From NCBI GenBank assembly GCA_038496445.1, contig JALMLS010000210.1, positions 106,448-170,447 of the forward strand: DNA of 64,000 nt, in the 5' to 3' direction. The DNA comes from Trichosphaerium sp. ATCC 40318 (Eukaryota > Protista > Tubulinea). A program made the position numbers and the translations under genes. This document shows positions 1 through 64,000 of this stretch, one piece after another; the first letter of the stretch is position 1, and the number at the start of each line of letters is the position of its first letter. The notes below the pieces were generated by a model, which worked only from the letters and a program-made list of their open reading frames with translations, made no database searches and was not told where the DNA came from.

Positions 1-957
1 TGAAGGTGTTAAAAAGGATGTATCTTCTGGAAAAAAAAAGGCTAATGGAAAAGTGTTGGTACGAGACCTATCACCGTGATTCTGCGATTATTTGCTGATA
101 AATTAATTATTTAGATATCCGTCGGTTCATCAAGCGAAGATTCAGATTCTGATGATACTGAACAATTCGAAAAACCAGAGAAAAAAGTATCTACAAAAAA
201 ATTGCAAAAATCGGAGCCTAAGGCAATGAAGAAGACATCAGCAAAACAACTCAAAAAATCGTCGTCATCAAGCGATAAGAAATCAGACAAAACCAAAGAA
301 CCTAAAGTAGCTTTGGATGAGAAGGTTCGCCATACATACAGCGACCCAACAACATTTAACATGATATTTAGCCAAAGAAGAAAAAACGTCATCTAGCTTC
401 TCATGAAAGAGACTACTTCACTGGTAAACCACTCACCCCAGATAGTACGTTAGTATTTAATAGGCCTATTATTTACTTGTTCTTTAGCACCGGGAGTTAT
501 AATCACTGGTCGTTATGCGTGCCTTAAACAAAACTTCAAGTGTCTTAATTGTAAGTCCAAGAGTTTTGATGATCCAAGTACGTACCTGTTATCTACTTTA
601 CCATTCTAACGATATATTTCAGAGATAGCGCATCACAGTATGCCAGATGGTGACGGTTTGTATTGTGCTGAATGTATTGACAAGCTATGGCCAACCCGAC
701 CTCCAAAACCTGCTCCAGAATTTGAATATCAACGTATGTACTTTTTATTTTCCTTTACCTACTTTTGGATAAAAAATGACTTCTCTTAACCCTCTTTTCT
801 AGAGGAAGGATCGTACAAGGCTATACGAAAACGGGAAAAGATTGAGTACAAGATCGAGAAGTTACAAGCCAAGCACGAAGAGCTCATGAAACCAAAGGAG
901 AAAAAGGCCAAAAAAGGAATACTAGGCATGAAGAAAAAGAGTAAGGATAAACATTAA
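1..957 (+). CDS. 5'-partial multi-exon Lys/Ser-rich protein with a LIM-like zinc-finger half (FKCLNC...DGLYCAECIDK)
   Basis: GT-AG introns (~59-114, ~326-371, ~445-487, ~578-622, ~734-802) join open frames; C-x2-C...LYC-x2-C resembles the second finger of a LIM domain; stop TAA 955-957. Confidence 0.6.
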
Positions 958-1314
958 CAATAACAAATGTAGCTCTCCTAAACCCATAAATAAATTTTGC
1001 TAATTTACTATTTTAATAACATGCCATACTCCCTTGGGTTAGCTTCTATAATAGCCAGCCGTGAAACTTTGCTTCAATAGACATCTTCCAAAAAAACCAG
1101 TTGGTTTGTTTTTTGGTTTTTTTCATACTTTCAGAAATTCTAGACCATATTGCTGACACGTGCATGAACTCTCTGAAGAAGTAAAGCGTTTATACTTTAA
1201 TAAATAAATTGCAGTATATGCAGTAGTTTGTTTGTATGTACAATAGTTACAAGTAGGAGTTTTTTTTTTGGTTAAAAATAGCATCACGTTTTTTTTTGTT
1301 TTTGTTTTTTCTTG

Positions 1315-1899
1315 TTATATGGTGTGGAAGGGCACTTCTTCGTCATCAAGCTCGTCAAATAGATCCTCACATCCCAAATCCTTTTTTTTATGTAAAAATG
1401 CTCTCTTGCGCTTAAATTTGATCAATGTCAATGCGTAGTGCGAGCCATCAGTGCTTGAAATTGAAAGCCATCTTTTTTTCTTCCATCTAGAAAACCTCGT
1501 TTTTCTCACTGGGTTACCAATTGTTGTCCTGTAGATCTTTGTCTATAAATACTATAAGCATGATGTAACATTCTATAGTACTCCGAGAAGCCTTCACTGA
1601 GTGGTGTTGAAGTAAAAAAACGGCAGCAAAAAAAAAGGGTCGTTTCGCACCTTTGTTTCTATTTGTAGCGTCCCAGGTATATGTCTAGGCCAATTAACTC
1701 TCGGTATTGATAGAAACTGTGTGTTTTTATCACATGACGCATCGTAACGTTTACCTATTCCAATGTCACGTGTATATAAGGGATAACCTTTCGATTTTTC
1801 CGTACGTCCTACAAGAATGAAACATTTTATAGTTCTCTCCTTTGTAAATAGCTCATTGTGAAGTGAATACGTCATTATCTTTATATCAAACGTTGCCAT
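1315..1899 (-). CDS. hypothetical protein (probably two exons)
   Basis: ORFs 1594-1902 and 1315-1509 can be joined in frame by one GT-AG intron; no recognisable family. Confidence 0.35.
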
Positions 1900-2974
1900 C
1901 AAAGGAATAAGCGTAAATACTGAAAAAGAACTGATGAAGTACTGGCTTACTAGGCGAAACTTCGGTAAAAAAAAAAAGTTCCTTAACGAAGAATTCTCGA
2001 TTCTGTATTATTTGGTTTGTCCCATTATTTGCGGTACAATCAAGAGCCAGGAAAACAAGTCATTCCGTGAATATCTTCATATCACACCTGTAGTGGTAAC
2101 AATTTTAGTGATGTTTTTGAATCGGTCTTAAGATGAGTCCAGGAACGAAAAAGTTATCCTGAACATGAAGTATAACAAAGGAAACGTTGTTGAAGATATG
2201 GATATCATTCAATATGCTGTGAATGCGTTTCAATGGAGACGTGAAGAAAACGAGTTAATGCATGAGTTTGTATCACAAAAATCATAGAGAAACAAACCAG
2301 ATGTTTCAGTTGTCAATACCTTAATGAAATTGATAATAAGTTTGTAAAAAGTGCTTGGATTCACCGATATAGAACGTGTCAAAGTCCATAAAAAGAAATA
2401 TAAGTACTTGCTACACCAACCATAAACGTCCAACAACTAATGACCTACAGAGTTCTGACAAGCGTCGCAACCCGAAATCCCTACCAGAGTGCCACCATCT
2501 ACTCGACCACGTACAAACTCACCACGTGTACCACAACCTACAACTCAAGTGTCCTCTCTGACGCTGACAACAATTGCTCCAACTACAGAGGCGTTGTGAT
2601 CGACTGAAACTTTGATAACCGGTCCTATGGAAAATGTCAAGTGCTCTTTTGGTAGTTTACCATTGGCCTAAACGATGTGTTCTCTCAACAACCACTCTGA
2701 TTACTTCCTAGCTGCTAGAAGCTTAAAATTGCAAATGCAACTTTCGTATCTCAAGACAGTGAGTCTGTGAACAATTTGCCCAAATAATTACGGCGAAAAT
2801 AGCCCAATTTTACAGTTCCCGTTTAGCAGTTCGGTAAATGAGCATACTGTCGTATTTGCTGGTTTGGGTACTTTAGACAGTGAGTTCAGCTTTCAGTGAT
2901 CACTTTACATTCGGTTGACTTTTTGGTGGTTTCACCTGAGAGATATTTTACTTACAAACTAAAACCCGCACAAC

Positions 2975-4208
2975 ATGGCAGAACGTTCAATAACAGACGT
3001 GGCAATGCAAAATCCGCTAGGTATAGCCACTGGGCTTCTTGCTGCAGGCGCAATGGGCTTAGTATGGTGGTTTGGAGGAAAGGAGTATAAAATAATGGAG
3101 AGATCTGCAGCAGATGGCGTAATCGATAGTGGAGAGATACAGATGTATAAAAATGTAAAAGAAACTTATTATTACGTCGGTGGCGGCCTGGCGATAACAG
3201 GTGCATCAGGGTATGCGTTTTATAAGTTACTGGGTACGTATTACGCGGTTGTGACATAAAAATAAACAACTACCGTAGAAATGACTTCAATGGATAATTT
3301 CCATGTTATAAGCTCGCTTGCGTTTGTAAGCAGCTTTGGGGGATTGATTGGAAGCTTCTGCATGCCAAAAACAAACACAGTGTACGAAAAGAACTACAGA
3401 TACCCTCAGCCCTATCTAATTACCTCATTTGATTAGTGGACGTGCTGTAGCGTTTTCCTTATTTAACATTGGAATGGGCGCTGCTTTATCGCCTATTGGT
3501 ACGCGAGGATGAAATGATAGCCAATTAGCGGTGTTTTCATTGTTTTCTAATTTTAGTGTTCGCGTTCGAGAACGTTTCATTAAAAGTCCTTTAGGTTTCA
3601 TTGATCCAGTGCTAACCAGTCAAGCTGCACTAGCTACAGGAGCTGTAGTAGGTGGTATAACAGGAGGTACACTCAATCTTCATTTGCTAGCGTTTGGACC
3701 CTGTTTTATGCAGAATTTACTTTGAAGTAACAAAAATTAACTCTTTTCTTTTAGTTGCCCTCTCAGCTCCACTCACTAACAAATGGATGTGGTTGGGTGC
3801 GCCTTTGGTTGTTGGTTTGAATGTAATGACTGTTGGTACGTCAAAATCTTACACTCAACACTTGCTTGCTATTGCTCTAACTTTTCTTTTTTTTTCAAAA
3901 GTCAACTTGTCCAAAGCTCTTACTGGATCCCATATCCTTGATTTCGAAATGTCTCTGTGGGGTACAGGTCTATTCTCTGCGTTCTTGCTATTCGATACTG
4001 TAAAGCTGTTTCACAAGGCAAGAGCAGAAGGTGATAATTATGATCCTATGCTCTCATCTTATGATATTGTGCGTGTTTTTTTGATGCATCTTTCATCTTT
4101 ATCAAGCTTTTTCTGACTTTCTTTTTTTAGTACCTTGATATATTGCGTATCTTCATGGAAGTCCTTAAGGCAATGCTTGCTGCAAAGAAAGACAAAGATA
4201 ACAAATAA
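2975..4208 (+). CDS. GHITM: Bax inhibitor-1/YccA family multi-pass membrane protein, GHITM/MICS1-like
   Basis: Spliced product contains VKETYYYVGGGLAITG, QAALATGAVVGGIT and FLLFDTVKL...YDPMLSSYDIYLDILRIF, typical of GHITM/TMBIM5. Confidence 0.8.
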
Positions 4209-4575
4209 ACTTGATCCACTCACGCCACGTTATCAAACAAATACGGTCGGGCTAAACCATAGTATGTGTTTGTGAAAAATGATGTTGTATTTATTTCTAA
4301 TAAATAGTATACTGGTATTTATGTAAACTGAAGTGTTGGGTCACCTTTTGAAAAAAACTCTTACTTTAGATGCCAATCACGCATGGAAATCAGCAGTGAA
4401 CAGCCACAAACTATGATCAAAGTGGTCCCTGAGGTTATAACGAAGGTTTAATACTGCTACAGGCTTGTAAGATTAACGAGACCTGAATTCTGAGACACGA
4501 AATTGAGACATTCTTTGACTTGTTTGAAATGTGAGTTTTCGTTATTTTTCTTTTGATCGCCAATAACTCAACCCT

Positions 4576-5125
4576 ATGCGCATCTTTATCTTCGTCTCAT
4601 TGTTTATCGCTTTCGCTACTCTAGCTGCAGTCATCCCACACGGTTCGTATTGTGGAGAATACGACGAGCTCGCTTCTATTCGCATTGATGTCCTTTCTGA
4701 GACACTAGTTAACCTCAACGCAACTGTTTTTGGAAGCCCTGTTGTTTGCGATAAAGAAGCAGTACGTACCCTCCTTTTTCACGTTTTAAACTACGGATTT
4801 ATTACCTAATATCACGTGATGCTAAACAAACTTCGAAAGGTCCAATACGATCCGACATCTCAAGTGATTGTTTTACCAGACATTAAAAAGCCAGATGATT
4901 GTGTAGGAAAGATTCTCTTGAACTACGGTGTAGATCCAAGCGCAATAGCCGCTCATTTTGACCCTTCTAATAATACAGTCGCTCTTGTTGTTGAAGGATA
5001 CATTGACATTAACATGGAGGAATGTAAAACAATGCCATACAGTACGAGAAAAAAAAACTTTCTTCCAAACCAAATTTGGCCTTTCTAACATTCTTTCCTC
5101 TTTAGAAGTTCTCAACGGTTTGTAA
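4576..5125 (+). CDS. small secreted Cys-containing protein
   Basis: Signal peptide MRIFIFVSLFIAFATLA, motif PHGSYCG; two GT-AG introns; stop TAA 5123-5125. Confidence 0.7.
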
Positions 5126-5324
5126 TCTTTCTTTTGGGTTATTAATAAATACCGATTCTCCACTAATCTTTTTCTGTTACTTTTTCCAAATCACGTGGTA
5201 AACTTAATAATGTATTGACAAACGACCGCAATTTCTGTAGAAAAGAGCTCATTTTTTTACATAAAAAAATAAGAGCTTCAAACACTGCGCATTAAGCCAA
5301 GCGTTCCAGAACTGTATTGTAATC

Positions 5325-6476
5325 ATGTCGACGGCATTACGCGCTTGTTTAGTTGTATTCTCACTATGTAGTCTGTTATATAGCCAAGTACAAGAGAATA
5401 ACGTTGATGTTAGCGTGTTCTCAAGCGATGTCGCTCTAAACTACTCTCTTGGTATTGTTGTACCGATTGGTGGAAGCGGGCAAGTTAACGGCAATTTTTG
5501 CGCCATTAATTACAAGATTGACGGTAAGTGGCGTTAACCAGTGTGACCACGTGGTATTTGTATTCCTCACGTGATTTTGAATAAAATTAGATGACGCATA
5601 CGTACAGCTTGGCTTGAGAATACAAAATAGAAGTGGTATTGGCAGTGTGCCACTACAGGATAATTATTATTTGGCTGACAAAGGAAGATACACTCCAAAT
5701 AACGGATCTCTATGGAATGTCGATGTACAAATTGATACCGGTACTTCTTACCTTGGAGAGCAGCTTGGGATGGCGTTAAATCCTGTAAACCTAAAAGATG
5801 AAGAGTACGTCGCTTGAGAATCTCAAAACTATTTTGGGTTTTTTTTTCGTTTTGGGTTTTTGCTGTGCACGTTTTAATTGGATCTTCCTCAGGTATGATG
5901 TACAGTTTAGATTTGATATAGACCCAACCGATAACGTCAATTTTATCGATGTATTATTTGCAGAGGCTTTACAAAATGTGACAAGTTCTTTGATTTATTT
6001 AATTCAACTTTCTATACCACCTGCAGTTGGCCCTTACTTCCTGAATCCTGATGTACGTTAAAGAATATTTTCTGTGCTTTATAAAGATTTAAGAATAGTA
6101 ACCTCGACTTACTAATACTCCAACATACGTTGAAAGCAGACTATTGATCACGCAACACTTTTCCTTTATTTTTTTTTCTTTTTTTTTGAAATCAAGCAGT
6201 TTTTTGGCTTACGAGCTTCTTCTTTAGATACCAGGTCAATACACCTTCGAATTGAACCTTATAGCAAATTCTACAAAAGAAGTTGTGGCACAAGTCAGAA
6301 CATTATGTTTAGTTGATGTTCCTGTACCAACGCCAGTAGCACCAAGTCCTCCTTCGGGACTTACAGCAGGGGCAATTGTAGGAATTGTTCTTGGTCTTTT
6401 GTTTGGGATTGCAATGATTGCTGTACTTCTTTTCTTTGTCCTAAAGAGCAAGAACTATCAACCCATTAAGAGCTAA
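5325..6476 (+). CDS. type I membrane protein (signal peptide, Pro-rich linker, C-terminal TM)
   Basis: Signal peptide; several exons; VPVPTPVAPSPPS linker then AGAIVGIVLGLLFGIAMIAVLLFFVL and a short tail with YQPI. Confidence 0.75.
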
Positions 6477-8592
6477 AGAAAAACAAAAGAAGCTCCTCAG
6501 CAAATAAAGAAATTCAAACAAATTAAAAAGAACTTTTTATTTTAGAGTTGCGGTGTGCTGCATGCGTTGAGCTTCCTGTTACTAGTTGGTAGACATTATC
6601 TGTCAAGTGAGGACACAACTCATTCAGTGCCTAGAGAAACACCGGGAGACGAGAAAAACAACGTACACATTCTACCTCTAGAAACAAAAGTGTGTCCCTT
6701 AGATGATAATTATTTAGTGTGTTGTTCATTGTTGTTGCATATACTCCGGATTTCAACAGTGAGTTTGCGTCCCCTGATGAAAAAAACCCTGAAAAGAGAT
6801 GCCTAACGAGGTCATGTACGTTATTATAAGACCTCCAATGCGTGCTATACTCAATCTTATATTGGGCGGTCCAGTGCCAGCTGGAACATCTGGTACAGCA
6901 GTAGAGACTGCTCTCGCTGCGTATGACCTTTTTTTGAGTTCTATGCTTTAATAATTAACATCTTATTTCATTTCAAAGTGCACGTGTCCAAGGTTTGGAA
7001 GTTGTTGTTTCCGCTGGAAACATTAATACAGATGCTTCTTTGCCACCTGCAAGGTTTGCGGAGGGTATAACGTACGAACTTTATTGAATTGATAAGCAAG
7101 TTCAACAGCGGCAAACTGTACCTAATGCTTAACAAGTATACTGTTACTAAGCCTGTTTTAGACGGTCCAAGTTCTTTGTCTATTTTGTTACAGCATAGCC
7201 ATATCCATACCCTAGACTAGCAAGAAGCCATGCTGTTGCTGAACTATTGACAACTTCAGTAAACCACCATTTACTTGATTTGAAAGGATCCCAACCAAGA
7301 ATGTTACGTTCTGTCACATGTTGACTTCCAAAATTGGCCAGCTTGCATGAATTAGAAAACATGCACAAAGGAAAATAAAATATTCACATCCTCAGCGCTG
7401 GCTGTATTTGCCTTTAATTTTTACAGCGCGTAGCTTCAATCAACACTCTTTTCATATTGAGGGTGTGCTGGCTTGAACCAAGCAACGCTAAACAAATATG
7501 AGGTTCAAAGCAAGTTGGCCCTGGGAACTCTACTTGAAACAAGTGAGAGTGACAAAAACACGTCAGTGTTGCTAATGTAAGAGAGCTTCTGCGCTTGCTT
7601 CACATACCAAAAGACACAGTTGATGCTCCACAATGACCTACCATTGTAACTTGGTGAACTAGCAAAGTAAATTCTGTGCTTAGCAGTTGCTGCTTTGTTT
7701 ATACAAAGTTACTATTCGGAGACAAGTACCAATGTAATGTGGTTCAAGTCATGTATTAAGTAGGAAGAAGGCCGACTTTGAATGTTAAAAATCAAACGAA
7801 GATTGCTCACACATTATTTGAACTTGACAGAGAAGAAATCCACTACTATTTTTGAGTTAAAAATTGCGTACATTATTTCTAACCGTACTCCGTGCCCAAT
7901 CAACTGAGATTAGTCTCATAGATGCCCTATTGTCAATGCATGTTCGGACTGTATGTTAGAACACGTGAATACTGCGTATTTTAAATGTTCTAGTTGTTAA
8001 TCTCGTGGGACTTCGTGTGTCCGAGATGCAGCGTGAAGATTCAACATTAGTGGCTACTGTCTGACCTACATGAGAAAAGCATTCTATAGTACAATAAGCA
8101 AAATTAGCGCTTCACTGTATGACACGTGAACTGCAGGAAATAAAGTTCGATGAAACTTTTCAACAACTTTCTGGGTCTAATATAGGTTAACAAACACGTT
8201 TTAGTCGAGATTGGGACTCGTTTTCCTATGTGCATCGTTTGTTACTAGTAGTTATTAGGTCACGTGATTACCACACAATAATACGCAAATATTTTTCATA
8301 AAGTCAGAAAATCACGTGACTAAAACAGAAATCTCGAGATCCCACGGGATATATCTAATTCGGCTATTTTTTGCGTCTATCATAAAGTCTTTATTGGAAC
8401 TTCCTTGCTACAATAACTAAAACATAGTCATTTCTAGGCTTCTCAAGTACACGTTTTATCGAAAATTATTTAGACCTGTGAGTCTTTGACATGTGCAATA
8501 TACTATATAGCGCTATTGATTGCCCATGTGTACTTTAATTCAAACTCAGCCGAGAAAAGTCAAATAAAAGCAAAAACAAGCAACAAAAAAGC

Positions 8593-9006
8593 ATGAGCAA
8601 ACACACAAGAACTATGACAAATACTAGACATCCTATCTACCGTAAAGGTTTATCGGTATCGGACTTGTTAGCACCATACGTAAAAAGAAGTGAATTAAAG
8701 CGAAGAGGGTTTCCGCCAACATACGAGCAATCAATGCTTAAACTAGGTACAAAAAAACTCAACTGTAAAACGTGCTTTATTGTTAACTTCTCTTGTTAAG
8801 TTGGTAGATTTCATTTACGACAACCTATACAAGGCAAACCAAAGGAAGAAAAAAAGTTGCAGTTGCTAAAAACAATGCAACAGAAAGGACCGTTTCAGTG
8901 TAAGAAAGCGTTCATTGTAAAAAGCACAACAAAGTTTTATTGGCAGTATTACACGGAGGATATTTTGCTGATTGTGTTTCCACCCAAATCTTTTGAAGCT
9001 CTTTAG
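8593..9006 (+). CDS. small hypothetical protein or pseudogene, weak SAP-like segment (RSELKRRGFP)
   Basis: ATG 8593, GT-AG intron ~8747-8800, open frame to TAG 9004-9006; the frame of exon 2 is ambiguous. Confidence 0.3.
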
Positions 9007-10267
9007 ACAGATCACAGGCACTGTATTGGTATTGTAAATAAAAATAAACCTATTTAAAGCGAAAAATTAATACACCAAGCAGTGATAATAGTAAACCTTT
9101 TGAACTTGTTCAGATACCCAAATATTGACAATGGCGGTTTCGGCTAGTTGTTCCTTTTCATGATTGTAGCGTACTGAGTCATAAGATGAGGTCACGATGA
9201 ATGATACTGATAACTAAAAACAACACTTGAGAAAAAACTAAAAGGGCAGGTAAATGATGACGTTTGAAGCCCGTGAATTAACGTGCTCGGAACTTCTAAC
9301 AAAATTCACATAAACCTTTCACAATCAATAAAACATGGAGTTTGTCCATAAACACATGTTTTAAAAAAGATCTTATAAAGCAATTATACAACCTCATAAA
9401 GCAGTTTGGATTCTAGCGCTATAGCGTGAGAATAAAGCCGAAAACTGGCACTTTTTCAAAACAAAACAAAACAACACAGAAAATAAGAGATACACGGGAA
9501 ATAAACAAAGTGGATTACTCAGTATTCGAAAAAGCTGTCGACATGACATATAAAATTACTTCAACTTTCTAAAACTATTTTAGGTTGATGTAACAATTCA
9601 GTTCGCTCTCTTACAAACATCTGTATGGTTCCTCGGGTACCAAGCGTAATTACATTTTGTAACGATGATGACATAGTACGAATGGTATTCTATGGAACGG
9701 CAACCAGCAACAGTCACCTATATTTAACCCATAAGCACAGGGTTGTTTTTTTATTGTAGCGCGTCTTCCGTTTTATACACTCCTAATTGTGTACAATGAT
9801 TTGAAAAATATGGTTCTGATTTTCACGTGCTCAATACCCTTTTACAAAATAACTGTTTTTAACCACGAAATATAGATAGGTCTATTCTACGTCGCTAATT
9901 TAGCTAAATTTGGGGTGCTGGTTTTGGGCTTGGGTGACAACATTTTTTGGTAGAAAACAGCTCATTTTTTGCAAATCAATTTGCGAAAAGTAGCGCTAAG
10001 CCCTTTTCCAAAGTTCGAATATCACAAAAGTTATCCTTTTACTGTAGCCAGCATTTGAAATAGACAACATTTTCTTTCAAAACTAGGTACGTTTAAAAAA
10101 ATGCACAAGTGGATTCTTTGTCTTCCCAGTTTTTTGTTTTCAAAAGATATGGGTGTAGGGCAAATACAAGTGAATATAGAGCTCTGTTCGGTTTCGGTGA
10201 GGCTTGTAGCTTTGAAAACAGAGTATTAAAAGATCAGGTGATAAATGTATATTCAAGTACATTCTGT

Positions 10268-12126
10268 TTACTGTGGGGTTATGCGGAACATAGCAACGCC
10301 GTGAGGTTGAACATGAGCAGAAAATACTCCTGCAAACGTACCAACGTCCTTGTGCTCATACAAGTCTCTGAATTTGGCAGATCCTGAAATACCTATCTGA
10401 GGGAAAGAAGCGGTGATTGATACAGCAGAATCATTCGTGTTAAAGAGCACTAACGCCTTATCTCCATTATGCAATGGACGGACCCATATTTGTTTTCCAT
10501 TTAGATTACTAACACGTTGGCCTTGTTTACCCATTGGATCTTGGTCAACAGCAATGATCTCCTTGTTAAGTAAGATCTCTAACAAAAAGTAAGACAAAGG
10601 TAGATAAAAGTACACTACAAAAGAAAATGACAAGCACTTACGTCTAAAGTTATCTGTTATTGTTCGAAGGTCATTGGACATGAGTAATGGTGCTGCAAGG
10701 ATAGACCATATTGCCATTTGAGATTTCGCTTCTTCTTCATTGAGACCGGTGTCGCCGATGATCAACATATCAGGGTCATTCCATTGTCCTGGTCCAGCGT
10801 TTGGAATCAACATTGCTTGATTGTCAGCACACCAATTGATAATACCTTGTTAACACGATTAACTTCTGATTCTGTTGTATCTAATTTATACCTAGAACAG
10901 ACTTCCAGTTATTTTGGATATCGTCATACATACGCCACATGTTGCCTATAACATCAAACTTAGGAAACGAAGAAAAAAAAAGTAATTCTGGTACAATTCT
11001 TTGTAACGTCTGACCAAGTCACATTCATGTATGCCGGCCAACTGCACGAATAAACTAAGATAATTAATTCAGGATTAACTGTGCTATACGATTGTGACAG
11101 TGGGTAAAGTGGAATACAAAAAAAGCAAAATTAATCGTCTTGTGAATTTTTTTCTCGAAGTATATTGTACCGAAAGGACGACCAGTTTTTAACAAAGCAC
11201 GACTCATTTGTGGGTAACCAATATTTTTTGTAGCTTCATCTGAATAGCAGCCTGATAAAAAAGTATTGTTAGTGTAAAGAAGACAAATAAGCTTGCTTTT
11301 TGTTTATTAACTATTCTGAAGGCGTACCGTCTAATTTGAGCATATCGATACCCCAAGAAGCAAAAGTATCTGCATCTTGTGTTATTTTATCGAGTGTAGT
11401 TCCAGGGTAACCGCCACAAGTATGTGTACCCAAATCCTATCAAATTTCGTCACGTGACTTAACACTAAAACTAAAACTCGAAAATGTAAGTAAAAAACGA
11501 ACCTCATAGATACCAATCTTGAGTCCTTTGGCATGGATGTAATCCGCCAGCCATTTAATACCGTGAGGGAATCTCGTAGGATCAGCTTCAAGACTACCAT
11601 TAGCGTTCCTGCCTGCTTTATTCAACCAACTAAATAACATAAATTTGTTGCTAACAAAGTTGAGCGTATGTTACCAATCATCAATGTTCACGTGATTGTA
11701 ACCGGCGTCCTAAGGAAAAAGTTGGACGTTACTTCACACGTGTTTATACAACGTACAAGGTAACCATCAGCAGCCATTCTATCGGCCATATCTAAGTTGT
11801 AACAATGTTATCTCACGTGCGTTTTGGCAAATACGGAAACAACTGCCAACTGCCAAAAAAAGTGTTAAAATTTTAACTTTTTGGTACCCATAAACAGTTT
11901 TTCAGCGATACAAGTGTCTGGTGTTGCTTCGCAGTCGATATTACATCTAAACTTCTCCCAATCAAGCCATCCCACTATACATGTAAGTTAGAACGTATTT
12001 GTAACGTTTCGGTTAAATTTCGATTAAAAAAAGCTTACTGACAGGCGTTCGCGCTTGGCCGTTGTCGAGGCCACTCACAGATATTGCGAAAGCAAATATT
12101 ATCAATAAAACAGCGTATCCCTTCAT
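10268..12126 (-). CDS. NAGA: GH27 alpha-N-acetylgalactosaminidase/alpha-galactosidase, copy 1 (secreted, about 11 introns)
   Basis: [29 protein letters not shown], nucleophile [14 protein letters not shown] (NAGAL-type loop), acid/base [29 protein letters not shown]. Confidence 0.92.
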
Positions 12127-13672
12127 GTGTTGGAGTGCACTTGATTAAAAAAAAATGGCTAGATTAAGCGAGACTGAACAAAAAAAGAAGTTGGAGATTT
12201 TGGAAGTTTGTAGGAAATTCAGCTCAACCCAACTACCCTTAAGCCTTCAAGGTAAGACCTGCACCTAAGAATGCGTGGGTTAATGCCAACTGAAAAATAC
12301 CACCTTCTAGTGAGTAGCTACAACGTAAAATTGAGTTAATCGGCCAGTTTTTTTTTTCTTTAAGCCAGCTTTGGTCAAGACTCACACCTGAAATCGAAGT
12401 AAAAGCGCTAGTCATGAACAAACCTTTCAATACAAGACATTTAGACGTCGTGTAGTTGTGTAAACTTATAATCCGCAAACTTATCAAGTTTAGCTTGATT
12501 TAAGTGAACAGTTTGTACACGCGTTCACAGTAATTTCACTTTACCCTTGAACGGTTTACCACAACTGCAGTCGGTTAAAATTTACGCGAAAAAACTCGTA
12601 GAATACGCATCAATTTGTTATTAAAATGGCACGTGTTGTATGAAAAAAAATACTAAGCAAATTCTAGGATAAGGAACCAGGTTTATTAAAATTACCAGTA
12701 GAGCTTCATCTTGATATTTCAGACTTAGACACTGAAGTTTACAAAAAGTTACCACTCTTGTGTAAACAAACCTCTCTCGTACGTTATGATGCGAGTCTAT
12801 TGAAACATGGTCTGTGGGTTGCGACATTACAGGAGGTAGTGATTAAAAGCCAACACTGGGATCATGGTAAACGGGAAGATCAATACAAGAGGTGGAACGA
12901 GAATGGAGAATTGCGGAAACAGATCAATTACGTTAATGGCAAAAAGCAAGGAGAATGGAAGAAGTGGCATGAAAACAACCAATTGCGGGAACAGCGCAGT
13001 TATGTTGATGGCCGAAGGCAAGGAGAATGCAAGAGGTGGCATAAGAATGGGCAATTGTTCGAACAGTTCAACTACATTGATGGTAAGCGACAGGGAGTAT
13101 ACAAGAAATGGCAAGACAATGGGCATTTGGAGAAGCAGTGCCACTACACCGATGGTAAAAAGCATGGAGAATGTAAGACGTGGTATGATGGCAAATTGAG
13201 GAAACAATGTAGGTATGTTGATGGCAAAAAGCAAGGAGAATGGAAGAAGTGGTTTGAAGACAAATTATGGATACACGACAATTATGTCAATGGTAAAATG
13301 CATGGCGTATGCAAAAGATGGTTTAGTAATGGCCAATTGAAGCAACAATATAATTACGTAAACGGTGAAAGACACGGTGAATACAAGGAATGGCTTGAGG
13401 ATGGTAAATTGGAAGAAAAAGGCAATTATGTTAATGACAAATGGCATGGTAAACGCACAAAATGGAATAAGTACGGCAAATTATTAGTACGTTGCAATTA
13501 CCAAAAGGGCAAATTACATGGGCAATACCAGTTTTATAACAACGGTTCATTAGTAGAAAAGCACAATTATTTTGAAGGTAATATGCATGGGATATGCAAG
13601 AAATATACTTTGAACATGTGGGAATCGACGCAGTGCAAGTTCATTCATGGTAAACAGCAAGGAGAATGGGAG
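12009..13672 (+). repeat. copy A of a ~1.6-kb inverted segmental duplication (partner 33955-35528)
   Basis: GH27 exon 1, the shared intergenic region and the whole MORN-variant gene align to the reverse complement of 33955-35528. Confidence 0.95.
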
Positions 13673-13675
13673 TAG
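12626..13675 (+). CDS. F-box-like N-terminus + MORN-variant (MORN_2/YwqK-like) repeat protein
   Basis: ATG 12626, GC-AG intron 12629-12667, then in-frame DKEPGLLKLPVELHLDISDLD (F-box-like LLxLP) and ~11 repeats of W(Y/H)ENGQL...YVDGKKQGE. Confidence 0.85.
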
Positions 13676-13929
13676 CTGAAATAGCAGGATGAAATTAACA
13701 GCGAAACATGACGCACTTTTCGTCTATTTTCTGAGAATTGTTGCTCAATTTTTTATTGTTGTGTGCATTCCTTTAATAAACAACATGTAGTCATATAATT
13801 GTGCGCGAAAACTCAAAGAGACTACTAACTACAAATGTCTATTTCACGTGATCTTGATAATTTTGGACACCTGTTTGTAAAGCTATTTAAACAATGAATA
13901 GATGTGCAAGGCCTATGCTAACCTCAATG

Positions 13930-14210
13930 TTCTGATACCACTCTGTATTCTACAGTTTACCATAACAAATACATCCATTTTCCACCATTGTAAACATTCG
14001 CCAGTGGTCTGTTTTTATGTTTTGTACACAAACATCCTCGTATGAAGCTGCAGCTAATAATATCACCAACTGCTTTTCACAATTCATTGATCACTATTGT
14101 TTATTCATTAACAAAAAACGATAATCTTGTGCCTACATTGCATGATAAACTTTGTTCGTACAATTGTACTTCTACTATATTTTCGTGGTGTTCCGTGTAG
14201 ATTGCTTTTA
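13930..14210 (-). pseudogene. decayed MORN-variant repeat relic
   Basis: Minus strand gives the fragments NLHG and GECLQWW/ENG (13973-14002) among stops and frameshifts. Confidence 0.35.
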
Positions 14211-14368
14211 AGTTTTTAAGTAGTTCCTGTCATACTTCCACTCACGTTTCTCCGGTAATTTCTCCTGTTTGGCTTCTCTCACGTAATGGAGAGTTGATGC
14301 GCCTCGATTGCAGTTTTGTCTGCCTTAGCAATTTCGGACATTTTAAGCGACGAAAACACTTGTAAGCA

Positions 14369-17300
14369 ATGCAAGAGCCAAATGCCTTGTTTGGCCTACT
14401 ACAAAGATTAAATCCAATAGAACAAGCAGGTTCTGGAGATCAAGTGAGACAAATAGTACAACAAATACAACGAGATGGACAAATACTTGATCTAAGCGCT
14501 AAAGACGCCGTAAGTATTATAAGAACACCACGTGACAAGTCACGTTTTTAGAAACGATAAAAATCAAGAAACTTTGTTTAGTTTTTTTTTTTGATTAAAT
14601 TTCGTTTATTAGGAAGGAAACACAGTTCTACACATCGCTACGTTGAAGGTACGCAGCTTTATCGCTTTTTGGTGACAAAAGGATAAAATACACCATCTTT
14701 TACGCTATTTGAGAAATTCTGAAGCGTGTAACTATCGATGGAAGTACCGTATTGTTCTCACGTGAAATTTTTTTTGGACACCCATTTAAAGCGATATATT
14801 TGTTTTTGGCTTTTCTAACCGACATGAAAGGGTCACCCTGATATAATACAAGCTTTACTTACAGCTGGGCTAAGAAAGATATTCGTAACTCTGCTGGATT
14901 ATCCGTTACGAAACTTGCGCTACAAGAATGTGAAGTTAACCAACGGCCCGAAATGTGGTTTGTAGGTAAACACAAAAAAAGAACCTAAACAGAAAACTGC
15001 TGTGTCAAGCACGCTAGAGATTGTGTATACTTTTTCTTTTGTTGTACTCAACTAGCGCTAGTTGAAATGCTCATGGATGAGGAAAAGTACGGAGGTGCTA
15101 AGGAAGCAGCAGAAAGCGCATTCCAAGAGAGAATAGATAAAAGAAAATCAACACTCGATAACTTTGTAATTGGATTTCTTGATTACATGGATCACTTGAA
15201 TGCAGCGAATGAGATAAAGATAGCACTAGAACTAACGTAACAAATAATATATTTAAATTATACGGTACTCACTCTATATTTAGAACAAAAACAAAGCTTG
15301 TTACTTCTATCAAAGGATCGGTTGTGCAAATTTTATTTGGAGGATTTGATAATGTTCGTTTTTTTTTCGTTGTTGCCTTGCTCTGTTCATTTCTCGTTCT
15401 ATTGAAAACCATGCAGGTCATGTTATTAACAATACATAGGTTCTAACAAGTACAAGAGCTATAGCAGATGCAATAAAAAATAGTGTTGAACACCAGACAA
15501 TTAACGAAGATCTGGGGGTAAGAGCTTATTCTTTTTTTAATCAAAAAGTTTTTATTTTTAAACTCACCTTTCTAGCATATATTTCTAAATAACGCAGACG
15601 CTTTTCGGGTTTATACATCATACGTAGTACATGGAAGAGATAGGCATAATCTTATTAAAAAACATGAACGTGGAGACACCTCACTTTACAGATTTCTCCA
15701 AGCATGTCAACTTCTTCCACAATACAAAACATATAAACCAGCGTACGTACCTATAGTCACTCACTCCATTTCATGGTTTTAATACTATAATACTCACATA
15801 CATATTAGTCTGAGCGATTTTTTCAACAGACCTGGACGTAAGATACAACAGTTGCCGTTTGAACTTGTTCGTCTTTAAAACTAGTGATTTTTTTATCATC
15901 TAACGAATTGATCTCAGGACAATGTTCTTAACGACAGCGGTAGTATGTCTCAAAATAGTAAACAAGTATTACAAGACGCAATCACGCATCTCAAAGCGGT
16001 ATGTTCAGCAGTTAACGGAAAGGTGGAAGAATACCAAAAACAAAAATTGGCGCAAGAACATCAACCAAGATTCTTCAAACACGTGCGTAATAACAGTTAG
16101 CTTGGTTAAACTATCAGAAATTGAGCATCTAACGTTCTATGCAGAAAGAGGATAGACGTATTGGGCGTACAGTGGTAAAGTATGGTGCGAGCGAAGGCTT
16201 GTTTGGATAAAAACTAACGAGTTGAGGAATAGGGCGTCTGTTTTTACACAACAGAGATGATAGCAATCTTGTTATTACAGATGGCAACAGCACCATTGGT
16301 CGTCGCTTACGTGGCACAGCTGGCCGCTTCCAAGGTGCGTACAAGAATCAATTGAATGTGTATATCTTAATGAATGTAGAATGGGCACGTTCGACGTCCG
16401 TGATGAAGAAGAGAAGCCCAAAACGGGAGCTTAATCTCGTTGAGATGTGTTTGTACGACACTTAAATTGGTTTTTTAATTCTTTCCTGGTTGGTTACTAA
16501 CACGTGTAATTTTGTTTCAGATTTAATGACGTTCTTGCACATAAATCCATTGCACGTACTGGAACAGTGAATAAAAGATCAGTATACCGAGTTCGCCTTC
16601 TTGATATTAACAGTGTGAACATGACATCAATCAATATTCAAGGAAAGAATTGTACGTCTCCCATGTTGCATATCTTTTACGTACTGTTCAACAAACTTAT
16701 ATATAACGGACATAAACTAAATATATCAGACACCTGAAGCACTATATATCTTTGTGCTTGCTAAAAGAGCTTCCCCTTTTGTTTGTGCTTCTTGCATTTT
16801 TCTGATTTTTTGTGTTTAGATTCAGCTTTTGAAGTACAAACAGATATCAGCAGTCCGTTTATATTCTATATCCCAGCTGCCAAAGAACGCGATGAATGGT
16901 TTGATGCTATTAGCTCGGCACAAACAAAGCTATTGGAAGTAAAAATAGCGAGAATTTCACGAGCACCTAACGAAGTACATAAAAAAACATTAAAAAAAAA
17001 ACCAAGATTAATCAAACAGCACTTTCTTCTTTAACCACCCTCACCTAAACTTATTCGTTTCTTGTTATTAGACTCCAAATTTACGCAAGAGCAATTACAC
17101 AGTAAACTCGCTACCTAAAGCATTATACTAACAGTTATACTAGAACAACACACCAACACCCAGAAGAACACCATCCTCGACTTCTCTACAAGTTACTGGA
17201 GGAGGAGCTTGGCAACAAGAAGAAGATTATAGTCAAGGATCAACATCAGTTGTACCTCAGGCTAAGAGACCTACACTTCGACCTGATATGTTCACTCCAC

Positions 17301-17712
17301 AACCTACATCACGTCCTGGAACGCCTATACTAGATCGGAAATTCTCGATTTCATTTGCAAAATCTCCTATTCCGCATTCTCCATCGCCAGCCTCAGGTGG
17401 TCCTCCTTCGTTCTCTGCGCCTAGAAAACCTCCTCCATTTACAGCTAGTAACCCTCCTAAACGTCCACCATCAAGCGCACCTCCAGGATCCCCAAGACCG
17501 CCACCTAGGTCGGCGCTTCCAAGGACAAAATCAGTGTATCCGTATGAAATGTTGTATGATTTCTTGTTTTAACTTTATCCCTTAGATCATCGAAGTCACC
17601 TCCGTTACCTCCACTACAACGTACAACATCTGCAGATCGTCAAGCAGATTTGGCTATTGCTATGGCTTCGAGAAATATAACATCATTTGTGTCTCAGTTG
17701 CCAAAACACTGA
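14369..17712 (+). CDS. ankyrin-repeat + DH (RhoGEF) + PH domain protein with a Pro-rich tail
   Basis: EGNTVLHIATLKGHPDIIQALLTAG (ankyrin); IFLNNADAFRVYTSYV...RFLQAC...LSDFFNRPGRKIQQLPFEL (DH-like); AFEVQT...KERDEWFDAI (PH); PxxP-rich C-terminus; many introns. Confidence 0.8.
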
Positions 17713-18124
17713 CAGTTTTTTTTACATTGAGAATATTCAGTTTTCTTTTTTTCTCTTGGTGTTATTTAATATTCACGTGTACGAATAAACATACTTATAA
17801 TTTCTATATATGAATTTAATCACTGAAGATATGTTAAGGTTAGAAGAGCGTAAAGGTACTAGCAGTTGAAAAATTTGAATTCAAATTGAATTTTTGTACT
17901 AAAAAACCGTTTTCAAATTTTTGACATTTGAAGTTGTCTCAAGCAATGCTGGCTTTACGAAAATTAATACTATTCTTTTCATCGCATGTACTTATAGTCA
18001 GTAGTTTGTGTATATATTATTTTGTACTTTCTAATATTACGTAAACAAAGCCTCTTTGCATCCGAAAATAGGCGAGTTTTCTCCAAAACACCGATAAATA
18101 TTCCCATTTCGGAACATTTTGACT

Positions 18125-21100
18125 ATGCGTACCACTTGTATTGCACTACTTTTAATTGCATTTTTTTGTGTCTGTAACGCACAATTATGTGGAAACCTAC
18201 GCATAACTCAATACTACGAAGGCCCAAGCAATGATAAATATATAGAACTATACAACGATAGCCCAACTTCTGCAATTCTTACAGGGCTTTCGATACGACT
18301 GTACGCCACCCTTGTTTATTTTAATTACTCTTAATTTCTTCTCTTTAATGCCAATTAACTTATTATTGCATGTAGATACTCTAATGCGAACAGACAGGCG
18401 CGTCTTGCTCAAATTCTTTTGCAACTTGAACAAAAAAAAAAAAAAAAAAAAGACTTTCAAAGTAGCGTCATGTATTGTTAACACGGTTTGTTTAGATCTG
18501 GAAGACTGCACCAATACCTAGTCCATCAGTACAGACGAATTTGGGCGGTTCAGTAGGAGGACAACGTACACATTTAAAAAAGATTGTTTTATTAATATCT
18601 AACGCGTAATAGTGGCTTATCTTATAGCTCATCCCTTAGCTGCTAACCCAGCATATGTTGTAGCTGATCAATTGCGGAATATAGCTTTTAATGGTGAGTT
18701 TGGGTTTTTTTCATGAATACCTTTATTATTTTCTTACTTTGTACTACTATTTAAGGTGACGACTCTGTTATTCTCTATGATGAAGTAAACGACGTCATTT
18801 GTGATGCTATTTCAATTACTTTTTCTCCGGGTTACAGAGATACATCGTTTAGTCTTGATTCACTTGATGTCACGAATGGTGTTAATATTGATGACTTTGG
18901 AACTGGTTGGACAGAGGCAAGTGTAACAGAAGTCGCCAATGCGGATGTATTTGATAACATACGCCTCGGTACGATATGATATTCGCTGTAGTTAGTTTTC
19001 TAATACCATGTTAGGTGTTTACAATCCACCTCCACCACCAACAACAGCTGCACCAACTACTGAAGCGCCAACTACTGAAGCGCCAACGACAGAGGCTCCA
19101 ACTACCGAAGCCCCTACTACTGAAGCTCCAACTACAGATGCTCCAACAACTGAGGCACCTACAACTGGTACTTGATAGATATTTTTACCTTTTTCCTCCT
19201 AACTGTGATAGATGCACCAACTACAGAAGCACCTACTACAGATGCGCCTACGACGGAGGCTCCAACCACAGATGCGCCTACAACCGAAGCTCCAACGACA
19301 GAAGCACCGACTACAGAGGCTCCTACCACTGAAGCTCCGACAACTACAGCTCCAACTACAGAGGCTCCTACAACTGATGCGCCAACAACAGAAGCCCCAA
19401 CGACTGATGCTCCAACAACAGAAGCACCAACTACTGAGGCACCAACAACTGAAGCTCCAACTACAGAGGCACCAACTACTGCTGCACCAACAACTGGTAC
19501 TTGATCGATATAATTTTTACCTTTCTCCTCCTAACAGTGATAGATGCACCAACTACAGAAGTACCTACAACAGAGGCTCCTACAACTGATGCGCCAACAA
19601 CGGAGGCTCCTACCACTGTAGCGCCTACTACAGAGGCTCCTACAACTGCTGCACCAACTACAGAGGCTCCTACCACTGAAGCTCCTACAACTGATGCTCC
19701 AACTACAGAAGCACCAACAACTGAACCTCCAACGACTGAAGCACCAACTACTAATACTCCAATTACTGATGCTCCTACAACTGAAACACCTACTACCGAG
19801 GCTCCAACAACAGCAGCTCCAACTACGGAGACGCCAACCACAGAAGCGCCAACTACGGAGGCTCCAACAACTGTAGCTCCAACCACAGATGCACCTACAA
19901 CTGAAGCACCAACAACCGTAGCACCAACTACAGATGCTCCAACCACCGAATCGCCTACTACAGCAGCGCCAACAACTGAAGTACCAACGACAGAGGCTCC
20001 AACAACAGAAGCACCAACTACTGAGGCACCAACTACTGAGGCACCAACAACTGAAGCTCCAACTACGGATGCTCCAACTACTGAGCACCAACAACTGAAG
20101 CACCAACTACTGAGGCACCAACACTGAAGCTCCAACTACGGATGCTCCTACAACTGAAGCACCAACTACTGCTGCACCAACAACTAATGCACCTACAACT
20201 GATGCTCCTACAACAGAGGCTCCTACCACTGAAGCTCCGACAACTACAGCTCCAACTACAGAGGCTCCTACAACTGATGCGCCAACAACGGAGGCTCCTA
20301 CCACTGTAGCGCCAACGACTGAAGCACCAACAACTGAAGCACCAACAACTGGTACTTTGTATTTTACTTTCTAAAGCAACTAACTTTCTTTGTGGATGCA
20401 CCAACTACAGATGCTCCCACAACTGAAGCGCCTACCACAGAATCACCAACAACTACAGCACCAACAACTGAAGCTCCAACTACATTGGCGCCTACCACTG
20501 ATGCTCCAACTACTGAGGCACCAACAACCGTAGCACCAACTACAGATGTTCCAACCACCGAAACGCCTACTACAGCAGCTCCAACAACAGAATCCCCAAC
20601 AACTGTTGCACCAACAACCGAAGCACCAACTACTGAAGCCCCTACTACAGAGTCGCCTACAACTGTTGCACCAACAACAGAGTCACCAACTACAGCTACT
20701 CCTACAACAGAGGCACCAACAACTGAAGCGCCTACCACTGCAACCCCTACAACTGTAGCTCCTACAACTGACGCGCCAACAACTGAAGCTCCAACTACAG
20801 AGGTTCCAACTACTGAAGCACCAACCACGGAAGCTCCAACTACAGAGGTTCCAACTACTGAAGCACCAACCACGGAGCACCAACAACTGAAGTGCCAACA
20901 ACAGCAGCTCCAACTACGGAGACGCCAACCACAGAAGCGCCAACTACAGAGGCTCCAACAACTGTAGCTCCAACCACAGATGCACCTACTACTGAAGCAC
21001 CAACAACCGTAGCACCAACTACAGATGCTCCAACCACCGAATCGCCAACTACTGAGGCTCCAACAACTGAAGCACCTACAACTGTAGCGCCTACCACTGA

Positions 21101-22105
21101 AGCTCCAACTACTGAAGCACCTACAACTGTAGCGCCAACGACTGGTACTTTGTATTTTACTTTCTAAAGCAACTAACTTTCTTTGTAGATGCACCAACTA
21201 CAGAGGCCCCAACAACTGTTGCACCAACAACCGAAGCACCTACTACAGAATCCCCTACTACAGAATCGCCTACAACTGATGCGCCAACAACAGAGGCTCC
21301 TACCACTGAAGCTCCTACAACTGTAGCGCCTACTACTGAAGCACCAACTACTGAGGCACCAACAACTGAAGCACCTACAACTGTAGCGCCTACCACTGAA
21401 GCCCCTACTACTGAGGCACCTACCACTGAAGCTCCTACAACTGTAGCACCTACTACATTAGCGCCTACTACGGAGGTTCCCACGACTGAGGCACCAACTA
21501 CAGGAGCTCCTACGACTGAGGCGCCTACCACTGTAGCGCCTACTACAGATGCACCTACAACTGAAGCACCAACAACCGTAGCACCAACTACAGAAGCGCC
21601 AACGACTGAAGCACCAACTACTGAGGCACCAACTACTGAGGCACCAACTACTGAGGCACCAACAACTGGTACTTGATCGATATAATTTTTACCTTTTTCC
21701 TAACTGTGATAGATGCACCAACTACAGATGTTCCCACAACTGATGCACCAACGACTGATGCTCCAACGACTGATGCTCCAACAACAGAAGCACCAACAAC
21801 TGAGGCTCCAACAACTGATGCGCCAACAACAGAAGCTCCAAACTCTGAGGAGCCTTCTACAGTAGCTCCAACGCTTTTCCCAAGTACTCCACCTCCTATG
21901 ACAGAGACACCAACGACTGCAGTACCTACTGAACCACCACAAATGTTTGTGCCAAATGCTCCAATTGCCACCACTACAACAAGCTCAGCAAAGGTACGTA
22001 GTTCAATGAACAGTCTACAATCATCTTTATTTCTTACACTGCTTAATTTAGAAACTGGTTTTCACTTTCTTGCTTGCACTTGTATTTGTGGCTATGATTT
22101 TGTAA
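18125..22105 (+). CDS. secreted, probably GPI-anchored mucin: lamin-tail-domain-like head + ~170 PTT(E/D/V)A repeats
   Basis: Signal peptide; LRITQYYEGPSNDKYIELYN...FNGDDSVIL (LTD-like); 15-bp repeat stalk; C-terminal SSAKKLVFTFLLALVFVAMIL; as assembled it has three 1-bp deletions and one TGG acceptor. Confidence 0.8.
19036..21840 (+). repeat. 15-bp coding minisatellite (consensus CCAACAACTGAAGCA) split by five duplicated introns
   Basis: Periodicity is directly visible; introns at 19168-19211, 19497-19543, 20352-20395, 21145-21188, 21669-21712. Confidence 0.95.
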
Positions 22106-23021
22106 CTGTTATTGATTTTGTTAAAGCAACGTGATATTTATATATGTGTACAACAATAAAGCAAATATATTCACTATGTGATCTATTCAGAGGTATGGGA
22201 AGATGTTTAAAGAACAACAGTCAGCGCCAAGCAAATTTGTAACTTCTTGAACAAAACTCCTTAAAAAAAATAGAAAAGGCTCAAGTTGCATTGGCCTTTC
22301 AATAGCGTATGTATTCGCGGTACGTACGGCTGAAAATGCTTAACGTGTTTATATTTTAAGTCATAATACCACTAATACCATTCCAAACGCAGTACGTGTT
22401 GCAATAAGGCAAGTGCAATGAGCACCATGCATCTACTGTTCATATTTTTCTATCTAATTGTTTTTCTTAGCCTACGGTATTGTCAACGCACTCGTGTAAC
22501 ATAATATACGCGTCAACGTACAACAGTCGATTAAAGACAAAAGCAGCAAGCCTGATTATACAGTTATCTCTAAAGTACGTAAAAACAGAATACAACTGCA
22601 TTTTTGGGCGTAAGAGACATTCCCACCGCGACTTTCGCTAGGAACTTGTCGTTTTAAATAATTGCGTAAACTAAGCGCTAATTACGCCTTACTTGCCTGT
22701 TTTTAAACTACTGTTGACGGCGGTTTTTTTGTACTGAAATCGAAAATCCGTTTGCGCTGTTTATCGGACACATTTTGTCATTTTTGTAAGTTCTAGAGCA
22801 ATTTCCCAAATTCAACGCTCTTTGAAGAACCGTAAATATCCTCATATTAACGCGTAGAAACCGCAATAAGCGCTATTGTTTTTGAAAACACAAACATAGA
22901 TCACCTATTTATAACGTAGAGACAAAATATAGTGTTTTTTTTTTTAATTCTTTTCCTTTCGCCTTTGAGAGTAAATTGCTCTAATTCATGACTTACTTTT
23001 CTTTAGACTACTGAAAGAAAA

Positions 23022-24320
23022 ATGTCTGATGATGATGCACAAAACGGCATATCGAAAGAGTTTCATGACAACGGACGGCCAAGTGCAGAATATCCTCGGG
23101 TTGACGGTAAATTAAATGGTGAAGTAAAAGAGTGGTACGACAACGGGCAACTAGAGTCACAGTGCACGTGGGTAGATGACAAAAGAAACGGCGAATCTAA
23201 AGAATGGTTTGAGAACGGACAACAACGGGCACAATACACATGGGTTGACGGTAAACTACACGGTGAATCCAACATGTGGTACGAAGACGGACAACAACAG
23301 TCACAATGCGTTTATGTCAATGATAAACAAGACGGAGAATCCAAGGAGTGGTATATAAACGGACAGCTCAAGATACAAAACACATGGATTGATGGTAACC
23401 TACAAGCTGAGTCCAAAGAGTGGTTCATAAGTGGACAACTAAAAGAACATTGTATGCGTGTTGAAGGTAGTCCAAATGTTGAAGCCAAAGAGTGGTATGA
23501 AAGCGGACAACAAAGCGCACTCTATGTGTACGTTGGTTATACCTTAAACGGTGTATCCAAACTATGGCATGAGAATGGACAACTCAAAGCACAATGTTCA
23601 TACGTCGACGATAAGCAAAACGGTGAATCAAAAATATGGTACGACGATGGTCAACTCAAGACACAAACTATGTTCGTTGATGGTACGCCACATGGTGAAT
23701 TCAAAGAGTGGTACGAGAATGGACAACTTAAACAACAGCAAATGTATATCCATGGTAAACTACACGGTGAAGCCAAAGAGTGGTACTACAAGCATGTCGA
23801 TGATGAAGAAAACAATGAGAATAGTCAAATTATGACACAACAGATGTGGGTTGACGGTCAGCTACACGGTGAAGCTAAAAAGTGGTATTTCAACGGACAA
23901 CTCATGAGACAATACACTCTCATTGACAATAAACAAAACGGTGAAGGTAAAATCTGGTATGAAAACGGATATCTAAAAGAACAGTGCACGTGGGAAGATG
24001 ATAAAAAACATGGTAAGTGTGTATTCTGGTTTGAAAACGGACAAGTTCGAGAGGAAAGTGTTTGGGTTGATGGTATGCGGAACGGTGAGTTTAAAAGCTG
24101 GTCTGAAGATGGGCAGCTTAAGACACATGCTGCGTACGTTGATGGTAAACCTGTCAAAGAAGGAGGTGATCAACAAGCCACGAAGAAGTCTGAACCAGGC
24201 AGCTTAGCGTTAAGTGTATTCAATACCATTTTGTTGCCGTTTCATGTATTCAAAAATGGGTTATATGGTATCTTTAGATACTTCTATTTATCTACATCAT
24301 ACTTGTTTGGAAAGAAATAG
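23022..24320 (+). CDS. acidic MORN-variant repeat protein with a hydrophobic/amphipathic C-terminal tail, no F-box
   Basis: Uninterrupted 432-aa ORF, ~15 repeats of KEWYENGQL...WVDGKLHGE; tail LALSVFNTILLPFHVFKNGLYGIFRYFYL. Confidence 0.9.
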   Translation: MSDDDAQNGISKEFHDNGRPSAEYPRVDGKLNGEVKEWYDNGQLESQCTWVDDKRNGESKEWFENGQQRAQYTWVDGKLHGESNMWYEDGQQQSQCVYVNDKQDGESKEWYINGQLKIQNTWIDGNLQAESKEWFISGQLKEHCMRVEGSPNVEAKEWYESGQQSALYVYVGYTLNGVSKLWHENGQLKAQCSYVDDKQNGESKIWYDDGQLKTQTMFVDGTPHGEFKEWYENGQLKQQQMYIHGKLHGEAKEWYYKHVDDEENNENSQIMTQQMWVDGQLHGEAKKWYFNGQLMRQYTLIDNKQNGEGKIWYENGYLKEQCTWEDDKKHGKCVFWFENGQVREESVWVDGMRNGEFKSWSEDGQLKTHAAYVDGKPVKEGGDQQATKKSEPGSLALSVFNTILLPFHVFKNGLYGIFRYFYLSTSYLFGKK

Positions 24321-24561
24321 ACACTACCAATAAACAAATCCAAATAAAACCATCGTTAAATCCAATAATAGTTATAGCTATTGTTAATCTTTTTTTACTC
24401 CGTCAATTCCTACCGCCAACACAAATATAGTACTCAATTGGTAAGAACTCAATGATAAGCACAAACACCAAGCATACTAAATACTTGTCAACCTGTTTTA
24501 ATTCAGGCTAAGTCATGCGGCACGTGTTTACCAAAAAATTTATTCTGATTCTTCATAGCTG

Positions 24562-26438
24562 ATGAAAGGAGCTGTTTTATTTATAATCATTGGTTTCGCC
24601 TTATTTGCGAGTTGCCTTGATAATGGGCAAGCTCTCACACCTGTCAGTAAGCTGATGTGCAAAACAAGACAAAACGACAAAGATATTCCTACCTAACACG
24701 TGTCAAGTGGGCTGGCTTCACTGGGAGAAGTTTGGGTGCAATACTGACTGCGAAACAACACCAGATAGTTGTATTTCAGAAAAACTATTCACAGGTAATG
24801 TTAGAACGTGATTAATTTTTATTATCAGTAATGCTTTAGTTTTGCGTTTGTTAGTTGCTTCCTGATAACAAAAAACCCTTGTGACACTTTAGTAATAGCT
24901 ATAAACCTTAGATATGGCTGATAGGATGGCTGATGACGGTTTTCTTGTAAGTAGAAACACGTGCGGAGTAAAGAAGACCTTTTTTTTCTGAAAATTGTGT
25001 AGGATGCAGGTTACAATCATGTAAACATGGATGATTGGTATGTAAGATCTAATCAATTACATCACCAATTGCTTTTGGTTTGGAGTTTAATTATCCAACA
25101 ATAATTTTGATTTAGTTGGTTGAATAAAGAAGGAAGGAGCGTTGATGGTAGCCTTGAAGCTGATCCTACAAGATTCCCTCATGGTATTAAATGGCTAGCA
25201 GATTATGTTCATGCCAAGGGACTCAAGCTTGGCATCTATGCGGTTCGTTTGATAATACGTTATGCACAAGTGACGACCGTTTGTGAAATTGTTATTTCAG
25301 TGTTGATTCAAGCTTACACTTTATAGGATTTGGGAGCACATACTTGTGGTGGTTACCCTGGAACTACTCTAGATAAAATAACACAAGATGCAGATACTTT
25401 TGCTTCTTGGGGTATCGATATGCTCAAATTTGATGGTACAAACCAACAAACTAGTAATAAACTGGAGTTAACTATGTGTTTTATTCAAGGTTGTGAATCT
25501 GCTAACGCAACCAGAATTATTGGATACCCACAAATGAATCATGCACTGCTTGAAACCGGTCGCCCTATTGGTACAATATATTAATGAGCTATCTTTTATG
25601 AAAAGAACTTTGCATTTCTTGGCACAAAGTTCTGTTATCCTCTAACATACTCCTTTAAGTTTACTCGTGTAGTTGGCCAGCGTACATGGACGTGAATTGG
25701 GAAGATGTCACTGAGAATTGTAAAGAAATAAGCCCATGTTAGTCACCCTGACCCGTGCTAGGTAACATGTGGCGTATGTGTCCGTCTATCAGAAACAACT
25801 GGCAATCCGTTCTAGGTAAATATCACTTATCTACACATGTCCTGTAACGTGTTAAGGTATTATTGATTGCTGTGGGTACCATCAAGAAGTGTTTGTACCA
25901 AACGCTGGACCAGGACAATGGAATGACCCTGATATGTTGATCATCGGTAACAGTGGTCTCAATGAAGAAGAAGCGAAATCTCAAATGGCAATATGGTCTA
26001 TCCTTGCAGCACCATTACTCATGTCCAATGACCTTCGTACAATAACAGATAACTTTAGACGTAAGTACTTGTCATTTTCTTTTGTAGTGTACTTTTATCT
26101 CCCTTTTTTCTTACTTTTTGTTAGAGATCTTACTTAACAAGGAGATCATTGCTGTTGACCAAGATCCAATGGGTAGACAAGGTAAACGTGTGAGTAATAT
26201 AAACGATAAACAAATATGGGTTCGCCCATTGCATAATGGAGATAAGGCCTTAGTACTCTTTAACACGAATGATACAGATGCTGTAACAATCACAGCTCCG
26301 TTCTCTTTGATAGGTATTTCAGGCGCCGCTAAATTTAGAGACTTGTACGAACATAGAGATATTGGTATATTCACTGGAGGTTTTACTGCTTATGTTGAGC
26401 CCCATGGGGTTGTCATGGTCCGTATATCTCAACTATAA
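24562..26438 (+). CDS. GH27 alpha-NAGAL-like paralogue, copy 2 (acid/base Asp absent)
   Basis: Exon structure corresponds to copy 1; LKFDGC and YSCSWPAY are present, but WRMCPSI replaces WRMYDDI. Confidence 0.88.
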
Positions 26439-26921
26439 AAATGATGTACACATAAACAATAAACGTGTTGGGTTTTTTCACAGTTGTGTTATCTATTTCA
26501 ATCTGCACCTCCTCTTAAAGTACGCGCTATTGATAAAAAAAAGAAAGATAGGCTTCTGGCTTAACTGATAGTCAAACACTAGGTGTTACTACTGTTTTGG
26601 TTAGGACAAGAGAAAGGGAAGGCTCTATCAGCACAAAATAGCGATATTTGTTGCCTGATTTTTAGCCTGAGCTTTACAAAAATAACCTGCGATACATCTT
26701 GGTAGTACTAGCCCATAATCAATGTCAACTTGGAATCTCACCTCTCAACAACTGCGAAGGTGAGGTACAAACTTGACTAGGATATTGGCAAAAGGCAGAA
26801 AGTTGTAAGAAGATTCTTATTTATTTTTTTTGTTTTGGTTCCACTCATTCAGCGGTAGTCCAAAATTTGATGTTACAGAAGCGAGACAAGCTAAGAGTTT
26901 TTTTTTGTTGGAAGTTTTTTT

Positions 26922-28985
26922 TTACGCATTTTCCTCGGTTTGGCCCATATCTTCATCACCGTCTTCATCACGGTTATCGCCGTCATCACCGCGTTTATCG
27001 TCATCACTGATATCTTTGTTACCATTAGCAGTATCATCAACGTCATTAAGAGCAGAGGAATTCTTTGAAGAATCTTCTTTTGCTTTCCTTCTTTTTTCTT
27101 CCTCCTCTTCATGTAACTTTTCCCATTTTTCTAAAACAGCTTTTTGTTCTTCAGCGTATCTAGCATTACTCTCTTCTAATAACTTATCAATAAATGGATC
27201 AGATGGTACTACATCTTCCATTTCTTTATCATCATCACCATCATTCTTTTCAGGTTGATCTTCCTTGGCATCATCAGCGCCATCTTCATCTTTTTCTTTT
27301 TTTTCGGCGACTTCTTCGTTCTCATCTTTTTTCTCAACGTTGTCGTCCTTTTCTTTATTATCAGCATCATCATCCTTTTTAGTATTTTCATTGGTATCTT
27401 TATCCTTATCTGCTGCATCTGTGGCACCTTCAGCATCTTCCATAGTAGTATCTTCCTTCTTTTCTACTTTCTTTGGAGCTGATGCTTCTCGGAATCTTGG
27501 TCTCCAACAAAGTGACGGTTTTGTCTTTGTTTTAATCCAATTACTCGTCTGAGCATTATTTGACGACCAACGTAGGTCCTGTGTATAAGATTAAGATACA
27601 AATCAACGCGTACATAATCGCACTACGGAGGAATTTTGAAACGAAAAAAAACATACCAACAGTTCAATCTCTTTCTTCTGAAGAGCCTGCTCGATTACCT
27701 CTTTCGTCTTTTGAGCCACTTCTTTGTCTTTGTGTATAACTTGTAGTTGCTTTTCAAGCAACTCCTTGCTATGTGTTCGTACCTTAGATTCTACCTCACT
27801 TTCAACCTCGCGACGACGTACACCCTAAATGAAAAAAAAAAGTTAGAGTGACACAAAAATAAAAAATGGCACAGGCGCCGCAGCCTATTTTTTCAGCACG
27901 TGATGCTGTGTATGAGGCGCCTTTTAAATATGCTAACTTACTGTAGTCGATGTTGTGGATTTTTTAGCCACATGCAGGTGCCCCAGAAGAGCCCCTAAAG
28001 ACGAGTTAAAATAAAACAAAATTATTTCAAAAAATAGAAAGATTAGCGACTTTGGTACAGCACCCATAGCATAAAAAATCACGTGACGATTTGGTGGTTT
28101 TTTTTTCTTTTAAGTTGGAGATAACTTTTCTTTCTTGCAAACAAAGCAAGAAAAGATAATAAAACATACCAAAAAGGCGTCTGTTTCTTTGCTTTGCTTC
28201 TCCTGAGTTCTGAAGACGCGCTCGGGCGTTTCTTGCGCCACCTTCATCTTCTACAGGTGCAGACGATCCTTCATTGGATTCCTTATCCCTATCTAAACAA
28301 CATAGAGCATGAGTACGAGAACAGCGCTAGATGTAAAGTTCAACGGAGGTTTTCTTCCGCGTTGTTTTCGTTTTTTTAGACTTACCTTCATCGCCACGTT
28401 TATCATCATCGCCGCGTTTATCATCGCGACTGGAACGTCCTTCGTCCCTTCGCTCGACAGGAGCAACAACAGACGACCTAGAAATGCCATTAGGGCCATT
28501 TTTAAGCGAGAAAATCAGAAAGGAACGTTGATGCATTGTACTAGGTTTCTTATTTTTTTTAAACCGTAATAACGCGTCACTATTATTTCAGAGTTGATTG
28601 GGGTTGGAGAGAAGATAAACTGTCAAAATGCCACAAAACGCAACAAGACATTATTTAAAACATACCTGAGTCGTTTTCTGTCGCGTTCATCATCTTCTAT
28701 CCCTTCTAGGCGTCTTTTCTTTCGTTTACTAACACAAAGTGAGAAACAGCTTTGACAATGACCTTTTATTTTGCTATGGCTAGTGTATGCAACGTATAGC
28801 GTAGAGATTGGAAGTGTAGGTTTGGTTAACTATTCATTTTACCTTGGATCGTGTGCGCGTTCTTTGTAGAGTACGTCCTTCATCTTTTTACGGTTAATAG
28901 CAAGGTCACGCTCTAATTGGCGTATTTCCTCGACTAACACTGATGCCCTAGATTCAGCCATACTTATATCTTTGGCAGAAGACAT
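26922..28985 (-). CDS. PNN: pinin/SDK/memA family protein with an acidic tail
   Basis: Spliced KQRNRRLFGALLGHL and WIKTKTKPSLCWRP match pinin conserved blocks; N-terminal coiled coil; RD-rich and D/E-rich regions. Confidence 0.75.
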
Positions 28986-29098
28986 TGCCACTACGTTCGT
29001 CAAACCACAAACCAAGGATTTGAGTTTTCGCAGAGCTGGAAGAAAAATACGCAATGGGTGACTTCACACGACTCTTAATCAACTAACGCTCAAAGCTC
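28986..29098. promoter_or_regulatory. compact bidirectional promoter between pinin and MRPL47
   Basis: Divergent ATGs at 28985 (-) and 29099 (+) are separated by only 113 bp. Confidence 0.6.
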
Positions 29099-29841
29099 AT
29101 GGCGCTGTTTCTGCGAACCAGTTGTATGGTTAGAAGGATGCCACAGCGTGGAATCAAAGATTTTTATGATACTGAAACAAAACAAGGCGAAAGGCCTGTA
29201 GCTGGTACGATATCATTAATTGTAGCATTATAAAGAGGGATTTGTCGGTTTTAAAAATTTATCGCTAAATCACCTCAGGTCGCGCGTGGAGAGCATCAGA
29301 AGTGCGCCTGAAATCGTTCTCAGACTTACACAAGCTCTGGTTTGTACTATTGAAGGAAAAAAACAAGCTCGAGACTCAAAAGTGGGAGGCAATGGTCGCA
29401 AAGGATAAACGTTTGTTTCCAAACAAACTTCGTATGAAAAAGGTGTGTAGAACCGAAAGCTGCTTGTAGCCACTTATCTATGCGTATGTACGCACGTAAA
29501 CGCATTACGTAGCTGTTTGACAGTTATAGGCTCAACTTATTATCAAAAGCTTTACATGTCATTTCAAACTCGTTTCTAATAGCGACTAGGTATGTCAGTC
29601 AATGGCACGCATCAAAACGGTTATTGGAGAACGCGCCATCGCCCTAGAGAAAGCAAAGGATTCCGTCAGAGCAATTTACGATGAACAAATGCTTGAAGCA
29701 GAGCGTAAGGAAAGATTATCAGAAGTACTAGATAAATACTCAGCTGGAAACGACAACGTTGACCAAACAGACGCTGAACAAGAATCAAATCAAAACCAGG
29801 ACGATACTGAGAACAAAGAAGCGTCCCCAGCTTATAACTAA
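29099..29841 (+). CDS. MRPL47: mitochondrial ribosomal protein L47 (uL29m)
   Basis: [31 protein letters not shown]...[12 protein letters not shown]; Arg-rich presequence; two introns. Confidence 0.92.
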
Positions 29842-30311
29842 GCAAAAAACAATAACAAAAGAAACAAGGAAACCCTTCATCAACATGTTGCTGACTTTTT
29901 CTTACAATCACCGCATAAACCACTTTTTTTATTTTTTTGGTGGTTTGTTTGCGTACACAACATCAGAAATGAACATGTTTGTAATTTGTAGAAGGTAAAT
30001 AAATAAAAAAAATTGAAATGTACGTGCGTTTACAATGTTTTATGCAATGTCACAATGTGTCAAAATGATAATATTATAAGTATGATTTTATATAGAAATA
30101 AGACGTAAAGAATCTATACTTTTGTATCAAAAGCGAACGAACGAGACACATGTTGAGGTAGAAGATTATCATTGGTTTTTTTTTTACATTTTTACATTTG
30201 ATTGTCTTTTTTATGTACACTTATCACGAACAATCACATGTGACTTAGGGTTCTACGAGTAAGAGAAAAATTGTGATCGAGCCCATCTTATGTATGTGAA
30301 AGCTTTTGTCT

Positions 30312-31148
30312 TTACAAAAGACGACAAGCTTCTCTTACTCGTTTTCTTCTTTTCTTTTTTGATGATTTTTTTGTTGATGATTTCGAACTGTTTTGTGGTT
30401 TCCAATCGGCATCTGATTTCCTCACTTGTCTTACTAGCTCAAAGAAGCATTCATCTACATTTAATCTTGTCTTTGCGCTTGTCTCAAAGTAAGGATATCC
30501 ATAAGATTTTGCCCAAGCACTCGCTTCTTGTGTTGTAACTTGACGTTCTTCTTCGAGGTCTACTTTATTACCCACAACTATCATTGGTATATCTCCTACA
30601 TACTCTGTGCATTCTTTTACACGGTTTATATGTGTTCTGAATTGTTCCAACTCTTTAAAACTAGCAATAGATGTGATTGCCTAAAATAGAAAAAACAAGT
30701 TAGAATAGGCTTCTTTGTGTCTGTTTGTGTTTGTGCACTTACGAAAGTTAAAACAAAGCCTTGTCCTGTGCGCATGTATTGATCGCGCATTGCGCTGTAC
30801 TCTTCCTGACCCGCTGTGTCGAGAAGATCGAGCAGGCAAGTTTCACCATCGATAGTTACTTGTTTGCGGTATGAGTCTTCAATTGTTGGATCTAGTGATG
30901 TGAATAAGCCATTGATTGTATTTGAAAGCGCGGTTTAGGAAAAAAAGCTGTTTGCAACTAGAACTTACCGTATTCATCAATAAAGTGGGATTGAACGAGT
31001 TGTATGGTAAGTGCTGATTTGCCTAAAGGGTTTAACGTTAGTTTTATATAGAAGGCGGTAATTGCAAAAGAAAATGCGTACCAACACCTCCGCCGCCTAC
31101 GATTACGAGTTTATGTGTGTTTAAGTCTCTTCTTTGGCCTCTGGACAT
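30312..31148 (-). CDS. ras: Ras GTPase with a polybasic tail and CAAX (CRLL)
   Basis: [51 protein letters not shown]; three introns. Confidence 0.97.
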
Positions 31149-31887
31149 GTTGTTTATTGTATGGTTGAGTAATGGAAATGATGAAACTATTTTTAATAGA
31201 AATATTGTAAAAATAAGTTCATTCACAGAAACAACGAAAATAGCGTTTTTATTGAGATTACGTGATCCGCCTGTATACTATCTCCGCGGTTCTTTTTGTT
31301 GGTTGCTCGCATATGTTGACAGTACTAAAGAGACACGGAACAAGCAAACGCGCCCAAAAACGAGTTTCCTAGCTTTCTTTTGAGCATTCATTGCCTACAG
31401 CGTTAAATGAGCGTTTAGAGTATATGCTGTGAGTAGACACCCGTTGATAGTCTTAGCACGTGTAAAACTGTCAAAGGTAGCTCGACTTGTGCTTGCAACG
31501 CATTAGCGATACTTGAAGGGTAGACAACAAACATATGATACACATAGCAAGCTGTTAAAACTACAAACCTAATCCAAGTTTCCAAGTAGAAGCACTGTCT
31601 ACTCTTCGCAACTACAATGCCAGAAATTATTTTACTTACTTCTAACACTGCAATACTGACAGTCAAGCGGCATTCAGTAGCCGAAAAATTAAAAAGTATA
31701 AGTATTATTGAAACTACGCAGCTTGCTAGAATAGCAATAGCTCCATCACCTATTATCCATAGCGAAGATATATATCTAAGCTGGCGTTAAGAAAAACAAA
31801 GCACATAAAACAGTTGTACATTTGTTTCTTTACATGTTTCGGTGGCATAAAATTGCCACTTGTATCTCAAATTGCATCAATTAATGT

Positions 31888-32852
31888 TCATTTAGTTTCT
31901 TGGTTACCATCAATCCACTTGTGATGATATTCAAGTTGACCATTCTCATACCACGATTTACGTACGCCATGTTTTTTACCATGAAACCACATTGATTGTT
32001 CCTTGAGTTGTCCATTGTTGTACCATGATTTAAATTCACCTTGTTTTTTACCATTAGCCCACGTGGATTCGCTCTTTAGTTGTCCATCATTATACCATGT
32101 CTTCTTATCACCATGCTTTTTGTTGTCAACCCACATACACTGCTTTCTGAGCTGTCCATTTTCATACCATTCTTTGTATTGGCCATGTTGTTTATCATCA
32201 ATCCACATACCTTGATCTTTAAGTTGCCCATTTTTATACCATCCTATGCTCTCGCCATGCTGTTTATCATCAACCCATATACAGTATCCCTCAAGTTGTC
32301 CATTTGAATACCAATCTTTACGTTCACCGTGCTGTTTACCATCAATCCACATACCTTGATCAGAGAGCTGTCCGTTCTCATGCCATCCTTCGCATTCACC
32401 ATGTTGTTTGTCATTAACCCATGTGCCTTTTTCTTCAAGATTTCCGTTCTCATGCCATCCTTTGCTCTCTCCATGCAGTTTATCATCGACAAACATGAGT
32501 TGAAACTTAAGTTGTCCGTTCTCATACCATTCTTTATTTTCACCATTTTTTTTACCATCAACTGTTATGTACTGCTCTTTAAGTTGCCCAGTCTCATACC
32601 ATTCTTTATACAACCCATTCACTTCATATTTGTGTGACTGCACCTTTCCACTTTTGTACCATCTGATCCACACCCCTTTCCTTTGTAGCGTTTGATCATA
32701 ATGTGTATTAATTGCAGCTCTCTTTGATAAAGTATGGAATTTTGTGAATACTTCAACATTAAAAGTACAAATATATGTTTGAAGATCACACGGAATATCT
32801 AGTATACCCAAAGAACCCAAACTACTATCAGATTTTTTACACTTTGTATCAG
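31888..32852 (-). CDS. F-box-like + MORN-variant repeat protein (5' exon uncertain, possibly ATG 32945 with a GC donor)
   Basis: GILDIPCDLQTYICTF (F-box-like) followed by ~10 WYENGQL...WVDDKQHGE repeats; intron acceptor at ~32853. Confidence 0.85.
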
Positions 32853-33948
32853 ACTTCCAAAAAGAAATAAGTTAGCACAAGAACATGTCAAAAAACAGAG
32901 AAGCATGCTTGCAGTTCGCCATTGACTTGCACTATGTTTGAACATAAAGCGCTGAAGCACATAGACTTGTTCATGAAACAGTCAACGTGTTTCAGTTTGT
33001 TTTTTTTTAATTTCTGAAAAGAAACGAAACAGCCTTGTTTTCACAAATAACGTTGTTTATCAAGTTACACGTGACTGACGGACGGTTTACATATATTTTA
33101 CGTACCATGTTCATTAAATACTGCTAGTCGTTAAGATGTTGGTAAAGAGTTGGCCGACTCTAAAACGTTGTCTTCAAAGAATTATGAAACCGCTTTGCTT
33201 TGACTAAGTTTGATAAAAAAACGTGATAGAACAAAGTGGATTTTGAAGAAAAATTCTACGCCTAATGGCCACATTGAACATTAAGGCACAAGACCGCAAT
33301 TAAACCTACATATTCGTATTGTGGAAGGGCCTTGGTAGTACAGCATTTTCAAACAAAAGATATTCCGCGCTTTGCCGAAAATAAGTTGTACGTTTTTTTT
33401 TTTTGGCAATGCCGTTTTAACCTAATACGTATTCATGTGTACAAACCAGTTAAGTATTTAATAGGGAAGCTGGTATTTTTCATACACTAGCAGATTATAG
33501 TGTAAAACGTGACATGTGTTTCGGTTGTGAGGTTAAATTAGTCTGTTCATTGTAAGACAGTTAGATCTTTTGTTTCAAAAGCACGCGTATTAGTTGTACT
33601 GGTAGTAGTCTATCTGTAGCTGGTGACTTTGACTTGATAGATTGGAAGATGATGAGTATTTTCCAACTGGTAAAATCGCTGCTGTGTACTTTGCACAAAT
33701 GAAAGAATTTCAGTTGTAACATCATGATGATAGGAATGGACATGCTGAAGAATAAGGCGAGTACAAAGAGTAAGTGACTCTTTGTTGACGGTGAAAATCA
33801 TGGTATGAGAACTGAAAGTAGCTAAATACTGTATTTATTGAAGTGACACATTTTGAAAATTAAATGACATGGCTAATAGTACACCATTGGTTTCAAAGTT
33901 CTAACTTACAGTAAACAAAAGATAAACCCTAACAAGTCCTTATTCAAG

Positions 33949-34933
33949 TTAACAGTAACTCCATTCTCCTTGCTGTTTACCATGAGAGTACATGCACTGC
34001 TTCATATGTATTTTGCATAGCCCATGCATATTACCTTCAAAGTAATTGTACTCTTCTGCTAATGAACCGTTGGTATAAAACTTGTATTGCCCATGTAATT
34101 CGCCCTTTTGGTAATTGCAACGTACTAATAAGTCGCCGTGCTTATTCCATTTTGTGCGTTTACCATGCCATTTGTCATTAGCATAATTGCCTTTTTCTTC
34201 CAATTTACCATCCTCAAGCCATTCTTTGTATTCACCGTGTCTTTCACCGTTTACGTAATTGTATTGTTGCTTCAATTGGCCATTACTAAACCATCTCTTG
34301 CATATTCCATGCATTTTACCATTGACATAATTGTCGTGTATCCATAATTTGTCTTCAACCCACGTCTTACATTCTCCGTGCTTTTTACCATTGGTGTAGT
34401 GGCGCTGCTTCTCCAAATGCCCATTGTCTTGCCATTTCTTGTATACTCCCTGTCGCTTACCATCAATGTAGTTGAACTGTTCGGACAGTTGCCCATTCTT
34501 ATGCCACCTCTTGCATTCACCTTGCCTTCGGCCATTAACATAACTGCGCTGCTCCCGCAATTGGTTGTTTTCATGCCACTTCTTCCATTCTCCTTGCTTT
34601 TTGCCATTAACGTAATTGATCTGTTTCCGCAATTCTCCATTCTCGTTCCACCTCTTGTATTGATCTTCCCGTTTACCATGATCCCAGTGTTGGCTTTTAA
34701 TCACTACCTCCTGTAATGTCGCAACCCACAAACCATGTTTCAATAGACTCGCATCATAACGTACGAGAGAGGTTTGTTTACACAAGAGTGGTAACTTTTT
34801 TTGTAAACTTCAGTGTCTAAGTCTGAAATATCAAGATGAAGCTCTACTGGTAATTTTAATAAACCTGGTTCCTTATCCTAGAATTTGCTTAGTATTTTTT
34901 TTTCATACAACACGTGCCATAAAACTGCCCATT
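33949..34933 (-). CDS. F-box-like + MORN-variant gene, duplicate of 12626-13675; +2 frameshift as assembled
   Basis: Near-identical to copy A, one 23-aa repeat shorter; A7 versus A5 run at 34796-34802 shifts the frame before the repeats (pseudogene or homopolymer error). Confidence 0.8.
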
Positions 34934-35528
34934 TTAATAACAAATTGATGTGTATTCTACGAGTTGTTCCGCGTAAATTTTACCCGACTGCAGTTGTGGT
35001 AAACCGTTCAAGGGTAAAGTGAAATTACTGTGAACGGGCGTACAAACTGTTCAGTTAAATCAAGCTAAACTTGATAAGTTTGCGGATTATAAGTTTACAC
35101 AACTACACGATGTCTAAATGTCTTTTATTGAAAGGTATGTTCATGACTAGCGCTTTTACTTCTATTTCAGGTGTGAGTCTTTACCAAAACTGGCTTAAAG
35201 AAAAAAACAGATTAAATCAATTCTACGTTGTAGCTGCTTACTAGAAGGTGGTCTTTTTCAGTTGGCATTAATCCACGCATTGTAAGGTGCAGGTCTTACA
35301 TTAAAGGCTTAAGGGTAGGCTGAATTTCCTACAGATTTCCAATAGCTCCAACTTTTTGTTCAGTCTCGCTTAATCTAGGCTTTTTTTTTGTATCAAGTGC
35401 ACTCCAACACATGAAGGGATACGCTGTTTTATTGATAATATTTGCTTTCGCAATATCTATGAGTAGCCTCGACAACGGCCAAGCGCGAACGCATGTCAGT
35501 AAGCTGTTTTTAATCGAAATTCAACCGA
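33955..35528 (-). repeat. copy B of the inverted segmental duplication (partner 12009-13672)
   Basis: Direct sequence comparison. Confidence 0.95.
35411..35528 (+). pseudogene. truncated GH27 copy 3 (exon 1 and part of intron 1 only)
   Basis: [27 protein letters not shown] matches copy 1 exon 1; similarity ends at 35528. Confidence 0.9.
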
Positions 35529-36904
35529 TAGGCCTTTTACTTTTTTTATCAGTAAACCACTTTATTTATGGAACATTAAACAAAAGTGATTGAAAAGAAT
35601 GAGTGATTTAAGAATTGTAGGTTTATTTAGTCATTGTTGTATTAGAAACAAAGATGAGATTAATCAGAAATCAGAAGGTTCTGTTGTTAGAAGATAACTT
35701 AAACGACTGAATCAGAAGGTTGAGGATCATGAGAAACTTGAGGTTTTGTTGGTTGATTGATTGTCCTTATCAACTGTGGTGAACTTGGTTTATATGCTCT
35801 TGATTTCTGTTGAGATTTTTGAATTGTGTTGATAGATTGTTGTTTTTGTTCTCGATATTGTTGTTCAATTTTGTCGTGTTCTATATGATATGGTACTGAC
35901 TGTTTAGTCAAGCAAGAGTAGCACATTGAACCAATTAGGACAATGTAAAGGAAGAAGAGTTGTGTCATCGGGAGAGAGTTTGTAAAATGAAGTTAAGTCA
36001 TTTGAGCTAAATATCAATCAAGAAAATTACAAACTTTTTACGGTTAGATTGATTTTACCTTGTATACGAAACAGTTGCAACATCATTTTAAGGCCGCTAC
36101 TCGAGCACTTGTGATATTATGTTTTAGTTTTAAAAGAAGAGTGTGAACAAGAAAAAACTGCCTTGTACAGTATTCATGCACTGCAAGATTTGATTGTTTG
36201 ATAGACCGTCTCAATCTAGACTTTGTATTTTCCATTCGCGGACTGGCACTCATTTTTTGACATACACCTCTTTGTACACTAGAATCTATACAAAACTAAC
36301 GTCGACAAAAAATGACTCTATTTAATCTCAAGCGGGTGACTACAGTGCGGTGAGGTTCCATAAGTACAGCAATACTTTCAGTTACTATGCTCACAATCCA
36401 CCTGAAAAACTAACTAACATTCAGACATTCTAAAATATGGGATCAGATCTAAGATTACAATCTTTACATGATGAAAGACTGAGCCAAAAAAAGAACGATC
36501 ATAGACTGCTATGCAGCGTCTAGTCAAAGTTTATATAGAGCTTTTCCCTAACGGCAGAACTCACCTCTGTATCGGACCTTATAATTTTCTTGGCCCAGAC
36601 CGAGTTCCTAAGTTAATTACGTGCTACTTACGAGGACATGCTGGCTAATGTAACGATTCAAGCTTTCACACTACGTCGGATTAAGATGGAACTTTGACAA
36701 TTCCACCTCGCAATGCATACACCCACTAAGCTAGACGGAGGACTCCCTTAAATGTTTTCGACCAAATGGCTAGGAAGCCCCACGCGTGGTGCACACACTG
36801 CAACTGCTACAATTTACTAACTATTTTCGTTTCATTTTATACCCATAAAAACTACTCAGAAATAAATTGTGGTATATAGAAGCTTCTAGAAGGTTACTTC
36901 ACTG

Positions 36905-37240
36905 AAAATTCTATTTTAATTACTCAAAAACGGATAATGCACATTTCAAAATGCTCTCAAAGGCTTGTGATAGCTATTTACACATGTGGAAACCGTATCA
37001 GCGATATTTTGGTTCAAAAAACGTGCTACTAAATGATACCTTCCGTTTTCTAGTTTATTGTTGGTGCACTTCGGCGAAAATATCCTTTTTATTTACTCAA
37101 ATACGGATAATGCACATTTCAATATACTCCCAAAGGCGTATGATTGCTATTTACACGGGTAGAAGCCTTAGCGACAATGTTTTAGTTCGCAAAACGGGCT
37201 GCTAACAATACCTTCTTTGTTCTCGTTGTATATTTGGTAA
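36905..37240. repeat. imperfect tandem duplication, period ~173 bp
   Basis: ACGGATAATGCACATTTCAA...GCTATTTACAC...ATACCTTC occurs at ~36930 and ~37103. Confidence 0.8.
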
Positions 37241-38052
37241 CAATCAATTTTGTTTACTCTTTTCAGTATTGGTGCCAGTGAGCGCTTTAAACCTTTGTTT
37301 CGAAACAAACAAAAAAATTGAGTGGTATTAAGCCGAAGTAGGGCGGAAACAAAACGTAGAAGACGAGGTTTTTTACCTGCTTTTTTTCAAAATGCATTTA
37401 CTCTCAATATGCACATTATTTTTACGTGTTGCATATTATAAACCACTACACCATATAGCGTATTAACGCACTCACTGTAGGAGTGCAATGGAACCTTATA
37501 GTACACGTGTGAGCCTATTTATTGCTCAATAAGTAAAAGTCATTGGTTCATTTTTACGTGCAACTATTTGTGTTGTTTTTTGATGAATCCAACAAGTATT
37601 TGTAACCCATTTTACAGATATACTGTGAAATTATACCTAAAGATTAGGATTTTATTGTCAACTCTGGTTACCCGAACGCGAACAACACTATCTTACTTGG
37701 TTGTTCTCTTTTTCGAATATTAGGATACTTGTTGGTACATAAGTGCCCTTAGTTGGATGCTATAATGTCTCATGATAAACAAACACCCAGCAACAAATTT
37801 GGTGTTTTCTGATGTTGTAAAATAACTTATTGTTGTTAAACACGTCGTCACCATTTGTAAACAACTTGTTATTATTTCGACCGGAGTTTCGTATGGCATA
37901 CGTCAATAATCGTAATTTTACTAAACTAAGCCCTACTTAACTTCTTGCACAACTAATAAACTACGTAGAGGTGTTAGCTGCAAATACTGGCAACGCAGAC
38001 TATTTTTAAAGTAGAAACTAGGTCCAAACCTAATACAGGTTTAATTGCTTGA

Positions 38053-41000
38053 ATGGCAAATCTTTACGCTCAGATAGCTCTATGCGTACTATGTGCCATT
38101 GTATTACCTAAAATACACGCCAAAATTCACTATATGCTTCCTGACGCCACTGGTGATGGCTCTGACATTACGTCAGCTACGTACGCTGTTTGTGTTTTGG
38201 GGTGTTTTTTTTTTAGTAATCGCTCATTTTGGCGTAGAGCAGCACCTTCTATGGCTTCCCTCGTGGGTAAAGTAGGTCCTGGCGACACTATTTACGTACA
38301 AGGCGGACTGTACCAACTACCGTTCGAAGGCGACCTCCTAATGTTTCAAGGCACCGAAGCAGAACCAATTACGATAACTAACTATCAAAGTGCGTGCTTT
38401 TAAGTTTTTTCAACAATTCGGGTGTTTGCATTTTAGCCGTTTATGCACTGAAGCTTTTGTATTTGACTATTCAACGCGCACCGGTGGTTAATTGCTCTTT
38501 TTTTTTTGGTAGAACCATAATAGACTCCAGCCGTTAATTGTCCATTAGATGAAGTGCCAACGTTCGAAATGCGAGCAGAACCAAGCGATGATATCGGTAA
38601 TAGTGCTTTATGGCAAAGTGAACGTTATTGGGTGTATTCGCCTCTAGGATTCTACAACCTTCGCTATGTTCATTTTTCGAATCTCCATGTTCGATACGCA
38701 GTGTGTACGTGCACACCTTTTTTGGCACTACAAGAATTATTGATTTTTTTTATTTTAGCACGTTGTTTCGGTTGTGATGCATGTGAGCATGTCTCTTTGA
38801 AGAATATGACACTTCATGGGTGTGGTAGACTTGGTATCATAATTGCTGGAGGGAACAATATAAATATTGAGGATACAACTATTGTTGGTGCTTCGCTGAA
38901 AGGTACAAAGAGTGTTCAGTAATTTTTGGATTGTTTTTGGAAACTGTGTTTTCTAGAATCGATATGCTTGTTGCTTTATTCGTTGACATTGTTTTAGAAT
39001 ACAACCCTTATTTTGATCTACCAATGGGTGCGCGTCTTATAAAACAACATATTTGGTTTTGCATTACTTGTTTTAACACAAGTTGTTTAATAGTTTTTTT
39101 GATAATTTTCGTAGGTATTTCATTTTTTGACAATGTTGATAGTATTACAGTCAGAAACACTCATATCACTCATTGCTTGGCCGCTATTTTATTTAGAAGT
39201 AATGCTTCGAATGTGGTACGTCTATAAAGATTTCAACCAAGCACGTGGAAATTTATCAAACAAGGCTTTTTCGAAAAAAACCAAACCACGAGGCTATCGA
39301 TTCTTCCCTTTAAAATAAACTTACTTATTTATTAATACTAGCATATTTCCAAAATATACTCTGAGTCAAATGCACAAGATGAATGGCATGGTATAGTACT
39401 AAGTGCTAATCCAGGAAAAATATTCTCGAACATAACTATCACCAGGTAAGTCATTTATTTATTGTTCTTTTTTTTTTTTGCTTCAAGACCTCCTCTTTGC
39501 TATTTAGAACGTATTATTATCTTACTATCATTCCATAGGTCCCATTTCAAGCTATTTAACAACCCTGGGTCTGAGTTCCTTAACATATTTGATGAGGAAG
39601 TACAACCTATAAATTTTACAATATCGAATTCTCTTATTATTGATGCACCAGCTTTCTCAAAACGTGCAGCACAATATAACATTGATTCTGTTTTCAATGT
39701 AGTCAAAGTCACAGAAGACTATTCGCCATCAAATGAAACTTGTTGTATATTCACAAACAACATATTTGTGGGGTGCGTCAATCACAAACTGAAACGTGCT
39801 TTTTTTTTATGTTTTTAAAGAAACTTCGTCTCAGTATTGCTTGCAAATTCATACATGTATTAACTCACTTGATAGACCTGTAGACTTTTCTAGTATGGAT
39901 ACAGTTCCTGATAGATTTTCTTATAACAATTTCCATTCTACTACATTCGAAAACAACGCAAATGTTTCAAATGGAAATATTTTTTATGATTCATTGTTTG
40001 CTGGAATCATTGAACGAGACTCTCCTGTCACAATAGCAGAATTAAATCCTTCGTCTCCTCTTCTAAACCAAGGAACATTAGTTTCTGAGTTGTACGACTA
40101 TAACTTAGTAGAGCGTAATAATACTCCTACCATTGGTAAGTTCTTCTTTTTTTATGTTTTGTTGTTGTTTTTAAAGAACCTGTAGGGATGTTCGAGCTTC
40201 CATTTGTGCCTAATCCAGCACCTGAAACAGAACCTCCAACACCTGAAACAGAGCCACCAACACCTTTATCAGAACCTCCAACACCTGAAACAGAACCACC
40301 AATACCGGAATTGGAATCTCCAACTCCTGAATCTGCATGTACGGGAGAAATAGTTGGCGCAGTGTGCCGTAATGGCACATGGATTATTAATGGTAACTTT
40401 AACCCTAACACTGGACAGAACATAAAGTTGAACTTACAGGACAGTGTTATTACTGTTACAGGTACCTCATCCAGTTAAAAAAAAACATCCGTTAAAAATT
40501 ATATCGGTTTTGTTCACTTATATTTTCTTCTTCAGGCAATGTGACGTTCATCAATGAAACTATTTTAGTCAATCCTTCAACTAAAATTGTTGTGTTAAAT
40601 GGTTGTGTTAATTTAGGTGGTACGAGTTTTTTTTTGCTGTAAAACACGTGACTTTCAAGGTGTTTTTGGGATTGTTTTGACTCCATTTAGGTATTTTACG
40701 TGTAAACACAACCACGCTTAACACGAATAAGATCACTCTTTTTGAAGTTCCTGATGGCTGTAATCCACAAATAGATAATGTAGAAATAGAATCTACTGAC
40801 CCATGTATCACTGGAGAAGCTAAACAAGAAGGTACTCCAAAAATTTTTTTCCTTTGTTCAAAGAATTAACATTTTTCTTTCAAAAGCGTCATCTATAGTG
40901 TTGTTGTTTGCAACATCTCAAGGAGATTGTAGTGAAGGTAGTAGTAATGTAGTATACTACATAAGTGGAGGAGTTTGTGGCGTTCTTTTGTTGGTTGTTG

Positions 41001-41110
41001 TGGTTATTGTAGTAGTTCTAGGTATATTACAACCTGATTGTATCTTTCCGTTTAGAAAGTACAGACCAGGAAATAGACAAACACTTCCCCAACCCGTAAG
41101 CTACGATTAA
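38053..41110 (+). CDS. type I membrane protein: right-handed beta-helix (pectin-lyase fold) head, choice-of-anchor-Q-like motif, PTPETEP stalk, TM
   Basis: Signal peptide; VGPGDTIYVQGGLY...GTEAEPITITNY; LNPSSPLLNQG...DYNLVERNNTPTIGMFE; Pro-rich repeats ~40215-40330; TM GVCGVLLLVVVVIVVVLGIL. Confidence 0.75.
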
Positions 41111-41629
41111 AAACTCTATTGATGTATATCTTTCCTTTAACAACAAGGCTACTAATCATTGTAACAATAAAGCAGTTTCAAACCTGCCACCCACAGCATA
41201 ATACATTGTTTCAAACAAACTTGTAAATAAATTGAGAGCTTAGCGTTTGCTTTCTGTGGTAAACAGGTTAGTCATCCCGCCTTTTGGATTCGAAAGGATA
41301 TGTTTATGTACTTCATTCAAAACGTCACGTCGATCTCTATTTCAGGATAAATTATATCTTACTCAACATTCCCTGGATGTTCTGGTTCAGTACGTAAGTC
41401 TTAAGCTCGAAATCAAGTACTAGTGCTATAACATTTAAGTAAGTACAACATACTTTACTTGGTCTCATTCTGTCTTTGAACAAGATTAAGTCATTTTTCC
41501 TTTTTAGGCGTTAACTTAAAGCTATTGTCGGGCGTTTTGGATATTTTATGGGCTCGCTAGTCCTACTTAATGAAAGACTGCTTTTATTTTCGACTTAGAA
41601 CTTGGCCGTATTAAATAATATACAGCGCT

Positions 41630-43811
41630 ATGACTTCTATTTTGCTACACATAGCAGTAATGTTCTGTATTTTAGCACCAATTAACTCCATAAAAGTTGG
41701 CACAGAATACATTGGAACTGATATGGAGAGTATTTATGACAATATAGCCTCGTTAGGCTTCACAGCTGGTAAACCACTTCCGGAATCTTTCCAATGGGGA
41801 AAAATGATGAGTGGACCAGGTAAGAAGAGAGAAAAACTCGCGTAGCGCCTTGGCTTTGGCGAACAACAGTTCGCTTATTTACTTTTCGCTCTAGGTGCTG
41901 CTATTGATTTCTCTGTGACTGACGCTTACGTTATCAAACTACAAGAGCAAGGGATAGTTGATTTATTTTTCGGGCTAGCACGTACAATCAATCCTAGTCG
42001 AGAAGTATTCTTTTGCTGAACTCTACTAGCCGGCTCAGATTGGGGCATAATTGATCCAAAAACGGACAGAAGGCCTAAGCCGGAGTATGAAGCGGACTAC
42101 TTACGTTGGGTATCTGGAATAGTTGAACGCTACGACAAGGTAAGCTAATAGTCAGTGTACCTTTTACCAACATTGTTCTTCTAGGATGGATACAATGACT
42201 TGAACAACACCGCATTTGTTAAAGCAGTGACACACTTCGAGATTGGCGTTGAGTTTTCTTCGTTTGAACCTGAGCCTGCTCCAAAGTATGTAGAGCATTT
42301 GAAGAAAGCATACGTAGCAGCGAAGAACGCTTCGTCGAACTCTATTATACTTCATGCTGCTTTCTTAACATGGAATGTGTTCACTACGTTGCATGACATA
42401 GACACTGATTCTTGGTTTGATATTACAATACCATCAAACTTGAGTTGGGCGTTTGATGCTACACAGAATCTGAATAAGTGGGAAGATGTACATAACTATA
42501 GTTCTCATGCTATAGTTCTTGATAGCTTTGAGTACTTTGATGCGATTAATGTTCATTCGCTTGGGCATCCTTTTGAGATTGATTCAATTTTCACGTGGAT
42601 TGCATACGAAAAATCATTAAGACCGGGTTTGTTAATGCTGTTGATTTTCTTCGTTTAGTTAATGGTTCCTCTAGGACTTGAGGACTATCCAGTATACATA
42701 TCAGATACATCAACAACAAACTTTGCAGTTGGATTGAATCGCCCATGTGTCTCTGCAGGGATAGATTCAAAACTGACATGGCCAGCTGTTAGAGACCCAG
42801 GAAACGGGTATGTAATAGCAACAAAGAATAGTCTGTGTGTTTATTCTTTTTACAAGGAACTGTCCTATTGGCTCTTTTTACAAGAACTTAGAAGAGGCTC
42901 CAGGCGGTGACTTGAAAACACGTGAATGGAATTACGATTTTATCGTAAGCGACTACATAAAGAGAATAACTATAGCTGCTTATCATGATGTATCATGGAT
43001 TAATATGGCATTTACGAAGGACTTTACATGGCTTCAAAAAGCTGTATGTTTGTGGCAATGTGGTACATTCGGATTTGCCGGATTGTTTAAAGAAGAAGTT
43101 GTTGATCCAAAAATGAACCCAGTAGCATACGCCATGAAAAAGCTGTTTGGTAGTTCTTTTGGTTTAGAGTTCTCGGCCATAGATAGAATAGACTCTTCTA
43201 ATATCAAAGCATACAAAACGGCTAGTAGTGCTTTGGAGTTTGTATACGTACGAGGGTACAAGTTAACGTATGACTCTAAAATAGTTGTAGTTTCATGGAT
43301 AGGTGCGATTTAATCGATTTACACACGTGATTTTTTACCTTATTCTGTTTAGAACCTCAGAATGCAACGGAGTTTCTGTTACGTGCAGCACAACCTGCCA
43401 TTATTCCTGCTACAAAGATTGATAGACTAGAAATTACAATGCAAACAGATATACACCTAGTTGACTGTTATCAGATAGATTCTTGGAACCCTAACATTTC
43501 TGATATAGCTCACGTATACGATAATAGAGTAAACCCGTTGCTAACGTTACGTAACATAGAACTTAACCGTGTATTCTACTTGGTACAGTAACTTTAACCA
43601 ATTAAAACTCTTACAATTCTTGTAGACCTTTAACATTTCCGATGTACCAGCAACTCCTTCAACTGTACCAATGGAACCTACCACTACGCAACCACCACCA
43701 GTTGCACCTTCTTCAGATACCTTTGTACCTGTTATGTCAAGCGCATGTACACTGGGAACTCTTATAGCTGTACTTCTTACGTTCATACATGCAGTAGTCG
43801 CGTATGTTTAA
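41630..43811 (+). CDS. secreted, probably GPI-anchored clan GH-A (GH5/GH39-like) TIM-barrel protein
   Basis: FQWGKM, IDFSVTDAYV, IVERYDKDG, HFEIGVEF, AYVAAKNA, FDAINVH, PVYISD; P/T linker and hydrophobic C-terminus. Confidence 0.7.
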
Positions 43812-44190
43812 AAAAAGACAATGAAATACTTTTGAGCAGTACGTAATTAAGTATGCGAGGATTTTTGTCCACTTTGTAAGTCCACGTGATTAATTAAGTT
43901 ATTCAAAAATACAGTACAGTTTTAGCGGCATAATAGGTCAACGTGCCCGAAAACAATAACACATTTAATACATAGTTTGAGTACGGACCAAAATTGGTTG
44001 GTGTATTACATCTATGTTACAAAATGGTAAATACTGCAGCCGTCTTGACCTCCTAGTAGGTGTAGATTTTAATTGTTATACAAACAATGTACGTTACATG
44101 AATGACGCGGTCTTGTGAAGTCATGTATAGTTTTTCGGCTTTGTTGCACGAATTGCTACGCTGAAAACGAGTTTAAGGGTTTGAAACACA

Positions 44191-45715
44191 ATGGAGCGCA
44201 AAAGTACCATTGCAGAAGACGAAGGTGCCTTTTTATTAGTGCACAAAGCCTAACATTCGTTCACATTGATACCAATACTTAAACCCTTTCAAAGATCACC
44301 TGGTGGAGATGGATACAGACGATTTACCACTTATAAACAAAAATTACAATACAGTTACCCAAACGTGGTCTAACTTCTATTGTACCCATAAATTTTGGTA
44401 AGTTAACGCGTCAGAAGAGTATTTCATTGCTTTTTGTGTTGACAAGAACGCGTAGGTGCACTGGCGATCTTGGATTGTTTATTGTAGTATTAGGATTATC
44501 ATTCTATGCGTTATACGGTACATTAACGAAATGTAGAACGAAAAAACATTTTTATGATTTTTAGTTTATTTGATCGCATTATGCCTTCAAACGCTCGCAC
44601 TCGAGGACCATAAGTATATACAAGCAGGTCTATACGCTGTAGGGATACTTTGCATTTTCCCGTTGTATATCACCAGTTACCTTCGCACTGCCTTCACAGA
44701 TCCTGGTACAGTACCAGAAGACACTAGCGTATGTATATTACATAAAATAACAACTCGGGTAAACAACGCGGTTATTAAATGACGCTTTAGGACTTTGAAG
44801 CCGTTGATATGCGCGATGAGACGCAGAAGTACTGTAAAAAAACAGGTTTGTGGAAACCTCCTCGGTCTCACTTTGACAGCGTGACAAGACGATTGGTTCT
44901 TCGTATGGATCACTATTGTACGAACTACAAAGCGAGGAATACAATTCAGTTTGAGGTCTCTGTTTTCAGAAAAACAAGACCCAAAAATTTGCGATTTTGC
45001 CTTTTTCTGTTTTGGTTTTGCTTGGATTTGTTTTGGCTCTGACTGTCTTTGGTTTTAGGTCCTTGGGTAAAAACTACAGTAGGTTTTCGTAATTACAAGT
45101 TCTTTGTATTATTTCTCTTCTGGACATCAATTATAGCAGTATATGTTGGTATTACTGTTGGTATATACTTTTTGACAGCTGGAAAAAAATTTACAGTGCG
45201 TTTACAATTAGTTTGAGTTTGATTTTCTTTTTATTGTCGTATATCAATGCACACATATATAGTGATATATTGAATGATTAATATTTTTTTTTCTGTTTGT
45301 TTTGGGGTGAGTGAGGTCTGACTTCTTTTTTTTTTTTTCAGGATATTTTGTCTACAACGAATGGAAGACAAATTTTGGCTGTTGAGGTTATTGTTAGTAT
45401 ATTCGGATTTGTACTTATTCCTTTCTGTGGTGCACATATTGGCATGACGTTAAAAAATGAAACAACAATTGAAGGATTCTTCAGGGCACGTGATTTAAAA
45501 AAAATACAATTTTTTTTTGATCAGAATTTTATATTGTGGTTTTCTCATTTCTTTCTTAGGAGAATCCTTATGACATTGGAAGGCGTAAAAACTGGGAACA
45601 AACCATGGGTAAAAATCCTTGGCTTTGGTTTATGCCTGTACCAACAACACAAGGCAACGGTCTTGTATATCCAACAAACTTGGACCTTGAAGACACCGGC
45701 ACTTCAATTGTGTAA
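44191..45715 (+). CDS. DHHC-family protein S-acyltransferase (DHYC variant)
   Basis: TDPG motif, KPPRSH...MDHYCPWV...VGFRNYKFF, NETTIE, NPYDIG...NW. Confidence 0.92.
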
Positions 45716-45901
45716 AAAAGCGAAACAAAAACAAACAGAAAATTAAAGACCTTGGTCGTTCTTAACCACAATGGGTTTCTATAAACACTCAAGAAGTCCT
45801 AAAAACTCCACACAACATCTTTGTTACCATTACAGCTGTTTATTGTCACTTAAGGTAATAAACAAGAATCTTTAAATTGCTACTATTAAATCGAAAACAT
45901 C

Positions 45902-47435
45902 TTATTTCTTAACGGTCTTAAGCCTGAACTGGTACGTGTCGTTGTATCTATGACGCCAAGCCTCTCCACCAAACATATATACGCTATTATTATAAACGCA
46001 CACTTGATGATGGCTTCTAAACGTAAATGTGAGCAATGTCGAAGAAACTACAAGTAAGGTACAAATTATTTTGTACCTTTTTAATATATCCAATTCGTCG
46101 TTACTTGCTTGGATAGAAACATATTTACTCACCCAATTATTACCTTCACCAGCAAACACCCACATATCACTATAGAATAAACTACTTTTTTTGTTGTCGA
46201 AGAAGTTCCCAGCCAACAAAACCTACAAAAAAAATGTAAGAATTAGTTCACCTTGAAAACAAAACCACTACTAGCTTTACTTACTAATACTTCGGCACCA
46301 TCCATTTCGATTGTGGTTAAAGTGTTCCTAAAGGGTAATCAGCAACCATACTAGTAGTAAATATCAACCTATTTCTTTTAGATGGTCTTTCATTAGGTAG
46401 ATGAATCTGGTTCCAAGTGTGCTTTTCCAAATCAAACGACCAGAAATCGCTATAGTAATCTAACTCTTGTTATTTCTTGCTTTGACTAGAAGAAAAATGT
46501 GTACGCTCTAAACCATCCCAAAAGTATCCACCATACATGTACAACTTAGAACCACGTATTGCGCAACTGACATACGACCGAGGAGGAGGTGAAACGCCCT
46601 TGGCAAATGATTAAAAACAGCACAAAATACTTAACATCTTTGTAGTCTAAATGACTGTATTCCACGTACAGTTATGGTGATGTCCCTCCAGGTATTGGTA
46701 GCAATATCATACATGTGAATGTCATTGGCAAAATGCGCTGGTTTGAAGCCGTCTCTGCCACATGTAATAACTAAATTACCGTTGTAGACTCCAGCAGCAT
46801 GTGCATGTCTTGGTGATGGTCTTGTGCCAAGCTGAGGTAGTTTTTTCCATTCTCTTGTTTTAATATTGAATGAGTGTATGTCTCCAAGATAACTGTTAAG
46901 ATCTTGTCCACCATAAAGATACAAAAAACCTACAAAACAAAAATTAACACATGTAATGTAATACCGTAATTTTTAGGAAAATTGATTTCATTTGTCAGCA
47001 TTTTCTTGCCTCATGTGCGACCTATAGGATATTTAGAGAACACAATATTAACTTTAGTCTTACCAGTGTATGGTTATGACGATTTTTAGGTGCATTCGAT
47101 TGTACTAGATGCAAGGATTAAACTTACAAACTAAATTTTTTTTTACTGTTTTTACAATATTTTAACGCACTCTGCTCCCACACGTGTGTATCTAAGTCCA
47201 AACACCATAAATCATTTGCATATACTCTACCACGTCCTACAGTTCTTCCTAATCTTATTTTAATGGACTAACAAATGAGAATTTTTCAAAACTTTTCATT
47301 GATTTTGTCGCTTTTTTTTAAACGTTTACCTCCAAAAATATACCATTTATTGAGCCACAGTGCTCCAGAGTGGCCTTGTCTACCACTTGGTTGGAAGTTT
47401 GTACCTATTTTGGCCACTGTGCAAGTAACACTCAT
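45902..47435 (-). CDS. kelch-repeat beta-propeller protein
   Basis: Repeated R-x-x-H...Y(I/L/M)(F/Y)GG...D...W units across several exons. Confidence 0.88.
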
Positions 47436-47950
47436 TGGCTGCTGTTGGTTTAAAGCCTAAACGCTTTGTTAACCGCTTTTTTAGTAATCAAGCTGCTGAA
47501 CCATTGGGTTATATAAAATCAGATGCGGATAAGGTGCTACAGCCGTAGTGAAGCAAATTTTCTGATTTTTAAACGAACAAATGAGTTCAAGTCAAGAAAG
47601 TTCTGGATATTTCTTGTTCTCCATTTCTAGGAATTCTTATCTTACGCATCTCCATGCACTAAGCTAGTACAACGATATGACATAATATTCATAATTAAAA
47701 AACAAATGTCGCACGTGACTTAAAGGCGTTAATGGTGCAAGGTTGGTTTACTCTAATTTTACATTAAGGTCCGATATTGGCTTGTTAAGATGCTGATAAA
47801 GCATTAAACCAAGCTCTTCTATTAGTTTGGATTTTTCACCATTGCTTGTATTTAATTCTTTCATTATTGAAGTAGCACGTGACTTTGTAAATCCGATTTT
47901 TTCCAATACGTGGTGACTCTTCGAATCAGTTAGCCAAAAGCGTGTAAATT

Positions 47951-49556
47951 CTATTTTTGAATTCGTACAGGTTTGGTTTCGTCTAGCTCGTCATCATGAA
48001 ACGTGTCTTCGTATTCATTGGGTTCTAAACGAAATAAGATTAATGTAAATTATAGAGTTTGAAGCGGTACCTTGTTGCATTTGGGAAGAGTGGAAATACG
48101 CTACGACTAAGAGAATGTTAAAAAAAAAAATTTGTTGTTGTTTTCGTACCTTTTTTAAGCGAAGCTATCCTCTTTAATATAGCCGAGATGCTATCTCTAG
48201 CAACTCCAAGGTTACTTAATTCATTTTCTGTTAACCTCATAAAAGCTTCTCCTCTATGTAAATTATAAAAGGCTTGAAAAAGTTTATACTGAAAAAAAAT
48301 TTCTATTACGTAATCTTAGCATCCTTCAACTGAACAGGTAAACTCAAATCAAGTTTACCAAGTTCGATCAATACTTCACTTTCAGTCCATTTATCAGGAT
48401 CAATATCTGGGTTATAACCAGTGCGTTTCAAAGCCATATTCATTGTAACCTCAAACTTATCAACATATGTCACAAGACAGTAACGTGAAACCCAATAAGC
48501 ATCACAAGCTGAAGAACCAGAAGGATATTTTAATTTGCCACGTCCTTGAGGATCATTGTTAATCCAAGCGCCATAGAATCCAACTCCATTTGAGAAAGTA
48601 AAAACACCGTTTCCGTTCCTCTTTCCTTCTTTGTATTGACCTGTAAAAGTACATCCTGAAGGGATGATACTAGGACTATTAGCAACTTGTTCCTCTTGCT
48701 CAACACAAGGCCAAGTAACAGGGTCACGCCCATTAATAATAGATCGCGTATGAAACGGAATTCTCTTCGGTTTTGCGTGTGTTCCCATGCCGTTCATTTT
48801 CCCGTTTTTAAAGTTACCAAAATAACTTGAACCATCAGGCCACTTATAAGTACCTATGCCATTAATCTCATCTGATTCATACTCGCCCACGTGATTAGAA
48901 CCATCAGGCCAAGTAAATTCTCCGTGGCCGTGTTTTTTGTCGTTTTTATAGCCACCTACATAACACGTCCCATCAGCCCACGTGTATGTCCCTATACCAT
49001 TCATTTTATCATTCTCATAGTCTCCAGTGTACACTGACCCATCTGTCCATGTACAAGTACCTTTACCGTGCATCTTATCTTGTCGATAATCACCAACATA
49101 TCGAGACCCATCAGGCTCAGTATACACTCCTTTACCATGTCTTTTGCCATCCTTATACTCACCAACATAAGTAGTGCCGCTTGGCCACGTATAAGTTCCA
49201 TTACCGTTCATTTCATCGTTTTTATACTCACCAACATAACTTGCGCCTGATGGCCACGTGTAAGTGCCTTTACCATGTTTTTTGCTGTTTCGATAGTCTC
49301 CTTCGTATGATTTTCCTGATGGCCATGAAAACAGGCCTTTACCGTGAATTACGCCGTTTCTATACGTCCCTGTATACTTACGACCATCTGGCCACGTGCG
49401 AACGCCATTGCCATTTTGTTTACCTTTTTCGAAGTTTCCAATGAAAACAGATCCATCAGGGTACTCAATCGTTCCCTTACCATGCATTTTACCCTCTTTC
49501 ATTTCTCCTTTGTAGACATTATCACAACTTTTTTGCTCACCGGTTAGATCATTCAT
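47951..49556 (-). CDS. classical MORN-repeat protein with a C-terminal SAM-like domain
   Basis: ~12 repeats of YxGxYK.G.xHGKGTYTWPxG; DKWTESEVLIEL...ITGEAFMRLTENELSNLGV (SAM-like) across introns. Confidence 0.85.
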
Positions 49557-50409
49557 AATTATAGCCAAGGCGTAGATAAATTATTTTTTATCGTGATGGG
49601 AACAGTGTATGAAGATATTGTTAAGGTGTTGTCGATAAGATGATTGATCTTTTTACTGAGTTTTTTTTAGAACATTTTTTTTATTTGTTTGTAATTCTTA
49701 GTTTTACGTATTAATGTCACGTGCACCTTACTAATTAGCGGTAAATACCCACTGAGCGATAACCAACCAATGGAATGTGATAGAAGCTTTTTTTCCGGAA
49801 CTTCTCTTTCCAATTACTGTCGAGTACAGGATAGTACCATTGTGATGATCATTGTAGGGAAACTGTTGGCTCTGCAAAGGCTTGATGCGATATCCGTTGT
49901 GTGCCAGGAGAGGGTTTGTTCGTCTTGGTTTCCTACAAGCTACTGCGTATTGTATGTCAGTGTGCCTATTTTTACTCCATTAATCTATGCACTGAAAGCA
50001 TCATTGGAACTCATTTATTTTAACGTTCTTCCAATACGAATATGCGGCAATTCATATTCACGACAAAAAAACCTTGTATTTATTCAAATGCATTCATATT
50101 ATTCAAGGCGATAGCGTGTCAGATCTTGGAGTTTGCAACAGTGAAGTTGTAAAGAAATTGTTTGGTGTTTTCTTCGCCATCACCTGCTTTTCAAGAGTTC
50201 TAAACTCTCTAAATGGCTGTAACATTTGATTTTGAATCGATTGATGGGTTGAAAGCCAACAATCAAGCGTGTTTAGCACAATTAAAAAAAATGGCACAAG
50301 GCACAAGTCCTGCCATATTTGACCAACATTTTGAGAGAAAATTTCACCTAAGAGCGTTTTTTGTGTCATTATTCTGCTCCGCCAAAGAAGTTTCGGTCGC
50401 TAAAAAAAA

Positions 50410-50680
50410 TTGCGTAAAACCTTTAATTTTGGTATCTCTGTGCGTAGATGATACTATGTACTCATTATTGCAGCTTTTTTTGTACTGCTTCGCTCGTTGG
50501 TAAATTTGTGGCTAAATTGTCAACTTACGAGAAACTATCTGTTAAACCGTATTTTATGCAGCACTATGCGTAGATGATACTATACGCACGCTATTGAAAC
50601 TTTTTTGTTTCGCTGGCTTGAAAAATGAAACAAAGTGACATAATAGTGATTGTATACTTGTAACCGTATTCGGTTTTGCT
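50410..50680. repeat. imperfect tandem repeat, period ~126 bp
   Basis: TGCGTAGATGATACTAT at 50441 and 50567, with similar flanks. Confidence 0.7.
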
Positions 50681-50897
50681 TTGGGTCCAGGTTTAGGTAG
50701 GTTCACTATACTTTTTCTCATCACGGGAAACTTACTATGCGTATGAATTTAGTCAAAAATCCATGAATTTTTGTGAATTTCATGACGTACGACGTTAGTT
50801 TTAGTGGAACTACAGCGTAAATAGAAGCACGTGTTGCTGGAGGACTAAAACAATTTGATGATTTTGTGGATGATGAAAATATCCACGTGTCACGATA

Positions 50898-53560
50898 TCA
50901 TTTCAAGCAACAGGCGGTATGTGAACCGCTATGTTCTCGCCAATGTTGCAAAGCTAACACGAGTTACCTTACATAGGTTGGCAATGGTATATTGCAACAT
51001 CTTCAGAACCCCTAGGAATGATAACAGGTGGTAACCATAAAATACGTGTAGAGTTTAAATCGTAACCTTCACTTTTTGGAAATTTATTAAACTGGCGTGT
51101 TGGTATTTTTGTAACAAATTCAATCTGTCAGGGAAAGAAATAAGTATTATTACGTCTATATCTGTGGTGCAAAAGAATCCAATTTGTGACTCTTTATTAA
51201 GCTGGACAATCTGCGCAGTATGCAATACTACTTACAGACTTCGGGACATATGGGAGGTCGTACTTTAGTACAACATGAAAGTCGCTTAAACTTACAGCAA
51301 TTACAGAATTTTCTTGGATATAAAATAATCTGAACAAGCATGAGCATTGTTAAAGCTGTGAAGAAAAAGAAATAACAAAAACTAAAAAATAATTTCTTTC
51401 GGACGTACCTCTCATCTTGAACTAATATGTTGCTATATTCAGATATAAAAGTATCTGTTACAACAGTAGTACACTCTGAATATGAAAGATCACAACGGAC
51501 GATATGCCCAGCGTATAGAGCGTATAACTTTTCTTTGTATACTGCTATTGAACTTGTTTCGTTTTGTCTATCATAATTGATCCTGTTTCCAGTACTCTTC
51601 TCGAATCTAATTAACTTCTCATGTGTCAAAGCAAAGAGGTCTATTTGGCGAAAAAAATTAAGATGGTGATTGGTACTCATCAAAAAGCAGCATTTTTCAG
51701 AAAAAAAAAGTGATCAAGAAAAAATAGTAGATTGTTTTCAACATTTATACGCACATCCATCTGATGCAGCAAGGTGGGGAGGGTCTCTCGATGTAAAAGC
51801 ATCACCTACCAGAGAATATTTTTCGGGGCTAAACAAAAAAACAATCAGTACGTGAAAGTTACACGTAAATAAATATTTTTCATGCTTGTTTTTGAACAAA
51901 TTTATTACCTTTCTTGTTTTGCAATTTGATAACTCTCTAATGACTCTGAAGGTCTTTCAAAGCTAGCCATAAAATAATCGTAAGTCATGCCAAAATTTTC
52001 TTGTGCTTGGATAATACCTAACTCCATAATTAATCACATGTCAAACAGCGAATGACATTACAAAATTCTCGTTTTTTTCCAAAAATAGCAAGCGCAAAAT
52101 AAACAGTGTACCAAGAGTATAGTAATTATCTTGTACACTCATTTCCGGTGCTTGTACTATTGCTCTTCTCAGTGTACTTCTAGAGAAAATCCTGCGTTGT
52201 TGTACATTCCAAAGCTGTGGAATATTGAATAAATATGATGAAAACGTTTTAGAAAAAATCATACCTGTGTTCCTTTAAATACAATAGCTTGTGCAACAAT
52301 ATCAGCTTCTACATATTTATCTTCTATTGGAAGTGTATATTCAACCTGTCGTCCAATAGATTGTATGATCGTGACACGACTGAGACTCATGTAAACAGCA
52401 ATTGTAGGACCTGACTGTTGTAAAGCAAGATTTGACGTCTTAAGATTTAGCACTTTAAGTTTTGTGCAATTCTCTTTGTTAAAGAAAACATTCCATGTAT
52501 CTCCATCAACGCTTGAAATTACTAGTTGAGAATATCCATTAAACGTGTTTTTTGCAAAAACAACATGTACAATGTAACCACTTGATACAGTTACAAGTGA
52601 TTTTCTTGTATTTGTCTCAATGTTAATCAACTCAAGTGTTTCACGATTAGTAATAGCCCTAAAAAGTACGATTAGAGGGAATCTGACAATACTTATGGTG
52701 ATTTACAATTAGTCTATCGCCCGCAGTGGCCATAGTTCGTACATTGTTTGGCCACAAACCGAGAAAAAAAACAAAAATAAAGTTTGGGGATTTTTGTTGC
52801 ATTCTTGCGATTATGAAGAATAAACAGACGTACAGCATGTTGGATTTGGCTGACATTGATGTTGGCGGATACTGCATCATTGCAAGCTTTTCTTGAGCTC
52901 CAGTATTGTAGTTGATTGATAGAATCAATCCGTGTTCGTAACCCAAGAACAATTTGGCAATACCACCGTTAACAGATGTCATAGACAGTACTATGCCCGC
53001 TGGTATTGGAATTTTCAAGAAACTAGGACAACCGTTGTCTACAGTACAACTGTACAAGGTTTTTCCTACAACAAGCGCCAAGGCTTTCTCTCCTATGGTA
53101 AAATCAATACTTTGACTTCAACGCAGAAAGCGTACCACTCAGCTGTACATAGGTTGTAAGAGCATCTGGTTCATATGGCAGCGTAGCAAGCGTTTTTGGT
53201 GTACAATAAACGGAACAACTGTTGAATGCGACCTAATACGCTGTTAAACGTTGTATCCGCTTTCTTACCGCTACTTACGTATTGTATTGTGCTGCCATTG
53301 GCGTAAACAATTGCGTTCCAATCGCTGTCATAATGGAGGTGTTGTACTTTATCTCCGAAACCGTTTGCGTCTACAACGATTTCCTCAGAGTTTTCATCAG
53401 ACACATAGCGTCTGTAAATAGGAGCAGTGTTGAAGGTACCGCGTGTGTAGTACAGAATACCTGTTTTAAGGTTTGGTTGAGTACTATGAACCAAACTAAT
53501 GCTTGCACACACGGCGCAAACGAACAGAAGTCCAACACTAATACTACGAGTCGTTACCAT
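50898..53560 (-). pseudogene. secreted beta-rich (propeller-like) protein gene, probably recently disabled
   Basis: Signal peptide MVTTRSISVGLLFVCAVCA; ORFs 53171-53593 and 52659-53081 are in one frame separated by a single TGA; the apparent acceptor near 52760 reads CGG. Confidence 0.55.
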
Positions 53561-53732
53561 TGTATTAACGCTGTTTGAGTATAATTTGTCCACTTTTGGA
53601 TTTCTTCAAGAACTCGCAAGACCACGCTGTCAAGGTATTTGAGCTAGTGAAAGTCAAATGACATGCGAAGTTGGATCGAAAGGTAAAGCTGGCAAATGAT
53701 TGTTTTGGTTTCTGTTTACGTTTTATAGGTTT

Positions 53733-55456
53733 TTACATTAAACTGCTTCGTTGAATAGGTAGGTGTCTAGCTTTTGACGGATTAGTCTTGCTCTGCTCTT
53801 CTTCACTATTATCCCATAGATTATAAACAATATCTCTATCTGAATCATCTCCTGTGTTGCCATACCAAGCTTGTAAATGGCTGTAATCTGAATAGTCTGT
53901 TCCATTTGTATAATTCAGTCTTTACCAAAAACAAGTCATTATCTCGCTCCTGCTTTAATAAATTATTGCTGCGTACCTCACTTTGACATGTAGTAATATT
54001 ATTATAGCTACTAGAATCCACTCCATTATCTTAATAGCCTTTGAGAATATTAGAAAGGCTCGAAAGAAAAAAATAAGAAGCATAATTATATTAATTAAAC
54101 ACGTGCGTATATTGTAGCTAGTCGAATTCTCTCATATTTTAGACTCTGATCCATAGATTCAGGATGGAATAACCACACAAAGTATAGACAAGCCATGATA
54201 GAGAAAATAATAGTGGCAGACAGCATGAACACCCAAACCTTTTACAAATCCAAGGTAAGGTATTAAAACTTTCGATTTCACTAAAAAACTGTTGTACCTT
54301 TACTACCACGCCACGTAGCTTTCTTTTTGAAACAAAGTTTCGTCTCGAGTATCGAAGAATAGTTATTGATACTACCAACGTTGCTACGATACAAAATACA
54401 AGTAGTAAAACGCCTAAAACTTGTCAGAAAAAAAGCTAAAAAAGAATGAAAAAAGAAAAGTCCTGCAATGCGGAAGCATATCAATGCAACTGAGCAATGT
54501 CTAAGGAGAATTTATTTGCGGTGTGGATTGATGCTACATAGCAGGTACCTGTAATATAGAATGCCCGTTGTAAAAGAATAAGTCTATCACTTTTTGTCAT
54601 TATTATCCCAACTCTAAAGCCTATGATGACTGTGAAGATTGCGGGTATAGATAATATACAGCCATAAGCAATAACTTTAAAATACGCTTTGCGAAAGGTA
54701 AGCTTTCCGACTATCAAGGCATAGCGACCAAGAGTCAAAATCCACACAGAATACCTATCAACAAAAAAAAAACATGAGAATAATTTTCTTATAAGTTACC
54801 GTACAATGAAGCCATTGCCATAGCAGAAAGTATAGAATCTGTAATGAAATCGAACCTACCTAATTGACTCAAAGGATCCACTGAAAACCACAAGACATTA
54901 ACTAAATAACCAAAGCAATCAGAACACCAAAAAAAGAACACTGCGCTGAAAAAAAAAACACGTACAGATACAACAAACGAATATCATTGTAAATTCACAT
55001 GCCATCAATGCTTTAAGAATACCCTTCAATATTATAAATACTTTAAATCTCTTCTTGAACAACAATACAGCCAACGTCACTACAAAAGTTATACGGAACT
55101 CAAACAAGGCCTTCCCAAAAAACTACTGTCACTTCACAGCAACAAGTAATTCTTCGCACGGTGTACTTACAAAATATTAACAAGATATAAGATACGCTCC
55201 CAAGTATCCTAAACGCAAGCCATGTCAAAGGGTGCGCCGTATTAACGTTTTTGTCGCAAAAAGATCCTAATTAACAAATTTAGCGTTCTGAACTGCTTTT
55301 TTCTTTATCACGTGATGTTTTTAACGTAGCACGTGGTAAATTTTATCAATTACCGTAGTATAGCATATTACAATAGCAAGAACCATCTGATAGTGTTATA
55401 CCGTTTGGTGCGCACACGTAGGTAGTGTTCAACACGCTAGAATTCGATGCGGCCAT
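53733..55456 (-). CDS. EGF-like N-terminus + multi-pass (7TM-like, THH1/TOM1/TOM3-type) membrane protein
   Basis: CAPNG...GSCYCNMLYYGSFCD, then several hydrophobic helices including WFSVDP. Confidence 0.65.
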
Positions 55457-56119
55457 CTTGGCATCATTTGCTGAAACAAAATTAACTTGGGACTGAGAAG
55501 TCAAGCTTATTATACCGAGGTTACGCAGCGTGGGCGCTAGAAGCCTAAAATGAATAATACAACGTCGTCTTTTCTGGTTTGCCGGTAGTGTACGCGTAGA
55601 GATAATCTATCTACTTGTTGGGTTGTCATATAAATTGTCGCTGTTTTTTGACAAAACGTTGCGCTGTGGTAGCGCTATTAGACAACGCGTATGTACTCGA
55701 TGAGATAGAATACTTGTTTACTTTTTTTTTTTCAAACATCTCAATACTCGAAAACAGGTATTTGCAGTATGTCGACTTCCACTTAAATGCTTCTGGTTTG
55801 CGGCAAAGGCCGAAAGCAGAGCAAGTTTCCTGTACAAATCTACCCAGAATACAAGTATCATACAAGTTATATTGGCAGTCTCGAAGCAGTTAAGATCTAC
55901 TGTTTGATCTATTGCTTGTATCCAATGAAAAAAATACAAAATCTCCATCCCAAACAACTGAGTTGTTTGTGAGTAACTCAGCAAACAAAACTAGAAGGTA
56001 ACCTTTACTGACAAATATATAAGACTTTATAGTCGTGCATACTAACTGTGGGCGCTTGGTACTATGTAAGTGGCTCAGTCTTTCTCGCACAGGAATGTGG
56101 CTATCGTAGAATTTCTCTT

Positions 56120-56400
56120 CATTCCATGTATTTTCCTTTTAGGGTACCACTAGCATAAGTACATTGTATAGCCAATATGCCATTTCATACCACATCTTGG
56201 ACTCTGTAATTGACCAAGTAACTTGTTTTCAATCATAATTACAGAGCGTTTTGGCATGAAAATGGTAAGTGATGATTCGATCTAACTACATCAATGGCAA
56301 AAGGAAGGAGAGGACTTGGTTTAAAAATAGAGTACCACAGCTTGTAGTCCCCTTCCCATTCGCCATCAACGTAAGTAGTTTGTTTCCATAATTCACTGTT
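56120..56400 (-). pseudogene. decayed MORN-variant repeat relic
   Basis: Minus-strand fragments ELWKQTTYVDGEWEGDYKLWY and ESKMWYE/NGILAIQCTYASGTLKGKY with stops and frameshifts. Confidence 0.65.
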
Positions 56401-56749
56401 AGTCTGTTACGTTATATATAAAATAGTTTCTGAAAATGATGTTAAACCTAAACAAGAAAACAACAATGAGCTGTACACAGTAAAAAAAACAGGAGATTTT
56501 ACGCGACTCTACAACCTGTATCAATCGTGTCAGCTACCGTTGCACATGACCCAGATAAAAAGTCAGGTATAACATCTGTCTCACGACCGGCAGCAAGGAA
56601 TAGAACACCACCAACAATTTCTCCTGTTAAACAATATTCATTTTCATGGTCCTGTCACGTGTACCATATTCTGAGAGTTGTTGAATTTAGACGTCACTAT
56701 GACAACGAGAATGACACTTTGAACAACTGATTTTTACTGTTTCTCTCTA

Positions 56750-57880
56750 TCTTACGGTGAGGCTTCAACCGATCAAATCGTACAAATAATGCTATCTACA
56801 CCTCCAAAGGCGGTAAATTGAAAAATCTGATTTCAGTACCAAACCACTCAGAATTAGTAGTTCAATATCAATGCCGTTAAGTTTCGTGACGAAAATCTAC
56901 TCAAAATCTTGTAGAACCAATACGAAGGATGCCGTTTGGCCGCACTAGCGCTCCCGCTACAAGTTCGGTAGCAATACGCTACACCATCTTGGCCATGTAG
57001 AATCGACAGGGCACATAGCGCCTGATCTAGCAAAGATCAGTGCTATTTCTAACATCTCGACTACCAAATACTTTTCAGACTCATGTGCATGCCTATGAAA
57101 AACTGGTTACTACAGACGATTTATAAAGGGCACGCTAAGATACTATGGCAGCACCTCTCACCAGTATGCTTAAGAAAGACAAGTAATTGAACTGGTCCAA
57201 CCCTCATGATGATGGTGCATTCGACTCACTTACAACAGCATTGGTTTCCCAATACTTGCACCTGCACAGATTTACTCTTTTCACAGATACATCAGACGTT
57301 GGCATTGGTGTACTCACACAGATCAATAGATGGTGATGAAAAGGTAATTGTGTACCGCAGTGGAGTATTCCAACCAGCAGAAAAGAATTACTCTGTCACA
57401 GAACGTGAATGTTTAGCCATTGCAGACGGTTCAAAAAGTTTAGATGTCACTGATGGGTACTTTACCGTTATGTAACAATGCGTTTCTTACAAAGTTTTAA
57501 ATAAAAGATAATCACAGTGAAAAGGCTTGAGGTTTGTTAGCGTCGTAAAGGCTTGCTGTCGCTGCGCCTAATTTTTTTCTTTTCGAACCGCTGTGCTTGG
57601 CAGCAAATGTCAGTACTGCAGTGTAGTTGAGAAGCAAGTGATTTGGCGAGATGTCGCTCAGAAATCATCAGAAAAGCGTACAGTGATAGAGCGAAACAAG
57701 TACGAAACGGTTTTTCAAAATAAAGTTGTAGAAAAACCCTTATGGTAAAACCTATTTTCTTTGCAGTTTGCAGTAATGTAGAACGTGTTTTCGCGGACTA
57801 TTTTTTAACCCGATAGGGAACACAAAGTATTATCATAACGAGAACTGGTAACGAATTCGTCGACCAGTTTTTGCGCCAGG
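56750..57880 (+). mobile_element. degenerate Ty3/Gypsy LTR-retrotransposon pol fragment (end of RT, RNase H, trace of integrase)
   Basis: LGHV...PDLAKISAI, GYYRRFIKG, AAPLTSMLKKD, TDTSDVGIG, AEKNYSVTERECLAI; multiple stops and frameshifts; no LTR identified. Confidence 0.85.
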
Positions 57881-60800
57881 CAGACGCTGTAGTCACTTGG
57901 GGTTTTTTTGTGTGATGTTGAGATAGATTTTTTTCTCTTGCGTCTGTTGTTATTTTCTATCCCACTGGTTTCGTTTGTAACACTTTAGATTGGTAGGCTA
58001 TTTAAATTACACTGTTTTTGCGCTAAACAGAACCAACAACACTGCGGGGCATGAAAACGGCACCAAAGAACTCTTTACGCACCACAATGCGCTACTCTAC
58101 TCTCCAAAGAACATGTACTACAACAGTTTTTTCTGCTATTTTGTCTATCTACGACAACATGCAGTCTGTACATTGCCCTACCACGGCGGATACCCGATAT
58201 ATTGTGTTACTAGTATTGAGCACTAACAACCATCAGTATTTTGCAACAACTTTTTTTTTGACATGACGTGCGCCTATGATCTTTGTAGCAACCATGAACG
58301 CTTCCACCCATTTGTTGTCTAAACCTTAATGATGTAGTATCCGCTGGTTGGCGATGACATGTTCATAGCAATCCGTGTCATTCAGGTTTGAATAGTTGTG
58401 ATCTAGTTTATATGCTCTCCTCCGTGTACAGCTTTACTTTGGTTGCTTGTTTCATTCAATATGAGGCTCCTTTAGAAGTCAAAAATTTGTTCATCTTCTA
58501 TTTTTTTTTTTTTTTTTCAGGAATAAAAACGTTTTCTTGTTCAATGAAAACCAAGCGGCGAAAATATTTTTATTGCAGTTTTATACGCACATATACATGT
58601 CGCATTAGTGTGCAAAGAATCAGGTCAAAAATCGATTTTTCAAGCCAGATATTATGACTTCTTTCTGGTTTTTTTGAGCCAAAAACGAGGAATGTTTACA
58701 AATCTTTTTCTCGTTGAAAATACAAAACGTGTGTATTGACATGTAGATCTGTTGTGAAAAAAATCAGAACTGAACTTGAATGTGTTTGCCATAAATGGTA
58801 CCTTTCTTATTTTTTTCTGTATTTTCACTGTGAAAATTGTTGTGTCACTGGCAGGATGTTATGGATTTATTTGAGCACACTGACCATTCAAAGATACCGA
58901 CGGTAATAATAGTATTTACATGCTGATGTCTCAACCTTTTAGTCGTTATGGTGACCGTTGCAGGTCCATCGCTGCAGTAATTTATGCAGTTACAATATGT
59001 TCCTTTGAACTTTGTTCATGTTTGCATAGCTCTTCTCTAGTTTTATCAACCTTATTATTTGCTTCTTGTAACTCTAGTTCAATTCCATGTTACACTAACA
59101 CTCTTGTCTAGTCACCAGGGATATTTATTGTCCATGAAATCCTTACAGTAATGTGAGGTTGGTTTTTTTTAATTGTCAGTTTGTTGGATGCTGGTTACCT
59201 TTTGGCCAGGGATATACTGTGCAGTACACTACAAAATACACAGTGTGCTCTCATACCTACTTCTTACACTTAGAGAAGTATAAACCATGATTGTTCATAT
59301 GATATTTAGGAAAGAATGAAAAAACACTCATCTTGAGTCTTGTCACTCCTGGCAATACCACAGGTTTGGTTAATGTAAGTGGTCCCAACAACTCAAGTAT
59401 AGACATTTAGCAGGAGTTTACAATAGTATAAAAAATATGCAGTACTGGATGTATATCCTGTAAGTACACAAACAAGTCTTTACTTTGAACTAGCTACTAA
59501 TTATGAAAGGCACAAGCACCGACAAGTTAAGAGGACAGCCAATAAAACCAGCCTACTACCAAGTTCATTACAAATTGATAGCTAGGGAAAGACCTCTTGA
59601 AGACATATGGTTGGTAAGCGATGTCAAAAACCAATTTATGATATTTCTGTTTGGGATTTCAAAGTATAGAGCTCTATGCGTTGGTAGCTTCACTTGTATT
59701 TCTATACAGAAAAATATTTGAAAAAGTCAACAATTAATGGATGCAATTTTTATTGGCTACCTTGTTTCTGTCTTTGTGTCAATAAAGGTATCCTTCACCT
59801 CCTATACTATACTATTCTTTATGTATAGAATGAACAAATTAGGTACATATTATAACTGGAACTATACCAGACGCTATTCAGGGAGTTGTATTCTCCCTTG
59901 TTTCTACAAGGAATAAATGGCAAAAAAGATTGCAAAAGTTTCTCCAAAAGTAATAGTTTGGTGTCAGTGGTAGATGTTACTCTATGTTCCTTAGTTATAA
60001 ACAGAATAGCTTATCTATGCGTGCTGTTAAAAGAACTAGTGCTATTTCTTGTTCTCATTTTAGAGACCAAAATGAGTAGTCTCAGAACATTAAATTATTT
60101 CACCTGCAACTTACTTTTTGATCGAGATTTATTATATATCTCGCTTGTATGTAATAAATTCTCTAGCAATAATATTCTTCCACTCGCATGATCTATGATG
60201 GAAATAGGGAAGAACCATCTTTTGTCCTAAAATGCGGAGTAAGTGTGGTGACTTCACAAAGACGCTTCAAAATCTTTAATAAAAAACTGCGATTTCGCTT
60301 ACATTGCAAGACTTCACTTTTGGCTCCCTTTTTCTGTGTTTCGTTTGTGAGTTACAGCACTGCTAACACCTGAGGTAGCGAAAGGTCTGTATTTGTTGAT
60401 GTACAAAGTCATTTTTTCTCATGTATAAACCAAACCTATTCCTTTCAATGATGTGTATTTTTAGGCGTCACGTTACACTTGATGTTATGTTAAGCCAAAA
60501 TTGCGTAAAATTTGACACATGTCAAAATGTCTACATTTTAGTCGATGCCTTTTTGCGGGTATGTACATTAGGATGTGAATACCTAGTGTGCTAGGCGGTT
60601 TTTTTCAATCCAATTGGAGAGCTGCAGTACCGATAGCACTAATTAGGAATAAAACTACGACTAAAGTCTGATTTCAAAGAACACTGAGCGAATGTGACAA
60701 ATGTTAGATTTGATTTCTCTTGTTACTTTTCTAACCATGTAACCAAGTTAGCGCGCAATCGACTACAATTCAGAGGAATAAACGTAGTGTTAAAAGTCCA

Positions 60801-61449
60801 CAGACTTTCTAAAAACAAATAGCCTAGGACAAGAACAGACGCACACAAAAACTGTTGATCGCTGGGCACAAGAAGTCTAGCTAGTCGTTGTGTACTAACA
60901 GCGAACTTTTTAAAAGCTATAACATCCAAAGTATGGGACGATGCAACTAACGCAATATGTACATAACCAGTATAGTGCAATGCAGGAGCGACCAAAGTTA
61001 ATTTACTTGTACACGCACGGAATGTGTGTATTCTCAGCTAGAGTACTTGTGCTTAGCAACCCTTATCGTCTTGGCGTGGCGAGTTACGCTTTGGCTGATA
61101 GCTACTACGATATTTCACACGGCGTAGAAAGATGAATTTACTGAGCAAAGACCTAGTACTAGTAACATGAAAAGCAACTAATTTTTATTGAGAAAGAATT
61201 CAAAAAACTACCGTTAAAGAAAAAGCATGACTTTGCTTCTTGTGGAGGAAAGAACTACGCTGCAACAACATGGAGTATTGGCTGAACTCTGTTTAGCCTT
61301 TATTGTAGAGGTATCCCATTCGTAGGTGATAAGGGTTTACTGTTACCTCGTGCAGCTCCGTTGTGGTTTATTCTTTTCCCCATCATACTGCCAAAGCACC
61401 ACTACTGTCACCTACAATATTAATATAAGTTAAATAGATAACTGGTATC

Positions 61450-62997
61450 ATTTCTAACCAGAAAGAAAAATTACTTGGTTGCACATGCTATGCGACCGTG
61501 AAGTAAAAAAGTGTTCAATTGTATTGAATTAGAGGTGTTCGTGGTCCAGTCCCGGCAAAGCCAACGGCTAAGAAACTCTTCACAAAATCTGTAATCGGCT
61601 AAACCATTTAAAAATGTGAGATTTTGTTGGTGTTACAAATTTTTTAAGTCCTGCATGCTCCTAATGGCTTTGAAATTCGTTTTGTTCGATGCATAGGTCC
61701 AAATAATATCAAGCAAAAAAATACAAACATGGTTTGAGTTTTACGGGGGCAGGTCCTCTAATTTTATTAGTTAGGTCATGCAGTACCTCTAATTTTATTT
61801 TCTGATTGTATACAGCGTACTTTTCACAGTCACGTGTTTTAGAAAATTACCATTCTGTTAACAGTAATTTAAACGTAAACAGCCATAGATCCTAATCAGT
61901 GAACACTAGTTGGCCTAATTACTGTTACGATAATGTCTCAACAGTAGGCCCTCTAATTTATGTTAAGCGCACTCAACTGTTCATAATCAACAACAACTAC
62001 AGAACTAACAACAACGCTTACTATGGAACCTATGGAACCCAAAGAACTGGAAGAGCCAAAGAGTATTTTTACACACTCTTTCCGAACATTAAGCGAATGC
62101 CTAACATTTATTACTATGATGGTACACGCACAACGCTCAGAAAAGTCATGAAGGAAAGAAAACTTGTGTTCAAGAGACCGAACTACCCAGAAGCAGAGTA
62201 CCACCGTGTTTTAGCCAATGATTTGCGCATTGTGCCTTTGGACATTGCCAAGTTGAAGTTGGGGTTATTGATGAAAAACTCCAAAAGAACAGGTACCTTT
62301 TTTCTTTTGATCATGTGGTTTTTTTTCAGAATAGGCCCTCTATTTTTTTACTTGTGTTGACTTTATTAATAGACAATGGATGCTTGGTGCTCACTGCCAA
62401 TGCCAAACTAGATAAGAAAGGATATCCCAGAGCTTGTATTGGAGGTGTGTACTTTAAACTCCACCACTTGGCTAGATATTGTCATTCAGGTATTACCATT
62501 TATACTGAAGTACCTGGTGTTGATGGAGATGATAAATATGTAGTTTGGACAGGCTACAACCGTTGTAAAATAGATGGAAGCCATTTATGTCATAACAAGG
62601 AGTGCTTTGATGCTGCTCATGTGGTATTTGAACCATCTGTTGTTAACCAAAGAAGAAATACCTGTGTTGCACAAGGCTATTGCTCTGGCCATGTGTACAA
62701 TGGAATTGTAGCACCAGATTGCATTCTTTAAATGCCAAAACATTGTTTTTCAATAAACATAGTCTCAATTTGCAACAGTAGTACCTCTAATTTAGTTAAG
62801 GGCAGTCCCAAAAGCTAAAAGGCACCCTGTTGGAAAGATATTAGTAAGACTTGTTAAGTTTTCCACCAAATTGTCCTTTACCTTGTTTATAATATTTCCT
62901 TCAACAAGATTTGCAACGCCATGAGTATCACCAGTAATCTCACCAAGTTTTCCAGACGTTGACTCAGCATGTGCAACCAAATTTTCTGGTTAGAAAT
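61450..62997. mobile_element. candidate ~1.55-kb element bounded by inverted repeats and carrying a His-Cys-box nuclease
   Basis: ATTTCTAACCAGAAA (61450-61464) and TTGGTTGCACATGCT (61475-61489) are exact reverse complements of 62983-62997 and 62966-62980; no clear TSD. Confidence 0.45.
61933..62731 (+). CDS. His-Me finger / His-Cys box endonuclease (I-PpoI-like, zf-His_Me_endon)
   Basis: GT-AG intron ~62293-62372 joins ...NSKRT/DNGCLV; GYPR, HHLA, GSHLCHNKECFDAAHVVFEPSVVNQRRNTC...CSGH...PDC; AATAAA at ~62752; start is either 62097 or 61933 (via intron 61944-62002). Confidence 0.88.
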
Positions 62998-64000
62998 AGC
63001 ACAATTCTCAGTCTCCAAATTCACGCTAAATACTAAGAAACGCTCTGAACAGATACATGTAAGCAAGAGGATAGACAAAGAACATTTAGCGTACAGAAAC
63101 TTGGTGCCAATCAATAAGTAATGTTTGTGCAAGTTTTGTAAAATTCAAGGCAACTTTGCACTTTCTACACTTTCAATTATTGTAGGATATAATTGGCCGG
63201 CCTTATTTATTCTACCAGTCTTAACCACTTACAAACAATAAAGCATTTAGAGTAATTCGAGATGTACAGACATCTTGGCACGTGACTTGCAATCCCGTTT
63301 GATTTTAAGTTGTTTATTTGTTTTTTCTGTTATTGTATATGGATGGTGATAATCCGAAGAGATCCGAAGAGATGATGCAATATAAGAATAAAAAGAGAAA
63401 TAAAATTTCGTATTGTAAGTCGCTTGTAACAATAACTTCAATAGTCATTGCTACGCAGGACAAAAGCAGAGTTATTGTGTGAAATGAGGAAAATAACAAC
63501 GTAAAGAATCTCATGTCTTTCAATTAAGCATAGTTTCAAATGCATCCTTTATTTTCTTGCTATTTCTACACCTTTCCTAGTTGGCAATAGGTTGGCAGTA
63601 AAACAACATTTAAGCACCACATGGCAAAGAAACAATCACTTATTTCTAGTGCTATTAATCACTCGGTCTTAAAGTTGTGTCGACAAACAAAGACTGGACT
63701 GAGTCGTTCCTGAAAAAGACCGCGAAAGCTATTTGTATCAATTCCAAGTACGGACATCATTGAAATAAGATGTGAGCTCAAATTAACTTTATCATACGTA
63801 ACACAAGACGTACTATCCTTGAGCATGGGTTATTGATAAAGTAGCTTCTTAATCAATTACTATGAGTCTAGTGTTATGACTGAGCACTGGTCAGTGACAA
63901 CTGGTATATCTTTCAAAGTTGATTAAGTATTAACTGTCAGGGTACGGACCAAAGCCATTGACTGAAGCAGAGTGTTGCAAGAAAGGAATCTTATTTTCAG

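Follow-up and report, generated by a model that had tools for sequence, protein, structure and literature searches.

A free-standing, intron-containing His-Cys-box nuclease gene within an inverted-repeat-bounded unit of Trichosphaerium sp.: a possible selfish cassette

In the literature searched, His-Cys-box nucleases are recorded from two settings only: rDNA group I introns in fungi and protists and, from 2022 onwards, the second genes of animal KolobokP elements (PMC3943268, PMC5714182, PMC9587614). The window, a stretch of 64,000 nucleotides from the amoeba-like protist Trichosphaerium sp. ATCC 40318, contains a nuclease gene of this type within a 1,548-bp unit (61450-62997) that carries this one gene and is bounded by inverted repeats. 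This raises the question of what such a gene is doing there, and whether the unit is an element that spreads. The first-pass annotation regarded it as a candidate new mobile element, a reading that the present analysis partly supports. The explanation that best fits the locus, at roughly even chances, is that the unit is one copy of a family of free-standing, intron-containing His-Cys-box nuclease genes that behave as selfish cassettes. This family is probably undescribed and probably selfish, and its members are presumed to be mobile. If this is true, members of the His-Cys-box family can persist as selfish genes that need neither a ribozyme nor a transposase.

The nuclease gene, its transcript and its product

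The gene is a two-exon gene of the PF05551 type at 62023/62097-62731 (+), in which the open reading frames 61899-62360 and 62315-62731 are joined through a GT..AG intron and translation ends at the stop codon TAA (62729-62731). The first-pass annotation had predicted a spliced reading frame followed by a poly(A) signal, and both predictions agree with assembled contigs. The gene is carried by transcriptome-like contigs of two studies (2015 and 2023). The X1 and X3 contigs, which come from one sample, skip exactly 62293-62372 (joint 62290>62371, cut +2), and transcript contigs end 13 nt after AATAAA. Contig coverage is confined to genes, and the intron of the neighbouring gene is likewise skipped. 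The runs are not recorded as RNA; the spliced joints and the gene-only coverage point to RNA as their source. The nuclease gene is transcribed, spliced and polyadenylated.

Table 1. Features of the inverted-repeat-bounded unit, in positions of the window
Feature	Position	Strand	Remarks
Left inverted-repeat arm	61450-61499	+	Two exact blocks, 61450-61464 and 61475-61489; pairing is weaker from there to 61499
Non-coding upstream part	61500-61748	+	Pieces match other contigs
Motif copies 1 and 2	61749-61810	+	Tandem, 31 nt apart; GCAGGTCCTCTAATTT.., GCAGTACCTCTAATTT..
Motif copy 3 (left 36-nt direct repeat)	61939-61974	+	Just before or at the 5' end of transcript contigs
Exon 1	61975-62292	+	5' UTR and N-terminal coding part
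Spliceosomal intron	62293-62372	+	GT..AG, 80 nt, phase 1; based on contig joints
Motif copy 4	62331-62346	+	Degenerate, in the intron
Exon 2, coding part	62373-62731	+	Complete His-Cys box / His-Me finger nuclease domain
3' UTR	62732-62770	+	AATAAA at 62752-62757; contigs of two runs end at 62770
Motif copy 5 (right direct repeat)	62773-62807	+	3 nt past the transcript end
Right inverted-repeat arm	62956-62997	-	Exact blocks 62966-62980 and 62983-62997

The exons were analysed separately in the searches and in the fold prediction, not as the joined spliced protein. Exon 2 (window:62375-62728:+) matches Pfam PF05551 (zf-His_Me_endon) with an E-value of 1.4e-10; the score of 41.9 bits exceeds the curated cut-off of 27, and all 60 of the 60 aligned relatives match the same family. 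A phmmer search against the PDB aligned exon 2 to I-PpoI residues 95-128 with 19 bits and about 20% identity. In this alignment, H70 of exon 2 corresponds to the catalytic His of I-PpoI, H98, and N91 corresponds to the metal-binding Asn, N119; their codons lie at 62582-62584 and 62645-62647. The zinc positions C72, C77, H82 and C97 correspond to C100, C105, H110 and C125 of I-PpoI, and C103, H106 and C116 are located where the second zinc cluster of I-PpoI is. The counterpart of the first zinc ligand (I-PpoI C41) is probably C3 or C21 of exon 2. H70 and N91 are invariant in the 60 relatives, C103 and C116 are near-invariant and H106 is present in exon 2. All seven invariant and all five near-invariant columns of these relatives are kept. 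The catalytic and zinc-binding residues that the first-pass annotation had read as intact are thus borne out by the I-PpoI alignment and by the 60 relatives.

The AlphaFold (AF2) model of exon 2 has a pLDDT of 92 and a pTM of 0.82. The top Foldseek match of this model is I-PpoI, with a probability of 0.96 and a TM of only 0.39. VIA-align gave a Z of 6.5 against I-PpoI, with an rmsd of 3.1 A over 90 of 118 residues, and a lower Z of 5.7 against I-HmuI. Because a Z of 6.5 is middling, the model supports an I-PpoI-like fold rather than proving it. Family score, His and Asn, zinc clusters and fold place exon 2 in PF05551 / His-Me finger group 12 (PMC5714182). Judged by these residues, the gene product is a predicted nuclease with the full catalytic and zinc-binding set, in line with the claim of a free-standing I-PpoI-like enzyme, for which I-PpoI is also the best structural match.

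The window copy differs from the expressed copy near its 5' end. One extra T at 62066 and another at 62079 put ATG 62023, the start codon in the expressed copy, out of frame, so the window copy would have to start at the in-frame ATG 62097. The contigs depart from the window at two more places, 62012 (1 nt) and 62116 (CGC), and four of the five substitutions are synonymous third-position changes. The frame-shifting homopolymer differences may reflect early decay or an assembly error at this place. All four differences could be taken to mean that the window copy is an early pseudogene of such a cassette and that the transcripts derive from an intact sister copy or allele. This is very unlikely, as both frame-shifting differences lie in T runs, where assembly errors are frequent, ATG 62097 remains available, the nuclease exon is intact and the differences from the contigs are mostly synonymous. 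The pseudogene reading can also be combined with any of the other explanations and does not compete with them. Two further sequences are expressed: a paralogue of about 90% identity, which covers 62398-62511, and a near-identical copy separated from the window copy by indels.

The inverted repeats and the motif of the unit

The two exact 15-bp blocks in inverted orientation that had been noticed at the ends of the unit were confirmed. Position 61450-61464 pairs with 62983-62997, and 61475-61489 pairs with 62966-62980, giving arms of 40 nt and 32 nt (61450-61489 / 62966-62997) with an 8-nt indel between them. The local inverted-repeat score is 48; 300 shuffles gave 26.1±2.9 with a maximum of 41, and among 24 other 2.5-kb pieces of the window the highest score was 34. 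The outer edge of the arms is sharp, with termini AT..AT and flanks ..GGTATC on the left and AGCACA.. on the right. A target-site duplication, which had been proposed as a check, was absent: the sequences adjoining 61450 and 62997 share no direct repeat of 2-10 nt. No arm copy with up to 3 mismatches was found in the window beyond the two arms, and blastn and tblastn searches of the unit and both exons revealed no second copy in the 64 kb. The inverted repeats and the nuclease-only content agree with the first-pass annotation, and the unit remains a candidate mobile element.

The surroundings offer no known carrier. The first-pass annotation saw no rDNA, group I core or transposase, and the searches agree. 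Rfam gave no match at gathering thresholds in the whole window and none at E<=1 in 60500-64000; neither rRNA/rDNA nor a group I intron was found in the 64 kb by Rfam, and no tRNA in the whole window. No transposase domain is present in the flanking ORFs of 54000-63000. The only domain match in the flanks is a decayed RT_RNaseH fragment at 57191-57472, and the gene is set in gene-poor, decayed sequence near this retroelement fragment. Insertion into an LTR retrotransposon was considered and rejected, as a single decayed RNase H fragment at a distance of 4 kb is all that was found, and no LTR pair is present.

The upstream part of the unit matches other contigs at 61582-61634, 61611-61727 and 61656-61703, and these contigs then continue into unlike sequence. 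Several distinct contigs share 40-80-nt pieces of 61289-61975 before diverging. Therefore, the upstream part is probably repeated elsewhere. The contigs of the runs do not reach the inverted-repeat arms.

These boundaries bear on the possibility that the gene is a passenger in a non-autonomous TIR DNA transposon, in which case the unit was mobilised in trans by a transposase from another locus, the nuclease took no part and the motif copies described below are regulatory elements of the gene. A significant inverted repeat with a sharp outer edge, a unit of 1.5 kb without a transposase, and the linkage of relatives to Mutator transposases, and in animals to Kolobok (PMC9587614), all suit a passenger. 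Measured against a MITE-like TIR transposon, the unit has terminal inverted repeats but lacks a target-site duplication of any length at 61449/62998, even though the outer 15 nt of the arms are perfect. The termini also lack TTAA, TA or 5'-RR..YY-3' ends, and no further arm copy occurs in the window. They are not known to match the signature of any superfamily. Moreover, a passenger leaves unexplained why three distant relatives have motif copies in the same places, namely ahead of the gene, within its intron and at its 3' end. A passenger origin is considered improbable.

The unit carries a motif of 16-30 nt, of which five copies were found in the 64 kb, all on the + strand and all within the unit. 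The sequence CCTCTAATTT occurs four times, compared with 0.25 expected in the window, again always on the + strand and in the unit; with up to 2 mismatches, the 16-mer occurs five times compared with 0.12 expected, and one of these matches falls within the 80-nt intron. Along the unit, two copies are upstream, one directly precedes the transcript, one is intronic and one closely follows the poly(A) site. The left direct repeat (61939-61974) and 62773-62807 are 86% identical over 36 nt (E 2e-4), and these 36-nt direct repeats enclose the transcription unit. A general signal of the genome was rejected as an explanation, since the motif has no occurrence outside the unit in 64 kb. A metagenome scan with the motif pattern returned 120 single, apparently chance matches, and none was accompanied by a related gene or by similarity to the unit. 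The motif copies were absent from the first-pass annotation and are ranked here as the most informative feature of the locus.

The motif is regarded as the likely cognate site of the nuclease. The motif has no clear palindromic symmetry, and a homodimeric I-PpoI-type enzyme is expected to prefer palindromic symmetry in its site. Another arrangement that was considered is an exon trap, with exon 2 as a mobile cassette that brings its own acceptor and is spliced to exons of the host. The lack of detectable similarity between exon 1 and any relative would fit an exon trap. It was not adopted, because both the window and the relative L002 have a motif copy ahead of exon 1 as well, and because the best repeat pair encloses the gene as a whole.

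Relatives of the gene and a possible mode of spread

The nearest relatives are uncharacterised eukaryotic and metagenomic PF05551 proteins (P0001, P0002, P0012, P0008, P0076 and others) with 33-42% identity and E-values from 9e-15 to 1e-8. No relative closer than 42% was found among 1.84 billion representatives. A word search with exon 2 in a collection of 5.8 billion proteins gave no match, and its length window probably excludes full-length kin. None of the PF05551 relatives examined has a name or a described function. A phase-1 intron before the (G)C motif is common to the window gene and its distant relatives.

Three loci of other organisms, L002, L012 and L017, share the layout at 33-42% identity, each with its own motif and with the phase-1 intron in the same place. 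L002 has three copies of TTCACTGAAT, compared with 0.03 expected: one upstream, one in the intron and one beyond the poly(A) signal. In L012, a 23/23-nt repeat has one copy ahead of the exon-2 acceptor and the other spanning the stop codon; in L017 a 26/32-nt repeat lies in the intron and across the stop codon. At 7 of 11 loci of relatives, a significant bracketing repeat is absent. L002 also has an inverted repeat (3066/4400). At 74% this repeat is weak, and it falls in apparent coding stretches of the other strand; it is taken as chance, and therefore the inverted repeat is not regarded as a shared feature of the family. P0038 is a Mutator transposase fused to PF05551, and in L018 a Mutator transposase gene is convergent with a PF05551 gene.

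A stationary host gene, either domesticated or defensive, would account for part of these data. Its product would be a sequence-specific nuclease or DNA-binding protein that regulates itself through operator copies of the site it recognises, and the inverted repeat would be debris of other origin or a structural element. Expression and splicing in the samples of both studies, substitutions that are mostly synonymous, and an intron whose position and phase are conserved in distant relatives, meaning that the gene structure is old, are all consistent with a host gene. Motif copies at the promoter, in the intron and at the 3' end would suit autoregulation, and no direct sign of movement was found. 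However, a paralogue of about 90% identity and indel-bearing near-copies are expressed, and upstream pieces of the unit recur in other contigs. The location is also gene-poor, decayed and beside a retroelement fragment, relatives are linked to transposases, and the ceiling of 42% identity among so many representatives is unusual for a conserved host gene. A host gene is considered unlikely.

In the cassette explanation, the motif (T) would be the DNA site recognised by the nuclease, and the unit would have the arrangement T-exon1-T-exon2-T. A break at a solitary T elsewhere could be repaired from the window copy, with the T copies providing homology on both sides of the break, so that the cassette would be copied in. 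The process would amount to homing with a short, dispersed sequence as its target, in effect a small-scale version of the LTDR-INT-LTDR model proposed for KolobokP. Copies of T within the gene and next to it may in addition serve as operators that are not cleaved, as is known for I-TevI. The outer inverted repeats would be part of a carrier repeat, which either provided the site of insertion or was moved in trans by a transposase.

Several observations hint at a multi-copy selfish family, namely the diverging upstream contigs, the paralogue of about 90% identity, the indel-bearing near-copy and the relatives beside or fused to Mutator transposases. Counting against the cassette explanation are the missing target-site duplication, the absence of a second copy, an empty site or a solitary motif from the window, the lack of a clear palindrome in the motif, the 7 of 11 loci of relatives without a significant bracketing repeat, the two frame-shifting differences of the window copy and the fact that the runs are not recorded as RNA.

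A broader proposal is made tentatively and is judged unlikely. The arrangement T-exon1-T-exon2-T would mark out a class of nuclear homing elements of protists that is as yet undescribed. Its members would be free-standing His-Cys-box nuclease genes with their own 20-35-nt recognition site upstream, in a conserved spliceosomal intron and at the 3' end, and they would spread by cutting solitary sites, the short repeats serving to copy them in. Co-evolution of site and nuclease is suggested because the motifs differ among the window, L002, L012 and L017. If the motif is the target, each member of the family would represent a natural nuclease together with its 20-35-nt site, which would be of interest to mobile-DNA biology and genome engineering.

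Comparison with known nuclease systems

The window gene resembles I-PpoI, I-DirI and the Naegleria enzymes in its PF05551 membership, its best structural match, its aligned His, Asn and zinc positions and its eukaryotic protist host. The mRNA of I-DirI also has a spliceosomal intron and is polyadenylated. Unlike I-PpoI and I-DirI, the window gene has no rDNA or group I ribozyme around it and forms its own pol II-type transcription unit. It lies between short direct repeats in an inverted-repeat unit and not in an intron that restores a host gene. The PF05551 proteins such as P0001 differ from the window gene in their motif sequences.

KolobokP elements of animals combine a DDD/E transposase with a His-Me finger nuclease, which in the published model cuts in a repeat and thereby induces copying or unequal crossover (PMC9587614). 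The window unit is similar in having a His-Cys-box-like nuclease in a transposon-like unit and direct repeats on both sides of an internal part. It differs in having no transposase, no TTAA duplication and no 5'-RR..YY-3' ends. Its direct repeats are about 30-36 nt without TIRs of their own, rather than long terminal direct repeats; a repeat copy lies in the intron of the gene, and the host is a protist rather than an animal.

Free-standing homing endonuclease genes are known from T4 (Mob/Seg) and from mitochondria, where GIY-YIG or LAGLIDADG ORFs duplicate the end of the invaded gene. The likeness consists in a nuclease-only, presumably selfish gene without an intron or intein carrier, on whose flanks parts of the invaded sequence would be duplicated; at the loci L017 and L012, even the stop codon comes from the repeat. 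In contrast to these phage and organelle genes, the window gene is nuclear, has a spliceosomal intron and belongs to another nuclease family, and it is presumed to target not a conserved gene but a short motif that occurs at dispersed places.

Nuclease gene, its domain and its expression

Two plus-strand reading frames were found from the window sequence and the ORF list (61899-62360 and 62315-62731), and they are joined by a phase-1 GT..AG intron of 80 nt. Exon 2 (62375-62728, plus strand) scores 41.9 bits (E 1.4e-10; curated cut-off 27) with Pfam PF05551, the family for the zinc-binding loop region of homing endonucleases, and exon 1 has no Pfam match. I-PpoI is the sole meaningful solved relative of exon 2 (phmmer against PDB, E 0.01). 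Exon 2 residues H70, C72, C77, H82, N91 and C97 align to I-PpoI H98, C100, C105, H110, N119 and C125, respectively, and cover its active site and first zinc cluster; C103, H106 and C116 are placed further on, at the site of the second zinc cluster. The first-pass annotation, which had proposed a PF05551 search, described a spliced reading frame with the I-PpoI-type His and Asn and both zinc clusters, and this is borne out by the domain match and the alignment.

HMMER, run exhaustively over 1.84 billion representatives, returned 223 relatives at E<=1e-3, none of them above 42% identity. In an alignment of 60 relatives, all of which are PF05551 proteins, H70, C72, C77, H82, E86, N91 and R94 are invariant and S69, H73, C97, C103 and C116 nearly invariant; the window gene retains every one of these residues. 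Exon 1 of the window gene has no detectable similarity to any of the 151 relatives compared. An AlphaFold2 model of exon 2 alone, built on the 60-relative alignment, reached a pLDDT of 92, and its best structural matches were I-PpoI entries by both Foldseek (probability 0.96; TM low, at 0.39) and VIA-align (Z 6.5 over 90 of 118 residues at an rmsd of 3.1 A). The next VIA-align matches were I-HmuI (Z 5.7), followed by the Smad and NFI DNA-binding domains. Unusual architectures occur among the relatives (P0004, P0141): one 498-aa protein has three tandem PF05551 domains, and in another, of 857 aa, a C2H2 zinc-finger array comes after two PF05551 stretches.

Five public runs from two studies contain parts of the window, and four were compared with 60000-64000. 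They consist of contigs whose RNA origin is not on record, and were taken for transcriptome assemblies because they cover only genic parts of this interval and one contig likewise skips the intron of the neighbouring gene. Contigs of two runs from one sample (X1 and X3) omit exactly the nuclease intron, with its GT..AG ends; 5' ends lie at ~61937-61985, and in two runs a contig ends at 62770, 13 nt past AATAAA; the intron and poly(A) signal noted earlier both agree with these contigs. The run from the second study (X4) holds near-identical pieces of both exons and a paralogous piece about 90% identical over 62398-62511 (11 differences), with unlike sequence beyond both ends.

The window and the near-identical expressed copy differ by five substitutions. 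Four are synonymous third-position changes (62189, 62437, 62488 and 62563), which suggests, within these small numbers, purifying selection on the nuclease gene; the fifth, at 62569, changes Lys to Asn. The expressed copy also lacks one T of the T5 run at 62066 and one of the T3 run at 62079, and has a CGC insertion after 62116. Given both T deletions, the entire reading frame opens at ATG 62023; the assembled window has this ATG out of frame and its first in-frame ATG at 62097. There are two explanations, an assembly error in the two homopolymers or beginning 5' decay. Whether the locus is read as a cassette, a passenger or a host gene, there is a slim chance that the window copy is an early pseudogene.

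Inverted repeat and neighbourhood

The arms of the inverted repeat are separated in length by an 8-nt indel, and weaker pairing reaches ~50 nt. Both exact 15-nt inverted blocks reported earlier are present. The best inverted local alignment scores 48 at the unit; 300 shuffles that preserve composition gave 26.1±2.9 (maximum 41), and none of 24 other 2.5-kb pieces of the window exceeded 34. The repeat ends sharply on its outer side, where the flanks read ..GGTATC and AGCACA.. and contain no adjoining direct repeat of any of the usual target-site lengths. The earlier observation is confirmed, and its reading as a candidate mobile element is supported in part. No further arm copies were found within the 64-kb window at up to three mismatches, and to our knowledge the termini match no known superfamily signature.

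No Rfam family was detected in the window at gathering thresholds or in 60500-64000 at E<=1, no tRNA was found, and there is neither a transposase domain in the flanking ORFs nor an LTR pair around the unit, in agreement with the reported absence of rDNA, group I core and transposase. In the flanks the sole match is an RT_RNaseH fragment (E 9e-10), decayed and isolated, which lies 4 kb to the left and has neither another retroelement domain nor an LTR pair near it, so the earlier remark on a decayed neighbourhood is fair. The nuclease gene could be a passenger in a TIR element mobilised in trans; the inverted repeat is consistent with this, and with no target-site duplication or second pair of arms in the window it is considered unlikely.

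Elsewhere in the window, G+C rises to 0.43-0.50 at 18000-22000, with a strong negative GC skew (-0.21 to -0.36) and a positive AT skew of 0.33. This may be a C/A-rich simple repeat or low-complexity coding sequence, judging by short CAACAA-type matches at 19547 and 20438.

Features of the nuclease locus and other parts of the window
Feature	Position	Strand	Remark
PTPETEPP / GGSVSGVGG-rich ORFs	40127-40478	both	overlapping; simple-repeat region
420-aa ORF	48306-49568	-	many Y.G....G...G.G repeats; MORN-like by eye
RT_RNaseH fragment	57191-57472	+	decayed
Left arm	61450-61489		40 nt
Motif copies 1 and 2	61749 and 61780	+	tandem pair, 31 nt apart
Direct repeat, left	61939-61974		contains copy 3
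Motif copy 3	61944	+	at or just before transcript 5' end
Nuclease intron	62293-62372	+
Motif copy 4	62331	+	in intron
AATAAA	62752-62757	+	poly(A) signal
Direct repeat, right	62773-62807		contains copy 5
Motif copy 5	62778	+	8 nt past transcript end
Right arm	62966-62997		32 nt
Expressed neighbour gene	63564-64000	-	convergent with nuclease gene; 70-nt intron 63880-63949; continues past window end

Motif copies in the unit and in distant relatives

The unit also contains copies of a motif that the first-pass annotation does not mention. Its core, CCTCTAATTT, has four occurrences in the 64 kb where 0.25 are expected, always on the plus strand and within the unit. Searched as a 16-mer with two mismatches allowed, the motif gives five occurrences where 0.12 are expected, the additional one being in the 80-nt intron, where the chance expectation is ~1e-4. 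Copies 3 and 5 widen to a 36-nt direct repeat (86% identity, E 2e-4), and this pair brackets the transcription unit almost exactly.

Contigs of eleven relatives were examined, and repeats shared by the gene 3' end and the sequence preceding the nuclease exon were scored against shuffles. The layout recurs in three loci of other organisms, each with its own motif. In L002 (36% identity), TTCACTGAAT is present in three copies (0.03 expected), one of them 170 nt upstream of the ATG, one in the intron and one 29 nt past the poly(A) signal. In L012 a perfect 23-mer lies 30 nt ahead of the exon-2 acceptor and recurs over the stop codon; in L017 the two copies, matching at 26 of 32 positions, lie within a 53-nt intron and over the stop codon. 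No significant repeat was found in the other seven loci, some of which have short flanks or unclear gene models. All four genes, that of the window included, carry a phase-1 intron 1-6 codons before the domain's first Cys; the intron is therefore old, though the motif varies by gene. In L013:1-4492, the relative P0029 lies ~4 kb from a gene annotated DUF5906, a domain characteristic of the D5-type primase-helicases that large DNA viruses encode; this contig belongs to assembly GCA_049309705.1, as do L001 and L017.

The motif sequence is gene-specific while the positions of its copies are common across genes, as expected if the motif is tied to each nuclease's specificity, as a putative enzyme site or a non-cleaved version of it. 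The best reading of the locus, to which we give about an even chance, is a selfish free-standing nuclease cassette. The enzyme would break a solitary target elsewhere, and the cassette, flanked by direct target copies, would then be copied into the broken target with the two repeats as homology. The motif copies may, instead or in addition, be operators for self-repression, a behaviour known from I-TevI. Such operators would also suit a stationary host gene regulating itself, which is considered unlikely. For the selfish cassette, the outer inverted repeat would be part of a carrier repeat. Several distinct contigs have 40-80-nt pieces in common with 61289-61975 and unlike sequence beyond them, which places at least the upstream part of the unit at other loci too.

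Comparison with known systems

In the searchable literature, two settings are described for His-Cys-box enzymes: group I introns of nuclear rDNA in protists and fungi, which encode them (PMC3943268; PMC5714182, group 12), and animal KolobokP transposons, of which they are the second gene and for which copying via long terminal direct repeats was proposed (PMC9587614). No account turned up there of members that stand free, are spliced by the spliceosome and have short flanking repeats of their own. The window gene belongs to the family by sequence, active site and fold, but does not lie in an rDNA intron.

The family also associates with non-Kolobok transposons, since P0038 is a single 368-aa protein in which the nuclease domain comes after a Mutator domain, and in the metagenome contig L018:232-2549 the PF05551 gene P0094 runs convergent to a 646-aa Mutator-like transposase gene and overlaps it slightly. 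This pairing looks like a Mutator counterpart of that in KolobokP. The window locus differs from KolobokP in having no transposase, no TTAA duplication and no long terminal direct repeats; in its likeness, a cassette between direct target copies would be a miniature of the proposed long-terminal-direct-repeat model (PMC9587614).
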